From: a virus
Taxonomy: Duplodnaviria > Heunggongvirae > Uroviricota > Caudoviricetes
DNA: 64,000 bases
IMG/VR virus record: IMGVR_UViG_3300048599_000194
Span: 64,001-128,000 of that record
Reading direction: 5' to 3' (one strand)
Below are positions 1-64,000 of this stretch, one piece after another. The translations under genes and the position numbers were made by a program. How positions within the stretch are numbered: position 1 is the first letter of the stretch; each line of letters begins with the position of its first letter. The notes beneath the pieces were generated by a model. That model was not told the origin of the DNA and searched no databases. It was given only the letters and a program-made list of their open reading frames with translations.

Positions 1-205
1 ACATTACGCTCCTATTATCTGGAAGTCCTTTTTTAATCGATCCACTGAGAATAGCATTTAGAGCATAAGATCCAGTGTCAATAAAATCAGTCCTAGCTCT
101 AATATCTCCGCGAGGATATATGTATTCATTTTTTGCGGCATTTATCATACTCTTAACAGAGAATGTTACCTTTTTGCCTTCGCCTGTAGTTTTTCCCTTT
201 GCCAT
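1..205 (-). CDS. uvsX: UvsX/RecA-like recombinase, N-terminal part (runs off the window edge)
   Basis: Manual translation from ATG at 205: MAKGKTTGEGKKVTFSVKSMINAAKNEYTYPRGDIRARTDFIDTGSYALNAILSGSIKKGLPDNRSVM. IDTGSYALNAILSGS..GLP is typical of the UvsX N-terminus. SD AAAGGAG at 211-217. Confidence 0.9.
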   Translation of the reverse strand, partial: MAKGKTTGEGKKVTFSVKSMINAAKNEYIYPRGDIRARTDFIDTGSYALNAILSGSIKKGLPDNRSVM

Positions 206-223
206 ATTAACTCCTTTACGGAT

Positions 224-232
224 ATTATAGCA
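224..232 (-). promoter_or_regulatory. Extended -10 promoter (TGcTATAAT) for uvsX
   Basis: Perfect TGnTATAAT between the terminator and the uvsX SD. Confidence 0.65.
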
Positions 233-260
233 AAAGAAAAAGCCTCCTTTCGGAGGCTTC
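232..260 (-). terminator. Rho-independent terminator after the gp43/Pth2 genes
   Basis: Minus strand AAGCCTCC-GAAA-GGAGGCTT followed by TTTCTTTT. Confidence 0.85.
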
Positions 261-279
261 ATATTTCATTCTAATTTAC

Positions 280-873
280 TTATCTCATTGTTCGATTGTC
301 AGTTCTCTTCGAAGATGATCCTGCATGTAAATCAAACTTCGAGAAAATATCAGGCCATACATACCTAGGTCCAAATGCAACTGCCAATGGACGCCCTGCC
401 GCATCGATCCAATCAGGTTCATTGAATGCATAATACGGGATACCAGACTCTCCCGCAATATTAATTGCAGTTTGAATATCTTCACTGGATCCAGTACATG
501 TGACATTTCGATACGAGTTCGACAGCCAATCATCTAGATAGCTTTGATCTCCATCTCCTTCATAATAATCAATCGATTCGTGTGCTTTGGCTCCCTGCGC
601 GATTGATCCGGCTGAATATGCCGCATGTACTGCGCCGTTAATTCCAAGACCAATAGGGGCACTATTATCTACAACGACATACATCTTAAGTATGTCATAC
701 TTGCTCTTAATTCCAACATTCCCAACCAATTCACAGTCTGTAGATTCAATCTCAAATACATTAACCCCATCACATACCTTAACAAATCCATTTTCCTCTG
801 CGGAAACAGCAATTAATATGTTAGGACATATTGGAGAAACTATCTTATCCAATGTTTTAATTTTCAATTTCAA
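280..873 (-). CDS. Peptidyl-tRNA hydrolase Pth2-like protein with N-terminal extension
   Basis: KMYVVVD...GLGINGAVHAA...WL...RNVTC...GIPYYAFNEPD...LAVAFGP follows the PTH2 pattern (KxVIVVR..G..AQ..HA..W...KVV...GP). Confidence 0.65.
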   Translation of the reverse strand: MKLKIKTLDKIVSPICPNILIAVSAEENGFVKVCDGVNVFEIESTDCELVGNVGIKSKYDILKMYVVVDNSAPIGLGINGAVHAAYSAGSIAQGAKAHESIDYYEGDGDQSYLDDWLSNSYRNVTCTGSSEDIQTAINIAGESGIPYYAFNEPDWIDAAGRPLAVAFGPRYVWPDIFSKFDLHAGSSSKRTDNRTMR

Positions 874-3701
874 ACCTTTCTCATATATTTCGCCATGAGG
901 TCCATGTTTCCTTCGAAGATATTACCCCATCCCATAACTTCGAAGATTTTCGTTAGTGGCTTCTTAAATACTTTTTCAAATTGAGTTTCGTAATCAATTA
1001 CGAAATATTTGTTTAAGAATTCAGGCCATGATTCCGTGTTAAATGTTATCACTTCACTCTCAAATGGATTAGGTGATTTCACATATATCCATTTAGCTTT
1101 GGTTCCTTCAGTTATTGGTTCATATCCAGATAATTCATCGCTACTATCGATAACCGCATTAAAAGCATTTGCTCCTTTTCGAGGAGCAGGCATCACTCCG
1201 TTCTTAGCCGCATCAAGTGTATTCACTGAAACAGGCTTCGAAATTTGCACAATATTACTAGGATCTTTGAAATCCTTTCTATATTCTCCTATTTTTTTGA
1301 TAATCTCGTTTTTCGGAACGTCGGTGAATACCATCTCTAATAATTTCTTAATATGAGTTTTACTCCAAGCTGGAGTATCTGACTTAACAAGTTCAACACC
1401 TACGGGCTTAAACCTCTTCTCAAATGAAGAATTTATTAGGTCGTCGCCCTCATCGTACTGAAGATAACAGATGTAGTGCGCTCTTGTCAACTCAATAAGA
1501 TGGTTGCAACATTTTTCTAGCTTTAACCACAGTCTATTCTCTCTATAGTTATTCTCAGTCGCCCATCTATTAAGAATCTTAGTACGAATCTCACCAAATA
1601 CACAATGTTCAAATCTAAGCGAGAATTCAGTCAAGCTCATCTCAGGCCATGACCCATCTTCCCATCGACTCTGTAAAATAGATGATACTGACTTGTCGCA
1701 GTCTGGCGAATTTGGGTCAGAGTATCTATCTAGAAGAGCCTTAAACTCTTCTTCGGTTCTCTTTCTCCCTATAAATGGAGAGTAAATATCAGAAAAATCT
1801 AAAAAGAAAGAGTCAGTGTGAGCTAGAACTAATCTCTTGTATTTACCAAGAGTTTCCCTATCTTCTTGTTCAGCTATATATTCGTCTGCAAGCAAGCCCT
1901 TGATTTGGACATTTGCGTATTCGCCGAATTCAGCCCTAAACAATTCACTCTTAGGTAGTCCAATGTCAAACCATTTTATGATGTAGTCAATACAATACTG
2001 AATTAAATATCTACCAATACCAGTAACTGACGCCGCATTATCAACATCATAAAATTGGAAGTGTCTATTTCCAAGCAATCCATATATCGAGTTAGCATAA
2101 ATCTTATATGCCTCTTGCTTTCTCTTATAGAAAGAAGCTAATTCAGGATCGTAATTGTCTTTATCTGAAGGGTTTGAATGAACTTTTTGTAGTTTCTTAT
2201 ATCGATCTCGGTCATCAACGACCATAGATACAATTTCTGGAATAATTCCCTGATTTTCGTTATTATACCAAACGTCCTTAATGACTGATCTAGAATAACT
2301 GCCATCTGGTGGGACGGGGCCTTTGAATTTAGTTTCAGGTGAGATATTTGCAGATGCTAATATTGAAGGATACATCGCCTTGAAGTCATAAGACACGACC
2401 CATCTATAAGGACCAGGGTTAGCTACAATATACGCACCTTCATATGGAACGTGTTGTTGCTCACCGGGATTCGGAATTACAAGACCCTTTGAGTGCATGT
2501 AGTTCATCATGAACCCTAGAATAACTCTCTTAGAAATAAAGAAATATTCCAACGGGATTCTTGCATCCGCGCAAACTGAAACTACTGATTCTAAGAAATG
2601 CTTCTTATATTCCATTTGAACTAAGAGTTCTACGTCGATCACGTTATAGTGAGTAAATCTACACCATCCGTTTTGACCTTTTGCATATAATTTCAGGCCA
2701 TCAGGTCCGAGGTCTACCTTAGTTGTACCAATTTCAACATTAGCAATGGTACCTAACTTGTAATTCTCTTGTTGCTTTAGATTTGCCTTCTTGTATGTTG
2801 GGAGCATATCGAGAACTGACAGTCCAGCAACAACTGGAATCAATTCAATTTTATTATAGTCGTTTCGCTTTTCAACCAGATACACTCTGCGCACTGGAGA
2901 TAATTTCCTATGACATTGTAATCCTAGGTTTTCGCATCTCTTCACTAGATAGGGTACGTCGAAGGTTAAGCAATTCCAGCCACTCAAAATATCAAATCGC
3001 TGTGATGCGAAATATTCAAAAAATCTTTCTAATAACTCTGATTCATCTGCACACGTAATATATTCGTGGTTATTAGTATACCCCAATTCACCAGCCGCCT
3101 CCGAAGTAAAAGTAATCTTCTTTGGCTTATTCACATAATACTTAACTTCTTTTACGAAAACTCCGTTTTCGTTCAATACTTTATGTTCCTCATGTCCATC
3201 TGGAAAAGTCCCAGTACGTATATCTTCCTCGGTTAGATATGCGTGCTCGACAAACTCTTTTTCAAGTCCAAAAGTTATGAATTTATTATCCTTGCTTCCA
3301 TATGCGGTAATCAAATTCACACGTCTGGCGGCAAGTGCAGGTTCAGGGAACCCCTTATCAACCTCAACCTCGATATCGAAATAACAGACGTTAAAATCTT
3401 TGAAATCAAATTTCAAGTTGTCTACATCCTTGTAGAAATCAGCAATAAATCTGATCTCTGGCTGTATATCAGCCTCACAATTTCGGATGTTAGCGTTCAT
3501 TTTATTACGCTCATCCATACAAGTATCATAAACGGGCCGAACAGGGATGCCTTCAACCGTTTTCATGCCAGTTGCTGAAGCCCCAGGAGTTAACTCATAT
3601 GATTTGCATTTGAAGTTGTAAATATTATATGCACCATCAGTTGTCCATAAGTGCATCTGGTTTTTTGTACGATCTAACCAGAGATTCTTAAACATCGTCA
3701 T
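870..3701 (-). CDS. gp43: Family B DNA polymerase (T4 gp43-like)
   Basis: ExoI FDIEV, ExoII GWNCLTFDVPY, ExoIII YNVIDV, motif A YDFKAMYPS, motif B KIYANSIYG, variant motif C AHTDS, thumb GVELVKSDTP. Confidence 0.97.
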   Translation of the reverse strand: MTMFKNLWLDRTKNQMHLWTTDGAYNIYNFKCKSYELTPGASATGMKTVEGIPVRPVYDTCMDERNKMNANIRNCEADIQPEIRFIADFYKDVDNLKFDFKDFNVCYFDIEVEVDKGFPEPALAARRVNLITAYGSKDNKFITFGLEKEFVEHAYLTEEDIRTGTFPDGHEEHKVLNENGVFVKEVKYYVNKPKKITFTSEAAGELGYTNNHEYITCADESELLERFFEYFASQRFDILSGWNCLTFDVPYLVKRCENLGLQCHRKLSPVRRVYLVEKRNDYNKIELIPVVAGLSVLDMLPTYKKANLKQQENYKLGTIANVEIGTTKVDLGPDGLKLYAKGQNGWCRFTHYNVIDVELLVQMEYKKHFLESVVSVCADARIPLEYFFISKRVILGFMMNYMHSKGLVIPNPGEQQHVPYEGAYIVANPGPYRWVVSYDFKAMYPSILASANISPETKFKGPVPPDGSYSRSVIKDVWYNNENQGIIPEIVSMVVDDRDRYKKLQKVHSNPSDKDNYDPELASFYKRKQEAYKIYANSIYGLLGNRHFQFYDVDNAASVTGIGRYLIQYCIDYIIKWFDIGLPKSELFRAEFGEYANVQIKGLLADEYIAEQEDRETLGKYKRLVLAHTDSFFLDFSDIYSPFIGRKRTEEEFKALLDRYSDPNSPDCDKSVSSILQSRWEDGSWPEMSLTEFSLRFEHCVFGEIRTKILNRWATENNYRENRLWLKLEKCCNHLIELTRAHYICYLQYDEGDDLINSSFEKRFKPVGVELVKSDTPAWSKTHIKKLLEMVFTDVPKNEIIKKIGEYRKDFKDPSNIVQISKPVSVNTLDAAKNGVMPAPRKGANAFNAVIDSSDELSGYEPITEGTKAKWIYVKSPNPFESEVITFNTESWPEFLNKYFVIDYETQFEKVFKKPLTKIFEVMGWGNIFEGNMDLMAKYMRKV

Positions 3702-3704
3702 GCG

Positions 3705-3752
3705 TCCGCTACCTTTGTTGAGGGGTGTTCTCTCACACCCTATGGTAGCAGA
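3705..3752 (-). promoter_or_regulatory. Structured 5' leader, candidate translational operator of gp43
   Basis: Minus strand TCTGCTACC pairs with GGTAGCGGA (9 bp) and encloses the hairpin GGGTGT-GAGAGA-ACACCC; it ends 3 nt before the ATG. Confidence 0.6.
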
Positions 3753-3761
3753 TACTGCCGA

Positions 3762-4121
3762 TCAACGGAAAATTTCCGGCTTCACCTTAAACTCATATCC
3801 TACATTTGACTTATTTCGAGGATCTCGTTCAACAATTACGTCGAAATACTTCAAAAACTTTTTATCGTTCTCTTCAACAGCTAATTCAATTAATCTTTTT
3901 AGATAATCAATGTCATATAACCCAGGAATTCGACCATTGAGATGGGTCTTAAATCGGTCAAATACTCTACTCTTTGACAAATATTCATGCGCATCGCCAA
4001 TCATCCCAGCTAGATCGCTAAGAATACGCTTCTCTAGAGCCGCCAACTCGTTAGATACTGTTTCCTTGGCGGCTCTATCAAATCTCTCCTGGTCTATTTT
4101 CTTCTTAACGGAAGAAGCCAT
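3762..4121 (-). CDS. Hypothetical protein
   Basis: 119-aa ORF co-oriented with, and overlapping the end of, the glycosyltransferase gene. Confidence 0.75.
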   Translation of the reverse strand: MASSVKKKIDQERFDRAAKETVSNELAALEKRILSDLAGMIGDAHEYLSKSRVFDRFKTHLNGRIPGLYDIDYLKRLIELAVEENDKKFLKYFDVIVERDPRNKSNVGYEFKVKPEIFR

Positions 4122-5556
4122 CTGAATCCAATCTATTCTTAAATTGATTGTACTGTTCGTGTTCGGTAGTTAACTGAACTCCTTTGATTCCATCACCAAA
4201 AACTTTTACGATATTCAGTAGATTATTCACATCGTCAAGCCATCGAGTAGATAGATTCTCGTATTGAATCTTAAGCTCTTCGTTGAATACGTCTTTATTC
4301 TTGAGGCGATTAATTGTAGCTTCAATATCCTCAACATTCTCAAAACCGTTGCGCAATCCCTGATATGGGCTAGTTCCATCCTCAAAAGTCTGTCCGATGA
4401 ATACTGCACCTACTGCAGATGCTTCTAAGTATCGAAGATCGCTCTTTGCCATATTAAAGCTACATTTACGCAAAGGTCCGATTACAAAATCTGGGCGCAG
4501 TTGACGTAGCGCATATGGATACTCAGTTGAAGCATAATGAGGCATGATCTTAATGCGACCTTCCTTTGCTGGCTTCTGTAAATAATCTGGCAGAGTTAAC
4601 GATCCATCTTCTCTACGACCAACCCCCATGAAAACAAAATTAGCAGAATCTAGATTACGTAGAATAAAATCCTTAATAGGTCCATCAAAGTCACCATTTG
4701 ACTTCGCGTAATGGTAGTTGCTTCCATTGTATAGAATCGTTGGACGATCAATATCCTTTAAGCGATACCTCTTACTAACATCAGTTCCATAATAAGACTT
4801 TGGTAGCAAATTAGGAATTACGGTAACTGGAGTCTCTACACCTAAATCAACGAGTAGTGATCTGAGGTTTTCAGTAGATACTACAATTTCATCAACCTTG
4901 CGTAGATTATCAAGTAAGGTGCGAGCATTATCTACAGTAAACTTCCCATACAAAGGATGCCATTCTGGATATTCAAAGACGTAATCGTCAAGCTCAGCTA
5001 TCAACTTATATTGATACTTCTCTTGATATTTCTTGTAAACGTATAACTCATATGAGCGATTATCTTCAAATGGATTCTTGAACCAAAAAGCTCTAACGAA
5101 AGGAAGAATATCCTCTTGAGTTACGATTTGATTCTGCACAATACACTGTATTTTTCCAGTATGTGCAAAATGTGCGTTTATTGAATTGAATGGGAATATC
5201 AATCTAAATTGAGCGGCTCCACTATAATCCGAAGTATAGCCATACACATATGGCTTTTCGACTAACGCAACAGGTCCAATTGCTTCTGCAGTTGGAATGG
5301 AAACAGTTGCCTGTAGAGTATCCTCGGGCGAGGCTGGATTTACCATCACTGCCTTAGATAGATAATTCTCTGCCGTATTACCAATACCACTCAATAGTGA
5401 ATTGCTCTGGGTAGCCAATACCTGGGCACTAACCTTTTCGATCATTTCTGGAGTTAGTGATTTTTCAAGATCCTGTATTTCCTTTCGGAGCTTGGCGATT
5501 TTGCTATTTGAGCCTGTATTACGAGCAGTACCTGAAAAACGAGATTTCTTAGACAT
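4105..5556 (-). CDS. GT-B fold glycosyltransferase
   Basis: DYSGAAQFRLIFP, ELDDY, DEIVVSTENL, VTVIPNLLP, DFVIGPL..FN.AKSDLRYLEASAVG are typical of phage GT4-like glycosyltransferases. Confidence 0.85.
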   Translation of the reverse strand: MSKKSRFSGTARNTGSNSKIAKLRKEIQDLEKSLTPEMIEKVSAQVLATQSNSLLSGIGNTAENYLSKAVMVNPASPEDTLQATVSIPTAEAIGPVALVEKPYVYGYTSDYSGAAQFRLIFPFNSINAHFAHTGKIQCIVQNQIVTQEDILPFVRAFWFKNPFEDNRSYELYVYKKYQEKYQYKLIAELDDYVFEYPEWHPLYGKFTVDNARTLLDNLRKVDEIVVSTENLRSLLVDLGVETPVTVIPNLLPKSYYGTDVSKRYRLKDIDRPTILYNGSNYHYAKSNGDFDGPIKDFILRNLDSANFVFMGVGRREDGSLTLPDYLQKPAKEGRIKIMPHYASTEYPYALRQLRPDFVIGPLRKCSFNMAKSDLRYLEASAVGAVFIGQTFEDGTSPYQGLRNGFENVEDIEATINRLKNKDVFNEELKIQYENLSTRWLDDVNNLLNIVKVFGDGIKGVQLTTEHEQYNQFKNRLDSDGFFR

Positions 5557-5571
5557 ATTGATATTCTAGCA

Positions 5572-6669
5572 TTAGCCGCTAATACTGGCGCGAATTTCTT
5601 CAATCACCTCAATGACCATCTCAGGATCATCATATGGATTGGCTTCTAAAAATACTCTCGTCATAGAAATCATGTTTTCACTATGTATAGCTACACTCAT
5701 ATCTTCAAAAATTTTCACTTCCTCAGGGGACTTATCTGAATTTACATCATCGATACTGTCAACCACCTTCTGATATGCGCGATATGAAATTGGCTTTTTA
5801 GATAACACTTCTTTTTCAATGACAAATAATTCATCTTCTTTAATTCCTTCCTTGTATTCAAATTCAACAAAATAATTCTCTAGTGATTCCATATTTGATA
5901 ATTCATCTCTGTTATTGAACTTAAAAAATCTACTAGACGACTTATTTTCTACGAATATTCTTTCATTAGTGTGAAGATCTATGATATGAAATCCCTTGGC
6001 CTCACTGGCGTCAGCGAATGTCAACTGAAATGGGGTTCCTACATAGTGTATGGTATGTCCATTTATTTCTTTATAGCTCTGTGTATGAAAATGTCCTGAT
6101 ATGGTATGTTTGAAATTCTTGTATAGTATTTCTGGGTTCATTCCTTCAGTGCAAATTGAACCAGCTTCAAATGGAAAACCAACTGTTTCGAAATGTCCGA
6201 AAACATATTGAAACCTGCCCTTTACTTTATCTGCATTATCTTCAAAGGTTTGCATCATTGCAGTAGTAAGCCAAGGTACGAGTAGGCATTTAACTCCAAA
6301 CAATTCAATCGGGCGAATAGAAGTAACTGCAGTGACATTTGGTTTCGACCATATGTTAGATAATGAAGTTACACTTAGATCATCTTTGTAATAAGTGTCA
6401 TGGTTCCCCTGGAGCACAATACATTTGAAATCTTTAAGGTCGTTCTGAAATAAACCCTCAACGTACTGTGCTATTTTCGAATCGATTCTACGGCGCTGGT
6501 CATATAGATCTCCGGTAAATAAAATAGTGTCTATCTCGCGAGAAATTAATTCTGGAATCAAACACTCAGTAAAAAATTTTCTCTGAGATTCGAAAAGTGT
6601 TTCGAATTTTAGAGAATTATTTGGAGAAACACCAAGATGGAAATCGCCTACTACTGCTATCTTGCTCAT
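5572..6669 (-). CDS. gp47: Recombination endonuclease, Mre11/SbcD-like subunit
   Basis: GDFHLG, GDLYD, GNHDTYYK, FGHFE, SGHFH, YVGTPFQLTFAD. Confidence 0.95.
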   Translation of the reverse strand: MSKIAVVGDFHLGVSPNNSLKFETLFESQRKFFTECLIPELISREIDTILFTGDLYDQRRRIDSKIAQYVEGLFQNDLKDFKCIVLQGNHDTYYKDDLSVTSLSNIWSKPNVTAVTSIRPIELFGVKCLLVPWLTTAMMQTFEDNADKVKGRFQYVFGHFETVGFPFEAGSICTEGMNPEILYKNFKHTISGHFHTQSYKEINGHTIHYVGTPFQLTFADASEAKGFHIIDLHTNERIFVENKSSSRFFKFNNRDELSNMESLENYFVEFEYKEGIKEDELFVIEKEVLSKKPISYRAYQKVVDSIDDVNSDKSPEEVKIFEDMSVAIHSENMISMTRVFLEANPYDDPEMVIEVIEEIRASISG

Positions 6670-6687
6670 GTAAGTATGATAACTTTT

Positions 6688-7341
6688 TTAGTAAACGTAT
6701 CGCTTCAACTTTTCACACCATCGCAACAAGAAATCAATATTGCCATGCCGAATTAAGTCTTCTTTGACATTCGAGATGATGCTATCAACCACAAAAGAAT
6801 GATCCATATAATAATATGCAATCCCACCTGCCTCTTCCCATAGAGAACAATTAACAGAATCATCATCTATTAGTATGTTGGGGCATGTTCCGTTTTTAGC
6901 ATATTCAAATCTATTTTTGTTTATTAGTATACGATCAAGATCACAATTCTTGAATCCTAAATGGGTTCTCTTCCTACACCATTTTAACTTACCCATTTCC
7001 ATAGTTAAATCATCATCTAATACTCCAGCAAATATATAAGGTTTATATTGCCGTAAACTCTTCCACAAATAATCAGCGTTTTTAGTTTTTGGTACTTTAG
7101 CCCAATAATCTAATTTCTGATTTCGCATTCTAGCGTGCATATATTTTCTAATTAATGCTTTGCTCCGATATACTTCAGGTGAAATATCAGAGATTGTTAT
7201 TCCTTTTTTCCTCATATCGTAAAAATTCAAATGAGAAAAATATCTATAAAAGTCACTTAATGTTCCATCTAAATCGATGAATATTCTAGGTGCCGATGTA
7301 AGATCGGAATATATGAAATCTTTTTCGGGTACAAGTAACAT
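6688..7341 (-). CDS. HAD-family 5'(3')-deoxyribonucleotidase-like protein
   Basis: IFIDLDGTLSDF (DxD motif I), GKLKW, ILIDDD...WEEAGG (motif IV). Confidence 0.8.
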   Translation of the reverse strand: MLLVPEKDFIYSDLTSAPRIFIDLDGTLSDFYRYFSHLNFYDMRKKGITISDISPEVYRSKALIRKYMHARMRNQKLDYWAKVPKTKNADYLWKSLRQYKPYIFAGVLDDDLTMEMGKLKWCRKRTHLGFKNCDLDRILINKNRFEYAKNGTCPNILIDDDSVNCSLWEEAGGIAYYYMDHSFVVDSIISNVKEDLIRHGNIDFLLRWCEKLKRYVY

Positions 7342-8271
7342 TTAGAATAGATTACCACCCCAGTCAAGTCGATCTACATTCAATTGAGTATATCTATCTT
7401 CTCCGTCGTGGTTATCGTCGTCAAAAGAATCTTGATTATATTTCATTTTTTCTTCAAAGCTCTGACTATTATCTGAAATTGCTTTTTCTTCTTTAATCAC
7501 AGCAATGAATGCGTTATATGCATATTTTGTTAGATAATTAAATGGATTCCTCTTAACCTGATCTTCAAAATCCTTTAATAATGTATCTGGCCATTGATTG
7601 AATATTTCGTCTCTAAATGTGGCTTCATTGAATACTGGCTCAGTAAAAGTCATACCCTTAGCATTATCCGCCATTAACTCAATAAGAACTTCTGGATCGT
7701 TTAGCTTATAGAAATCGTGTTCAAAAATCTTTCTACCCATTTTAGTTTTTTCTTTTCCATTTGGAGTCTTAATTCTAACCTCCAACAGACTTAAATAAAA
7801 CTTATCATATGAAATACCACGCTTTGACATCCAGTCTTGAAGAACATATGTCTTTTTTCTAAACAACCAACGAATAAGAAATTCAAGAGTTTTTACGTAG
7901 TTAATGTTATATCCGTGCGCATATCTACAGATATGTTCATGCGCTCTTGATTTCATATCCTCATGCCATCCATTATAGTATGAACGGAACTGAGCACCTT
8001 TACTATACTCTTCAACAATTTGAATTATATTAAGTCCTAACTTTCGTCCAATACCATGTTCAGGATTTATGCTATGCATTATGACATATTCGCGTAAATT
8101 CTCTTCGAGTACTTCTGGATCGATATAATATTTTGGGGTAGAATCTTTCTTTGCTTTTTTCGGCTTATTTCGGGCCTCTATCTTTTTCTGTAAATTTTCT
8201 TCGAACTCTAAATGTTCAGTTAGATCAGACGACCACTCGTTAATATCTTGTTCTTCTATAGACATATTCAT
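7342..8271 (-). CDS. gp55: Late-transcription sigma factor (gp55-like) with large insertion
   Basis: YYIDPEVL, IG..LGL.I..I, FRSY...W.EDM...A.EHI.RY, NPFNYLTKYAYNAFIAVIKEEK match gp55 conserved blocks. Confidence 0.8.
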   Translation of the reverse strand: MNMSIEEQDINEWSSDLTEHLEFEENLQKKIEARNKPKKAKKDSTPKYYIDPEVLEENLREYVIMHSINPEHGIGRKLGLNIIQIVEEYSKGAQFRSYYNGWHEDMKSRAHEHICRYAHGYNINYVKTLEFLIRWLFRKKTYVLQDWMSKRGISYDKFYLSLLEVRIKTPNGKEKTKMGRKIFEHDFYKLNDPEVLIELMADNAKGMTFTEPVFNEATFRDEIFNQWPDTLLKDFEDQVKRNPFNYLTKYAYNAFIAVIKEEKAISDNSQSFEEKMKYNQDSFDDDNHDGEDRYTQLNVDRLDWGGNLF

Positions 8272-8283
8272 TACCTCTAATAT

Positions 8284-8793
8284 CTATTCTAACAAAATAC
8301 TACTTGGTGTCAATCCATTTAGATTTTTCATATGAAGAGGATTTAAGATTTTCGGGTTTTTTGCTTTTAATATAGAGTACAACTCAACTAAATGATCTAG
8401 ACAGTCAAATGAATAGCTTGCATAATGAAGAAAAGTATCTCCGAGGATATCCTTAAACACATATCCCTCATTCCCTAGTAATACTTCTTCGCAATAGGAA
8501 GGGAAATTAGAATAGAACAAATCAACAATACCGTCTTTAGAAAATAATTCAAAATATCCAGCATAATAAGCCATTAGTAAATTACCAAGTGCATGATCAT
8601 TTTGCATATTCCATTTATGCATTCTATTCTCAGAAACCCTAATCATCGAATCATAAAAGGTGGATGTTTCCTTAACCCTGAGATGATAATCATGGTAGAT
8701 AGAATTAGGGTCTATGAACATGGTTAATGGATTCTCACTGAAATATAGATGATTAAATAACTCTACATTATCAATCATCTTCATCCTCATCAT
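8284..8793 (-). CDS. Hypothetical protein with C-terminal ankyrin-like repeat
   Basis: KDILGDTFLHYA ... KNLNGLTP resemble the ankyrin G-TPLH-A consensus. Confidence 0.55.
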   Translation of the reverse strand: MMRMKMIDNVELFNHLYFSENPLTMFIDPNSIYHDYHLRVKETSTFYDSMIRVSENRMHKWNMQNDHALGNLLMAYYAGYFELFSKDGIVDLFYSNFPSYCEEVLLGNEGYVFKDILGDTFLHYASYSFDCLDHLVELYSILKAKNPKILNPLHMKNLNGLTPSSILLE

Positions 8794-9751
8794 CTCCCAT
8801 TATTTCATCAAATGATCTCTCAGATAACTCGCTAGATTCATCTTCTTGTTCTTTTTCAGTTAATTCGTCTTCATCCTCAACGAAGAAATCACGCAATTCT
8901 GAAGAAATATTACATCCTAGATATGCATTAGCCACTTGCATTGCAGAATCAACGTGAGTCATAGAAAATGAACATCCGACAAAGCGATTGTTAATTATTT
9001 GTGAACCCTTCAAACTTGAATTATGTATTGAAGTTGCGCTAATAATCACACCTGCAATAGTACTACGTTTCATAGACGTAGATTCAAGCTCAACCTTATG
9101 CATGCTACCCGATATTACATTTGCATTATCCATCTCACAATTAAAATAAGATACGATATGCTGGACGCAGTCAAATATATTAATTCCTTCTAGATTACAA
9201 TCAATAAACGTAACTCCGAATAATCCTACTTTACTTAAATTAACTCCACTAAAATCACATCTAGTGAATTGGCATTCAGCAAATTTACCTGAAGCTATAT
9301 ATGCAGATTGGAATGTACAATCAGAGAAACTACAATTACTGAATACACATCCATCCATGATAATCCCAGGAAAATCAACCGAATTAAAATCAATACCAAA
9401 AAACATATAACTTCGAAATACTTTACCATAATCAGTAGTTAAATTAGTAAAAGACCTTCTAACTTGCGCGATTATTTTTCCAACGAGCACGGGGTCAGAT
9501 ATTAATTCACGGGACTCTTCCGGTGTATTATCACTAGATATACTATCGTTCGAATCAAAACTATATTCTACGATTGGAGATTTTATTAAAGATTCATGTA
9601 TAGTCTTTTCACTCGGTTGACTATAGTGATAGTCATTTATGGCAGTGATTAAAGTCCCTAATTCTATGTTGAATTCTTCAGCCAGTGCCATATTCCACTG
9701 AAATGAAGATAATTGAAATAAATCAGAAATTAGAGCATCTTCATTCCGCAT
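8771..9751 (-). CDS. Pentapeptide-repeat protein with acidic C-terminal tail
   Basis: Runs such as GCVFS NCSFS DCTFQ, ECQFT RCDFS GVNLS; D/E-rich end; SD GGAGG. Confidence 0.85.
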   Translation of the reverse strand: MRNEDALISDLFQLSSFQWNMALAEEFNIELGTLITAINDYHYSQPSEKTIHESLIKSPIVEYSFDSNDSISSDNTPEESRELISDPVLVGKIIAQVRRSFTNLTTDYGKVFRSYMFFGIDFNSVDFPGIIMDGCVFSNCSFSDCTFQSAYIASGKFAECQFTRCDFSGVNLSKVGLFGVTFIDCNLEGINIFDCVQHIVSYFNCEMDNANVISGSMHKVELESTSMKRSTIAGVIISATSIHNSSLKGSQIINNRFVGCSFSMTHVDSAMQVANAYLGCNISSELRDFFVEDEDELTEKEQEDESSELSERSFDEIMGDDEDEDD

Positions 9752-9776
9752 ATCAACCTCCAGTTAATATTTATTC

Positions 9777-11624
9777 TTAAAACGTCTTGATTTCTTTGAG
9801 AACGCTGAATTGATTCTTCAACTCTAGTTCATATAATGCATCTAGATTTTCGAATAACACATCTTCCTGTTTATGAGTGATTAAAACAATACTCTTATTG
9901 TCTTTATCTGCAACCTTCCTAATAGAATCAACTGCGGCACTAAAACCCTTAGCGTCAAGACCTTCATCTGCGAATTCATCTAGCATTAAAGTATTACACT
10001 TCACATTTCCTATTCTCTTAACTAGATCAACCATTGCGAATAATATCGCTAAATTAATTCTAGTCTTCTGACCCTTAGACATCATGGAATGCTTCTGTCC
10101 AAGTCCCTTAGGTGCGCCTAATGTATGATTAAAATATTCATCGAATTCAACTGTCACTGGCAGGTCAAATCGATCTAGATAAAAAGCAATTAGTTTATTG
10201 AGTATTGGCATGAACTCACGAAGTAGCATTCTCTTAATCCCATCATCAGAGCACATCTCAATGATATAATGATAAGCCTTAATCCTACGATCTAATTGAA
10301 TTAGTGCAGATTTTTTATCAGCAATTAGAGACTCAGCATCCGAAATTGACTTCAGAGCAAACAACTTAACATCACTTTGCTCAGGTCGTTCTATTAGTTT
10401 ATCTTTTTTACTACGATATGCATTCTTAGAAATCTCTAAAGTATTAATGTAGCTACTGGTTGAGTAAATTGTAGAATTTTTACGATGAATTTCACTATGA
10501 TATGAATTTAATTCACCTGTTATAGTTGTAATTGCTGAATTAATATTGTTAATTTCAGGTAGCCTTGAATTAAGAGTGTCTAGTTCAGACTTAAGATTTC
10601 TTCCGTGATTTGCTATCTCGTTGCTCGCTTCGATATGTATCTTTTTATGTGTTTCCGCTTGTTCCTCGGTAAATGAATTTCCACACTTATTACATACAAC
10701 ATTAGGTGCAATTCTGTTTATTTCGTCTAGTTCCCTTCTATAATCTCTTTTACACACGTCAAGTTCTGCATTTACCCTTGCAATATTGGCATATAATGAA
10801 TTAGAATCCAATTCAACTAACTTACTATTAAGCAATGCAATTTCATTTTCTGCGCTTGATATTTTCTCATTTAATGTTTCTATTTCTGAATTGAGGATGC
10901 CAATAGAGGCCCTGGATGAATCTTGAGTACCTTCTATTATCTGTATCTGTTCATCAATAGAAGCGATTTCAGCCTCAACATTAGAATCAGCCATCTTTAC
11001 TACGTTATTATATTCTGCAATTTTTAACTGCGCACTTTCAATTTCCTGAGAAACTATTCTTTTTGATAATTGAGCGTCACTTAGTCTTTCGTTAACCTTG
11101 GTTTTATAGTTTCTAACTTGCTTAATTGAAAATAAATTTTCAGAGAATTTTCTCTTTTGATCTGGAGTCATTGAAATAAATGGCGTTCCTCCAGATACTG
11201 CAATAGTGTTCTTAAACACATTAATCCCGAACCCCAAAATTGTATTTTCTATATATTCCTGATAATCAGGAATTCCAGTTAATAGAATATCGTTCTTATA
11301 GATCATCAGTTTTTCGCTGGCCTTTCTAGACGTTGGCTTTCTGACGATCAAATACTTGTCAGTATTAACTCCCTGAGTCTCAAGCAATAAACTTAAATAT
11401 AAACCTTTTTCATTAATGTTATTGGTCCATTCTGATTGAGTTGACGTTCTATACGTTTCATTGAACAGGCAAATACAAACGGCATCCAATATAGCGGACT
11501 TTCCAAGTCCATTCTCACCCATTAGACCAATAACCCCATCGTAGAAATTAAATACAAATTCCTCATTTCCAAATCGTAGGAAGTTTGCCCCTCTAAGAGT
11601 CTTAAATGCAATTGAATTTGCCAT
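9777..11624 (-). CDS. gp46: Recombination ATPase, Rad50/SbcC-like subunit
   Basis: NFLRFGN, Walker A GENGLGKS, coiled coil with zinc hook CNKCG, signature MSKGQ, Walker B LMLDE, H-loop LITH. Confidence 0.95.
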   Translation of the reverse strand: MANSIAFKTLRGANFLRFGNEEFVFNFYDGVIGLMGENGLGKSAILDAVCICLFNETYRTSTQSEWTNNINEKGLYLSLLLETQGVNTDKYLIVRKPTSRKASEKLMIYKNDILLTGIPDYQEYIENTILGFGINVFKNTIAVSGGTPFISMTPDQKRKFSENLFSIKQVRNYKTKVNERLSDAQLSKRIVSQEIESAQLKIAEYNNVVKMADSNVEAEIASIDEQIQIIEGTQDSSRASIGILNSEIETLNEKISSAENEIALLNSKLVELDSNSLYANIARVNAELDVCKRDYRRELDEINRIAPNVVCNKCGNSFTEEQAETHKKIHIEASNEIANHGRNLKSELDTLNSRLPEINNINSAITTITGELNSYHSEIHRKNSTIYSTSSYINTLEISKNAYRSKKDKLIERPEQSDVKLFALKSISDAESLIADKKSALIQLDRRIKAYHYIIEMCSDDGIKRMLLREFMPILNKLIAFYLDRFDLPVTVEFDEYFNHTLGAPKGLGQKHSMMSKGQKTRINLAILFAMVDLVKRIGNVKCNTLMLDEFADEGLDAKGFSAAVDSIRKVADKDNKSIVLITHKQEDVLFENLDALYELELKNQFSVLKEIKTF

Positions 11625-11627
11625 TTG

Positions 11628-11933
11628 TTATATCCTGTATTTGCTATATGGATTCGAAGGGCGATTACCTGTTGGTTTCTTCGGATCGACCTTCTTCTCT
11701 GATATGGTAGCAATTTGAAAGTTTTCAGTGGTCCTGAAGTACATGTATTCAGCTAGATCTATAACTCGCTGAGTATATCCCTCATTGTAATATTCAAGCA
11801 CAATCCTCAATGCAAGCTCGTTTCTACGCATTGGATCTGAAGATACTGTATGAATTTGTTCCTTAAAACGAAAAAAGCATTCTCTGAATGCTTTCTCGTC
11901 TACTTCTTCAGATGGAAAGTAGCCTTTGTCCAT
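11628..11933 (-). CDS. Hypothetical protein
   Basis: 101-aa ORF tightly packed in the operon. Confidence 0.7.
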   Translation of the reverse strand: MDKGYFPSEEVDEKAFRECFFRFKEQIHTVSSDPMRRNELALRIVLEYYNEGYTQRVIDLAEYMYFRTTENFQIATISEKKVDPKKPTGNRPSNPYSKYRI

Positions 11934-12253
11934 TAACTAATCCTCAGCGTCTGTCTATATCCAGTGTCATCATCAAATTCAACTAGAATATAAACGTCGT
12001 TAAATGATATATAATCCCTAACCTGCAAATTCCTATCCCCAAAAAATGGAAGCAATTTCGACCTGATCGCACATGCTGTCGATTTATCTATGAATTCACC
12101 TGCAAAAGAATTAAGAATCTCAACCGCCTTTAAGGTTGATATTGATGCATCTTTTCCCGCAATATCATATACCCATCGAGGAACCTCATAATATGACCTC
12201 CAATGTGGATCTACAACATACTGCCAATCTGGTATCTCTGAAACCCCAAACAT
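11933..12253 (-). CDS. Hypothetical protein
   Basis: 106-aa ORF with stop/start overlaps on both sides. Confidence 0.7.
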   Translation of the reverse strand: MFGVSEIPDWQYVVDPHWRSYYEVPRWVYDIAGKDASISTLKAVEILNSFAGEFIDKSTACAIRSKLLPFFGDRNLQVRDYISFNDVYILVEFDDDTGYRQTLRIS

Positions 12254-13623
12254 TAGCTAACCTTGTACTTAGTGTCATATTCAATGGCATCAACGATCTT
12301 ATGTTCAAAATCGGCTTCGAATACTTCATATTGGAGAATAGCTCTCCCATTAATAATTGGTACGAACTCTTGTCTGAATTGTTGTAGACCAGCTTCCTCA
12401 TAATATACTATTCCAACACCCTGTTGCCAATTCTGATATGCCTTTGCACCTGGAACTGCGCCAGGGTCTATCTTACAAAGACATCCAAATGAAGCCGCAG
12501 TGTATAGATATGCAGTATCGTCTGCACCCCATAGAGTCTTAGTTGCAACTTCATATCGATGAATATGACCCTGAATTACAGAAACTCTAGTATCCTTAAC
12601 TACTGCGGATACAGTTGCTCCTGATTCACTCTTTGCAATTTCACCGTGAATGCATACCAAATTATCATTCAAAACCACTTTTCCATTTGGATAGTTTGGA
12701 TGATACTTAATCTTTAGATTATCAAGCCCCAATAATTTTGGTATTGAGAGTAGTGGAGGCCCATTTAGATCATCTACCGACTTAAGTCCATATGCAGAAA
12801 TCGCGTTCTGCATAAGTGCCTTTTCGGCCCTGATATCATGATTCCCTGCAATGTAATCAATTTCCATATTTGGGTCAATTGCTCTGAATTGAGCAAGCCA
12901 CCATGCTAATTCAACCGCCGCCGCCTGAGTGGTGAAATAAAATTCAGGTCCGGTTGGGTATTTTGACTCTTGGGGTAAATCTAAATTATCTCCAAGTAAA
13001 ACAATTCTATCAGGTCTGATATATTTTGCAATTTGAAGAGCTACATCCATTGCACTTCTGTCGTGTATTGATGATAGTTTCCCATTAACCATATTTCTAC
13101 GAAATCCGACTTGCATATCTGGAAGAACTAATGCAGTCTTAATTGACTTATTCTTCTTCGATGTGCTTCCTTGTATCTTAGATGAGTCAATTCTAATATC
13201 AATTGAGGCAGGTATTTCATAATTAGCTATCAACTTAATTCTTCTAAATGAAACCTTAATTTGATGAAGTCGAATAAGACCCTGATCATTTGGCCTCATT
13301 CCGTCCCATTCATTATGGGTCACATTTGACACTTCCCATATTTTACGATCAACATCTAATTCTGACAATAGCTCATCTAGAGTCTTCTTTCCGCCAGAAT
13401 ACTTAACCGTCAATTCTTTCTGATTTTTGTCATCTAGTATTTCTTCAACTATTGAGAAACTTGGTGACTTAGTTTGGGTTGAAATTGCGGAGTCTGATGA
13501 TTCAGTAATATAATCAATCAGAATATTTGCAACCTGAGTTCTTGTAATTCCGAGTTCCTCGGATATGTAGTTGACTGTTTTTCCGGCTTTTGCAAGCTCA
13601 ACTACCTTCAGATTTTCTTTCAT
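12253..13623 (-). CDS. Calcineurin-like metallophosphoesterase with N-terminal HTH
   Basis: N-terminal GKTVNYISEELGITRTQV (HTH); PDMQ, LGDNLD, GNHD, IHG, GHIH motifs; SD AAAGGAG. Confidence 0.85.
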   Translation of the reverse strand: MKENLKVVELAKAGKTVNYISEELGITRTQVANILIDYITESSDSAISTQTKSPSFSIVEEILDDKNQKELTVKYSGGKKTLDELLSELDVDRKIWEVSNVTHNEWDGMRPNDQGLIRLHQIKVSFRRIKLIANYEIPASIDIRIDSSKIQGSTSKKNKSIKTALVLPDMQVGFRRNMVNGKLSSIHDRSAMDVALQIAKYIRPDRIVLLGDNLDLPQESKYPTGPEFYFTTQAAAVELAWWLAQFRAIDPNMEIDYIAGNHDIRAEKALMQNAISAYGLKSVDDLNGPPLLSIPKLLGLDNLKIKYHPNYPNGKVVLNDNLVCIHGEIAKSESGATVSAVVKDTRVSVIQGHIHRYEVATKTLWGADDTAYLYTAASFGCLCKIDPGAVPGAKAYQNWQQGVGIVYYEEAGLQQFRQEFVPIINGRAILQYEVFEADFEHKIVDAIEYDTKYKVS

Positions 13624-13641
13624 GTGTACTCCTTTAATGAT

Positions 13642-13685
13642 ATTTTAGCAGATTTGTATAGTATGTAGAAAAAATGTGCTAAGAT
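13642..13685. promoter_or_regulatory. Divergent extended -10 promoters
   Basis: TGCTAAAAT on minus (13642-13650) toward the phosphoesterase gene; TGCTAAGAT on plus (13677-13685) toward the GC-rich non-coding element. Confidence 0.5.
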
Positions 13686-13689
13686 GTGG

Positions 13690-13995
13690 AGTAGATGAAA
13701 GTCTGAGTTGCACGGAGTCAAGGGATGCCAAAGCTGATGAAGCTGGCCGTGTGACGCTACGAAGATCGTTGCAGTGTGCGAAGAAAAGCCCTGGGAACGC
13801 TAGTGTGCCGGATGTAAGGGAAGAGACAAGCCTCAGAGTCAAATCCATTCGGTAAATCTTCGAGGGGGAACATTACACAAGTTGAGTTCAGTTCTTGTGT
13901 AAATGGGCGAAAGTACTTCTATCCTACCACCAAAACTCAAAATGGTGGACTCATGGGGTAGGGGGAACTGGGCGAGGAGCGTCTGCGCGAGACTA
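13690..13995 (+). ncRNA. Putative structured non-coding RNA (~300 nt), GC-enriched
   Basis: About 50% GC (149/300 counted over 13681-13980) in an AT-rich genome, no credible ORF, several helices with G-U pairs on the + strand and a 7-bp loop-loop complementarity. Confidence 0.6.
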
Positions 13996-13998
13996 TAG

Positions 13999-14030
13999 AT
14001 TAGCTCATTAGCTCATTAGCTCATTAGCTC
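13999..14030 (+). repeat. Perfect tandem repeat (ATTAGCTC)x4, iteron-like
   Basis: Copies start at 13999, 14007, 14015 and 14023. Confidence 0.95.
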
Positions 14031-14050
14031 ACAGCTTTCAAACAAATGGG

Positions 14051-14150
14051 AAATCTCAAAAAAGAAATAGCTTCTTAAAAATGAGAAATCTCACAAATCT
14101 CACAAAGAAAAGAAATTCTAGATTGAGAAGACTCACTCAGACAATCTAGA
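14051..14150 (+). repeat. AAATCTCA direct repeats and an inverted repeat in an A-rich tract
   Basis: AAATCTCA at 14051, 14086, 14095; TCTAGATTG (14117-14125) / CAATCTAGA (14142-14150). Confidence 0.8.
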
Positions 14151-14191
14151 TTCTATCATCATTATGCTTAATTTAGCGTTAAAATAGACAT

Positions 14192-14782
14192 ATGACAGAG
14201 GAAAAGAAAAATAAAACTCGCCAGCCTAAGGAACCAAAATCTCTAGAGCCAAGAGTCCAAATTACCTATAATGATCTACGAAAAGGAATAGCTGAAGAAG
14301 TCAATAGCAAATTCAACACTCCAGTAATAGAAGCATTTTCTAAAAATGAAGAAGATACTATTACTTCATTAATGGATGAATTCAAGGAAGATACTACAGT
14401 CCCTACTGACTTAGATTTACTATATAATTACAATGCAAGCATAAACACTACCATTAGTAAATGGGTGAAAAGATATGTTAGATATTCTAGCGGATTAGCG
14501 AAAAATGAAAAGAAACTCATTGTCTTAGACGCTATTATCACTGAAGAATATAAAAGAAATCCAGATGCACATAATGGAATTTTATTAACCGATAAGGAAA
14601 TAAGAAATATCATTTTGATAAACCAAGATCATATTGAGCTAGAAGAAAAGATAAATAGTATAAAGGCGGTAATCTACGTGATTGAAATGGCTATATCTAG
14701 ATTAAAAGATATGACATATATAATTAAAAATGCAAATGAAACTCTAAAAATAAAGAATTATCTAATAAATGGTAATTTTTAA
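14192..14782 (+). CDS. uvsY: Recombination mediator UvsY
   Basis: Helical pattern L.DE.KED...SKW.KRY...KEIR.I....D..EL...I..AI..LK...Y.IKNA aligns with T4 UvsY; adjacent to uvsW. Confidence 0.7.
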   Translation: MTEEKKNKTRQPKEPKSLEPRVQITYNDLRKGIAEEVNSKFNTPVIEAFSKNEEDTITSLMDEFKEDTTVPTDLDLLYNYNASINTTISKWVKRYVRYSSGLAKNEKKLIVLDAIITEEYKRNPDAHNGILLTDKEIRNIILINQDHIELEEKINSIKAVIYVIEMAISRLKDMTYIIKNANETLKIKNYLINGNF

Positions 14783-16451
14783 GAAACACAATAATTCACA
14801 TGCTAAAGTAATCTGGCAACCAACTCCAGAAGATCCATATAAGCAAAGCCCTTATGTTACTTTAGATAATCTATATGCTATTAGACCTGAAGGATTTATG
14901 TTTGATCCTAGATTTAAGGCTAATAGGAAAAAGAGATTTTCGAAATATGATGGGAAAGTTAGACTATACAAAATCTTACCAAGTCTCATTCCTTTAGGGT
15001 TGGTTAGAGAAGCTGTTAGAACATTGAGACAGTTTGGGTGGAATGTTGAAGTAGATAATTCGATTATCTCATCATTTACAGACCCTACTGATTATTCAGA
15101 ATTAATAACTTCATTTTGTAATGCTATTGCTAAATCATGTGGATTAACTCCTAGAGATTATCAGCAGAAAATACTAGAACTATCACTTAAATTAAAGAGA
15201 GCCGCTTTTAGAGCCGCTACTGGAGCAGGTAAGAGTCTTGCGATGTATATGATTGTTAGATTCTTCAGAAAAGTCATTGATCCAGATATGAATTTCCTCA
15301 TATTGGTTCCAAATATCAATTTAGTTAATCAGCTATATAGAAATTTCAGAGATGATTATGGGTGGGCTGATATTGATCAATACGTTGGAATGTATCACTC
15401 TGATTTCACAGCAAATGAAAAGAAAATTGCCATTAGGAAACCAATTCTCATTAGTACTTGGCAGTCTATGGGGTCTTTATTAGAAAATCCAAAATTCGAG
15501 GATTATTTTAAGAGGTTTTCTTGTCTATTAGTAGATGAATTACATACTGCAAAGAATGATCAAGCCGTCATTAATAAAGTTGTATCTGCATGTTCGAATG
15601 CGGAATATAGATTCGGATTAACTGGTACCATACCAAGACATATACTAAACCAAAAAGTTCTAATTGGTAATTTTGCTGATATTCATCAAATCATCTCATC
15701 TAAGGAATTGATAGAGCGAGGTGAACTATCAAAGGCTTCAATTATTGAAGTTCAAATACCATATGATAATTACACTATTGAATTATGTAGGAAAAAGAAA
15801 ATACCATTAAACGCAGAATACGAGCTATCTCGACTAACTCGATCTCATGAGTATGCCGTTCATTCGCTAATAAGAGATGGAATAATCACCAAAGATCAGA
15901 ACACTCTGATTCTTATGAAGTATGTAGAAAATAAAGAAGTTGAAAATATGGTGGAGATGCTAAAAAAGCATCACCCAGAATTTAAGATTAGATTTGCTCA
16001 TGGTAAGGTTGCCGTAAAGACAAGAGATGCGATTTTAGCTGAACTAGAATCTGAATCTGGGATGATTGTGGTTGCTACATACGCTACATTCGGGACTGGA
16101 TTTAATATGAAAAATTTACATAATGTAATATTCTCATCGGACTGTAAATCGTACACTAAAATACTACAATCAATCGGCAGAAGTCTAAGATTGCATAAGT
16201 CTAAATTAATGGCGAGAATATTTGACCTGCATCACATGATAGAGGAAAAATATTTTTCGAACAGAGCTAAGAAAGACATGGAATTTAGATCTAATCTATC
16301 TAACCATTTTTATCAACGAGAGGAGTTTTACTATGAAGAAGAATATCCACAAGAAATACACATAATAGATAGAGAATTTAGCTTCAATGGATTAACTTTA
16401 GATGGTGTTGACATTTCTTACATGAATTCAGAAACCTCAGAGGAAGATTAA
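14769..16451 (+). CDS. uvsW: SF2 helicase UvsW
   Basis: YDGKVRLY, PRDYQ, ATGAGKSL, ISTWQS, DELH, GLTGT, GTGFN..NLHNVIF, LQSIGRSLR. Confidence 0.95.
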   Translation: MVIFKKHNNSHAKVIWQPTPEDPYKQSPYVTLDNLYAIRPEGFMFDPRFKANRKKRFSKYDGKVRLYKILPSLIPLGLVREAVRTLRQFGWNVEVDNSIISSFTDPTDYSELITSFCNAIAKSCGLTPRDYQQKILELSLKLKRAAFRAATGAGKSLAMYMIVRFFRKVIDPDMNFLILVPNINLVNQLYRNFRDDYGWADIDQYVGMYHSDFTANEKKIAIRKPILISTWQSMGSLLENPKFEDYFKRFSCLLVDELHTAKNDQAVINKVVSACSNAEYRFGLTGTIPRHILNQKVLIGNFADIHQIISSKELIERGELSKASIIEVQIPYDNYTIELCRKKKIPLNAEYELSRLTRSHEYAVHSLIRDGIITKDQNTLILMKYVENKEVENMVEMLKKHHPEFKIRFAHGKVAVKTRDAILAELESESGMIVVATYATFGTGFNMKNLHNVIFSSDCKSYTKILQSIGRSLRLHKSKLMARIFDLHHMIEEKYFSNRAKKDMEFRSNLSNHFYQREEFYYEEEYPQEIHIIDREFSFNGLTLDGVDISYMNSETSEED

Positions 16452-16459
16452 ATATAGAT

Positions 16460-17728
16460 ATGTTACAGGTAAAGCCTTCAGATTCTGATATTGCTTCAAT
16501 AAAAACTGAGTACTCTGGCATGTATGTTGAGTATCCATTGTTACAACCCCTTCCAATTCCAGTTAATGTGTATGTAACTCAACAGCAATTCATTTTCTGG
16601 AATGATGTCAGCCCATACCTCCCATACGGGTCAAAACTCATAAAGGCATATGTGAGGCCGGATGACTATGCGCTTGAAGGACTTAACAAATTAAAGGAAC
16701 TGAATCCTTCATTTGATTTTGATGGAATTGTAGTTAAGAGGGCTGGAATTTCTGGAATTCCTTCAGATGATACTACTTCTGGTTCAGACTTCTTCAAGTC
16801 TTCGACTGCATCACAAACATCGAGCGATACTACTTCAGACGTAAATAAAACTTATCCTAATCTAAATGGTAAGTTCGATTCATACTATCTTCACCAGTTT
16901 GATTATGATAGTGTCAAATCTGCGCTTAGTATTGTTGGCTATATTTGGGAGTTACCATTTTCTGATAGTTACCAAAAAGGATTAACTATGGCGATTGACT
17001 TAACTGATGTTTCAATCGACCATTCCTTAATTGTTTCAGTAATAAACAACATTATACAAAACAATGACTACCTGAATGCTTCAAACTGTGTATTATCAGG
17101 AACAAGCGCAATTGTCACGTTCGTAAGTAGTGAAATTTCTGTTACTGCATATGAATTTGGAATTATTAATGTTGGACCTAATAGCAATGTATCTGATTGT
17201 TTTTCAGAAAAGACACTGAATAGAATATATGCTAATCTTAAAACTAATGGATATGGCGATCTAGATGAATCTGTAAAACCTGAACTATTAAAGGGTTTAC
17301 CCCATAACACTAGGAAAAAAGGCACTGCACTAGCAAAGGCTATTAGAGATTCAATGATAGAGGTTTTAGGCGGCTCAGAGGGGGTTATTAGCGTCCTTCA
17401 GGCTTCAACTAACGAATACCTAATGGCATTAATAAATGGCCTCCTAGCGGCTAATAATGTACTCTATGATGAATTAGATCGAGTAGGTGGTGGTAATGTC
17501 AAAAAGAAAGCACAGGACGCATTCGAAAGTGGGATGAATAAGAGTATAGTATCTAAAAATGTTTCATCCCTATTGAATAACGGATTAGAAATTAATAAGA
17601 CTACAGGAAAGTCATTAATTGCTGTTGAGAGTAGTGAAGTTGTTTCTGCTAATGCAAACAGTATTCAAATTGAAATGGATTTATCTAGGTCAATTGAAGT
17701 TGTAGCAGGATCTCAAGCTAAGTCATAA
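16460..17728 (+). CDS. Hypothetical (probably virion) protein
   Basis: 422-aa ORF; late motif TAAATA 5 nt upstream. Confidence 0.7.
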   Translation: MLQVKPSDSDIASIKTEYSGMYVEYPLLQPLPIPVNVYVTQQQFIFWNDVSPYLPYGSKLIKAYVRPDDYALEGLNKLKELNPSFDFDGIVVKRAGISGIPSDDTTSGSDFFKSSTASQTSSDTTSDVNKTYPNLNGKFDSYYLHQFDYDSVKSALSIVGYIWELPFSDSYQKGLTMAIDLTDVSIDHSLIVSVINNIIQNNDYLNASNCVLSGTSAIVTFVSSEISVTAYEFGIINVGPNSNVSDCFSEKTLNRIYANLKTNGYGDLDESVKPELLKGLPHNTRKKGTALAKAIRDSMIEVLGGSEGVISVLQASTNEYLMALINGLLAANNVLYDELDRVGGGNVKKKAQDAFESGMNKSIVSKNVSSLLNNGLEINKTTGKSLIAVESSEVVSANANSIQIEMDLSRSIEVVAGSQAKS

Positions 17729-18324
17729 ATTAATTTAAGACTCATTGGTTTATTTTCAAATTCACAACCTTTGAATGCGGATAATTGAGTTACGAAGAAA
17801 TCAGTCTCAAAGTCTTCTAAATCACCAAGATATATTTCACCCGAATCAAGTAATGGTATCTCGACATAATATACTCCAATATGTCTATCTGACTGAATCG
17901 TTCTTATATTTGTGGTTGCAATATTACTCTCAGACCTTATTGGCGCTCTAAACTCAGTTGTGAATCCAAATTTAATCTCAAATCCATTAAAACATTCAAA
18001 TCGTAATTGCAATCTAGGGTTTACGATTTTGGTGTATACTTCGACATTATCATTGTCACATTCATCGCATGGCAATTGTATTGATGTACCACTTAGACAT
18101 TTTCTATATCTTCGATTTATTTTTAATTTGAATTTCACCCAGTTCTCGTATGATCTATTAATTGGACTTTGTCCATATGGTGCTCGGACGGGGTAATTCA
18201 TTGCGTCTATGCTGTCTAAGTATGTGGCCGAATCTACCGATTTGAAAGAAATACTATTTACTTCCGTAGCTCGCCCTGCCAATCCGGTATACTTAATCAG
18301 CACTATATCCAATAGCTCTGTCAC
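17713..18324 (-). CDS. Hypothetical late protein (GTG start)
   Basis: 203-aa ORF; TAAATA 5 nt upstream. Confidence 0.7.
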   Translation of the reverse strand: MTELLDIVLIKYTGLAGRATEVNSISFKSVDSATYLDSIDAMNYPVRAPYGQSPINRSYENWVKFKLKINRRYRKCLSGTSIQLPCDECDNDNVEVYTKIVNPRLQLRFECFNGFEIKFGFTTEFRAPIRSESNIATTNIRTIQSDRHIGVYYVEIPLLDSGEIYLGDLEDFETDFFVTQLSAFKGCEFENKPMSLKLIYDLA

Positions 18325-18367
18325 GTAGATATTTATCCAGACTCATTTTTCATGTTACAATCTTAAT

Positions 18368-18961
18368 ATGAGCATAGGTGATAATCAACCTGAACCATTA
18401 TCTGAAGATGAGTATGCCGAGGCATCAAATAAAATGTCTATCATGCTCGCCCAACTTGGGGTAGACACTAGTGAAGTTCAGAGTAGACTGGTTGATTCCA
18501 TAATAGAAGCATGTGATGGGTTTACGTCAGAATTAGAAGTTGAATCAAAAGCAAACGACTTATATGGTTTGATATTTCATGAACAAATAGAAGGATATAT
18601 AAATGGGGCTTCTTACTTCGTTAAGACATTTAAGGAGTATGGAGAATCACTAGGACTTAAGTTGAAAATAGTTAATGTTGATGAAATTTCAGTAAATGCA
18701 GATACTTCACATGAATATATAATTGAGTCAACAACTAAGCTACTATCTATTTTAATTGAACATATGACCTCTACAAACGAGGAATCTGCAGAGACATTTA
18801 GGACCAAAATAAATTTGACGATTTCGATGTACATGGACACTTCCTTTATTCTCGGGTTGACAGACGCCAAGAGCTTAAATTATTTTGCTAATAAGGTCGA
18901 GGGTGTCGAGATCGGAGAACTAATCAAATTGCTTGAGGAAGTGTTCCCGAGAATTTTCTGA
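18368..18961 (+). CDS. Hypothetical acidic protein
   Basis: 197-aa ORF; TGTTACAAT 6 nt upstream. Confidence 0.75.
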   Translation: MSIGDNQPEPLSEDEYAEASNKMSIMLAQLGVDTSEVQSRLVDSIIEACDGFTSELEVESKANDLYGLIFHEQIEGYINGASYFVKTFKEYGESLGLKLKIVNVDEISVNADTSHEYIIESTTKLLSILIEHMTSTNEESAETFRTKINLTISMYMDTSFILGLTDAKSLNYFANKVEGVEIGELIKLLEEVFPRIF

Positions 18962-18981
18962 CACATCCCCGCTTATCGGAG

Positions 18982-20211
18982 ATGTACATGTTCCAATCAG
19001 AGTTCAGTGAATTAAAAAATTCACTAGATAAAACCGTCACCAGAAATCCAATTTTGACAAAAGAACAAGAGCACTTTGTGTTTTCTTGTATTTCTTGTGC
19101 AAAAAATAGGATATTTGGTTTGGCGTTGCAGGATGCAGATGCATATTCAACATTCGCATCTGAGGTTGCTCAGATTGTTTCAAAAGGAGATGCACATGAA
19201 ATCTTCATGACTCAGAAATTTGAAGGAGAATCAGAATATGATTCAAACTTCAATAAAACTATGCAGTTTGTTGATCGTATCGCCAATTGTAATTGCGATG
19301 ATGTGATAAAATCCATTCGCAGTTACAACATATCATATGACATTTTTTCTACATGTCTTTCTGTTTTTTTAGAAAAGCATTCAAACAATAAAGTTATCGA
19401 TATTCTTCTAAGTGATATGAATTACTACATTGAAAAAATATACCTATCTAATGTGAAGATAGTACTGAGAATACTTTCTGCGTATAGAAATACAGATGGA
19501 ATGACCGTTAAAGATTTATTCTCTGAAGGAATGATAGGGTTACGGCGTGCAATTGAACTATATAATTGCGACCTAGGTATTAAATTTAGTACATATGCAT
19601 CACAATGGATAAAGGCTTCAATTAATAGGGCAATTGCAGATAAGGAATCACTGATTAGAATTCCTGTAAATGTCCGTGAGCAGAGTAGAGAGGTAGAGCG
19701 AATTCGTAAAGAATTAAAATCACAATTAGGATACGAGCCTAGTGATGAAGAAATTATTGAGAAGATGAAGAAAAAGGTATCATCTCTAGCAAATATCGAC
19801 ATATCGTTTAATTACTATCAGATTGATTTAACTCCTAAAGAACAGTCTGAGCTTGGTAATTCTACAGTCACCGCCTCTTTCGAGGAAAACTTAGTCGATG
19901 TCAATATTATGGAAGAAACTGATTCAGTTACCATTAAAGATGTGCGACATGTCATTAGAGACTATATAGAGTCCGTCAATAGTGCAAAGGAAAAGTTCTA
20001 TCTCCAGTTCCACTTCGGATTAAATGAATCTAACGATATCAAGAGCAAAGAAGAAATTATGACTGAACTCAATATACTACCTAATGAATATGATAGAATT
20101 AGAAAAAGGGCAATATCTAACATTAAAAAGGCTTTATGTAGGAACAAGGTTGCATTAGATGCGTATGGACTTGCATCTGGATGGGATTCACATTCTAATT
20201 TGGAGTTTTAA
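18982..20211 (+). CDS. RpoD/sigma70-family RNA polymerase sigma factor
   Basis: Region 1.2 PILTKEQE; region 2 DLFSEGMIGLRRAIELY..LGIKFSTYASQWIKASINRAIADKESLIRIPVN; region 3 LGYEPSDEEI; region 4 HFGL...KSKEEI. Confidence 0.92.
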   Translation: MYMFQSEFSELKNSLDKTVTRNPILTKEQEHFVFSCISCAKNRIFGLALQDADAYSTFASEVAQIVSKGDAHEIFMTQKFEGESEYDSNFNKTMQFVDRIANCNCDDVIKSIRSYNISYDIFSTCLSVFLEKHSNNKVIDILLSDMNYYIEKIYLSNVKIVLRILSAYRNTDGMTVKDLFSEGMIGLRRAIELYNCDLGIKFSTYASQWIKASINRAIADKESLIRIPVNVREQSREVERIRKELKSQLGYEPSDEEIIEKMKKKVSSLANIDISFNYYQIDLTPKEQSELGNSTVTASFEENLVDVNIMEETDSVTIKDVRHVIRDYIESVNSAKEKFYLQFHFGLNESNDIKSKEEIMTELNILPNEYDRIRKRAISNIKKALCRNKVALDAYGLASGWDSHSNLEF

Positions 20212-20213
20212 GC

Positions 20214-20573
20214 ATGATTGAACTTTCTGGATATACTGGAAAAAGTGCAAATAGTGTAAGGGATAGGCTTCTAGCTTCTAAAGAAATGAAGACTAATAAA
20301 CCCACAACTCAAAAGAAATATACAGTAAGATATTCAATACAAACATTAGTCATGGGTAAGGGGTTTTCAATCATCGCAGATGGATTGACCGATCCAGTAT
20401 GCGTCGAAACTGAAGTCAGTTCAATAGAAGATTTTGAGACATATGTAGTATCAAGCATGTCTAAGAAACATAAAAACCCTCAACAAATGAAGAACGATAA
20501 GAAGCATACTATATTTTCATATGCTTCCGACGATCTCATGTATGTTGATATTGTTGATTTCAAAGGTAATTAA
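20214..20573 (+). CDS. Hypothetical protein
   Basis: 119-aa ORF starting 2 nt after the sigma gene. Confidence 0.7.
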   Translation: MIELSGYTGKSANSVRDRLLASKEMKTNKPTTQKKYTVRYSIQTLVMGKGFSIIADGLTDPVCVETEVSSIEDFETYVVSSMSKKHKNPQQMKNDKKHTIFSYASDDLMYVDIVDFKGN

Positions 20574-21325
20574 TATGCGGCTCCGAGTGGTGGGGCCGAT
20601 TCACTTTTTAGCATATTAAACCAAGTTTCAAACATTTCCTTGCCGTCGTTTTTTATTTCCGTTGCATTAACTCTACCCCCACCAGGAAGAGTTCTATCGT
20701 ATTTACCTAGTGAGCGACCCCATATCTGCATCAATAATCCAGATGCAATTTTCACAAAAAATGGATGTCCATATACGGTACCAAGTTCAGCCCTTTTATA
20801 TGCCTGCCCAACAATAGTCCTAGGGAATCCAGTTGCGCGAGGTGGGGGGAATATATGCAATTCTTTTTCACCCTTTTCATTTACTATTAGTTTTGGGTAA
20901 AAATGTTCACCAACTGCCTTGTTCACTTCAGATAAGAATAATCTAGACGATGTATATGAAACAATATCCCATTCGTTGAAATTTGCATTTAATGAAATTA
21001 ATGTTTCCATCGAACTAGTGTCAACCATCATAAACGGAGACTGTAATATCCCTCCAGTAGATGGCCACATCTCGATCACTCCTTCAATATTATATGGCAT
21101 TTTATATACAGATTGACCTGGAACTGCGGGTATCATGACCCACGTCTGATATACTGATTCATTTGTGTTATATCTAAAATATAAATCAAGGGTTTCATTT
21201 ATTGCTTTGTCTAGGTGATTCATTGGGCTAATTGCATCTGGCAATAGCTTTAGGTTAATATCTACCATAGGAGCGCCAAGCTCCAACAAAATTAATTCTT
21301 TTACTTGATCTCTTGTGATAAACAT
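20570..21325 (-). CDS. gp13: Neck/head-completion protein
   Basis: VKELILLELGAPMVDINL and WGRSLGKYDRTLPGGGRVNA match T4 gp13 termini. Confidence 0.85.
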   Translation of the reverse strand: MFITRDQVKELILLELGAPMVDINLKLLPDAISPMNHLDKAINETLDLYFRYNTNESVYQTWVMIPAVPGQSVYKMPYNIEGVIEMWPSTGGILQSPFMMVDTSSMETLISLNANFNEWDIVSYTSSRLFLSEVNKAVGEHFYPKLIVNEKGEKELHIFPPPRATGFPRTIVGQAYKRAELGTVYGHPFFVKIASGLLMQIWGRSLGKYDRTLPGGGRVNATEIKNDGKEMFETWFNMLKSESAPPLGAAY

Positions 21326-21370
21326 GTAGATATTTAGTTTATCTTAATAAATAAACCTAGAGGTGAATTA

Positions 21371-22210
21371 ATGAAAATGTATCACGTTAAGGACTTGATC
21401 TCAAGTACGATAATGGAATCCGGGTTCCCCAAGACTAAATTAGGGTATCCTAAGCATTTAATGGAGTGTATTACTAATCGAACATTTTTAGAATCTTCTG
21501 CATTGAATAGTTCGACTCTTAACAGAGTCGCTGATAAGGTAATTGCCGAATTGAATAGGAAAGGATCCGTAGATCCATCCGCATTTAGTGCATTGGTGGT
21601 GTTTGAAGACAAGGTTAATAATATATTGAAGCAGTTAACAGCCCAATACCATAATGAGACTGATGCCGAATCAAAGAAACAAATTGCTAAGATTGTTACC
21701 GGATATAAATTCCTATCGAATCCTGCGCAGGATGGGATTCTTAAGAAAGCCTTAGCCGCATCTAAGAGCGCCCCTGGCAATAGATTAGTTAAGTTCATTA
21801 GCACTATAATTCAGTTGGTTGCTGAGAAAAAGGACGGACATCCAATTGAAGACTTTAAGGCAGAGGTCACTCACCTACGAGATGCCATTAGTAAGTTTTA
21901 TTACGACGGATTCCCTTTCCAGGCCACCATTAAACCATATAAAGAACATCTACTTGGATCTGATAGTATAATTGAGATTATGGATAAAATCGCAGATGCA
22001 TTGATTGAGGATGAGCCTCAGATCAGTACAATGAATAAGCCTGTTATTTCATATAGTGATAATACAAGAGGTGGATTTCAGAAGAATATTTCAACTGGGG
22101 GGCATTCTCCTATATTCACCGATCATCAGACTAATTACAAATACGAATCACAGCAAACCTTCATGGAAGCATTTGCTGAATCACTTGACTATTTTTCTCG
22201 TAAAAGCTAA
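21371..22210 (+). CDS. Hypothetical, probable internal head protein
   Basis: Late TAAATA plus SD GAGGTG; gp21-type cleavage motifs IMES, FLES, FAES. Confidence 0.65.
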   Translation: MKMYHVKDLISSTIMESGFPKTKLGYPKHLMECITNRTFLESSALNSSTLNRVADKVIAELNRKGSVDPSAFSALVVFEDKVNNILKQLTAQYHNETDAESKKQIAKIVTGYKFLSNPAQDGILKKALAASKSAPGNRLVKFISTIIQLVAEKKDGHPIEDFKAEVTHLRDAISKFYYDGFPFQATIKPYKEHLLGSDSIIEIMDKIADALIEDEPQISTMNKPVISYSDNTRGGFQKNISTGGHSPIFTDHQTNYKYESQQTFMEAFAESLDYFSRKS

Positions 22211-22547
22211 CAATATTAAATCGATCTAAGTAGGTTAAAATACTTTTTCTAAAGCCTCTCATTGTTGGGAGGCTTTTTTTAATTATGTCACTGTACATTA
22301 TTTCTTTGCTGGAAATTTTATACCCTAGATAATAGAATACTTCTAATATTGTCTTAAGATTATCGACTCTTAAGTAATTTCTTTCGTCATGTTCTTCGCA
22401 TATTCTGTCTGAGAATCCAAGATAGAAAGCCTCGATATGAGTTTCATCTAATAGTTCAAGAGAAATTCTACCTGTTTTCATAACAATACTATCTTCAGCA
22501 TTAATTCCACTATGAATGTCAAGCATAATAACCTCCTTTTCCTTCAA
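22161..22547 (-). CDS. Hypothetical protein (true start probably ATG at 22526)
   Basis: Strong SD AAGGAGG precedes the internal ATG (MLDIH). Confidence 0.65.
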   Translation of the reverse strand: MKEKEVIMLDIHSGINAEDSIVMKTGRISLELLDETHIEAFYLGFSDRICEEHDERNYLRVDNLKTILEVFYYLGYKISSKEIMYSDIIKKSLPTMRGFRKSILTYLDRFNIVSFYEKNSQVIQQMLP

Positions 22548-22581
22548 CTAAGATACTACTACGAAACCAAAAAGTAAACAC

Positions 22582-22611
22582 AAAAAAAGGGTCGGCATTA
22601 CTGCCGACCCC
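22582..22611 (-). terminator. Rho-independent terminator after the major capsid gene
   Basis: GGGTCGGCA-GTAA-TGCCGACCC followed by TTTTTTT on the minus strand. Confidence 0.92.
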
Positions 22612-22639
22612 TAAGACTCAAATCAACACTTAACTATGA

Positions 22640-23971
22640 TTAGTAGCTGGTGGTGATGTTGGTGAACACGTTACCGAAGTAGCTGTTTAGACCGGTGAAA
22701 CGAATCTCACGGTAGAACAAGCCAGATCCGAATAGGTTGTCGAGGATTGCGTAACGGGTCTTGAGGATGATACGAGGCGATGCATCTTCGGAACCGACGG
22801 TCTTCTGAACCATGAGAGGGATATAAGGTAGGTAAACGATACCGGCGTGTCCAGGCTTCTGACCCTTGTAACCGACAAGCGCGTAGCTGTTAGTTGCAAA
22901 GGTATCGACGTAGATGTCGATCTTGGAGCCGTGGAGAGTTCCAACCTTGACACCCATCACAGTGCCATCAACGTCTGCAGTGTTTGCAGTGAAGACGCCA
23001 GTGTTCAAGCTCTGGAGTGCAGTTGCAACGTCCTGAGAGACAATTGCGAAGTTACCAGGGCCAAGACGAGTGGTACGACGTAGGAAGTTAGCGGCGGCGA
23101 TGATTGCATTGACCACGTTGGAGAACTTCTCCTGCGACCAGCGACCGTCACCTGCAATTACGCTACCCGAAGAGGTTGCGCCTGGGGTCACGTCGATGAC
23201 GAAAGGAGTTGCTCCGCCTAGAGCGGTATTGATTGCGGCAGAACGCATGCGGATTAGAAGCTCACGATCAAGCTCCTGCTGAAGCTCGTACTGGAGTCCT
23301 TCCATCATGAGAGTCTCGACATCCTGTCCGTGGACAGCGGCCAAGTCCTGCTGTAGTTCAATGGTGTAAGCGGTCTTGATTGCACGGGATCCAGCCTTGA
23401 CAGCCTTGGACTCAACAACCAATTTACCACGAGCAATCTGAGCGCCATCAGGTGCATTTGCAGTGCCGAGGTTCTGCAAGGTAGCCTGACCAGGAACTTC
23501 AGAGTAATTGGATAGCAATTCACCCTGTGCGGTAGTGAATGCAGAAGGAGCGGCAGAAGTACCACGACCAGTGAAAGCTGGATTAATGGTATTATACCCC
23601 ATTTCATTTCCAATGAAGTTGCCATTACCATCGTACAATGCATTACCATCGTCATATGCGAAACGCATTGCATATGCCAATCCGGTAGGTCCAGTCAAAG
23701 GCTGTACCTGGGTCACGTTCATAGCCAAAAGCTCAGGGAGCATACGGCGAACGATTGGCATTGCGTACTGCTGGAAGGTGGCCATATCACTGGTCACGTT
23801 CTGCGACTCAGGAAGGAATCCCTTGTTTAGCTTGTACTGGTTCTCAAGACAGACGGACATCACAGCGGCCTGTGCAGTTCCCTCAACCTTGCGTCCAACC
23901 TGGGTGGACTCGATAACTGGTGCCCACTTCTTCATTAGCGAGCCATGCTTAGAATAGAGACTAGTTGACAT
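22640..23971 (-). CDS. gp23: Major capsid protein
   Basis: KKWAPVIE, LENQ, PIVRRMLPELLA, VQPLTGPTGLAYAMR, SRAIKTAYTIELQQDLAAVHGQDVE, VGYKG, YLPYIPL, KTRYA; strongly biased codons. Confidence 0.98.
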   Translation of the reverse strand: MSTSLYSKHGSLMKKWAPVIESTQVGRKVEGTAQAAVMSVCLENQYKLNKGFLPESQNVTSDMATFQQYAMPIVRRMLPELLAMNVTQVQPLTGPTGLAYAMRFAYDDGNALYDGNGNFIGNEMGYNTINPAFTGRGTSAAPSAFTTAQGELLSNYSEVPGQATLQNLGTANAPDGAQIARGKLVVESKAVKAGSRAIKTAYTIELQQDLAAVHGQDVETLMMEGLQYELQQELDRELLIRMRSAAINTALGGATPFVIDVTPGATSSGSVIAGDGRWSQEKFSNVVNAIIAAANFLRRTTRLGPGNFAIVSQDVATALQSLNTGVFTANTADVDGTVMGVKVGTLHGSKIDIYVDTFATNSYALVGYKGQKPGHAGIVYLPYIPLMVQKTVGSEDASPRIILKTRYAILDNLFGSGLFYREIRFTGLNSYFGNVFTNITTSY

Positions 23972-23995
23972 TTCTATTTTTCCTCTTTGTAGTTA

Positions 23996-24028
23996 ATAAG
24001 GAATTATCCGTTCCTTGTTTAATATTTA
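23996..24028 (-). promoter_or_regulatory. Late promoter CTAAATA plus 5' leader hairpin of gp23 mRNA
   Basis: TAAATA at 24023-24028, then the hairpin AAGGAA-CGGATAA-TTCCTT, then SD AGAGG. Confidence 0.65.
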
Positions 24029-24077
24029 GCCAGTTTTTAACTGTGCATAAAAAACATGCCAAAATGTGTATAAGAAT

Positions 24078-24105
24078 AAAAAAGGCCATCATTAGATGGC
24101 CTTTT
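24078..24105. terminator. Terminator hairpin after gp22 (bidirectional appearance)
   Basis: AAAAGGCCATC-ATTA-GATGGCCTTTT flanked by A and T runs. Confidence 0.85.
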
Positions 24106-24128
24106 ACTTACTAAATGTCTTTTGTATA

Positions 24129-24833
24129 TTACAAGTGACCGAAATCACGCATAAATTCATCCGCAGGGCCTAATTCAACTTCTTCATCAGGTACTCTGAA
24201 TTCTGACGATTCGTTAACAATTCTCTTCTTGAGTCCAGGTATACTAATATTCTTAGAAGGTTTGAATTTACCTTTATTATTAGTAGTTCCCTCTAGGATT
24301 GATTCAACTTCATCTATATCAGAGTCTATTGATTCAAATTGAACAGTTTTCTGAGTTTGTTTTCTAGTGTTTACGAAATTAGTCAATTGCTTAACTAATT
24401 CATCATCAGACATTTCAGATTCGCCTTGAAATTTAGAAATTGCTTCTCTGATAATATCCTTATGTAGTCCTGCCAAATTACTTGAAATCATTTCATGTAA
24501 CTTAACTCTCATTTTTAGCTCCTTGATTTTCTTTGACTGATTATTGATCATTTCCGTCTGTTCTGTTATTATACCAACAACTTCAGATGGAATTTCGTTA
24601 GATTCGTTTTTACCAGCATTAAGAATTCCACTCTCTTTTAATGCTCTTACCATTGACTCCACAATTGGCTTATATACTTCTACTTGAGCTTTGAGTTCAG
24701 GTGATTCGAATGATTTAGCTATTATTGACTCGGCTATAAAATTATTCAGCCGAGTGTTCAATTCATCACGCAAACCTTCGAATTTTTCTCTGTATTGGGA
24801 TTCTAGGCTATTTTTATCAGGTGTTATGCTCAT
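24129..24833 (-). CDS. gp22: Prohead scaffolding protein
   Basis: Acidic helical protein between the protease and capsid genes; many (I/L/F)xES motifs. Confidence 0.75.
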   Translation of the reverse strand: MSITPDKNSLESQYREKFEGLRDELNTRLNNFIAESIIAKSFESPELKAQVEVYKPIVESMVRALKESGILNAGKNESNEIPSEVVGIITEQTEMINNQSKKIKELKMRVKLHEMISSNLAGLHKDIIREAISKFQGESEMSDDELVKQLTNFVNTRKQTQKTVQFESIDSDIDEVESILEGTTNNKGKFKPSKNISIPGLKKRIVNESSEFRVPDEEVELGPADEFMRDFGHL

Positions 24834-24837
24834 TGTA

Positions 24838-25593
24838 TTAGCCCTTTAATGCTTCCAGTAATTTGCCGATTGAGTGATATTCAGTCTCCATTGTAATGTT
24901 GTTCTTCTTAGTATTGTAATCAACTTCTCGCCTAAACTCCTTAACAGCTTTCTCAACAGCTTCAGTAATCAATGGAATCTGATGAGAATTAACTGCCTCT
25001 GTAATAGCATGAAGCATAGCTGGCTTTCCGTAGGATGGACGACCAACAATATCAACTGTAATTAATTCATAGTCATCTGCAACATACAGGCGACCATTCA
25101 TCTTATATACTGAACCAAGTCCCCTAAGTGAATTTCCTACTGGAATTCCATTCTTAACTAATGCGGCTATAATAGCTCCACATGGAAGATCAGTGATCAC
25201 TCTTGACTTGATCTTCATCTCATCGCCAACCATGTACAATTTTTCAATTAAATGGCAGGCTTTTTCTAAGTTAATTTCAGTTACCGGAAGTAAAATATGC
25301 TCACCTTCGCTAGTGACAGCCGGATGGTTTAATTCACCCAATGAATTGAATGTCTCTATATATGTCTTTGTAAACTTTTTCGACTGCCTATCCATATGAT
25401 CAGTCGAATATATTCTACCGTTAATTCCCTCAACTTCACATACTATGGCAGTTCCCTCTAATTTAAGTCTCTTCTCGTTACTATCAAACACACTTTCAAA
25501 TACAGGTTTTAGCTGGTTTTCGGCTTGATAATCTGCAATCGTAGATCCCTTTTTATTGACTACGTCATAACCTTCCAATATTAGCTTACCCAT
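24838..25593 (-). CDS. gp21: Prohead protease
   Basis: NGRIYS, SLGELNHP (His), GNSLRGLGS (Ser), DIVGRPS. Confidence 0.95.
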   Translation of the reverse strand: MGKLILEGYDVVNKKGSTIADYQAENQLKPVFESVFDSNEKRLKLEGTAIVCEVEGINGRIYSTDHMDRQSKKFTKTYIETFNSLGELNHPAVTSEGEHILLPVTEINLEKACHLIEKLYMVGDEMKIKSRVITDLPCGAIIAALVKNGIPVGNSLRGLGSVYKMNGRLYVADDYELITVDIVGRPSYGKPAMLHAITEAVNSHQIPLITEAVEKAVKEFRREVDYNTKKNNITMETEYHSIGKLLEALKG

Positions 25594-25750
25594 TTAATTC
25601 TTCCTTTATCTTTTTGGAATATTCTAGTATTAATGATTTTTCTGTATTATGTATTGACTCTTGCAAATACTTATTAAATGACGATAAATCTTTATTGAGT
25701 AGAGATTCTACTAATCTATTCTTACTCATTGAATTACCAGAAACTTCCAT
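25586..25750 (-). CDS. Small prohead core protein (gp67-like position), 54 aa, absent from the ORF track
   Basis: MEVSGNSMSKNRLVESLLNKDLSSFNKYLQESIHNTEKSLILEYSKKIKEELNG*; TAAATA 6 nt upstream; overlaps the gp21 start. Confidence 0.7.
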   Translation of the reverse strand: MEVSGNSMSKNRLVESLLNKDLSSFNKYLQESIHNTEKSLILEYSKKIKEELNG

Positions 25751-25785
25751 GATTATTATTTAGTTTTACTTAAAATTAGATTGAA

Positions 25786-27639
25786 TTATCCAATGTTCTC
25801 TGCGGTTGCAGGTGCTTCACCTTCACCTGGGATTTCTGGTGTTTCTGGTGGTAGTGACTCTTCAGCACCAACTTCAGGCTCACCCCCCATTCCATTTGCG
25901 GCTGTTTCTATTCCACCAAATTGACCACCGCCTCCAGCGCCAGTCATATCTGCCGGATTGGAAAGTTCCATATTCTCTTGATCCATTTTCTTTTTCTTAG
26001 TTATATTTCTTGCAGTCTGCAAACGCTCACGCTGAATTAATGTCATATTCTCGGCGAATTCTTCATCCGTTAGATTGAAATATTTCTTCAATACAAATTC
26101 TTTGGAGAATATTGCGTTAGGGCCTTCTGTTCCGTCATCTATATATTTTGCGGCTTTATCTAGAATATCAAATCGAGTATTAGTGACTTCGGCTTCTTTA
26201 TACAGCTTGAATAGATTAGACTGTGTGAATAAGCAGGTAAAGAACTTTTCATTCTTTAAGTCATCTTCATATTTTTCCATTGTTTCCAAATACATCACAA
26301 ACAACGGAATTACTACTTGAGTTGAAAATGATCGCTGTAATCTCTCGATGAATCGTGTCAATACGATTTCATCGCGAGTAATCTCACCCGGTTTCCCGAC
26401 AGTTGCTTGACCTTGCTGTTGCCCGGCCAATGTAACGCTACGTGATGCTGGGAATAATAGTGCCTGATAAAGTAATTGCTTAAAATAGTTTAGGTCAGTT
26501 ATCTCACCTAAGTTAGCTCCTGCGGGAATGGTATCAATTTTAGCGGCCTGAGAACCCTCAGGTAGAGCAAAATAATAATCTTCCATCATTGCAGTTATTT
26601 TCTCAAGTCCTACAATAGAACCATCTTCTGTATTATAGTAGAGCCTGCGATTTAGATTTTCTGACTGTCTACGTAGATGCTCTTCTGCCTTAATTGGGGG
26701 CATATTGCCAGTTGGAATGTAGAAAGCCCTTTTTTCATGACCTCTGAGGATTCTGTATCTAACAATGGAGTCTTCGATGTTCTTTAACTGATTAGCTACC
26801 TTGCGAGCATTTTCCAAGAAAGACAGGCGATCATTGATTCCACCAAATCCTCTCTCCTTATAGTCCCACCATAGAATTTGATTGGGGTGATAATCTATGT
26901 AATCCTTGGTAAGATCTCCACCCATCGTATAATACGTCATGTTCTGACGATTTGTATCATAGGCAGTTTTGTCGATAATTTGACGATATCCGACGACTAC
27001 ACCATCTTCAACAACAACAATCATATTATATGAAGGAAGTAACCTAACGCCAGTTACTTTATTCATTGAATCTGAATATCCAACTTCATAGAATATACTT
27101 CCTTCAATGAGGAACTTCTTAAACCAATCCCAAGCATTGTCGTCAAAATCCATTACACATTGCAACATTTCATTGAAATCTTGCTGTAATTGTACCTTTG
27201 TCGCATTTCCGATTGCTATGTTTGGGAAATTGTCGTTAATCTTTAATGAAGCTATTTGACTCGATTCATTTGTAACAATAGCTTCATTACAAATAGTTTC
27301 TATTACATATCTAACTTCAGGTCTTTTCGATAGTCTAACATAATTAGAATATCGAATTCTTAGTTGATCTGACCATTGGCTTGTTAGTTTATCAGCTAAG
27401 TCTTTCCTTCGGTCTAGAGGATCCTTGTTCCCATAGTTATATAGTACGACTGCAGCTTGTGTACCTAATATGTCGTTAATTGAATCTTCAGACTGACCTA
27501 TTTGATTTTTTCGTGCATTACTTCGACGCTCATTTTCGACTTGTCGAAAATCATCGAAATTAGAATATACAGGGTTATGAGTTACATCAGTAATTCTAGT
27601 GTTGCCCCTTAGGCCCTGAATAGGTCGTCTAATCGCCAT
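25786..27639 (-). CDS. gp20: Portal protein
   Basis: PEV..IE.I.NEAI, ARKVANQLKNIEDSIVRYRI, FYIPTGNMP..KAEEHL, MMEDYYF, EITRDE..FIERLQ. Confidence 0.97.
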   Translation of the reverse strand: MAIRRPIQGLRGNTRITDVTHNPVYSNFDDFRQVENERRSNARKNQIGQSEDSINDILGTQAAVVLYNYGNKDPLDRRKDLADKLTSQWSDQLRIRYSNYVRLSKRPEVRYVIETICNEAIVTNESSQIASLKINDNFPNIAIGNATKVQLQQDFNEMLQCVMDFDDNAWDWFKKFLIEGSIFYEVGYSDSMNKVTGVRLLPSYNMIVVVEDGVVVGYRQIIDKTAYDTNRQNMTYYTMGGDLTKDYIDYHPNQILWWDYKERGFGGINDRLSFLENARKVANQLKNIEDSIVRYRILRGHEKRAFYIPTGNMPPIKAEEHLRRQSENLNRRLYYNTEDGSIVGLEKITAMMEDYYFALPEGSQAAKIDTIPAGANLGEITDLNYFKQLLYQALLFPASRSVTLAGQQQGQATVGKPGEITRDEIVLTRFIERLQRSFSTQVVIPLFVMYLETMEKYEDDLKNEKFFTCLFTQSNLFKLYKEAEVTNTRFDILDKAAKYIDDGTEGPNAIFSKEFVLKKYFNLTDEEFAENMTLIQRERLQTARNITKKKKMDQENMELSNPADMTGAGGGGQFGGIETAANGMGGEPEVGAEESLPPETPEIPGEGEAPATAENIG

Positions 27640-27660
27640 TATATTGAATTCCTTTTTATT

Positions 27661-28449
27661 TTATTTTAACAGCTTCTTTAGTTCAGTAAATACTGAGTCA
27701 TTTTTATTTGCAAGAAGTGCGAATACTACCGAGCTAATTGGCTTGTTTCTCTTTACAAGCGACCCTGTTTCTGGATTGTACTTGTAGTGGCGTCTGACGT
27801 AGAATTCTTCTTTCTTACTTAGTTTCTTACCGCCACCTGCAAGTTTGATCAGACGCTCACGAATTATTGAATTAGCTCTACATAGATCAGATATTTTTTG
27901 TGCTATTTTCTTTGATGATATATCTTCAACTTCACCGTCGATGCCAACCACGTATGACTTATATACTTCGCTTAGATTTCTAGCATTATTAAACATCACC
28001 CCAGAAATGTCTAAATTTCCAAAAACTCCATTTTGAGAATAAAATCCAGCTTCCTTGGCAATTCGAAGAATGTATAGGTAAACTGCCTGAACAATATCGA
28101 ACTCTAATGGAATGTCATTTATGTATTGTATTTCCGACAGTGTCGGAATGGCAACGCCAGATTCACTTGTCAGTTTTGAATCTTTTAAGAAATCAATGTC
28201 GTCTTCATCAAAAACTAAAGAGGTTAATACGAGCATGACCTTATTCTTCACTACCTTATCAACATCAACCCCATTCAAATATTGAATCATCGCATCTACG
28301 GCGCGAATGTACCCATCAGTTAACGCATACATGTATTCTTTATTAGCGTCGATTAATTCTCGCTGTAACTTTGGTGTATTACTACCACCAAATAAATCAG
28401 CATCAATATCATTACTAATTTTCAAATTACTATTCATTGCTTCAGACAT
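27661..28449 (-). CDS. Hypothetical head-associated protein
   Basis: 262-aa ORF directly upstream of portal. Confidence 0.7.
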   Translation of the reverse strand: MSEAMNSNLKISNDIDADLFGGSNTPKLQRELIDANKEYMYALTDGYIRAVDAMIQYLNGVDVDKVVKNKVMLVLTSLVFDEDDIDFLKDSKLTSESGVAIPTLSEIQYINDIPLEFDIVQAVYLYILRIAKEAGFYSQNGVFGNLDISGVMFNNARNLSEVYKSYVVGIDGEVEDISSKKIAQKISDLCRANSIIRERLIKLAGGGKKLSKKEEFYVRRHYKYNPETGSLVKRNKPISSVVFALLANKNDSVFTELKKLLK

Positions 28450-29581
28450 TTTCAGAACCTCTTTTGTTATTTAGCGTAGCTTCTATTTTGTACTTATAAG
28501 CCGATGCCATTCTTGCAGTTCTATCCCCTAATTGCTCTTTTTCTTTTTCTGATGATGCATATTTCTTGAAGTCATTTTGGATTTTATTGAAATCACTGAC
28601 AGTGTTTATTTGTCCGTTTTTGATTCCTTCTCGCAACGAATTTAATCTCTCTTTAATTTGTTCTTGATTTAGATTTAATTTTGTTAGATTTTGTGAGTAA
28701 TCATTAATGAATTTATTTCTTATTGATTCTACATTAATTGTCTTATTGATAATTGCATCAATCGCAGTCATAATCTCAACTACTTGTTTAATTTCAACAG
28801 TATTACCAACTGGGACTGCAATTGTTTTAGTAGTCTTCTTCCCTTCGCCATTGACAACTTTCATTTCCTCTATAATACCGCGCCTAAATGTAGTTAATAA
28901 TTGAGGTAATGAATTAAAGACACCCGAGCTACGTCCAATTGAATCTACCAAGTTGCCAGAATCCTTGAAGAAATCGTCTTGAGTCTTATTAAATTCTCCA
29001 TGCTTATCTAGGATATAGAAGTTTTCAGGCACTAATTCAGATGGTTCTAATTGAAATACATTGTCAATGTCAATATTATTATAGGCCCCATTAATAGCCA
29101 ACACGCCTGACTTATCGTTGAATAATCCCTTTTTCATAAGAGATTCCATCCACTCAACAATATTTTTATCGTATTTGATTATATAGTATGCAAAGAATCT
29201 ATATATCGTATTGATCTTTCGTTTAATGGCGTCATCTCTAACTTTAGAGTTTTCTTTGCTTTTTCCTTTATTTGCATTATATTCGTCTGATACTTCATCG
29301 GCCAATTCATCGAATAAGTCATATATTCGCCCTTGATATTCTTTAATTGTGTCTAAATCTTCATTATCTCCTATGTTATATCTAATGAAATTTATCACAT
29401 TGGCATATAGTTTATCCCTGAGATTTATGCGTTTTACGACTACACTAGGATCCACTTTCTTCGCCGCAATCTGCTCCATTTTGTCAATATCTCCAATCGG
29501 AGATTCTTGTGGAGTATCTTCATACATATCGGACTCGGTGTCCTGATTTTCGAATAAACGACCATTAAACCAAACTTGCAT
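28442..29581 (-). CDS. Hypothetical head-associated protein
   Basis: 379 aa; TAAATA 5 nt upstream; N-terminal LFEN cleavage-like motif. Confidence 0.7.
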   Translation of the reverse strand: MQVWFNGRLFENQDTESDMYEDTPQESPIGDIDKMEQIAAKKVDPSVVVKRINLRDKLYANVINFIRYNIGDNEDLDTIKEYQGRIYDLFDELADEVSDEYNANKGKSKENSKVRDDAIKRKINTIYRFFAYYIIKYDKNIVEWMESLMKKGLFNDKSGVLAINGAYNNIDIDNVFQLEPSELVPENFYILDKHGEFNKTQDDFFKDSGNLVDSIGRSSGVFNSLPQLLTTFRRGIIEEMKVVNGEGKKTTKTIAVPVGNTVEIKQVVEIMTAIDAIINKTINVESIRNKFINDYSQNLTKLNLNQEQIKERLNSLREGIKNGQINTVSDFNKIQNDFKKYASSEKEKEQLGDRTARMASAYKYKIEATLNNKRGSENV

Positions 29582-29589
29582 CTGTATAT

Positions 29590-31380
29590 TTAGATTTTAT
29601 CTGGTTGTATCATCTCATTTACGGTAGAATTCAATCCAGCGGCCAATCTCTTACCTAACACTGTAATATCTAATATGCCTTTTGATTTGGACGTGTCAAC
29701 TGCCATAGGAGGCGTTATCATTTCGTTATAGTTTTTATTTCGATGTATTGCTTCTGCAATTGAATCTGCACTATATAATGCTTTAGCTGGATTAATGTCT
29801 ATTGATGAAATGGGTCCGAATTCATTCACTCCATTTCCATTACCACTTAATGATGCGGACGTGTTAGATATTTCAGCACCAGCGCCATTTGCAAGAGCAA
29901 TTGGATTACTAGAATCTATGTCTGAGTCAACGTCTGTAATATCAATCAAATCAAAATCTGACGAATCCGGCATATAGTCTATTGGTAAAGCATACTCAAG
30001 GTCGAATGGGAATGAAATTAAATCATTAAACATGTCATAACAAGTCAAACTATAATTTCCATCTTCATCTCCAACAATGGAAAATGACGACGATTGAGTT
30101 AAATACGGAACGCCATTGTCGTCATATGCGATTGAATTACCAGATTCGTTTTGTATTCTATAAAACAATACTGAATTACTAGTGTCTGCACTTAATCTAT
30201 TGAGTATAATTGTCTGTTGTAATGAATATGGGTTCGATTTAGCCCATTCAAATAGGCTTTCGACTTTATATTTTTTTGAAGTGTTTATATTAACTTTTAG
30301 GTTATATAGTGTAATAAAATCTTCTTCCATTATTTCTAGAACCGTGGATAGATACTTTATTATTTCTGGGGAGCTTGATCCACCTGTCAAATCTACAACC
30401 AGATCCCATAGATTTGAAACTCCGAGAGAATTTTTAGCTTCTTCAATTGTGATCGATTCAACATTGTCAATAAGATCTAAAATATCTTGATTTCCGTCAG
30501 AAACAAAACTAGTATTGAGAAATTCTTGTCGCAACTTCCAAACTTCATTCGGCATCATATTTGGATGGTATTCCCATGACGTGAAGTTAGAATACGTGGA
30601 AAATAGTCCACCCCAGAACACTGTATCGTAGCTACCAATGTATTCTTCTTTGAGGGTAACCGAATCCTTCTTCATAGCTGTTTTTAGGTCAGGATATATC
30701 CCATATATTTTAATATTTACACCAGTTCTCGTTTTATGTGAACTGAACCATGTTTGGGCATTCTCTATGAATACTCTTGCTGAATTATCAGTGAAGTTTA
30801 TTGGTTTCTTTACATACGTCACAGTTCCACTTGTTTCACTGATTTGATCTTCTTCTAGATAATAAACATTAATTGAAAGAGCCTTTTTATATTGACTCCA
30901 ACTTAATCCATTTTCTTTATATTCTGTACCTGTTATTATATTTTGTTGCACGTACCAAGATCTTACCGTTGAACATATATCATATCCATATTTACGACCG
31001 TCGTTTGCACCGCCATTCACGCACCATTGATCTATAAATGCGACAATACATTCAGCAAACGGTCTAAAATCATCATCTAGTTTTGAAATTTTTCGAGAAA
31101 GTTCTCCGTATATTTTAGGGTAATAGGTTAATTTAGAATAATCAACTGTAGTGCCAGAGATGAACGCATTGGCACCATACATTTCAGATAAATCTGAATT
31201 ATCAGTTGATTGTATTGTATCAATGGCTGAAATTATTTTTCTTTGTAGAGAAGATAATGAACACGGAAAATCCGTAATATCCTGCAATGCAGATGGACTC
31301 TCATCAAAATTGAAATAAGAGTCTATTATATCTGTTGCATTATCTACTATATTCCCTTCGGAATTAAGCAACTCCATCAA
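29590..31380 (-). CDS. Virion protein with a degenerate M15-peptidase-like domain
   Basis: KLDDDFRPF...VRSWYVQ...SWSQYKKALSI...WGGLF...WEYHP parallels the M15 L-Ala-D-Glu peptidase scaffold but lacks the Zn ligands. Confidence 0.5.
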   Translation of the reverse strand: MMELLNSEGNIVDNATDIIDSYFNFDESPSALQDITDFPCSLSSLQRKIISAIDTIQSTDNSDLSEMYGANAFISGTTVDYSKLTYYPKIYGELSRKISKLDDDFRPFAECIVAFIDQWCVNGGANDGRKYGYDICSTVRSWYVQQNIITGTEYKENGLSWSQYKKALSINVYYLEEDQISETSGTVTYVKKPINFTDNSARVFIENAQTWFSSHKTRTGVNIKIYGIYPDLKTAMKKDSVTLKEEYIGSYDTVFWGGLFSTYSNFTSWEYHPNMMPNEVWKLRQEFLNTSFVSDGNQDILDLIDNVESITIEEAKNSLGVSNLWDLVVDLTGGSSSPEIIKYLSTVLEIMEEDFITLYNLKVNINTSKKYKVESLFEWAKSNPYSLQQTIILNRLSADTSNSVLFYRIQNESGNSIAYDDNGVPYLTQSSSFSIVGDEDGNYSLTCYDMFNDLISFPFDLEYALPIDYMPDSSDFDLIDITDVDSDIDSSNPIALANGAGAEISNTSASLSGNGNGVNEFGPISSIDINPAKALYSADSIAEAIHRNKNYNEMITPPMAVDTSKSKGILDITVLGKRLAAGLNSTVNEMIQPDKI

Positions 31381-31906
31381 AATCTGTATTCTTTCTTAGT
31401 GAATTAACAAGTTCCTGAACGAATGTATAAAATGAGCTATATGCCTCTATCTGATCTAGTGCAGTTAAGTCTTCTAATTTAGTCCAGATCGTACCCTTAA
31501 CTTTCTCAAAGTCTTCGGGGGATATGTCATTCAATCCGGTGATGTCGAATAAAGTTGTCACATATCCAATTGCATTTTCTGAATCTTTGATGATGGATCC
31601 GGTTATTATATTACATAATCCTTTAATAGCCGGATCTCTACGATTTGTCAAGTCGTTGATTGCGTCATACGATCCAGATTCATCTCGTCCCAGGAATGAA
31701 TAAGCATTAGTATCTACATCTTGTTCATTATTTTGTTTGACCTTAGAGAACACATCATCTTCAGTCATTTGAGCTGGATCTTTCTTCCCCTCAGTTCCAT
31801 CTTCATTAGCTTTTTCAGTTTCATCAAATTCATCAGCCTCAGTGAGAAGTCTATTGAATTCAGCTAGGTTAGATTCATGAAACACTGGATACATTGGATT
31901 GTTCAT
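31364..31906 (-). CDS. Hypothetical acidic internal head protein
   Basis: TAAATA 6 nt upstream; FHES and LTEA cleavage-like motifs. Confidence 0.65.
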   Translation of the reverse strand: MNNPMYPVFHESNLAEFNRLLTEADEFDETEKANEDGTEGKKDPAQMTEDDVFSKVKQNNEQDVDTNAYSFLGRDESGSYDAINDLTNRRDPAIKGLCNIITGSIIKDSENAIGYVTTLFDITGLNDISPEDFEKVKGTIWTKLEDLTALDQIEAYSSFYTFVQELVNSLRKNTDFDGVA

Positions 31907-31924
31907 GTAGATTATTTAGATAAC

Positions 31925-31953
31925 AAAAAAGCCCGACTAGATGTCGAGCTTTT
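31925..31953 (-). terminator. Rho-independent terminator
   Basis: AGCTCGAC-ATCTA-GTCGGGCT followed by TTTTTG on the minus strand. Confidence 0.8.
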
Positions 31954-31977
31954 AAGGAGTGTATTTTAACTAATCAA

Positions 31978-33462
31978 TTACGATTGCATAGATTTCTTAG
32001 CATTCTTAATTGCCTCTGCGGCTTCCTTCAAGAAGGATACTGCAGATTTTCCTGAACCTTCGTTCAGGGTTGCGGCTACTAGGTTAGCGGCTTCTTCCTT
32101 AGAAACTTCTGGTTTCTTTGTAATTGGAGCCGAATTGCCTTTTGGAGCGGCAGGGGTCTGGTACTGAGTTCCCTCAGGAGCCTTACTCTTAGGATCCGCA
32201 GTCTTCTGTTCACCCTTATTTGTAGGCTTAGATAGATCAGTCACATTACCCGATTCATCCTTAGGTGCTTCGTACTGAGTTCCTTCTGGAGCCTTACCCT
32301 TAGGATCGGCAGTCTTCTGCTCGCCCTTATTTGCAGGCTTAGATAATACGATTGCATTTCCAGATAGATTCTTCCAAAGATCGGCAAATGACTTCTCTCC
32401 ATTTGCACTCTCAGTGAGTAATTTTCCTACGAGTTCCTTGAATGCTCCAACTGTGAGTGGAGTATCGTCTGAAATTCCAACTTCACCTGCCTCACCACCT
32501 TCAACAGCCCCAGCCACTGCGCCTGGGAGATCATCGGCATCACCATCACCGCCACCCACTACAGGGGCCATGTCTCCAGCAATAGGTTCACTAATTGGAG
32601 TTACACCTGGATCATCGTCGTCAATAACCTGAATCACTTCATCGGGTTCCACTTCAACTACACCGTTCTGATCACATTCTGCACAAATTCCCTCTTGCAT
32701 TAGATCATTAGGGGAAACTTCAGTTCCTTCAGATCCTTCGCCAGCGGCATCACCACCGTCTGAACTTTCCTGTAAGGCATTCTTATTCTCATCTCCTTCA
32801 CCCTCACCTGCGCCTTTTCCGCCTTCTCCAGCTTCTCCAGCACCTTCGCCTTCTCCAGCTTCTCCAGCACCTTCGCCTTCTCCAGCGCCTTCTCCAGTGC
32901 CTTCGCCTTCTCCAGCGCCTTCTCCAGCTTCTCCACCTTCAGTGCCTAAATCATCAACATTTTCTGGCATTGTTCCATCATTTTCAACTGTAATTCCAAG
33001 AAGTTCATTAATGAATTTCTTGATGGCTTCAATCAAACCAACTCTATACTTCTGCTTTTCTACAGGTCCACCAAGATTAGCTTCTTCTGCCTCACTTAGA
33101 TATGAAGTTTCATTTGCCACTTCATTAACGATCATTTCAAGTGCTGGTTCAGAAATGGATTCCTTATCTTGAATTTCATCTAGAACTTCAGTGAGTCTCT
33201 TCTTAACGGATTCCTTCTGTTCGTGACTTAATTCAATGTCATCTGCAGAGAAGGAGGGTCCATTTTCAGCAGGCATGTCTTCAGGAACATCTACTGTATC
33301 AAATAGATCATCTGGATTAAAAGAATCGTCAGAGGTAGGCTTCTCTTGCTCCTCACCCTCGACTGTTGGGGTCTTTAGAGACGCATTATATTCGCCAGCA
33401 TAGGCTTCGCATAGGGCGATAATATCCTGCTCTCCTTTTAATTTGTTCATGAAAGAATTCAT
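31978..33462 (-). CDS. Highly acidic, low-complexity prohead core/internal protein
   Basis: E/G/A-rich; late promoter plus SD AAGGAG; own terminator; motifs LCEA, LSEA, LQES, LTES, LNEG. Confidence 0.7.
   Translation of the reverse strand: MNSFMNKLKGEQDIIALCEAYAGEYNASLKTPTVEGEEQEKPTSDDSFNPDDLFDTVDVPEDMPAENGPSFSADDIELSHEQKESVKKRLTEVLDEIQDKESISEPALEMIVNEVANETSYLSEAEEANLGGPVEKQKYRVGLIEAIKKFINELLGITVENDGTMPENVDDLGTEGGEAGEGAGEGEGTGEGAGEGEGAGEAGEGEGAGEAGEGGKGAGEGEGDENKNALQESSDGGDAAGEGSEGTEVSPNDLMQEGICAECDQNGVVEVEPDEVIQVIDDDDPGVTPISEPIAGDMAPVVGGGDGDADDLPGAVAGAVEGGEAGEVGISDDTPLTVGAFKELVGKLLTESANGEKSFADLWKNLSGNAIVLSKPANKGEQKTADPKGKAPEGTQYEAPKDESGNVTDLSKPTNKGEQKTADPKSKAPEGTQYQTPAAPKGNSAPITKKPEVSKEEAANLVAATLNEGSGKSAVSFLKEAAEAIKNAKKSMQS
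32161..32346 (-). repeat. Internal duplication (~75 nt, 111-nt period) encoding LSKP(A/T)NKGEQKTADPK(G/S)KAPEGTQY
   Basis: Copies at about 32161-32237 and 32272-32346. Confidence 0.9.
32790..32940 (-). repeat. Coding minisatellite (GEG/AGE repeats)
   Basis: Repeated ccttctccag/ccttcg units encoding GEGAGEGEGAGEAGEG. Confidence 0.9.
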
Positions 33463-33520
33463 ATTCAGTTTACTCCTTGTTCTTTATTTAGTGAAGTTTT
33501 TCGGTAAGTTGTAAAAAGTG

Positions 33521-34138
33521 TTAAGTCAACAAGGTATTATTAATTGTTTCTTCAATATCATGTGGATCTCGTATTATACGACATCTATTATATTTGAAGG
33601 TGGCAGTTGACTTTAATTCATCAGCAGATGCAAAATTCATTGTAATTGAACCAACACCCACGCAAAAAACTTGTTCATATCTAATTATTGCAGTCGGCCA
33701 ATTCATATTATTAACTACCCAAACGTCTATAAAATCACACCAAGCGCGTTGCGCATCCCATATTTCATTTTGTGATCGTACTTCATTACTGTCTAATCTG
33801 TCTTCCGTGCTACGATACAGATCTACCCATTTCCTTAAAAGTCCATAATTATTCAAGTATTCATCGACAATAAATTCAACAGTAAAGTCTTCATTGTCAT
33901 TTACTTCTGAATTTGGTACATGTATTTCAAAACCCATAAATTTACTTTTATCAAAACCTGCAGTCGCTCCAGACCAAATGAATGAAGAAATATTATACTC
34001 AAGACATTGATTGTTTAGTGTATCTGATTTTGGTAGGTATATTGGCAATGGACCGAACACCATCTTAGAACAACCCTGTAGGAGTCTATTCAATACTTTT
34101 TCTTGATATGGCCCTCGTGGTACTTTTACTTTATCCAT
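33521..34138 (-). CDS. gp3: Tail completion / tube terminator protein
   Basis: EDFTVEFIVDEYLNNY..L.KW and C-terminal ATFKYN resemble T4 gp3 (L.V.FIVDE.L..W...Y.WM). Confidence 0.7.
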   Translation of the reverse strand: MDKVKVPRGPYQEKVLNRLLQGCSKMVFGPLPIYLPKSDTLNNQCLEYNISSFIWSGATAGFDKSKFMGFEIHVPNSEVNDNEDFTVEFIVDEYLNNYGLLRKWVDLYRSTEDRLDSNEVRSQNEIWDAQRAWCDFIDVWVVNNMNWPTAIIRYEQVFCVGVGSITMNFASADELKSTATFKYNRCRIIRDPHDIEETINNTLLT

Positions 34139-34139
34139 G

Positions 34140-36611
34140 TTATCCTATGCTTTGGTAATAAGTGGTTACTTTCCATCCGAATTTAGCGGCAATATTGTCT
34201 ATTTGGATTGTTTCTGCGGCAGAGATTTCATCTACTACCGGATATACATATAATTCATGCCTTCCTGGAGTATTAGCAATGTTCTGAGATTTATCTACAG
34301 TTGCCAAATCATTTAATACGGTTGGTTCCACAACATTCAAAATTTCATTTGAAATTAACTCTTTAACCTTTGTCGAATCTTCTTGTGGTATCCAACGCTT
34401 AGCCTGCACAATTGGATTGTATTCAATATGAGAGTCAGAATATACTTTACCTTTATATGTATTGTAAGTGAATCCAACTCTAAAAGAAATATTACCCTTT
34501 AAGTTAAACTCTGCATCATTCTGTACATTATTTGACTTGTATGTATTTTTGCCATTGGCGTCAACGATACATAATAATCCTTTTATATCTGATGGCTTGT
34601 ATACAATAGGGCTCAACACACCCCTAACACTAGAATAACTAGGAAAATATAGATTATCAGATTCTATGAAATCTTCAGTCTTATTAAATCTAACATTTAG
34701 CGATTCAAATTCTTCTTTACTTAATCCATATTTCACATTAATATTTTTGAAATCAATAGTGGCGTCTCCGGTAGCAGTTGATCCGTCAATTACAGCCGAT
34801 ATTACTGGCTTCCAATAATCATATATTGAATCTTCGGATAAGTATATTTGTTTAGTAGAATCTACAGGTGAGACATTATTAAAACGGCTCGCAAGTAAAC
34901 TATCTACATAGCTAGAAGAAGAACACTTTACAGTCCAAGTCTTAATTATAGTTGAATCCTTGATGGAATACGTAGCATATAGTATCCCATTAGTATTAAT
35001 GAAACCAACCATACACTTAACTGAACTACTAAAAGTCTTAGTGAATGAAGTATCTGATTCAACACCCGCAAATGAAATTACCATATTATTTCCGATGAAT
35101 TGGACTGTAAGTCCAAGCGACGATTCAAAAATACCCAATCTGAGCGCGATGTTATTACCATTCAATGTAGAGGGGTTTAATTCATATTCGAAGACTATAC
35201 CATTATGATCAGGATTGTCTATATAGCCATTGAATTTTTGAATATTATATTGAAACGGAACATTACCATCGATTCCTTCTAAAGGATCACAATAATACTC
35301 GACCTTCGAATAGTCATACCCACCCACTTTATTTGGAATCTTAGGCTTGAAGAATGAAGATGGACGCCCATAAAAAACTGAAGATCCAACTAGACCACCA
35401 AATCGAATACAATCATTCATGGACTTTAATGTATTCTTTCTTATGAATTTTTGCTGTTGTTGCTGAAACGATAACGCCTGAGAGTCTACTCCATCGACAT
35501 CCTCTACAACTTCAGATGTAATTAGTAATTCATCATTCTTATATGTTTTTATGTACTTGTCCTCTAATATTCCATACCCTAAATACTTAGATCCTTTTAA
35601 TGAATCTAATCTAATCGCATCGTATTCACCAAAACGATTAATTATTTTCGAATTCAATTCAGCAGATGAAACAAACACTCTGTCGTCATCTGAAAGTCCA
35701 TATTTAACCTTAGTTGCATTTGGTAGATTATTTGCAGTCACATAATAGAAGTCTGTTCCGTCTATTTTAATAGAATGTGCGCGTTGATTTTCATTGTGTT
35801 CATAATCTTTCACAATAGATGGTTCAGGAACCCCATTAGAATTGTCAGATCCATCGAAGAATAATACTTCAGGCCATTTAACTTGTGAAGTATAATCGGT
35901 TGGAGTCTTGAATATTACCCTAAATTCGAATTGATCTCCATCGCGTGCATCGATTGAATCCAACACAACAAATATGGCTGGAATATCCATATCAGAAATT
36001 ACAGTAACGTCTATCGTCATGTAGTGAAATTTAACATCTTTACTAGGATTTAATTTGATAAATGCATATTTCGATTCGGTGTGGTATAGTAATTCTGTTA
36101 TTTTTTTACTAGTTGAATTATTATCTGCGTTTAAGCTAAAGCCTTCAGACATTGGCCAATATTCACCAATTTTGAATTTTTTCCAAGTCTTTGATTTTGT
36201 AGATAGTTCATTTTTTCTGATGACATCATCATATTCACCCAAAACTCCAGTTAGTGTTCCGAGGACCATTCGAGTTGTATCATTTATTGAACTTAGAGTT
36301 ACAATCTTATCGGCTAATCTTCCATTAAGAAGATCTGGAGCTTCGCCTAGACTAAAATCATCAATTACAGGATATGGAACTTTATTTGCTATACTACCAG
36401 CCTCCCCGTCAAACATGTCAGAGGAAACTGGTTCTCTATTGTATAGATACGAAGTACCTTTTTGATGGAAGTATTCAGATTGAGAAGGCGGTGTGTTCTC
36501 TATTACCGTACTACTTTTACTAGAAAGTATAATGTCAGTCAGAGCACTTACAACTTTATCGTTTAACTCCAACGATTCATTTAATGCTCTTACAAAATCA
36601 CTTATGAACAT
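34140..36611 (-). CDS. Hypothetical virion protein
   Basis: 823 aa, beta-rich; TAAATA 5 nt upstream. Confidence 0.7.
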   Translation of the reverse strand: MFISDFVRALNESLELNDKVVSALTDIILSSKSSTVIENTPPSQSEYFHQKGTSYLYNREPVSSDMFDGEAGSIANKVPYPVIDDFSLGEAPDLLNGRLADKIVTLSSINDTTRMVLGTLTGVLGEYDDVIRKNELSTKSKTWKKFKIGEYWPMSEGFSLNADNNSTSKKITELLYHTESKYAFIKLNPSKDVKFHYMTIDVTVISDMDIPAIFVVLDSIDARDGDQFEFRVIFKTPTDYTSQVKWPEVLFFDGSDNSNGVPEPSIVKDYEHNENQRAHSIKIDGTDFYYVTANNLPNATKVKYGLSDDDRVFVSSAELNSKIINRFGEYDAIRLDSLKGSKYLGYGILEDKYIKTYKNDELLITSEVVEDVDGVDSQALSFQQQQQKFIRKNTLKSMNDCIRFGGLVGSSVFYGRPSSFFKPKIPNKVGGYDYSKVEYYCDPLEGIDGNVPFQYNIQKFNGYIDNPDHNGIVFEYELNPSTLNGNNIALRLGIFESSLGLTVQFIGNNMVISFAGVESDTSFTKTFSSSVKCMVGFINTNGILYATYSIKDSTIIKTWTVKCSSSSYVDSLLASRFNNVSPVDSTKQIYLSEDSIYDYWKPVISAVIDGSTATGDATIDFKNINVKYGLSKEEFESLNVRFNKTEDFIESDNLYFPSYSSVRGVLSPIVYKPSDIKGLLCIVDANGKNTYKSNNVQNDAEFNLKGNISFRVGFTYNTYKGKVYSDSHIEYNPIVQAKRWIPQEDSTKVKELISNEILNVVEPTVLNDLATVDKSQNIANTPGRHELYVYPVVDEISAAETIQIDNIAAKFGWKVTTYYQSIG

Positions 36612-36622
36612 TCAATTATTTA

Positions 36623-37327
36623 TTATGCACTTGGATCTATGAAATTAGGTGAGTATTTGAACGAAGATGACCCATCGTACTTATACGATGGCATTGCATA
36701 ATAATCAAATACTCTCCAATCAAGCACTAAATTCTCGTCAGGTACATATTTTAGAGTAACCTTATATGTTATGTTGACATTAGATTGTGTTGGCGTTGAA
36801 GTGTCAAACACTGTTGAGGTTGGAGTGTTTTTAAGCCCACATACCTTAATTCCGGCTACATTGTAGAACTCAACAAGGTCACTATCACTAGATTTGAAGG
36901 GAGTTTGAATGGTTACTATAAATTCAAAGGTATCACATTCAGTCGCTTCTGCCAGATTGAACTTAATAACCCCATTAATGTCCTTATCGCCGTCATATTT
37001 CAATATATTAATGTCAGGGGATGTCTTTTTCACCATCGAAACAATTGAATGTAATTCAGTGTTTGTTTTATATGATCCCCAGTTTTTAACAACTTTAGAC
37101 CCAGATACAGCCGCCGCTTGTTCTGAAATGTAGTCAGTTGCATGTTTTTTAGTTGGAATATTGAATGTTTCGAAGAATGGATAATTAGGAACTCGCAAAG
37201 TAACTGGTATTGTATCGGCGTTATCTACGGTGTTCCATAGGTATAGCTTATATAGTAACTCACGAGTATTTTCGTTAAGTGTTTCAATTTTATCAGCCAG
37301 ATCCTCTAATGTTGTATACATTAACAA
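36623..37327 (-). CDS. Hypothetical baseplate/tail protein
   Basis: 234 aa; N-terminus resembles that of the adjacent 1152-aa ORF. Confidence 0.65.
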   Translation of the reverse strand: MLMYTTLEDLADKIETLNENTRELLYKLYLWNTVDNADTIPVTLRVPNYPFFETFNIPTKKHATDYISEQAAAVSGSKVVKNWGSYKTNTELHSIVSMVKKTSPDINILKYDGDKDINGVIKFNLAEATECDTFEFIVTIQTPFKSSDSDLVEFYNVAGIKVCGLKNTPTSTVFDTSTPTQSNVNITYKVTLKYVPDENLVLDWRVFDYYAMPSYKYDGSSSFKYSPNFIDPSA

Positions 37328-40300
37328 TCGCCTCCAATTTCAGCAACCTCGGTTAATCCAAGTATTAAATTAGATCTTCCCTTTGTAAATCTAGTGCCGC
37401 AATTCTGAGATCTAACTGCAAACATATATGGTAGCTTGAGCGATACTACATTATTGAACTCGTTTACGATTGCACATGAAGGGTCAAATGTTGCGTCTGT
37501 CGGATCAATCATTCCGAAAGGAATCGTTACGATGATAGTACTATTTCCAATTGATACGTTATCGTGTATATGACAGTAAGCGGAATCAATGGTAACGTAG
37601 AATGGCTCAAGTGAACTATTCATATCAGGGCCTTCCGGCATAGATTCAGATCGATTTGAAAAATTAATCTGATCAAGCATTACAGTTGAATAATCTCCGG
37701 ATCTATAGTTCACGTATGGAATACGATACCCTGAGAATTGATTGTCACTTGACACTAAAGTATATAAACCAGATATGCTAGTTGACGAAATTGTATAATT
37801 TCCGAGAGAAAACGTCGATATGCTATTGTTTCTATTTTTAACTAGATATGAAATAGGTTCAATGTGAAAATTCAAGGCTCCGAATACGGTGTCTATAGAA
37901 CTTCGTCTAACAACTGGAGAAACTTCTGAGATTTTACCGTTGCTGTTATATATGTTAGAGAGAGAAATTACTATCGATTTTAGTTTATTGTATTTAACTC
38001 CAATGACATTGGATAATTTTGTCGGAGAAAATGAACTACCACTAGACTCTATTATTGAAGTAATGTCGCCTTGATTAGATTCAACATACACCCTTCTATC
38101 TGTGAGATCTTCCGCATTTGTTAGTGTGAAATCTCCGCCATCGACTGAACTTAAAACGAAATTTGAGAAGAAACTTCCGTATTCATAATAATTAGCTCCA
38201 ATATAATCAACAACTGCACCAGTTAAATCATATTTTCCGTTTGGTTGGGATTTAGTAACAATCACCTCTATTAAATCCTTAGCAACACCCCCAACGCCTT
38301 TGTCATAGTATACTATTGAAGCAGTGTTCCAATCATAATAGATGATTCCAAGAGAAGACAATATTGTCCCATATACACTATCTAATAATGTTGAATTCAG
38401 AGAGTATGTTACATTGTTATCTGAATCGCACACGTAAGCCTTTGTAACGTCATCAAAATTAACCAGTAGTTTTTTCATTATCTTACTATCGTTAAGCGAA
38501 TCTAAGTATTGCGAATATTTGCTATACGCATTAGTTAATATAGAGGAAGATACTTCTTTAGATGAATTAAATATAATGTCTTTAGTGTAATCACCAGATG
38601 CCAATATGGCATGGCCAACACTACCATCCCAGCTAAAATCAACCAGATCTCCATTTACTAGAAAATCATTACCATTACCATTATCCGTAGAGAAAGACAG
38701 TACATCAACTCTTTTAATGTCATTATATTCAGCCGTAAATTTTCGCAAAAATAATCCATGTGCATGCATTTCATTTGAAGATATTAAGCTACCTTTACCA
38801 CCAAAATAATAACCTAGGTCTTTTTCATGCACAGTATGAGTCCAAGTTGAACCAAAAGTTCCAAGCATTAATGCATACGATTTACCATTTCCATCTGGAA
38901 GTACGACAACTTTATTACACGAACCATATAATGCGTACATATTCCCGCGATATCCGCCAGCATCGCCATTTCCAGCTAGAGTCTGGCTTGCCGACGAGTT
39001 ATACACAAATGCCTTAACTACGCTACAATTATTTTCGAGGTGGAATAATATGTGAGTGTATCCGAATTCAAATTCGCAGAAATAGTTAGTAGTTTGATTA
39101 AATGCTCGTAAATGAGTGAACCATATATAGTCAACGGTATCGACAGTAATATAATCAACACTAACTCCGTAAATATACGAATCAGATATAGAATATGAAT
39201 GTAGCTTATTGAAGGCGACTCCATCAATTGAATAGTATACATTATATACACGATTAGAACCTGATATTTCATTTACAAATATATACATGCCATTCGGAGT
39301 AGAAATCATTTTTAATGATGCATTATACTTATATGGAGTAATGGCATCTAATCCTGTAGCAACAGTAACTAAACTAAATTTAGATGTAACTACTATATTG
39401 GATGAATCATAAGTAGCATCTGCACTCATGAATTCAATTCCATCGTCAACCAATCTCACTAGATAGGCTTTAGGTGAACCACTTAGATCGTTAATTGTAG
39501 TCGCGAAGTCATTTCCGCTAGTTTCTTCTACTACTTGACTCTTAATGTTTTTTGAATATTCAAATGCATATGAGCTTTCACTTATTGTTTTTGCTATACC
39601 ATCTGGATAGTAAATTACAGAAGGATCTATAATTGCGTCGGAAAGATGTTTAACTCCAGAAAGAGAATAATTTGCCTTTTTCTGTACATATAGATTTGGG
39701 ATTGTGACAGCACCCTTAGTAACTACAATTTCATTTGAAATGTCACCGTTAGAGTCTTCTATTCCAATATTAACTGAAGTTTTAGATCCAAGCGAGGTTT
39801 TTGTATCAGACGATAGTTTTAGAATGTCACCCCATATTGATGATTCGTCGCTAGTAAATGATAACTTTCCATAGTCATTGGACAATATTAAGCTATCGCT
39901 CGCAGTTAATGAAAAAGTATTAACATCTCCAATTTTTAGACTGTTTACCTTGAATCCGTTAGCCAGAAACGAAGCATCGTATCCACCATTTGAATAGATT
40001 GCCGCAAATAAATTTCGTACTACACTTCCATTTCTAGATTTTATCTTAAAGTCCTTACCTTCATAAAATTCAAGATCTAATGAGCCGCTTCGAATTAACA
40101 TCGAATATGTTGACTGTTTAGACGTTGATGTAGGTCCAATTGTTATTGCATTGGACTCAACATTGCTTGAATTCTTGCTATATTTGAAGGTAAATGCCGA
40201 ATATGCGCCATTTCCAGTGCCAAGTACAATGCTAGATCCTAGTAATCTAGAGGTTCCAGAAGAAACACCTAGATCAACTTTATTGTGATGAGCGTAAAAA

Positions 40301-40779
40301 GTTTCAGAATCAACGTAAAATTGCTTTGCGTTTAAGTTCAGAGACGAATCGGCATCTAGTATGATTGAACTGTTTACTAAATTTTCGGTGACATTCGTCT
40401 TAGTAATTCCAATTGCTGTGTCAGCAGATCCAAAACTAGTATCAACTAATATGCTGAGAGTGGTTGGATCTGTTGTGCGATATTTGGAAAACGTCCAACC
40501 GTTAACTGCCTTAAAATTCAAATTCCAGTACATATTCCTATATTGACTTGCACCTGGAGGTCCAAAGATGGAACTGCGAATAGCCGCAAATGATGGGACA
40601 GTAATAGGCTTTAAGAAAATCCCAGTTCCATTTGACTCTAATGTTGGAACTGCGTCTATCAAGTTGAATGTTACGGTATCATCTGCGGTTTTAACCCATA
40701 GCGAATACTTATCGAGTGTCTCGAATGCATTCTTAAGTGCTAAATCTAGTGTTGCTAACGCTCTCTGTTCATTAATCAT
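37321..40779 (-). CDS. Large S/T/G-rich tail fibre/spike-like protein
   Basis: 1152 aa; beta-helix-like S/G-rich stretch followed by a beta-propeller-like region (YYSIDGVAF Asp-box-like); late promoter plus SD. Confidence 0.55.
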   Translation of the reverse strand: MINEQRALATLDLALKNAFETLDKYSLWVKTADDTVTFNLIDAVPTLESNGTGIFLKPITVPSFAAIRSSIFGPPGASQYRNMYWNLNFKAVNGWTFSKYRTTDPTTLSILVDTSFGSADTAIGITKTNVTENLVNSSIILDADSSLNLNAKQFYVDSETFYAHHNKVDLGVSSGTSRLLGSSIVLGTGNGAYSAFTFKYSKNSSNVESNAITIGPTSTSKQSTYSMLIRSGSLDLEFYEGKDFKIKSRNGSVVRNLFAAIYSNGGYDASFLANGFKVNSLKIGDVNTFSLTASDSLILSNDYGKLSFTSDESSIWGDILKLSSDTKTSLGSKTSVNIGIEDSNGDISNEIVVTKGAVTIPNLYVQKKANYSLSGVKHLSDAIIDPSVIYYPDGIAKTISESSYAFEYSKNIKSQVVEETSGNDFATTINDLSGSPKAYLVRLVDDGIEFMSADATYDSSNIVVTSKFSLVTVATGLDAITPYKYNASLKMISTPNGMYIFVNEISGSNRVYNVYYSIDGVAFNKLHSYSISDSYIYGVSVDYITVDTVDYIWFTHLRAFNQTTNYFCEFEFGYTHILFHLENNCSVVKAFVYNSSASQTLAGNGDAGGYRGNMYALYGSCNKVVVLPDGNGKSYALMLGTFGSTWTHTVHEKDLGYYFGGKGSLISSNEMHAHGLFLRKFTAEYNDIKRVDVLSFSTDNGNGNDFLVNGDLVDFSWDGSVGHAILASGDYTKDIIFNSSKEVSSSILTNAYSKYSQYLDSLNDSKIMKKLLVNFDDVTKAYVCDSDNNVTYSLNSTLLDSVYGTILSSLGIIYYDWNTASIVYYDKGVGGVAKDLIEVIVTKSQPNGKYDLTGAVVDYIGANYYEYGSFFSNFVLSSVDGGDFTLTNAEDLTDRRVYVESNQGDITSIIESSGSSFSPTKLSNVIGVKYNKLKSIVISLSNIYNSNGKISEVSPVVRRSSIDTVFGALNFHIEPISYLVKNRNNSISTFSLGNYTISSTSISGLYTLVSSDNQFSGYRIPYVNYRSGDYSTVMLDQINFSNRSESMPEGPDMNSSLEPFYVTIDSAYCHIHDNVSIGNSTIIVTIPFGMIDPTDATFDPSCAIVNEFNNVVSLKLPYMFAVRSQNCGTRFTKGRSNLILGLTEVAEIGGDC

Positions 40780-40805
40780 TTGTCACCTTATTGGATATTT
40801 ATTGC

Positions 40806-42428
40806 TTAAGAAATAAAGCTACTCTCATCAATTACCGATTGACTCTCTAATATCCAACCAGAATCACTTGAATACGAGAATAGTAAAGTAACTTTTGCAA
40901 AGCTGAAGCCCTTTATTAAATCTGAAGTTATTTCAAATATTTTAGTTTTTGTTTCTGTTTCTTCGTTATAGTTTGCAAATAAGATTGAGCCATTCCACCA
41001 GCTTACGTCATTTCCCGAATCAGTGTAGTATCTCCCATCTAAGTTGTAGATTGTAATCTTCATGAAATCACCATCAGAAATAGTATTATTCGATGATTTA
41101 GTTTTCAAACTAAACAATGAATTATATGAATTTACATACTGAACACCACCACTAGTAATACCCCTAAATTCAGTGGCATCTAGCAACATTTTCCTATTAG
41201 ATCCACCTTTACTTAATACATATTCTTTGTCTGAAGTAAGAACTCCATCAACATCGTAACCTGCGAGCTTATATGGGGTGAATGGATTTACTCCAGTAAT
41301 TTCTTCTACTCTATTAGCTAATTGAAGTACCATCATTTGTAATTGCATAATAGTTTGCGACATTGATGCATTATTCATCATTTGCGCTTGATAGTATTTT
41401 GTAGCCTCGTCTCTAATTGCGTCGGTATATAATGTGTAGAATTCTGAGCTACCCTCAAGGATACTTGTAGATATAGTTAATTGAGCGTCGAATTCCCAAC
41501 CAGAAAACCCACGGTCGTCGCGAGTCTTATAGATGTCAAATGAAATATCATTTCCGCTACAGCTTGCAGAAGAGACTCCAATATCAATTACTGCAAACAA
41601 TATAGGATATTGTTCGTCCTGAGTAAAGATGGACTCCATAGATGCCATTGGTTCATAGAAGTCCTTAGGATCTGAGGTAGATCTAGAATCATCTCGCTCT
41701 GCATTTATCGTCAAGTATAATCCAATTCTATTAAACTTGAAATTTCCTATCGATTTTCCATAAAAATCAACAGAATTACCGTAATTAACAGAAATAGGGG
41801 GAAGGACCATAGAATAATTCATTATAGTTGCATTTTCTGCATTTTTTTGTGTAATTGGCCTGAAAGCCTTTATCGGAAATAATTTGGTATATTCACCTAG
41901 TCCTGGTACAGGGTTTGAACTTGAATATTTTAATTGAGGCGGTATATTTGCAATGGTTAGTTTACTAGTGACGCCTGAACCTTCGACATATCCATAAAAA
42001 GAGTGACTGGATTCCCCTGAAGCATCAAAAAATGTTTTTGCTTCTGTAGGCAGTCCATCATATGTGGTGATTTGATTTGGTTGAAGTACATTTCTGTTGT
42101 TACATTCATCGTATTCATATTGATAATAGTTACCATATCCTCTTTCTAAATCGGTAGATACTTTAGAGGGTGCAGGGAATTGACCCGCATACTTATCATA
42201 TGAGAATGGACTCTGCCACACGTTATAGATGTAATCACCTCTTACAATTCCATCAGAAGGCGACTGTCTAACCATTTCAGTCATAGCTGGAACTACTGGA
42301 TTTGCGGACCTCTCCTCCTCAGACACCCAAGCTAATGAGAAATGAGTAATAGATAATTTGAATCCAGGGCCAATCTCCTTGGTGAGATACGGCACTGCAG
42401 AATTTAATATGGCTGTTTTCATGCTCAT
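40806..42428 (-). CDS. Baseplate/tail-fibre attachment-like protein
   Basis: 540 aa; IGNFKFNRIGLY and ILFAV motifs typical of fibre-attachment proteins; short coiled coil. Confidence 0.5.
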   Translation of the reverse strand: MSMKTAILNSAVPYLTKEIGPGFKLSITHFSLAWVSEEERSANPVVPAMTEMVRQSPSDGIVRGDYIYNVWQSPFSYDKYAGQFPAPSKVSTDLERGYGNYYQYEYDECNNRNVLQPNQITTYDGLPTEAKTFFDASGESSHSFYGYVEGSGVTSKLTIANIPPQLKYSSSNPVPGLGEYTKLFPIKAFRPITQKNAENATIMNYSMVLPPISVNYGNSVDFYGKSIGNFKFNRIGLYLTINAERDDSRSTSDPKDFYEPMASMESIFTQDEQYPILFAVIDIGVSSASCSGNDISFDIYKTRDDRGFSGWEFDAQLTISTSILEGSSEFYTLYTDAIRDEATKYYQAQMMNNASMSQTIMQLQMMVLQLANRVEEITGVNPFTPYKLAGYDVDGVLTSDKEYVLSKGGSNRKMLLDATEFRGITSGGVQYVNSYNSLFSLKTKSSNNTISDGDFMKITIYNLDGRYYTDSGNDVSWWNGSILFANYNEETETKTKIFEITSDLIKGFSFAKVTLLFSYSSDSGWILESQSVIDESSFIS

Positions 42429-42462
42429 AGATGATATTTATTTGTGGAAATAAATAACAAGA

Positions 42463-44415
42463 ATGGATGAATTCTACGGCGGAAACGTATATAGGTACTC
42501 ATTAGAGCCTACTACTCCAAAAGGTCTACATAGATATATCGATTTTGTTTCGATGTTACCACCACACGTTCAAAATAGACCAGATCTAATGAAGATCGTG
42601 TTATTATTTCAAGATTATCTCAATGATGGGTATCGATTAATACCAGAACCAACAACAACTAGGACATATAAAAATAGAATAGAGGATATTTGCGGTCCTA
42701 GTACAGAGACTGCTTCATATCTTGAAATAGCAAGGCCATTAAACCACGACACATCAATGTATAAGAAGAGATTGTCTAGTGGATTAGATTATTCTAATTT
42801 CGGCAACGATGAAATAGAAGATTACTATAAAGAAAGAGATTTAGATACTTGGGCTATTGAAGAAACAGATATGGATGCATATAAAGAAAAATACCCTAAA
42901 TTACTATTTGGAGATAGCGGAGATTTATATTCATATTACAATGAACCTAAACAATATTTTGATTCACTAGCCTACTACACTAAAATGAATAATATAGTTG
43001 AGAATAATATTGGAAGAAGTGATTTATTCACTAATACATTTATGTATTTTAGTACTGCGTCGCAAGACCTCACCATCGGGTTAGACGAAAATTCTATGAC
43101 TCTAGATGAGATGAAGAATATGATACCAGTCGTTGGCGATCTACCAGAAATAATATTCACTTATTATGCGTGTGACTCTGATACATTTTTAATTGACTTT
43201 GAGAATTTTGTCGGAAATACAGAAGTATTATTTAAGGTTGAGTCTAGAAAAGTACCATTCTTTTATGGAATTAGTGATTACTTGGATCATAATAAAAATC
43301 CAGATTTCGCTTCTGATGACTATGTGACATTTGATGAGATTAAATCTAGCATCACTTCGAGTGCAACTAAATTCTTATATTCGTTTAGAGTTTCAATAAC
43401 ATTTAACTCTAGAAAAGATGGTAGCTATTTGATTAGTAATCTATTTAACCTTCTACCCTTATCTCCAATTGGCACATTCGCATTTGAAATTAGGCCAGAA
43501 AATATTCTAGATGTTTCTAATTTCACATTTAGTAGGATACCTTTTATAGGATCATCACTACTTTCCATTTATGAATATCAACACCCAGAAAGATTCTATT
43601 CAGAATTCTCATGGCAGAATGAATATCGCCACGACGCTAAAGGTGCATCAATTGCTGAGAAAATATATCGAATGGCATATACTAAAGACCCAAATGTATT
43701 TGACTATGAATATCTTAGATTAATATCTCAACACTTCGGATATTCAATTGAAACCGATGAATTAGAGATTAATCAAAATTCGTATTATAGAAATAAAGAA
43801 GAAAAAGAAGCAGTTCTTAGAAATCTCATAAAAAACACTCCAGAGTATAATAGAATGAAGGGCACTGATAGTGGAATAGAAATGGTTTTGCTTAGTTTCG
43901 GTTTAGTTGGTCGAATAGTAACCCTATATACAAGGGGAGATTCTAAAATACCAGGATATGCTGATTTCATTGACAGTCGGGTCGTTAGTGGAGATATTGA
44001 AGAATATGTGGACGCTGAAGGCATAGATACAGCTTCAGGATATAATGAGAGTGCAGTATCAGCCCAAATGTCAGAACAATTTAGAAGTGATTCTACTTTA
44101 GGTGGTAGCTCTGTATATGATTGGTATGCAAGTCCACACTTCAGAGTGGAATTTGATTTACTTAAGGATTATCTTAATGTGGCCAAGAGTAGTGAATTAT
44201 TTACAACTATAGCTAAGACTATTAAGCGAATAAAGCCTATCAATACGGTATTCCAGGGATTCTATGCGAAATTGAGTGCGGAATATGGATCGTTATTTAT
44301 AAATCCACCCGTTTGCATGAATAAAGCTAAATTGATACGATATGAAGACACTGGATGTTCATTTGAGGATAAGTGGAGCGAGCAATGCGCTTTGGAGCTA
44401 ACCCATGATAGTTAA
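42463..44415 (+). CDS. Baseplate wedge protein (gp7 / P2 gpI-like)
   Basis: F.SMLP..., YL.LISQHFG, YNRMKGTDSGIEMVLLSFG, IKRIKPINTVF. Confidence 0.65.
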   Translation: MDEFYGGNVYRYSLEPTTPKGLHRYIDFVSMLPPHVQNRPDLMKIVLLFQDYLNDGYRLIPEPTTTRTYKNRIEDICGPSTETASYLEIARPLNHDTSMYKKRLSSGLDYSNFGNDEIEDYYKERDLDTWAIEETDMDAYKEKYPKLLFGDSGDLYSYYNEPKQYFDSLAYYTKMNNIVENNIGRSDLFTNTFMYFSTASQDLTIGLDENSMTLDEMKNMIPVVGDLPEIIFTYYACDSDTFLIDFENFVGNTEVLFKVESRKVPFFYGISDYLDHNKNPDFASDDYVTFDEIKSSITSSATKFLYSFRVSITFNSRKDGSYLISNLFNLLPLSPIGTFAFEIRPENILDVSNFTFSRIPFIGSSLLSIYEYQHPERFYSEFSWQNEYRHDAKGASIAEKIYRMAYTKDPNVFDYEYLRLISQHFGYSIETDELEINQNSYYRNKEEKEAVLRNLIKNTPEYNRMKGTDSGIEMVLLSFGLVGRIVTLYTRGDSKIPGYADFIDSRVVSGDIEEYVDAEGIDTASGYNESAVSAQMSEQFRSDSTLGGSSVYDWYASPHFRVEFDLLKDYLNVAKSSELFTTIAKTIKRIKPINTVFQGFYAKLSAEYGSLFINPPVCMNKAKLIRYEDTGCSFEDKWSEQCALELTHDS

Positions 44416-46555
44416 TTTGCAAGAATCTAACATATACACCATTGGAAATTTAATAAAGAATTCTTCAGGGTCATTATCTATCCAGGGCGAAGTTAATAGC
44501 GCGGGAGACATCGCCGTTAGCGGAGGTAATAATACAATAACAACTCAGGAAGCTGAAGTATCATATTCCATGTCATGTAAAGGCACGGTTACTATTAACA
44601 ATGGGCAATCTAATGGTGATATTTACTACAAGACTGCATTGAATTTAGGATCGGCGTGGGATTCTAATCTATACCAGACTATTCAATTTAATTCATTACC
44701 GGGAATTCAGTCTGCATCTGACTTAATTGGATATCTAGAATATTTACAGTCCTTATCAACCACTGGAACTAGTTCATTTGCCTCTCCAGTGTATACACTA
44801 AAAGGGTATAGGACTAAGTCTGTGAATGTATATGAACTATCACAGGTAAATTTAGCTAATACGACGGCAATAAAAATAGGGCCTTATTCTTCATCCACTC
44901 ATTTAATAAAGATTAATTCGCCTTCAGTACAAGTGGTTATTTCTGGATTAATAATGGCTGCAACTGATGTTAAATCTGCACCGAAAGATATTATATTTGC
45001 AGTGAATTCCACTAGTTTAAGTATTACAAATTCAACCATTTTTGGAACGATTTATGCACCTAATGCAGACATTACAATCAATAACAGCATTATTCATGGA
45101 GCTATAATAGCCAAAAATATTACGTTCAGTGGAACTGGTAGTAGTTCAGTATATAATGACACGTTCGGTGGATACATTGAATCTGCAGTCGCACCTGAAA
45201 TCGAAGTGGGTCCATTATCAACGGTAGATAATTACAGTCCACTGTCAATTAGCATATCATCCAATGATACAATTCCGGAGTACTATGAAATTAGATATAC
45301 ATTAGACGGATCGATTCCTACAAGAGATTCAATACTATATACCGGGGAATTTGAGCTATATGTATTAGGTATAGTCACAGTAACAGCTAAAATATTTGGA
45401 AATGGAGTTGAAGATGGTGGAATTGCTTCACAAGTATATGGATTCAAATGCAAGACTGAAAATCCAAGTCTAGTTAGAGATACGCTGACTGGAAAATATT
45501 CAATTGCACATCAAGCGGGCGCGACGGTATACTACACGATAGACGGATCAACTCCTTCTAAGTTCTCAGAGAAATATGTGCAATCTGAATTTGAGAAAAT
45601 ATTTGCACATGAGGGAACATATCATGTCAGATTTTTTGCAATTGCTTCTACATGCGACGCTAGTGATTTTGTAGATGATGTGATTGTAGTTGAATTGCCT
45701 GATATTGGTACATATCCACCCTATGTCATAATATACAAAAACGGATCTCCAATATACACAATAATACCAACGCCAAATACATCTATTAACAATACCCTCA
45801 ACACAAAAAAAACTTACGTCTTTGGTAGAAAACCATCGGGAGAGTCTGCCGATTCTAGTGTAATTGAATTACTCACTGATGTTGATTTTACTATATCCGA
45901 CGTGTACAATATGACATTAAAAATGGCACCATATGCGGCAGGTGACATTATAGAATATTCAAAGAATGAAAGTAGCCCTGTTGGGAATATTACGTTTGAT
46001 GGTAATTATGTAAATATTAGAGATTTAAGCAGTAGCCGATTGAGAGCATGTTCTCATGTTGACTGGGATGAATATAGCCAGCAAATTGACTATACTATCT
46101 TATTCAGGACATCAGACCGCATAAATTTTGACACAACTTCATATTCTGATAGATCTGATGAAATTCTTGATTCCTTACAGTCAGGGTCTAGTTACGCAAT
46201 TGATATTGCATGGGTTGGCCCAGGGGTAGTGACTGATGATTTTGCAGTTTATCAAGCACTAATAAACATTCTCGCGACTGACATGCTAGATAGAATTTTC
46301 AATCCTACATTTGGAGTTAGTATTTCATCTAGACTCGCAGAGATACATACTCTTTCGAGTGGAGAGAAGATAATATCAGACCTTAAGGCTGAAGTTGAAG
46401 CTCAGGATTCGAGAATTAAGATTAACTCAGAATTATCTTACGCATACTTCGATGAGTCTATCGGGGCATTGGTAGTTGACTTGGTATGGGTTAATACCTT
46501 AACTAAGAACAGTGCGGCGTTGAAATATGCATATGACCTAGATACAATAAAATAA
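44405..46555 (+). CDS. Multidomain baseplate protein: choice-of-anchor-A-like beta-helix + 2 Fn3-associated (CHB_HEX_C-like) domains + C-terminal gp25/GPW domain
   Basis: IFGTIYAPNADI.INN..IHGAIIAK; IRYTLDGSIPT..S.LY and VYYTIDGSTPS..S.KY; AVYQALINILATDMLDRIFNPTFGVSISSRL. Confidence 0.75.
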   Translation: MIVNLQESNIYTIGNLIKNSSGSLSIQGEVNSAGDIAVSGGNNTITTQEAEVSYSMSCKGTVTINNGQSNGDIYYKTALNLGSAWDSNLYQTIQFNSLPGIQSASDLIGYLEYLQSLSTTGTSSFASPVYTLKGYRTKSVNVYELSQVNLANTTAIKIGPYSSSTHLIKINSPSVQVVISGLIMAATDVKSAPKDIIFAVNSTSLSITNSTIFGTIYAPNADITINNSIIHGAIIAKNITFSGTGSSSVYNDTFGGYIESAVAPEIEVGPLSTVDNYSPLSISISSNDTIPEYYEIRYTLDGSIPTRDSILYTGEFELYVLGIVTVTAKIFGNGVEDGGIASQVYGFKCKTENPSLVRDTLTGKYSIAHQAGATVYYTIDGSTPSKFSEKYVQSEFEKIFAHEGTYHVRFFAIASTCDASDFVDDVIVVELPDIGTYPPYVIIYKNGSPIYTIIPTPNTSINNTLNTKKTYVFGRKPSGESADSSVIELLTDVDFTISDVYNMTLKMAPYAAGDIIEYSKNESSPVGNITFDGNYVNIRDLSSSRLRACSHVDWDEYSQQIDYTILFRTSDRINFDTTSYSDRSDEILDSLQSGSSYAIDIAWVGPGVVTDDFAVYQALINILATDMLDRIFNPTFGVSISSRLAEIHTLSSGEKIISDLKAEVEAQDSRIKINSELSYAYFDESIGALVVDLVWVNTLTKNSAALKYAYDLDTIK

Positions 46556-46593
46556 CCAAAAAATACTAGCAATCAGCTTGAATAAATATTCGC

Positions 46594-48279
46594 ATGACTT
46601 CTAAAGTAGATACCTTTGGATTACTTATTAGTAATTTTTCATCTAAAACTCAGCAATCCGTCACTGATAATTTCACGCATAGCTTATCACTAACTAAATC
46701 TAGAATAATCAAAAATGGATTGAATCTCATTCCTGAAATTGACTACAGCGGAGCTAAACTAACAAAACAGTTAAATGCAATGAAAATTTCCACCGGAAGT
46801 TCTTACACTGCATATACGAATTACGAAAACATTCTAATTAAATCTACACCAATCGGACTATCTTTAGCGTCTAATGTTCTGTCATTCACGTATGAACTAC
46901 TGAATATTACCCAAGATCCATATAGTTCTGTTGCAGTTTCTCACGATAATTTTGAAAAGATTGATCCTAATTACAATAAGGATGAATTAGAATTTTCAGT
47001 TGCATTATCGGCAAATTATTCAGTTTCAATAGTATTTGCAAAAGCTCCTCCTGCTAGGAGGGTGAGATACCCAGAATTATTTAATGAATCAATCCATACG
47101 GCAAATAGCTTCTGGGACTATAGTGCAAGTAATTTAACTGACATATGTGAAAGTGATTTGCTTAAGGAGAATGAGCGCGTCGTATATTTGCGTATTCGTA
47201 GGGGTGGAAATCCATACACACTAACAACAGGTACTTTTAAGGATTTTGCGCTTACTTCACTTGGAATGGACGGTAGGTTTGTATTGAAGCGCGATGTCCT
47301 GGAATACTTAGTTTTGAAAAAAGTCATAATGGAAGCAGATTCTGAAGGATATTTACATAATGAATTAATGTATCCACTCAAGGATAATAATTCCGTAGTT
47401 GACATTAGTAAAATCAATGAACATAACAAACTTAAAGTAAAATTCAATATTGAATTAAATTCAGATGCAGGGTCTAGTCAAATAATCGCATCGATAGCCA
47501 GCGACGATAATGCAATTTCGTTAGCTTCACAATCTATTCCAATGCCATATTATTCAATATCAGACATCTATTCAAGTGTTAAAGTTTCATCTAAGGTGGA
47601 AAACAATGATTTAACTATATCCTCTCTCGAAATATATAGTGACGTTGTTGGTAATACAATAGATCCATTGGATGGAAGTCGATACGCCCCCCCAGTAATA
47701 TACCTAACGAAGGGAGTGTCTTTAGGTACTCCAATTGCTTTAGATTCGTCGGGTGTTGATTTGTATTTACCTTTAGATCTAACTTTAATTTTTAACGCAC
47801 TACCTTCACATCGAAATGTACCATCTAGCCAAATATGGATTTCATTGGATGGCGGCGATTTTATTAATGCAACGTCCATATCAATATCTGGAGTTGCTAA
47901 GTATAAAACTCATACTTTTAGGGCGTATGTTGAGGGTAGCGGTGATATTGAATCTAGCATAGTAGTTGAACGAAAATTCACAATATACCCAGTAATGAGC
48001 ACTCCAGTATTTTCGGTTAGTAATTCAAATGGGATACTTACAGTATCCGCAACATCTGAATTTGGAATTTTATATTCAACAGATGGAGCCTATCCTGATT
48101 ATGTAAATAGATCTAACGTAGCAATGTATACTGAGCCTTTCAAGATAGTCAAACGTACCGTCATAAAGGCAGTGTCGGTATTTGAAAATCAGTATAGTAA
48201 TGTCGCGGAATATGTGTTTGACCCGGATGAAATATTCACCTTAACTGCTACATTAGCAACCGTTACAATCACGGTTTAA
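46594..48279 (+). CDS. Virion protein with C-terminal Fn3-associated domains
   Basis: IWISLDGG and ILYSTDGAYPD..MYTEPFKI..TVIKAVSV. Confidence 0.65.
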   Translation: MTSKVDTFGLLISNFSSKTQQSVTDNFTHSLSLTKSRIIKNGLNLIPEIDYSGAKLTKQLNAMKISTGSSYTAYTNYENILIKSTPIGLSLASNVLSFTYELLNITQDPYSSVAVSHDNFEKIDPNYNKDELEFSVALSANYSVSIVFAKAPPARRVRYPELFNESIHTANSFWDYSASNLTDICESDLLKENERVVYLRIRRGGNPYTLTTGTFKDFALTSLGMDGRFVLKRDVLEYLVLKKVIMEADSEGYLHNELMYPLKDNNSVVDISKINEHNKLKVKFNIELNSDAGSSQIIASIASDDNAISLASQSIPMPYYSISDIYSSVKVSSKVENNDLTISSLEIYSDVVGNTIDPLDGSRYAPPVIYLTKGVSLGTPIALDSSGVDLYLPLDLTLIFNALPSHRNVPSSQIWISLDGGDFINATSISISGVAKYKTHTFRAYVEGSGDIESSIVVERKFTIYPVMSTPVFSVSNSNGILTVSATSEFGILYSTDGAYPDYVNRSNVAMYTEPFKIVKRTVIKAVSVFENQYSNVAEYVFDPDEIFTLTATLATVTITV

Positions 48280-48307
48280 TTAGATTTCTTCAATACTAAA
48301 TATCCAT

Positions 48308-50221
48308 ATGAGTTGGACTTCTTTCAGTGCATTACAAAATAACGAATGGTGGGGCGTATATAAGGCTCCGAATGGGACAATATACGCCGCAGATACAGGA
48401 GGAGTTAGTTATATTTACTCATCAGAAGATGGGGGATTGACCTGGAATTCATGTTCGGCAGATGGTGGATGGAATGGATTATCTGGAGATAGTGCTGGTA
48501 ATGTATATGCCGTGTGGAATATGAATTATGTGTATAAATTGGTTAATGGGGCATTTACTGCATTAACATCGTCCGGTTCTAGGGCCTGGTACGATATAGA
48601 TTGCACTCCAAGTGGAGATATTTACGCAGTTGCTTGGGGTGATTATATTTACAAATCTATTGATCATGGAGTCACTTGGACTCCTATTATATCTGCAGGA
48701 CAGGGGTCGTGGTCGTCAATTGACGCACGAATTCCAAATAGGATACGAGCAATTAGAAGCGGCGGTGTGGTATATGAATCGCTAGATTCAGGAGTTACCT
48801 GGAATGTATCATCGTTTTCAGGGACACGCCAGTTCTTTAGGATGAGATCAGCTCCAGATGGAACAATTTATTCTAATGAACTATACGGAAGTTTGTTAAT
48901 TTCTAAAGACAATGGCTCTACTTGGACTTCAATTGCACCTCCAACTGGAACAGGTACTATATGGTCGATTCATCCATTATCATCCAAATCTGCATTAATT
49001 GGAATGTCTGTTGGACCCTTACTCACATACACTGAAGATGTAATAATATATAATGACGCAGTTACAGTGACTCTCGGCAATTATACTGGAACTACATACT
49101 ATACCTTGGACGGATCTAATCCACTAGACATAAAAAATATTGCACGTCGAATCTACGTTGAACCATTTAAGGTTTTGCCAATTGGATCAAATGTAGTAAA
49201 TCTACACATAGCAACTATACAACCTGGACATAAGTCAGCAAATACATATCCGGACAATCCTACTGTAATTGAATTCTCATTTACATGTAATCCTTGGAGA
49301 ATTTCAGAAAGTTCTATGGATTACGGAGTTGCAACCGTAACTGAAGTAGATACTCTTAAAATATATACAGGTGCATCATTAGAGAGAAGTAAAGGATTTA
49401 CTGGTGATTATTTCTATGGATTTGACATATTGAATGCAATTGGTAATTCGAGTTTAGTATTTGGATTGAAATCTTACTTAGGTGTAGTTAATAATTTATC
49501 TGAAGGTGAATACACAACTAAATGGAAATCTCCGAGTTTAACATTTTTAGATAGAGTAGATGACGTAATAACGTGTTGTGTTGGATATCGAAAAGGGCTA
49601 GAGGATAAGAATCACTTTGACGAAATTGGTAGATTTGATTGGAACATAAATGAACCGTTGCCAGTAATTGCATATTTCAAAGACGAGATAGTAACACCTA
49701 ATAATTCAATTGTGTATAAAGCAAGCGAGCTACACGAAAGAGTATCAATTGATGGCGATGCATATCTAGATGAATTATATGGAGTTAAAGTATCTTCAGG
49801 AACTCCAAAAAATATCATAGTATATGATATCCCGGCGAATACTAAGGTATTTGTATATGTTGACATGGATAATATCCCAGATTCATCTGACATATTCATA
49901 ACAAAAAAAGGAAATGCCCCTGGTAGTGAATTAGTTATTTCTACCACATGGGGACTATTTGAAATGGACGATGTATATAAGTTAAAAGAGGAAGCCACTA
50001 TTAGTATATATAAAGGTGACGGTGCCATATTATCAAAACTAGATAATTTTACTGCATATAGAACTTCAAGAAATATCAAATTAAGAGTGAATGGATTAGA
50101 AACTGAATATGTACGAGCATCAAACGTAAACTTGGATTACATAATGATGAATCTAATGGAAGTTAATTCCGAATTAGATTCATGTGTTGAGATTGGAAAT
50201 GTAAAGGGCGGATGCCTCTAA
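48308..50221 (+). CDS. Asp-box (BNR) beta-propeller + Fn3-associated domain protein, candidate receptor-binding protein
   Basis: SEDGGLTW, SIDHGVTW, SLDSGVTW, SKDNGSTW; YYTLDGSNP. Confidence 0.75.
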   Translation: MSWTSFSALQNNEWWGVYKAPNGTIYAADTGGVSYIYSSEDGGLTWNSCSADGGWNGLSGDSAGNVYAVWNMNYVYKLVNGAFTALTSSGSRAWYDIDCTPSGDIYAVAWGDYIYKSIDHGVTWTPIISAGQGSWSSIDARIPNRIRAIRSGGVVYESLDSGVTWNVSSFSGTRQFFRMRSAPDGTIYSNELYGSLLISKDNGSTWTSIAPPTGTGTIWSIHPLSSKSALIGMSVGPLLTYTEDVIIYNDAVTVTLGNYTGTTYYTLDGSNPLDIKNIARRIYVEPFKVLPIGSNVVNLHIATIQPGHKSANTYPDNPTVIEFSFTCNPWRISESSMDYGVATVTEVDTLKIYTGASLERSKGFTGDYFYGFDILNAIGNSSLVFGLKSYLGVVNNLSEGEYTTKWKSPSLTFLDRVDDVITCCVGYRKGLEDKNHFDEIGRFDWNINEPLPVIAYFKDEIVTPNNSIVYKASELHERVSIDGDAYLDELYGVKVSSGTPKNIIVYDIPANTKVFVYVDMDNIPDSSDIFITKKGNAPGSELVISTTWGLFEMDDVYKLKEEATISIYKGDGAILSKLDNFTAYRTSRNIKLRVNGLETEYVRASNVNLDYIMMNLMEVNSELDSCVEIGNVKGGCL

Positions 50222-52524
50222 CCATTCTTAGTAGTTATTGTTATTCCATTTACTACATCTAGTTCAATTTGGGCGATTTCGTTTGGTTGAGTGAAATTAG
50301 AAATATCACCAAACTCAGTAATTAAATATTTTGCGGTATAATAGTCAGTGTCATTTCTTAATTGAACAGCCCACCTGATGAAGGTGTCATATATCAATTC
50401 ACTAAAATCACTGTTTATTAATCCACCATTCTCAATTGGCTTTTGGAATTCTGTGTTTAAGAAGTCAGAAACGCTCTTAATTTTTCCACCTACTATTAAT
50501 GGATTAAGAAGCATTCTACCTAAAGTATTTTCCCACGCATAGTTTATGAAGTTAGCTACATTTGCTTCATACATTTTAGATTCATTAAGTAATGTACTAC
50601 CTGGGTATCCAAATGTATCAAACATTTTGGTTAAGAACATGGACTTCAATAGTGTTCCATTTGAGGTAAATTCCGGGAACAATATTGAGGTTGGATATAG
50701 AGATTGTAATTTATACATTGATGCGAACAAATCATCGACCACACTTAAACTCTGACCCATTAATATATCTAGATACTTAGAATCAGACGGTAATTCGGCG
50801 TATGGTTCAAATGATACGTGACAACCAACAATTGACTTTAGAGATTCAATGATCTTAATTATCTTCGATGAGTATATTGGGAAGTTGAAATGAGTATTAT
50901 CTTTCAAATAAGCAAATGATTTTTGCTGAATATCTGAAGCGATAGTGTTTTTATTTGATATTGGAGACACGAACACCTCGACATTCATATTGTACTTATG
51001 TACCTTTGATGGGAAGTAGATGTGTCTAACTGTAGTTTGACCCTTGCGTTTAAGCGTCCTTAAAATATATCCAATCTCTGAAGTAGTGTCGATATTTTGC
51101 TTACTTAGTCTAAAAACTGACCCAAGGCTATTAACATATTGTTCATATTTTGATTGAGTAGATACGTCGTTTTCAATTGAAGATAGATTGAAGCGAGAAT
51201 CGAAAGTGGCCTTTATGTTACTAGTGACAGTACCAGCGTCCTGTATGCTCTGTGCAACCCCTAGAGTGTTGAACCCACTAAGAATATACTCAGATGGGTA
51301 GGACGGGCGCAAAGAGCCTACAGTCCCCGTATAAAGGCTATTAATGGCAGTGAACATTACCGTATTGAAATAACGATAATCACCTGCACCCATTTGATCC
51401 TCGCCAAATGCAAGTGCATGGGCCACGTTAGGCATAGTTAGAAGAATAGCTTTATAGTCATCGGTTGTAACCGCTCTATCCAATGCCGCAAATATTTTTG
51501 GAGAGTTATACCTAATTGAATCAATCGATTCGATATCAGCACCCCCAACTGCGCTTTCATCTAGGTAGAATGAAATATTATCTAATCCAATTGAGTTTAC
51601 TGGATATGATTCAATGTCAATATTTTGAGCGTCGATTTTCAGGTCTTTTGAATTGTATAAATTCCCTGAAACTCCAGCAGTAGATAGATAAGTAACTTCG
51701 ATTTCTCCACTAGGGATTGCTGAAATAATTCCATCTCCGAATAGGATCTGAACATTTCCTTCAGCATTTGTTGAAATAAAGCATTTATAGTTTGTGCTTT
51801 TTATTAATTTTCCGCCATTCATTGACGGAGCCGTTGATTGATCTGCATTGTATAGAGATCGCCTATCTATTTCCCATGCAACACCATCAACTTTAACTAC
51901 CGTTATTCTGTTTTCTGGTACTTGATCATATAGAGGATCAGAATCCCCGAAATATTCAGAAAAAGTTGGATCTGCGATTTCAAAAGACTGAAATATCTTG
52001 CCTTCTTCGGCATTGAAGGTTGCTGTTTTTAGATATCCCTGGATAATACCAGCACCTGCAGTCGGAGCTACTACTTTACCTGTGGCATCCCACTTAAAGG
52101 TATAATCGTCAAGAGTAATGAATGGATACGAATTAATTGAAAGGGCTGACTTTTTCTTTATGGTGAAAGATCCAGAGTAGTGGGAAACGGTTCCCTCCAA
52201 AACGACATAGAACGAGGATCCAGCGGGAACTGGTCGTCTAATTGAATATCCCTTACTAGCCGCATCAACTAGAGCAGATGACAATTTTGTTGCAAGCGGC
52301 GAGTAACTTTCTAACAATCCACTTTCTATTCCACGATACAGTAATTCAGTATATGCTGAGAATAGTTCATGTAGCATTCTACCAGTACTTGAATTAAAGA
52401 AATCCTGAAGTCTTGGTGTTTGCAGATTTAATATGGCTGATACTTGAGATAACGTATCTTCATATGAAATCTTACTATAGTTTAGGAATTTGTCGTTTCG
52501 ACTGTCAACTTGCTCAGTGGCCAT
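50218..52524 (-). CDS. gp6: Baseplate wedge subunit
   Basis: GYSIRR, FGDGII..IP, GGADIESIDSIRYNSPKIFAALDRAVTTDDY. Confidence 0.92.
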   Translation of the reverse strand: MATEQVDSRNDKFLNYSKISYEDTLSQVSAILNLQTPRLQDFFNSSTGRMLHELFSAYTELLYRGIESGLLESYSPLATKLSSALVDAASKGYSIRRPVPAGSSFYVVLEGTVSHYSGSFTIKKKSALSINSYPFITLDDYTFKWDATGKVVAPTAGAGIIQGYLKTATFNAEEGKIFQSFEIADPTFSEYFGDSDPLYDQVPENRITVVKVDGVAWEIDRRSLYNADQSTAPSMNGGKLIKSTNYKCFISTNAEGNVQILFGDGIISAIPSGEIEVTYLSTAGVSGNLYNSKDLKIDAQNIDIESYPVNSIGLDNISFYLDESAVGGADIESIDSIRYNSPKIFAALDRAVTTDDYKAILLTMPNVAHALAFGEDQMGAGDYRYFNTVMFTAINSLYTGTVGSLRPSYPSEYILSGFNTLGVAQSIQDAGTVTSNIKATFDSRFNLSSIENDVSTQSKYEQYVNSLGSVFRLSKQNIDTTSEIGYILRTLKRKGQTTVRHIYFPSKVHKYNMNVEVFVSPISNKNTIASDIQQKSFAYLKDNTHFNFPIYSSKIIKIIESLKSIVGCHVSFEPYAELPSDSKYLDILMGQSLSVVDDLFASMYKLQSLYPTSILFPEFTSNGTLLKSMFLTKMFDTFGYPGSTLLNESKMYEANVANFINYAWENTLGRMLLNPLIVGGKIKSVSDFLNTEFQKPIENGGLINSDFSELIYDTFIRWAVQLRNDTDYYTAKYLITEFGDISNFTQPNEIAQIELDVVNGITITTKNG

Positions 52525-52539
52525 GCATGATATTTAGAA

Positions 52540-54366
52540 TTAACCTGAGTATCTATTCATGTCTTTTTTCAATTGAGCTAGATTTCCTTTTTCTAGTTTC
52601 AATTGCTGTCTAAGTGTAGATAGTGACCCAAATATGGATTTGGCACTATATTCCAATTCAGCAAGTGCAACGACACTTAATCTAAGTGCAATAGTAGACA
52701 AGAAAATAGCATTATCCAAAAAACTAGTAAGAGATGTAAAACCTAAACCAATTAAGGATGATTCATTATTCTTAATTCGCTGTTCAATGAGTCTAATTCT
52801 ATATTCGCATCGCTTAACTGCATTCTTTTTAATCGTATATGCAAGTCCACTAGGATATGGAATCATGGAATACATTTTAGACATTGAATATTCCTGATGT
52901 TCTTTCAACATGGATTCGGTTTGAACTAATTTCTCAACGCTAGATATTTTATAGTTTAGTGTTCTAGACAAGATTGAATAGAAATTCTTTGTTTTTATTC
53001 TATATACATATTCTTTGTCTTTGAACCCAAAAAACAAATCAGTATTTACTTGTTGCGATTGCATAATGGCCGCAATCGCATCTAACGTAGCCTGATCAAT
53101 GTCATTGAAAGTATCATCATATTCACTACTAGCTGGATCGCTCGCAAACAAATTACCAGTTCTTAACAAATTTTTAATTTCTTCAGTTTGCGTATCTATC
53201 TGCGAGCCTAGTTTATCAACAGCTTCTTCGTAGTCAGTAGAATTTTCTGTAGATGTTATTGATGATGTTGAAGATGTTGATTTATTTGGATCATAACTAC
53301 GAAGAAGTGTAACTTCACTCATTCTCCTAGCTTTAATGTCACTAACTAGATTGATAGCCTTCGTTTCAATATATCTAGCTAGATCTGTCGCTATATTTAA
53401 TGACGTTGTCAGTATATTCTTAATATTCGTAATATCAGTAGTATTTTCTGCAGTTGCTAAATTCTTTCCAAACAAATACGATACTATTGCAGTTGATATT
53501 TCAGTAGGATATTTCTTTGTATCTATAGAATGCTGATTACTTAAATACGATATTATTGCTTGAATCTGAACCCCTAATATTGCAGTTGCAATAGCTTCAG
53601 AAATTTCAACTGTAGTATTATTTGAATACAATTCATATGCTTTTGATCCACTAACTCCATTAAATAATGCTAATTTATCTGCAATGTCGCTAGATACTCC
53701 TGCACTTGATAATAAATCTCTTAATGGATAATCACCTTTTAATGAAGAAAAATCAGATAGATTCAACGCATATCCAATATATACCTTAGTTAGATCTGTA
53801 TGTACTATGGCATTTCCTGATTCCAAGTTACTAGAAGTTCCTGCATCTTCAGTCATATCATATGCAGGGTGATGTGCTGTTATATCGGAATATATAATTA
53901 CTTCATCGCCATCAGGTGAAATAGAGCCTTCAACCCCAACAGGACTTTTATTTGCATCGAAATGCATAGGATCCCATTTTGATGGAGTGGATGGGTAAAA
54001 ATCACCACCCCACCTACACCCATTACTTTTTGCAGTATTTCCGAGAAGTGATGAATATATGTCATGTAGTGAGTAAGTTTGACCTCCTATTGTATAGGGG
54101 GTACTTTGGCTTTTACAATTAGGAAAAGTACCAGTAACAATTGTGATCCCGTCCAAAATAATATTCAGATCACATGCCAATCCATAGAAGTGCATTGACT
54201 TCCTTCCAGGAATTGGATTTCTCCTAACTGATGTAATCGCAACAGTTACTGTATGACCATTCCATGTACTTGGAATCGAATCAATCACAGATAACGCAAT
54301 TGCTTTCCATGAAGGCTCAAACATACCCGACGATGTTCCATTGAACCAATTAACTATTTGTGCCAT
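52540..54366 (-). CDS. Tail-associated lysin: M15 Zn-peptidase + pesticin-like muramidase + coiled coil
   Basis: SVRR..SMHFYGLACD..RWGGDF..WDPMHFD; VYIGYALNLS..AGVS..L....GVSGSKA..TAIVS..RRMSEV. Confidence 0.7.
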   Translation of the reverse strand: MAQIVNWFNGTSSGMFEPSWKAIALSVIDSIPSTWNGHTVTVAITSVRRNPIPGRKSMHFYGLACDLNIILDGITIVTGTFPNCKSQSTPYTIGGQTYSLHDIYSSLLGNTAKSNGCRWGGDFYPSTPSKWDPMHFDANKSPVGVEGSISPDGDEVIIYSDITAHHPAYDMTEDAGTSSNLESGNAIVHTDLTKVYIGYALNLSDFSSLKGDYPLRDLLSSAGVSSDIADKLALFNGVSGSKAYELYSNNTTVEISEAIATAILGVQIQAIISYLSNQHSIDTKKYPTEISTAIVSYLFGKNLATAENTTDITNIKNILTTSLNIATDLARYIETKAINLVSDIKARRMSEVTLLRSYDPNKSTSSTSSITSTENSTDYEEAVDKLGSQIDTQTEEIKNLLRTGNLFASDPASSEYDDTFNDIDQATLDAIAAIMQSQQVNTDLFFGFKDKEYVYRIKTKNFYSILSRTLNYKISSVEKLVQTESMLKEHQEYSMSKMYSMIPYPSGLAYTIKKNAVKRCEYRIRLIEQRIKNNESSLIGLGFTSLTSFLDNAIFLSTIALRLSVVALAELEYSAKSIFGSLSTLRQQLKLEKGNLAQLKKDMNRYSG

Positions 54367-55790
54367 TAATATACCGCCTTTAGTTTGGACGAATAAGGCA
54401 GAATACCCTTTAAGAAATCAATATTGACATGTCCATCTGCGGCTTCTACGCTTGCAATTTCACCATTATTTCCAAATGTTTCTGCAAAAATTGAATTTAT
54501 GTATTTCGTGAGATTATCATTTGCTTTTACTAGTGGATTAATCCATTTTCCGAATCTACTTAATTCTAATTCAGCAAGTAACTCGCTTACTTGATTGTTA
54601 ATATTTCCACAAATATATGAGTTACACCCATTCATTGAATCTAAGATATTCACAACGTCCAATATAGAATACCTGCGTCTTTTTATTACACCGTCTTCAA
54701 ATTTAGAACTACCACAGTCTGGAAATAACCACCCAATGGTACTATTGACTAAAATTCCAAGCAATCGACTTCTAGTTCTTAAGAAATTATTATATCGGTC
54801 TTCTAACTTATGTAATGGAGCCATTGCTTTTTCATATACATTAGCGATTCCATATTGAACATATGAACGACCAAGCTCGTTCAGTTTCTTGGCTCCATTA
54901 AACAACCCATTAAATGGGTTAAATTTATTAAGTAAATCATTTATCTCATCCACGTCGATTAATTTAATTGCTTTCCTTCGTTCAAGGAAAGCAATGACAT
55001 CGGAAGCTGAACAAAAATGAAGATCTTCACTTTCGCTCGACATTCCAATCTTATTGAAAACTGACCTCATACTATTAGAAGAACATGGATTTACTAGTTG
55101 ATTAAACAAGTCGATCATAGGTCCAGATACTACTTCACAATTTTTCAAAAAATTCTCAACGTCATCCAGAAATGAAAATAAATCATTTAATTTGAATGTA
55201 AATGTTACATCTAAGGAACCGGAACTATCTTGCATTCCCTGTAAAAATGCGCCGAAACAATCGAACAGTTTATTCGTTAAGCTATTAGCAATATCCTTTA
55301 TTTTTTGTATTATCTTATATAGTGCATTTAATATTGTCAGGGGAATAGAAATTATTGATTTTATTGCCATTAGTAAAATTTGCATAGAAGGGGCCAATAC
55401 CCCGCAATAAAAACCTCGAATATTAAGACCTAATGGAGAGTTCATAACAGATCCAACAACACGACGACCAAATGATTTAACTGAGTCAATTGCATTGTTT
55501 ATTGAATCCATAGATGAAGAAACAAATTTCATTATCGCATTGTTCTTAAGTAAACTTCCAATTTCGTCTAATATGTTAGTTGAACAGTCACCAGATACTG
55601 AAGAGGCAATTGCACCCATCGCAGATGATCCAAATTGATAGCACTTGTCTATCTTGATATTATCGCTAAAATTCTCAACTTTAGCTATTTGGCGACCAAG
55701 ATAATTCCTATTAGTTACATCAGATGAAATACTCCCTGCGGAATATCCGTCTTTAGTTATGTTTACAATCGTAACATCAATAATGCCCAT
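54366..55790 (-). CDS. Hypothetical Cys-containing helical baseplate-hub protein
   Basis: 474 aa between gp5-like and lysin genes; TAAATA 5 nt upstream. Confidence 0.6.
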   Translation of the reverse strand: MGIIDVTIVNITKDGYSAGSISSDVTNRNYLGRQIAKVENFSDNIKIDKCYQFGSSAMGAIASSVSGDCSTNILDEIGSLLKNNAIMKFVSSSMDSINNAIDSVKSFGRRVVGSVMNSPLGLNIRGFYCGVLAPSMQILLMAIKSIISIPLTILNALYKIIQKIKDIANSLTNKLFDCFGAFLQGMQDSSGSLDVTFTFKLNDLFSFLDDVENFLKNCEVVSGPMIDLFNQLVNPCSSNSMRSVFNKIGMSSESEDLHFCSASDVIAFLERRKAIKLIDVDEINDLLNKFNPFNGLFNGAKKLNELGRSYVQYGIANVYEKAMAPLHKLEDRYNNFLRTRSRLLGILVNSTIGWLFPDCGSSKFEDGVIKRRRYSILDVVNILDSMNGCNSYICGNINNQVSELLAELELSRFGKWINPLVKANDNLTKYINSIFAETFGNNGEIASVEAADGHVNIDFLKGILPYSSKLKAVY

Positions 55791-55803
55791 TTAATTATTT
55801 ATC

Positions 55804-56424
55804 CTATGCTCCTGGCATTGCAGACACCAACAAATAATCGCTTCCTCCAATATGTGGACCTTTTGTATAAGGGCATATTGATGCTTCCGTTATTACTCTA
55901 AATTTAGGCAATGGAATTCCACCTGGGCCGGATTCATGACTTAATACACCTTCCTTATCAATGGTGAATTTCGCCCCACTAGAATGATCAATAACGTAAT
56001 TACCTGTTGATTTATTATATGAAATTGTAGTTCCATCCTGGGAATTGTAAATTTCTTGATTTTGTTGTTTGCTTTGCTTCTGCCCTTTAGTTACTAAAGA
56101 ATCACCTTTTGCCTTTGATGGATTACCCCATATCGGAAAATGAATGTCTCCATTTTCAAATGTAATATCAACATATGTTCCAGCCGCTGGAATTGGGTAT
56201 GTTCCACTACCTCTAGCCCAAGGCTGTGCTTTATTTGGTAAAGAATCAGTAAGCCCGAATATTTTAACTCGAATATATTGAGACTTCCTAGTATCAGTCT
56301 TACATTTGGTAACTATTCCTCGATATACTCCAGTGAATTTAGTCATCGAATCATTTAATATGCTAGTTTTTAATTTTTCAAATCCACTAGTTTTCAAATC
56401 ATCTTGTACGTTAATGTTTGCCAT
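55804..56424 (-). CDS. gp5: Short baseplate spike (gp5/VgrG OB-fold, no lysozyme domain)
   Basis: YRGIV, IRVKIFG, PWA, P..GTYV.I.FENGD..FPIW; short beta repeats; C-terminal C...H (CPYTKGPH). Confidence 0.8.
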   Translation of the reverse strand: MANINVQDDLKTSGFEKLKTSILNDSMTKFTGVYRGIVTKCKTDTRKSQYIRVKIFGLTDSLPNKAQPWARGSGTYPIPAAGTYVDITFENGDIHFPIWGNPSKAKGDSLVTKGQKQSKQQNQEIYNSQDGTTISYNKSTGNYVIDHSSGAKFTIDKEGVLSHESGPGGIPLPKFRVITEASICPYTKGPHIGGSDYLLVSAMPGA

Positions 56425-56428
56425 AGTT

Positions 56429-57607
56429 TTAATCCTGACCTAAATTAGAAGAATTAGACATCAATTGTATTGTTGTTTGAAATGAACACATTCCCGATGA
56501 CATATCTCGCTTAAAGTGATAACCTTTGCGCATTACTAAGTATTTACCCGAAGTCATCTTAGTTTTATTGAATTTACCTTCATTGTTTATTGACCCATCA
56601 ATAACTTCAACGACATCACCCGCCTGAGTAAAAGTCTCATTATCACATGTGATGGTTAAATTCAATGAGTAAGATGCAATTACGGCTCGCCTATATGAAG
56701 GGGCAATTGGATATTTTTCATACACTTGCGGCGAGTTACTTGGTTGATATACAATGACATTAACTCCACCATCTCTAGTTGTCGATCCAGTGCTTATTGT
56801 TTTTGAAGTTGCTTCCATCTTATTTTTCGATGAATTAGCCTTAACTTCTCTTAATTCAATTGTCGATGCTTCTTTAGTAAATCCAGACTGATTCGTAAAC
56901 TGCTTATCTCTAAAATAGATAACTGGATTAGATACACCATCTACCATCAATTTACCATTATTCATTGCCGCATTGATGTAGTTATGAGGACTAACCATAA
57001 AAGTACTTTTTGCTTTGCCTTGAAATTTCTCCTTTATTCCATATAACCCAACACCTCCATCTAATCTAATATTGTAGATAAGGGCACTGTCTTGTATGAA
57101 AGACCTATCGCATATGTAGTTTATTGCCGTCAAGAAATTATGATTTACTATTAACCATGACATTGAATCTTGAGTATTTACGTTTGATTCAACATTTAAT
57201 GTAATTGATTTCTTTTTACATATGTCTTTAATTACAGCTAAACTGGTTTGATCTTGATACCCAGTGGGGGGTATTAAACTCAATAGATTACCATTATTTC
57301 CTCGTAATATGAATATCAATTCTATTTCGTGGGTTGAATTATCTATTTTACTGTTTTTAATTATACTTGATACGATCTCCGCCTTAAATATTATCTCAGA
57401 TTTGTCGTTCCCGTCATATGTTCCCATAGTTATTTCAATTTCAGTATATTCCTTGAAATCGTAATTAGCATCTACTAGCTTCATTTTATCATTAAATATT
57501 ATTCTACCCCAAGGAAAATACCCTAAATTTTCGTAGATTGCGCACTCAATAATTGAGCTACTATCCATTGCTAATGTTCCGAGCCTAAAATAGCACGCTG
57601 ATTGCAT
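56429..57607 (-). CDS. Baseplate hub protein (gp27-like)
   Basis: IYENL..F..G.I...D, AGDVVEV, SGKYLV....HF; directly upstream of gp5. Confidence 0.7.
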   Translation of the reverse strand: MQSACYFRLGTLAMDSSSIIECAIYENLGYFPWGRIIFNDKMKLVDANYDFKEYTEIEITMGTYDGNDKSEIIFKAEIVSSIIKNSKIDNSTHEIELIFILRGNNGNLLSLIPPTGYQDQTSLAVIKDICKKKSITLNVESNVNTQDSMSWLIVNHNFLTAINYICDRSFIQDSALIYNIRLDGGVGLYGIKEKFQGKAKSTFMVSPHNYINAAMNNGKLMVDGVSNPVIYFRDKQFTNQSGFTKEASTIELREVKANSSKNKMEATSKTISTGSTTRDGGVNVIVYQPSNSPQVYEKYPIAPSYRRAVIASYSLNLTITCDNETFTQAGDVVEVIDGSINNEGKFNKTKMTSGKYLVMRKGYHFKRDMSSGMCSFQTTIQLMSNSSNLGQD

Positions 57608-57954
57608 TATCTATTCCCTGTTACTTTTAATATGTATTCATTGATGTCACTAATTGAAGGTATTACTATCCTTCTACCTAGATACAGATCTGTGATTATG
57701 TTATCTACATTTGGCTTTCCTTGTCGAATTCTAAACGTATCCCTCATCACCATTGGTATTCTAACATTATTAGCCTTTGCAATTGCCCACCACAGTCTAA
57801 AATCAGAATACTGTAACTGAGCTATAACCCAAGGCTTGCCTACTAATTGCTGGGTTATGGTTAATACGTTTAATGATCTCAGTTCAAAGGTATCTGGAGA
57901 TGATAATAAATCCAAGCCTTCTTTATCATACACGAATAAATCTCCATAGTTCAT
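57607..57954 (-). CDS. Baseplate wedge protein gp53 / LysM-like
   Basis: GKPWVIAQLQYSDFRLWWAIAKANN...G..IVIPS. Confidence 0.75.
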   Translation of the reverse strand: MNYGDLFVYDKEGLDLLSSPDTFELRSLNVLTITQQLVGKPWVIAQLQYSDFRLWWAIAKANNVRIPMVMRDTFRIRQGKPNVDNIITDLYLGRRIVIPSISDINEYILKVTGNR

Positions 57955-57957
57955 TTA

Positions 57958-59346
57958 TTACACCTTCTGTTTATTGTTGAAAATTGGAGCACCTGCGAAT
58001 AGCTGATTAGGTGCTTGAATTGCATTGGTTGCATTCACTTGATAATAATCAAATCCAATATCTATAGTGACAATTACAGGATCTCCATCTATTGTTTCAC
58101 GCGAAGCAGTTACACCGAATGACGTGATGATTAATGGACTAAATCTATATTTTAGTGATCCTTTATAGTCGTAGATTTCAAGACACACTTTAGGTGGATT
58201 TTTAGCAAATGAATCAACTAATCCTTTAATAAGATCTGAACCTGCCGATAATAGAGTACCTCCTGCTTTTATTAGATTAGCCCCTGGTAAATTATCGAAA
58301 GCTCCTTCTTCTTTAGCAGGCGTTGAAGCAGTGCCACCTCCATCAATAATTGCCGCTGAAGGGTCGGTTGGAACTGAGGATGTTGAGTTGTCGTACCAGT
58401 GTACAGAATTAATATCACTTCCTATCGAAGAAGAATTTAATTGCATTTTAGATCTAGCTTTGGCCGCAGTAAGAACAGTGAAGTCGAGATCGGATGATGC
58501 AGTTAATTTTGATACTGCAGTGTCGAAATAATCAGAGTCTTGCTTGACTAACCCTTCTGCAACTACAGTTGTATATATTTCGTTTAGGTCGGTCCATCCA
58601 TTATTCCCCGAATATTGATTTGCTATTTTAGATGCTTCTTGCCAGTTACTAGCATCTGCCGCAGTTTTTGCTCTCTTTAGATCATTGCTCATTTTTATTA
58701 TAGCCGCCGTATGTTTTCCACACATCTTTACTATTTCGACATAGGCGGCTTCTGTTGCGGCTTTTTCTGCGGTGGTAGGGTCATTCTGTCGAGTGCTTAC
58801 CTGGGGATTATCATTTGAATTCCACACGCTAGTAGGCCATCCCAGATAGCATAGGGCCTGAATAGCCTCAAACCACCCTGACATATGAGGAGTATACCAT
58901 TTGAATTGAACCGCAAATCCATTTAGATTAGATCCGCCATACATCTTTTTGCTGGCAGGTCCAGTTCCACCTAATGTATAGCCCAATACATTCATCACAG
59001 TATTTGCGAATTTCAACATTGCCGCGCCATTTAATGAAGTTTTTGCACTGGCCTCAGCCTTCACGCCTGCATTAACTCCTGTAGTCGTACCTCCGCCGAT
59101 ATTAACACCCTTTAATGCATCAGTAAATCCGTAGAAGCTAGTTGTCTTCCAATCATTCACCGCTTGTAACTTAATATCACCTTGCACTATACCCTCTAAG
59201 TATAAATTACCGAATGGATTTTTTGTGTCGGTTCCAATATTAGTCCCAGTTGCCTCTCCAATAGATTGTTTCAGCTTTGCGACAAATGCTTCAAATCCGC
59301 CAATCGCCTCAGGGTCTTCGCAATATACTTTACCTTTTAATGACAT
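57958..59346 (-). CDS. Baseplate-tail tube cap (gp48-like) with central insertion
   Basis: KMYGG..F.VQFKWY..; PPKVCLEI..FSPLIITSF.V...DGDP..VTIDIGF. Confidence 0.6.
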   Translation of the reverse strand: MSLKGKVYCEDPEAIGGFEAFVAKLKQSIGEATGTNIGTDTKNPFGNLYLEGIVQGDIKLQAVNDWKTTSFYGFTDALKGVNIGGGTTTGVNAGVKAEASAKTSLNGAAMLKFANTVMNVLGYTLGGTGPASKKMYGGSNLNGFAVQFKWYTPHMSGWFEAIQALCYLGWPTSVWNSNDNPQVSTRQNDPTTAEKAATEAAYVEIVKMCGKHTAAIIKMSNDLKRAKTAADASNWQEASKIANQYSGNNGWTDLNEIYTTVVAEGLVKQDSDYFDTAVSKLTASSDLDFTVLTAAKARSKMQLNSSSIGSDINSVHWYDNSTSSVPTDPSAAIIDGGGTASTPAKEEGAFDNLPGANLIKAGGTLLSAGSDLIKGLVDSFAKNPPKVCLEIYDYKGSLKYRFSPLIITSFGVTASRETIDGDPVIVTIDIGFDYYQVNATNAIQAPNQLFAGAPIFNNKQKV

Positions 59347-59394
59347 GTAAATTATTTAGTTTCTGAGATAATAAATAAAAACCGAGGAAATCAT

Positions 59395-60270
59395 ATGGGT
59401 GGAAGAGTAATTGGAGATCAAGATAGAGAAATACTAGCAAGTATGGGGATAGATCCAGATACTTTAGGGACCACGTCAGTCCAAGAAGTTAGGATTGAAG
59501 ATAATGACTTATATTTACCAATCAAGGGATTACCTTCGGGTGGTAAGTTATATAGAAACCAAATGGGAATCCCCATTACGATCAAGGGTATGCCATTTAA
59601 GGTGGAAGATACTACAGCACTTGCGGCTATGAAAGACGAAGAAAATCATGAGGTTGTAGATGATGTATTTCGCAAAAGATTGAAAGGGGTTCAACCAGAA
59701 GAACTTCTAGAAATGGATAGGAAATACATATTGGCTTGGATGCGTGAGCAAACATTTCAAAGGGCACCTTTACGCAGAACATTTGCGTGTTCACACTGTG
59801 GACATGTAAATCTACATAGAATAGTCGAACTTAAAGATTTTGTCAAGTATGTACTACCTGATGGAGTAAGTGAACCAGAATTTGATCTACCAGAATCAAA
59901 TAAGCGAGTTAAATTAAGATTTGAACGTAGACGCGACGTAATTAGAGTTAGGGATTATATTAAGCAGTTTGAGAATTATAGGAGAATAACTGATGCTGAT
60001 GTTAAACGGTTTAGAATTGCTTCGCTGATAGACGGAAAGAGTTTAGAAACTGCGCTTGAATTCATGGCTGAATTAAGCCCAATTGATAATGCAGTGCTTA
60101 ATACTCAATTCGATAGATGTAATATGGGTATGACCGACATTGCCGCATTGAACTGCGAAAAGGAGGAGTGCGAGAACACAAACCTCGTACCCGTGCCCTT
60201 TCGATCTGAATACTTTGTTCCCAGAATTGGACCTGATTTGGTTGATCAAGGTGAAAGCATCGCTATCTAA
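59395..60270 (+). CDS. gp26: Baseplate hub / tail assembly chaperone (gp26-like)
   Basis: LPSGGKLY, L..DRKYIL.WMR, CSHCG, F.LPES..VKLR, C....C near the C-terminus. Confidence 0.75.
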   Translation: MGGRVIGDQDREILASMGIDPDTLGTTSVQEVRIEDNDLYLPIKGLPSGGKLYRNQMGIPITIKGMPFKVEDTTALAAMKDEENHEVVDDVFRKRLKGVQPEELLEMDRKYILAWMREQTFQRAPLRRTFACSHCGHVNLHRIVELKDFVKYVLPDGVSEPEFDLPESNKRVKLRFERRRDVIRVRDYIKQFENYRRITDADVKRFRIASLIDGKSLETALEFMAELSPIDNAVLNTQFDRCNMGMTDIAALNCEKEECENTNLVPVPFRSEYFVPRIGPDLVDQGESIAI

Positions 60271-60400
60271 GTATCTCGGAACCAGCATTAATACTTTTGA
60301 TAAAATGTTTTTATTCGAGTTCTTCGAATACTTAGATTACGTTCATAGAAAAATAGAAGACGATAGATCGTCCAGAATGAACAATATAATACAATCCTAA
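60200..60400 (+). CDS. gp51-like chaperone extension in the +1 frame, probably reached by frameshift from gp26
   Basis: Frame open from 60152 to 60400; encodes LIKVKASLSKY.GTS....DKM..FEF..Y..Y..RKIE (gp51/gpT-like); only a TTG start without SD. Confidence 0.6.
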   Translation, partial: FDLNTLFPELDLIWLIKVKASLSKYLGTSINTFDKMFLFEFFEYLDYVHRKIEDDRSSRMNNIIQS

Positions 60401-60408
60401 ATAATAGA

Positions 60409-62370
60409 ATGGCATTGAATCCTACAGATATGACTTTACAGCGACTTGCAGTGTCTCTTGGACAGCTAGTCGATCAATTGCAAGTCACTAAGTCAACTAA
60501 AAAAGATATTCAAATAGAAGATGTAATCAAGGCGTTGAATTTAACCTTCAAGACAACAAAGGGAGACATCGGAGAATTAAAATCTCTATTGAAGGTTAGT
60601 AAAAACACTGGAAATTCTGCACAATACGAAAAACTAATTAAGATGTTAGAGCTTCTGGTTAAATCGTATGATAATCCAGATGTTAAGCAGATGAATAGGC
60701 TCGGTATTACAACTCAAAACTTAATTGCAGAGATATCTTCACTTAGGGACGAAGTTAAATCTACTAACCTCAAGGGTAATGAAAAAGCAAATTTAAGCCT
60801 GCTTAGTCAGGCAATTGCAGATGGTCAAAAACAATATGCATTAAGTGGATTTGGAAAGGATGCTAGTAATTTTTATAAGAAAGCTACACTAGAGCAAATG
60901 AGATTGCTTCGTCAAATAGATAAACACATAGATGAAGGAATACCACTTAAAAATTTAGGTAAGAAATCTCCATTAGAAAAAGCTAAAGAACTTGGATCAA
61001 AAGCATTAAGCTCGGGTCCATTACAAGCCGCCGCCGATATGGTTCTAAAGGGTATGGGATTTGGTACATTACCTGGAGAGTTTTTAGATATTTTCTCAAG
61101 ATCAATGGGAAAATCTAAGTCGAGTGTAAAAGATGCGGAGAAGGCAGAACTACAATCGATGAAAGTTAAAGGATTAATTGAGGCTAAAGAAAAATCTCAA
61201 TTAGCATTAGACTATAATAGGACAATACAGGAACGAGCTAAAGAAGTAAAAAGCTCGGCAGTAGCAACTAAGACAAATCTAACTATTGAGTTAAGTAAAG
61301 CAATAGCAGATGCAATGAGAATTAATGAGGACATTTCTGCGAAGTATGCTGTTGAAGGCGAACCAGGATTAGCCGATGCCAATAAAATTGCAGATGCTAT
61401 CAAGACTAATAGCATAAGTAAATCAGAAATCGAAAGTCTATTAAAATCAATTGAAGCTAAAGGTAAAGCAGGTAGTGTCTCGTCAGAGGAATTATTGAAA
61501 AATTTCTCAGAAGTTGCCGAATATTCGAACATAATTGAAGAACAAGAAAAGATAATCGCAGAAACTGCAGTTGGAATACAAGAATCAATCGACAAGGTGG
61601 CAGAATTATTCCTAGATTTGCGAGAAATACTAGGAAAGGAATTGAAAAATGAACTAGCAATGATAGATAAGCTCATTTCTGGTATGAAGAATATAGACGA
61701 GGAGACTGCCGCAGGAATTAAGAGTGATAAAATCACCCGTAAATTAGCTAATATGGCTAGTGTATCTGGTGTTGCAGAGGATGAACTTCACGGAATAATA
61801 GGCGGAGAATCCAATAGCAAATACATGCGAGAATATGAAGCACAGGCGCAATATGGTGGAAAGAAATTACCGAGTGAGTTGGCTAGATCTGCATTTATGG
61901 AAAATTCATTTAGAGCCGCAATATATGGAGAAGAAGCATTAGCTAAAAAAGTTAAGACTCCCGGTGATGAATTTGAAGAGAAGGTTAGAGTGACAAACGA
62001 GAGATTGAGTAAATCTCCCCCACCAACCCCACCAGAATTACAACCACAAAACAACATACCTGAATTAATTGGAGAAAATACGGCTACATCTGAACACGGG
62101 GAAATGTTGGAAAATGGGCTTAGCTTAGATGAAATTAGCGATATAGTCTCAGAGTCAATAAATGAATTCCTCAAGAATTTCGAGGAATCAATGAAGGATA
62201 GGGATCGCGATAATAAAGAACAATCCGAATTGTTAAGAAGATCACTTATGAGTGGAGAAGTAAAGGTCAGTGTAGTAAACTTAAAAGACTTGCCACCTCC
62301 AAGCGTCCACGTATCTCAAGGCGGGGGCGGTGATAGCTCAGGTGGAAGTTCAGATGCTTTTGGAGATTAA
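60409..62370 (+). CDS. Tape measure / hub protein (gp29-like)
   Basis: 653-aa helical A/K/E-rich protein directly after the gp26/gp51-like chaperones. Confidence 0.6.
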   Translation: MALNPTDMTLQRLAVSLGQLVDQLQVTKSTKKDIQIEDVIKALNLTFKTTKGDIGELKSLLKVSKNTGNSAQYEKLIKMLELLVKSYDNPDVKQMNRLGITTQNLIAEISSLRDEVKSTNLKGNEKANLSLLSQAIADGQKQYALSGFGKDASNFYKKATLEQMRLLRQIDKHIDEGIPLKNLGKKSPLEKAKELGSKALSSGPLQAAADMVLKGMGFGTLPGEFLDIFSRSMGKSKSSVKDAEKAELQSMKVKGLIEAKEKSQLALDYNRTIQERAKEVKSSAVATKTNLTIELSKAIADAMRINEDISAKYAVEGEPGLADANKIADAIKTNSISKSEIESLLKSIEAKGKAGSVSSEELLKNFSEVAEYSNIIEEQEKIIAETAVGIQESIDKVAELFLDLREILGKELKNELAMIDKLISGMKNIDEETAAGIKSDKITRKLANMASVSGVAEDELHGIIGGESNSKYMREYEAQAQYGGKKLPSELARSAFMENSFRAAIYGEEALAKKVKTPGDEFEEKVRVTNERLSKSPPPTPPELQPQNNIPELIGENTATSEHGEMLENGLSLDEISDIVSESINEFLKNFEESMKDRDRDNKEQSELLRRSLMSGEVKVSVVNLKDLPPPSVHVSQGGGGDSSGGSSDAFGD

Positions 62371-62373
62371 TAG

Positions 62374-63213
62374 ATGACATTAAGAAGCGAAATTAGCACA
62401 TATTTTGGAAAAACCGTTTCTGGATTTGTTGCGAACAAATTTATGGTTGAAATATCCGCAATGAATATGTCAACCTTGCGGTTTTATGTAAAGAAAGTAT
62501 CGATTCCGTATGAGACGTTGAATGTTAGTGAAGATATATACGTTAGTGATGTTACATTGGCTAAGCCAAGAAACATAACTTCAGTGCAGACACCTTCAGA
62601 AATATCATTCGCATTTAGAATGGATCCTGAAAATACGATAATTAAAAGTCTGGAATCGTTATTTGCAAGTACTCATAACATACAAACATTTGAAGTCACT
62701 AGATCAGCTAAATTGTTTAACATTACTGTAACTCTTTACGGAACTGATCATTCAGTTAAATATTCAAAATCATTTAACAACTGCAGTATAATTAAAATGG
62801 AATCATATGATCTTGATGCATCTGATCGTAAATTAAAAGAATATAGCGCAACTTTCTTATGTAATAGAATTGATTATAGTCAATATTCATCAACGGGGGC
62901 ATCAGTTGAAGTTGCAATTAATACTTCATGCCAGAAGCTAAAAGATGCATATGATGCGGCAAAGAAAAAATACACTGGCGTACTTAACGGACAGCCTTCA
63001 ACTTCAATTACCTCCGAAGTTATAGACAAGGCGTTAAATGAAAGCAATATTATACCTACTTATGTTAATATGCTAAACAATTCAAAAGCATGTAGATGGG
63101 ATGAGAAATTTCCAATAGGTGTTGATATTCCAGTTGCAGCTAGAACTCATCTATATAATAGACTGATTAAAGGTGGAGTCCCTGCAGATCATATTCAAAA
63201 TGGAACTGCATAA
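62374..63213 (+). CDS. Tail tube-like / tube initiator protein (gp54/gp19 fold)
   Basis: NKFMVEI, YVKKVSIP, EISFAFR.D, YDLDAS..LKEYSATF. Confidence 0.6.
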   Translation: MTLRSEISTYFGKTVSGFVANKFMVEISAMNMSTLRFYVKKVSIPYETLNVSEDIYVSDVTLAKPRNITSVQTPSEISFAFRMDPENTIIKSLESLFASTHNIQTFEVTRSAKLFNITVTLYGTDHSVKYSKSFNNCSIIKMESYDLDASDRKLKEYSATFLCNRIDYSQYSSTGASVEVAINTSCQKLKDAYDAAKKKYTGVLNGQPSTSITSEVIDKALNESNIIPTYVNMLNNSKACRWDEKFPIGVDIPVAARTHLYNRLIKGGVPADHIQNGTA

Positions 63214-63864
63214 TTATTCAGACGAATAAGCATTTCTAATAGTAGAAGTAGATGACGCTTTCTTTTCAAATATTGCAAGATCGTAATCGAAAGTAACATT
63301 AAATTTATACAATTCATTTCCTTCATATGCTAATTTTACATTATCGATATTAGTTGGCTTAATGTTTAGAAATTTAATCTTGAATAATTCATCACCTGTC
63401 ACATAACTAAAACATGAAAGAATTACGGCATTTGTATTTACATGTTCACCTTTGGAATAATCTCCAGTATTCAATGCAAATTTTTCATTTAGTGGATTGG
63501 TCATTATCGAAGTATCACCTTCAGAGAATTCACCTCCATTCATGCATTGTTGATGCCATCTTAGTAATGAATTGTATCCTAATAGATTTTCGCCTTCTAA
63601 GATTGTCATATTGATAGTCCCTGCATTGTTAACCGAAGTTGCCACTTTTCTCTCAACTCCGAAATAAAACATCGAGTCGGTTTCACTTTGAAATTTTGGA
63701 ACTTCGGCGTCCTTGACGTGAAAAGATAACAACTCTGAACCTGGATATAAACTTGAATTACTGAATTCTGAGAAATTAAATGTAACTAGCCATTTAGTTG
63801 TTCGTATAGGCTCAGAGGTCTTCTCTAGTGCAGTTACAAAATATCCATACTTCTTATCTAACAT
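63214..63864 (-). CDS. Tail tube protein paralog (gp19-like); start reassigned to ATG at 63864
   Basis: EPIRTTKW.V.F, VKDAEVP, GTINMTILE, W.., V.LAYE.NE..F.VTFDYD; CCTAAATAATAGAATG start context identical to that at 60409. Confidence 0.75.
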   Translation of the reverse strand: MLDKKYGYFVTALEKTSEPIRTTKWLVTFNFSEFSNSSLYPGSELLSFHVKDAEVPKFQSETDSMFYFGVERKVATSVNNAGTINMTILEGENLLGYNSLLRWHQQCMNGGEFSEGDTSIMTNPLNEKFALNTGDYSKGEHVNTNAVILSCFSYVTGDELFKIKFLNIKPTNIDNVKLAYEGNELYKFNVTFDYDLAIFEKKASSTSTIRNAYSSE

Positions 63865-63877
63865 TCTATTATTTAGG

Positions 63878-63909
63878 AAAAAATAAAGGCTCTCCCAATG
63901 GGAGAGCCT
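63878..63909 (-). terminator. Rho-independent terminator
   Basis: AGGCTCTCCC-ATT-GGGAGAGCCT followed by TTATTTTTT on the minus strand. Confidence 0.85.
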
Positions 63910-63934
63910 ATTTGAATAGAAATAATGAATTAAA

Positions 63935-64000
63935 TTACATTCCATTACCCATCGAACCGAGCTTCGATGGAACTACGAAATTGTAGTAGTCTTGATGTGA
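63935..64000 (-). CDS. C-terminal end of an upstream gene, possibly the major tail tube protein
   Basis: ...SHQDYYNFVVPSKLGSMGNGM*, followed by a strong terminator. Confidence 0.45.
   Translation of the reverse strand, partial: SHQDYYNFVVPSKLGSMGNGM

Follow-up and report, generated by a model that had tools for sequence, protein, structure and literature searches.

A conserved structured RNA of about 295 nt upstream of uvsY in an uncultured phage of the T4 superfamily

Positions 13692-13985 of the window analyzed here (the whole 64,000-nt stretch of DNA, taken from an uncultured phage of the T4 superfamily with a genome of 306 kb) are non-coding and correspond to a + strand fold of 13 helices maintained by compensatory substitutions, present in one copy per genome and matching no Rfam family. 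The stretch is likely to function by itself as a folded RNA. Our tentative reading is an uncatalogued structured RNA of ~295 nt whose transcription likely begins at an extended -10 promoter of its own; it would act as a discrete folded molecule, probably in association with a protein, rather than as the primer of an R-loop. The initial annotation, made from the sequence alone, had proposed an undescribed structured + strand RNA of ~300 nt with its own promoter and, further, that this RNA is an origin-associated primer. The structured RNA is supported by strong covariation and by the absence of an Rfam match, whereas the primer role is supported by none of the tests run.

The phage genome encodes 42 tRNAs and a tmRNA as well as sigma factors, and offers a T4-type replisome setting (family-B DNA polymerase, SbcC/SbcD-like proteins, UvsY and UvsW); a reverse transcriptase (PF00078) is absent from it. 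Recombination genes flank the non-coding stretch of roughly 295 bases, and gene orientation flips across it, as annotated initially: genes of the - strand end at 13623 and those of the + strand start at 14192. The neighboring genes are as follows:

12253..13623, - strand: HTH-metallophosphoesterase gene, 456 aa, with the HTH at the N-terminus (Pfam and PHROGs)
14192..14782, + strand: uvsY-like recombination mediator gene (PF11056, 22.9 bits with a cut-off of 22.8; phrog_231, 4.6e-8)
14769..16451, + strand: UvsW-like helicase gene (matches to ResIII, DEAD and Helicase_C)

The phosphoesterase gene is the first gene of a - strand replication/recombination operon. Its product gives weak matches to HTH_28 and Metallophos_2 of Pfam, both under the cut-off, and matches phrog_20266 (6e-51) in PHROGs; searches found no match in NCBIfam and no meaningful one among PDB sequences, and the AlphaFold model, based on a 4-sequence alignment, has a mean pLDDT of 41.5. 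An SbcD partner role is ruled out for the protein, since the SbcD-like gene is a different one, at 5572-6669. The helicase gene follows uvsY, as had been claimed; its product scores 24.8 bits with UvsW_N, slightly below the cut-off of 25.3, and is ~31% identical to the products of cyanophage genes annotated as 'RNA-DNA + DNA-DNA helicase'.

The RNA stands out by composition. GC content is 0.49-0.51 across 13700-13999, as against ~0.31-0.41 in the flanks, and among the 300-nt windows of the genome the core lies at the 95th percentile for GC (0.50) and at the 99th for G (0.313). Open frames vary among homologues, single-base indels break the frame, and codon periodicity is absent, variable columns being distributed 34/31/39 over the three codon phases. 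A protein-coding role for the stretch was ruled out, as no frame is conserved among homologues, in agreement with the original description of an ORF-free island of ~50% GC. The + strand is favored because of invariant G-U pairs and fold energies (-90.2 kcal/mol versus -65.4 on the - strand), again as originally claimed. The main elements of the fold are:

13692..13985, + strand: structured RNA core, 294 nt, 13 helices, 93 pairs (RNAalifold and pair counts with controls)
13692..13697 with 13980-13985, + strand: closing helix P1, 6 pairs
13707..13755, + strand: helix 13707-15/13747-55 around a conserved module that includes a hairpin with a GANGA pentaloop (pair counts)
13757..13864, + strand: long-range helix 13757-66/13856-64 (helix 6), 100% paired
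13871..13905, + strand: hairpin 13871-83/13892-905, in which the loop motif GAGUU is invariant; 13 pairs, 7 of them changed on both sides
13912..13969, + strand: composite hairpin of outer helix 12 (13912-26/13954-69) and inner helix 13 (13927-32/13943-48)

All helices listed in the initial annotation (13707-13715/13747-13755, 13806-13814/13846-13854, 13871-81/13894-905 and 13927-32/13943-48) recur in the consensus fold that RNAalifold gives for five homologues, as does the outer stem TTCTATCCTA/TAGGGGGAA. In P1, one pair is changed on both sides (A-U to G-C, in homologue L061) and one A.C mismatch occurs in L002. The helix 13707-15/13747-55 keeps 9 of 9 pairs in all five sequences. Helix 6 encloses two hairpins, of which the first, 13767-13799 (helix 7), is variable in both sequence and length and has 7 pairs with two-sided changes, and the second, 13806-14/13846-54 (helix 8), has 9 bp, is 100% paired and includes 2 pairs with changes on both sides. 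In the composite hairpin, helix 12 is 97% and helix 13 100% paired, with three invariant U-G pairs, and the conserved 10-nt loop contains AACUCA. Two candidate pseudoknots were considered: pairing of 13704-09 (UGAGUU) with the loop at 13934-39 is kept in 5/5 sequences via wobble only, with no double change, and pairing of 13703-08 with 13832-37 covaries in L061 and is mismatched in L016 and L071, as judged by alignment inspection. The covariance model of the RNA, R1, has 324 positions and 6 branch points, and matches the 306-kb phage genome once.

Five distinct homologous sequences were found, all with identical gene context, and comparison among them, which form one narrow clade, is what the significance of the fold rests on, since the fold of the window as a single sequence is no better than that of shuffles (z -0.40; 32 of 100 shuffles equal). 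Standard pairs occupy 96.3% of 464 cells, a value inflated by the derivation of the tested fold from the same five sequences, compared with 35.8-43.3% after sliding the partners by 1-3 columns. Pairs with changes on both sides number 26, compared with 2-6 with slid partners; covariation among homologues had been named as a test in the initial annotation. When columns were shuffled, 0 of 500 shuffles matched the observed value on four of five fold measures. Contigs of two DNA runs that lay outside the derivation of the fold fit it too: they carry the compensatory changes 13714G>A with 13748C>T and 13768G>A with 13798C>T, as well as single-side changes that keep or improve pairs (13710G>A, 13696U>C, 13925U>C and 13926A>G).

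The RNA is more conserved than the genes that flank it. Mean pairwise identity is 0.78 both in the RNA core and in the promoter region, 0.64 in uvsY, 0.62 in the phosphoesterase gene and 0.46 in the spacer on the uvsY side, the drop to 46% beginning immediately 3' of P1. Its distribution is narrow. Scans of IMG/VR by words and patterns, checked with nhmmer, returned 1 homologous stretch of 9 and 3 of 46, and in a third scan 4 of 9 came from known contigs; beyond the same four IMG/VR contigs, these scans yielded chance matches only, and protein-guided scans led again to the same contigs. A metagenome scan gave three stretches, two of them homologous and one of these new, and a scan of genome contigs gave 11, with one homologous and its RNA identical to that of L016. 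Among 151 cellular genomes of the phylum of the MAG containing L084, R1 matched one, namely that MAG itself. Roughly 10 further relatives of UvsY are known as proteins only. Contigs from the RNA libraries X5 and X14 match 13714/15-13747 only, and a different complementary stem flanks the match; a 16-mer from this flank retrieved 5 stretches in IMG/VR, none of them matching R1.

Promoter-like elements lie on either side of the RNA:

13642..13669, - strand: promoter-like site of the - strand gene, TCTACA-16 nt-TAAAAT, with TG ahead of the second hexamer (consensus scan)
13658..13672, no strand assigned: conserved block TAGTATGTAGAAAAA of the divergent promoter region (sequence comparison)
13677..13685, + strand: extended -10 TGCTAAGAT of the RNA gene (read in the sequence)
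14180..14185, + strand: -10-like TAAAAT, 6 bases ahead of the uvsY start codon, kept in 5/5 homologues

Homologues carry an equivalent of the - strand site, TGCTA[AC]AAT, and the block TAGTATGTAGAAAAA is identical in three of the five, L061 being 3 bases and L071 1 base off. The extended -10 TGCTAAGAT, indeed present where first annotated (13677-13685), is kept in all five, with the version TGCTAACAT in L061; its word class, TGCTA[AC][AG]AT, has 20 copies genome-wide. Judging from the spacing, transcription would start ~7 nt past the -10, at ~13692, which is the first base of P1. The functional unit would end at the 3' strand of P1, at 13985, because conservation collapses there. No terminator was found after the RNA, nor anywhere in 13400-14400, and therefore the 3' end would come from processing of a longer transcript. 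The missing terminator fits a leader or a primer equally well as a processed RNA. Parts of the locus are contained in three metatranscriptome runs as low-depth contigs with the strand lost; these contigs also extend over the flanking genes at similarly low depth and may represent DNA carry-over. Studies of wastewater (coded X5, X8 and X14) contain the phage. The bin 13610-13680 is uncovered in all four runs compared, an observation of no evidential weight.

The position of the RNA immediately behind a promoter, sense to the downstream genes and with no intervening terminator, also suits a leader acting in cis on the + strand operon (uvsY, uvsW and the genes after them). Such a leader would remain in the transcript during its synthesis and influence either the transcribing polymerase or the later fate of the mRNA, for example through processive antitermination of the put/EAR kind or as a processing and stability signal. 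HK022 put and EAR are processive antitermination RNAs, and the RNA resembles them in being promoter-proximal, sense to a multi-gene operon and devoid of an expression platform. Compatible with such read-through, although no proof of it, is an RNA-library contig that runs from 13810 in the interior of the RNA to 14131 in the spacer. However, ~200 nt of poorly conserved spacer (46%) separate the RNA from uvsY, and a conserved -10-like element of its own lies 6 nt from the uvsY ATG, so that uvsY can do without the folded RNA as a leader. The uvsY start lacks a visible Shine-Dalgarno sequence, and its mRNA is possibly leaderless; for the element TA[AC]AAT 4-9 nt before the ATG of ORFs of >=80 aa, the genome has 21 similar cases, of which 12 show a spacing of 6 (raw counts). 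Furthermore, the search of 13400-14400 revealed no terminator for a leader to overcome, the RNA, with 295 nt and 13 helices, far exceeds known antitermination RNAs, being several-fold larger than put and EAR, and it has no Rfam match. We thus regard a leader role as rather unlikely, though deserving serious consideration.

The spacer between the RNA and uvsY includes the presumed origin DNA of the initial annotation. It contains the following:

13999..14031, no strand assigned: tandem repeat ATTAGCTC, 4.1 copies (TRF)
14037..14166, no strand assigned: A-rich tract with copies of AAATCTCA (at 14051, 14086 and 14095) and an imperfect palindrome

The repeats, A-rich tract and palindrome of the initial annotation are thus real: in addition to ATTAGCTC, AAATCTCAC is repeated 2.3 times at 14086-14106, A content is 52% in 14040-14125, and the arms of the palindrome lie at 14101-25 and 14142-66. 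According to this proposal, the transcript from 13677-85 is the structured pre-primer RNA of a replication origin: it folds, enters the repeat- and A-rich spacer and forms a persistent RNA-DNA hybrid helped by its G-rich segments; the hybrid RNA is then cut and primes leading-strand synthesis, and UvsW removes the hybrid later. In T4, according to Kreuzer and Brister (2010; PMC3016281), transcription diverges close to the origins oriE, oriF and oriG; oriE pairs an early promoter with direct repeats of 12 nt, and oriF has an AT-rich unwinding element directly after the promoter, its R-loop needing no specific sequence. The locus resembles oriF/ori(uvsY) in adjoining uvsY and uvsW at a divergence point, with a UvsW-like helicase encoded alongside, resembles T4 origins generally in directing a host-type -10 promoter into AT-rich DNA, and resembles oriE in joining a promoter with short direct repeats. 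Also consistent with a primer are the promoter-like element with no terminator behind it, the G-richness of the RNA strand, the AT content of the spacer (71% in 14040-14139, the 96th percentile of the genome), the T4-type replisome genes, and the enrichment of repeated 7-mers in the spacer of four of the five homologues (0 of 500 shuffles in each).

Nevertheless, the evidence leans against an origin or primer role. Selection on the fold stops at P1, and the presumed origin DNA is conserved less than any other part of the locus (46% versus 78% in the RNA core). The repeats, likened initially to iterons, are not conserved in sequence between relatives: ATTAGCTC is absent from the homologues, where other short repeats occupy the same place, the motifs differ from one homologue to another (ATTAGCTC, ACAGACTC, AGACTAT, AGAGACT), and in L002 repeated 7-mers are not enriched (p 0.84). 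The G-tract GGGGTAGGGGG does occur at 13955-13965, as annotated, but its role as an R-loop stabilizer is not upheld: the tract is not a free anchor, because it forms part of the 3' strand of conserved helix 12, within which GGGGUAGGGGG is base-paired. Cumulative GC skew falls near-steadily from 0 to -12.8 over 306 kb with no genome-wide turn at the locus, contrary to what was anticipated for an origin, and near genome position 78 kb shows a local, gene-strand-linked wobble, one of several. Nor is the minimal layout of oriF seen: in T4 oriF and oriG a promoter and an adjacent AT-rich element suffice, with no particular RNA sequence or fold required, whereas here the AT-rich tract begins ~350 nt downstream of the promoter and a conserved, folded, GC-rich RNA of 295 nt (294 nt in the core, 50% GC) intervenes. 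Taken as a whole, a pre-primer function appears improbable.

The closest plasmid analogy is ColE1. Its RNA II is a pre-primer, a long folded transcript with G-rich segments whose fold is under selection. The phage RNA shares with it the length, the G-rich folded transcript, the selected fold and the lack of a terminator before AT/A-rich DNA. Unlike RNA II, it belongs to a phage and not a plasmid element, has no sequence or Rfam relationship to it, keeps its G-tract paired in a conserved helix, and loses conservation ahead of the presumed priming site. The consensus scan also found no - strand promoter-like site within 13692-13985, that is, no antisense promoter for an RNA I-like regulator inside the RNA. 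A mechanism in which the fold times the release of G-rich segments, locks the transcript onto the downstream repeat- and A-rich DNA and leaves UvsW to switch the origin off appears improbable.

To relate the RNA to known families, the 64-kb window was searched with the covariance models of Rfam 15 (4227 families), which gave 0 matches at gathering thresholds; this covers GEBRO and ARRPOF, named in the initial annotation, provided that they are in Rfam 15. We presume that this release includes GEBRO, ARRPOF, GOLLD, ROOL, raiA, HEARO/omega RNA, 6S, SRP, tmRNA, riboswitches and group I introns. At E<=10, 7 matches fell in 13550-14300 and 4 in 13686-13998, all to small unrelated models at 11-21 bits with cut-offs of 38-114. 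Among the records listed by full-text literature searches, none described such an RNA upstream of uvsY.

The size and branching of the fold (324 model positions, 6 branch points) are similar to those of catalytic or RNP RNAs such as RNase P RNA, of which it might be a far-diverged member; a genome with 42 tRNAs and a tmRNA could plausibly use such an RNA, and reading the sequence gave an impression of some motif-level resemblance. However, Rfam offers only the small models mentioned, far below their cut-offs, and RF00010 finds nothing genome-wide at E<=10, while being positive in 11 of 14 control genomes. In the reverse direction, R1 on E. coli rnpB stays at noise level (best 0.2 bits). The local (Smith-Waterman) score against rnpB is 23, while shuffles average 24 and 58% of the 300 reach the observed score; global alignment is likewise not above shuffles. 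The long-range pairing equivalent to P4, a pseudoknot between the conserved 5' region and a segment shortly ahead of the 3' strand of P1, could not be placed: by alignment inspection, no segment before 13980 stays complementary in all homologues, and a hairpin loop is the partner of 13704-09 in the only conserved candidates. Identity with RNase P RNA is thus largely refuted by the RF00010, R1-rnpB and alignment tests, and membership in a known family of this kind is highly improbable.

The RNA resembles large orphan structured RNAs linked to phages or mobile elements, namely GOLLD, ROOL, raiA, HEARO/omega RNA, GEBRO and ARRPOF. As in these RNAs, its size, helix count and phage location are accompanied by a function not evident from sequence, and it combines many invariant purine-rich junctions with a GC-rich island in an AT-rich genome. 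It differs from them in matching none of the 4227 Rfam families, in being represented by five sequences of one clade, and in its fixed position between the phosphoesterase gene and uvsY instead of by tRNA arrays or a nuclease/transposase gene. This conserved synteny is uninformative about the partner of the RNA, given only five sequences from one narrow clade. For the discrete folded RNA that we tentatively favor, the invariant purine-rich junctions and loops would serve as tertiary contacts or protein-binding sites, and the RNA would be made early, alongside the replication/recombination genes on both sides.

To our knowledge, large intricate RNAs with strong covariation are rare, and those that are understood are ribozymes, guides or RNP scaffolds. 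The new RNA family comes with a predicted 5' end and a closing helix, and R1 can be used for annotating related phage contigs. In T4, the pathway is explained by proteins and unstructured transcripts alone; if the RNA acts with the replication/recombination machinery or primes replication, an RNA component would be added to the T4-type pathway. Were the primer interpretation true, the plasmid RNA II principle would have its first counterpart in a phage, at the uvsY position.

The structured RNA lies in the 568-bp gap separating two divergent operons of a 306,252-bp IMG/VR virus record with direct terminal repeats, of which the window comprises bases 64001-128000. The locus is organized as follows.

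Features of the locus (window coordinates)
5572-6669, - strand: SbcD-like gene, phrog_100 (7e-61), downstream of the HTH-metallophosphoesterase gene and separate from it
7342-8271, - strand: late-sigma-like protein, phrog_234, flanking the locus
12253-13623, - strand: HTH-metallophosphoesterase, phrog_20266, first gene of the - strand operon
13677-13685, + strand: extended -10
13692-13985, + strand: structured RNA, 294 nt
13955-13965, + strand: G-tract
14192-14782, + strand: uvsY
14769-16451, + strand: UvsW-like helicase gene
18982-20211, + strand: sigma-70-family protein, phrog_351, flanking the locus beyond the UvsW-like gene

Downstream of the HTH-metallophosphoesterase gene, the - strand also carries SbcC-like, late-sigma-like and family-B DNA polymerase genes. 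Since a regular SbcD-like gene is present, the HTH-fused protein represents a second phosphoesterase; it had no NCBIfam match and no PDB sequence match. The UvsW-like helicase shares only ~31% identity with cyanophage genes that carry the annotation 'RNA-DNA + DNA-DNA helicase'. A nucleotide comparison with 50,697 phage records gave no match to the intergenic region (13640-14195) or to the 5 kb around it (12000-17000). Judged by these sequence comparisons, the phage is a distant, uncultured member of the T4 superfamily. Its genome encodes 42 tRNAs and one tmRNA (tag peptide AEESYSYALAA), none inside the window; these genes span 165507-296896 in whole-genome coordinates (G000:C1) and nearly all are clustered on the - strand at 281-297 kb. 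A ~20-kb block at ~160-182 kb of G000:C1 has 44-53% GC versus 38.9% for the genome and may have been acquired recently or form a separate gene module.

Homologs were sought by word, pattern and protein-guided scans. The element was recovered from four IMG/VR contigs (L002, L016, L035 and L061), metagenome contig L071 and L084, a contig of a MAG labelled Ignavibacteria, and is flanked by the same two genes in every case. Because L016, L035 and L084 are identical across the RNA, the set comprises five distinct sequences. The remaining pattern hits were chance matches, as judged by nhmmer or the covariance model. Synteny is uninformative, since all five genomes are collinear across the whole region. 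A covariance model built from the five sequences (R1) found one copy in the phage genome; a sample of 150 other genomes from the phylum to which the L084-containing MAG belongs gave no hit. Contig L084 (JBAZEQ010000020.1, 16.6 kb) carries the phosphoesterase gene, RNA, uvsY and uvsW of a close phage relative and is probably a mis-binned phage fragment, so that its binning is at most a weak hint of the host. RNA-library contigs from two runs (366 and 658 nt, the longer at depth 24) match just the 33-34-nt apical module at 13714-13747, with three differences and flanked by a different, self-complementary stem. They may derive from a distantly related RNA, or from an RNA module that has been reused; this variant was not found in IMG/VR.

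RNAalifold placed 93 pairs in 13 helices across the five sequences, the whole fold being closed by the 6-bp helix P1 (13692-97 with 13980-85). Standard pairs occupy 96.3% of 464 cells versus 36-43% after the 3′ partners are shifted by 1-3 columns, and 26 pairs changed on both sides versus 2-6 after shifting. None of 500 column shuffles reached the observed value on four of five measures, while on further pair types, the fifth measure, 20 of 500 did so. Because the fold came from these same five sequences, the 'paired' measure is inflated. Contigs of two DNA runs unused in deriving the fold provided an independent check. In them, 13714G>A is compensated by 13748C>T and 13768G>A by 13798C>T, and four single-side changes (13710, 13696, 13925 and 13926) keep or improve pairing; a further change, 13766U>C, is not assessable, as the aligned piece ends 6 nt from the position of its partner. 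Loops and junctions are mostly invariant and purine-rich. Hairpin 13767-13799 differs freely in both length and sequence, yet remains paired in all but one of the five homologs. The RNA is assigned to the + strand by several U-G and G-U pairs that never change; the predicted energy is -90.2 kcal/mol for this strand versus -65.4 kcal/mol for the - strand, which folds far less well. Folded alone, the sequence from the window has no advantage over shuffles (z -0.40). Two copies of the 9-mer AGGGGGAAC lie in the RNA, the one at 13863-13871 predicted unpaired and the one at 13960-13968 forming a helix strand, both being nearly invariant in homologs. By sequence criteria the stretch is non-coding: open frames differ in strand, frame and length among homologs, there are four single-base indels, and variable columns are spread over the three codon phases as 34/31/39.

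The extended -10 is conserved in all five homologs and belongs to a word class, TGCTA[AC][AG]AT, with 20 occurrences in the genome, several of them 6-7 nt upstream of a start codon. Transcription would start ~7 nt past it, at base 13692, where P1 begins. The promoter region and the RNA core both have a mean pairwise identity of 0.78; the value drops to 0.46 directly past the P1 3′ strand, and is 0.64 in uvsY and 0.62 in the phosphoesterase gene. Contigs from three wastewater metatranscriptome runs cover the RNA, and also both flanking genes, at similar low depth; with strand lost and DNA carry-over possible, they neither show nor refute transcription.

Based on the complete fold, closed by a helix to which the predicted first transcribed base belongs, the invariant junctions, the freely varying peripheral hairpin and the sharp end of conservation at P1, our leading, if still tentative, interpretation is a discrete RNA whose transcript would act through its own fold, probably together with a protein. 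Its 3′ end would be made by processing, because no terminator-like site was found downstream. A less probable reading is that the RNA serves the uvsY-uvsW operon as a cis-acting leader. Six bases upstream of its ATG, uvsY carries a conserved -10-like hexamer of its own, and no Shine-Dalgarno sequence is visible. Hexamers of the -10-like form TA[AC]AAT precede the ATG of ORFs of 80 aa or more by 4-9 nt at window 14180-14194 and 20 other genome sites (6 nt in 12 of 21), several directly following terminator-like hairpins. This raw count suggests that leaderless mRNAs may be frequent in the phage.

Rfam 15 yielded no family at gathering thresholds, in agreement with the earlier description of the RNA as undescribed, and, with the limit relaxed to E up to 10, nothing beyond small unrelated models far under their cut-offs. 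The phage genome encodes no reverse transcriptase, which argues against a retron- or DGR-type RNA. RNase P RNA was singled out because of the tRNA load of the phage. RF00010 had no match in the phage at E up to 10 and detected its target in 11 of 14 control genomes, R1 scored E. coli rnpB at noise level, and local and global alignments with rnpB were not above shuffles. We consider a diverged known ribozyme very improbable.

The initial annotation read the RNA as the structured primer of a replication origin. In T4 (PMC3016281), oriE, oriF and oriG are situated close to sites where transcription diverges and UvsW unwinds origin R-loops, so that by analogy the position of the locus is a fair parallel. 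In the same source, oriE requires an early promoter and includes direct repeats of 12 nt. Moreover, the RNA strand ranks unusually high in G (99th percentile) and the spacer high in A/T (96th percentile), and repeated 7-mers are significantly enriched in the spacer of four of five homologs, with differing motifs (L002 is not enriched). The details, however, fit poorly. According to that review, oriF/ori(uvsY) and oriG need ~100 bp, made up of a middle promoter with an A+T-rich unwinding element right beside it, and the origin R-loop is independent of specific sequence; here, a conserved, folded 294-nt RNA of 50% GC separates the promoter from AT-rich DNA. The G-tract is itself engaged in a helix that is 97% paired, conservation within the locus is lowest in the presumed origin DNA, and cumulative GC skew, proposed earlier as a check, declines near-steadily over the genome with only local, strand-linked wobbles. 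The primer hypothesis is not favoured by the comparative evidence, and we regard it as unlikely. The spacer is possibly a fast-evolving protein-binding array (iterons or operators). Its repeats in L016, L061, L071 and partly L002 have a common AGACT/AGTCT core, which occurs both directly and inverted (~8 copies in L061); in the window, ATTAGCTC x4 takes their place.

What had been observed in the sequence was confirmed at the coordinates given, namely the extended -10, four hairpin helices, outer stem, G-tract, GC island, ATTAGCTC and AAATCTCA(C) repeats, A-rich tract, palindrome and flip in gene orientation, and the structured-RNA half of the interpretation is supported. Full-text literature searches, at the level of their listings, returned no description of this RNA. 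A search of a 5.8-billion-protein collection gave UvsY only 12 relatives (E up to 0.001), and hence the clade is small. The RNA is a real, well-supported, uncatalogued family restricted to this small clade of giant T4-superfamily phages.
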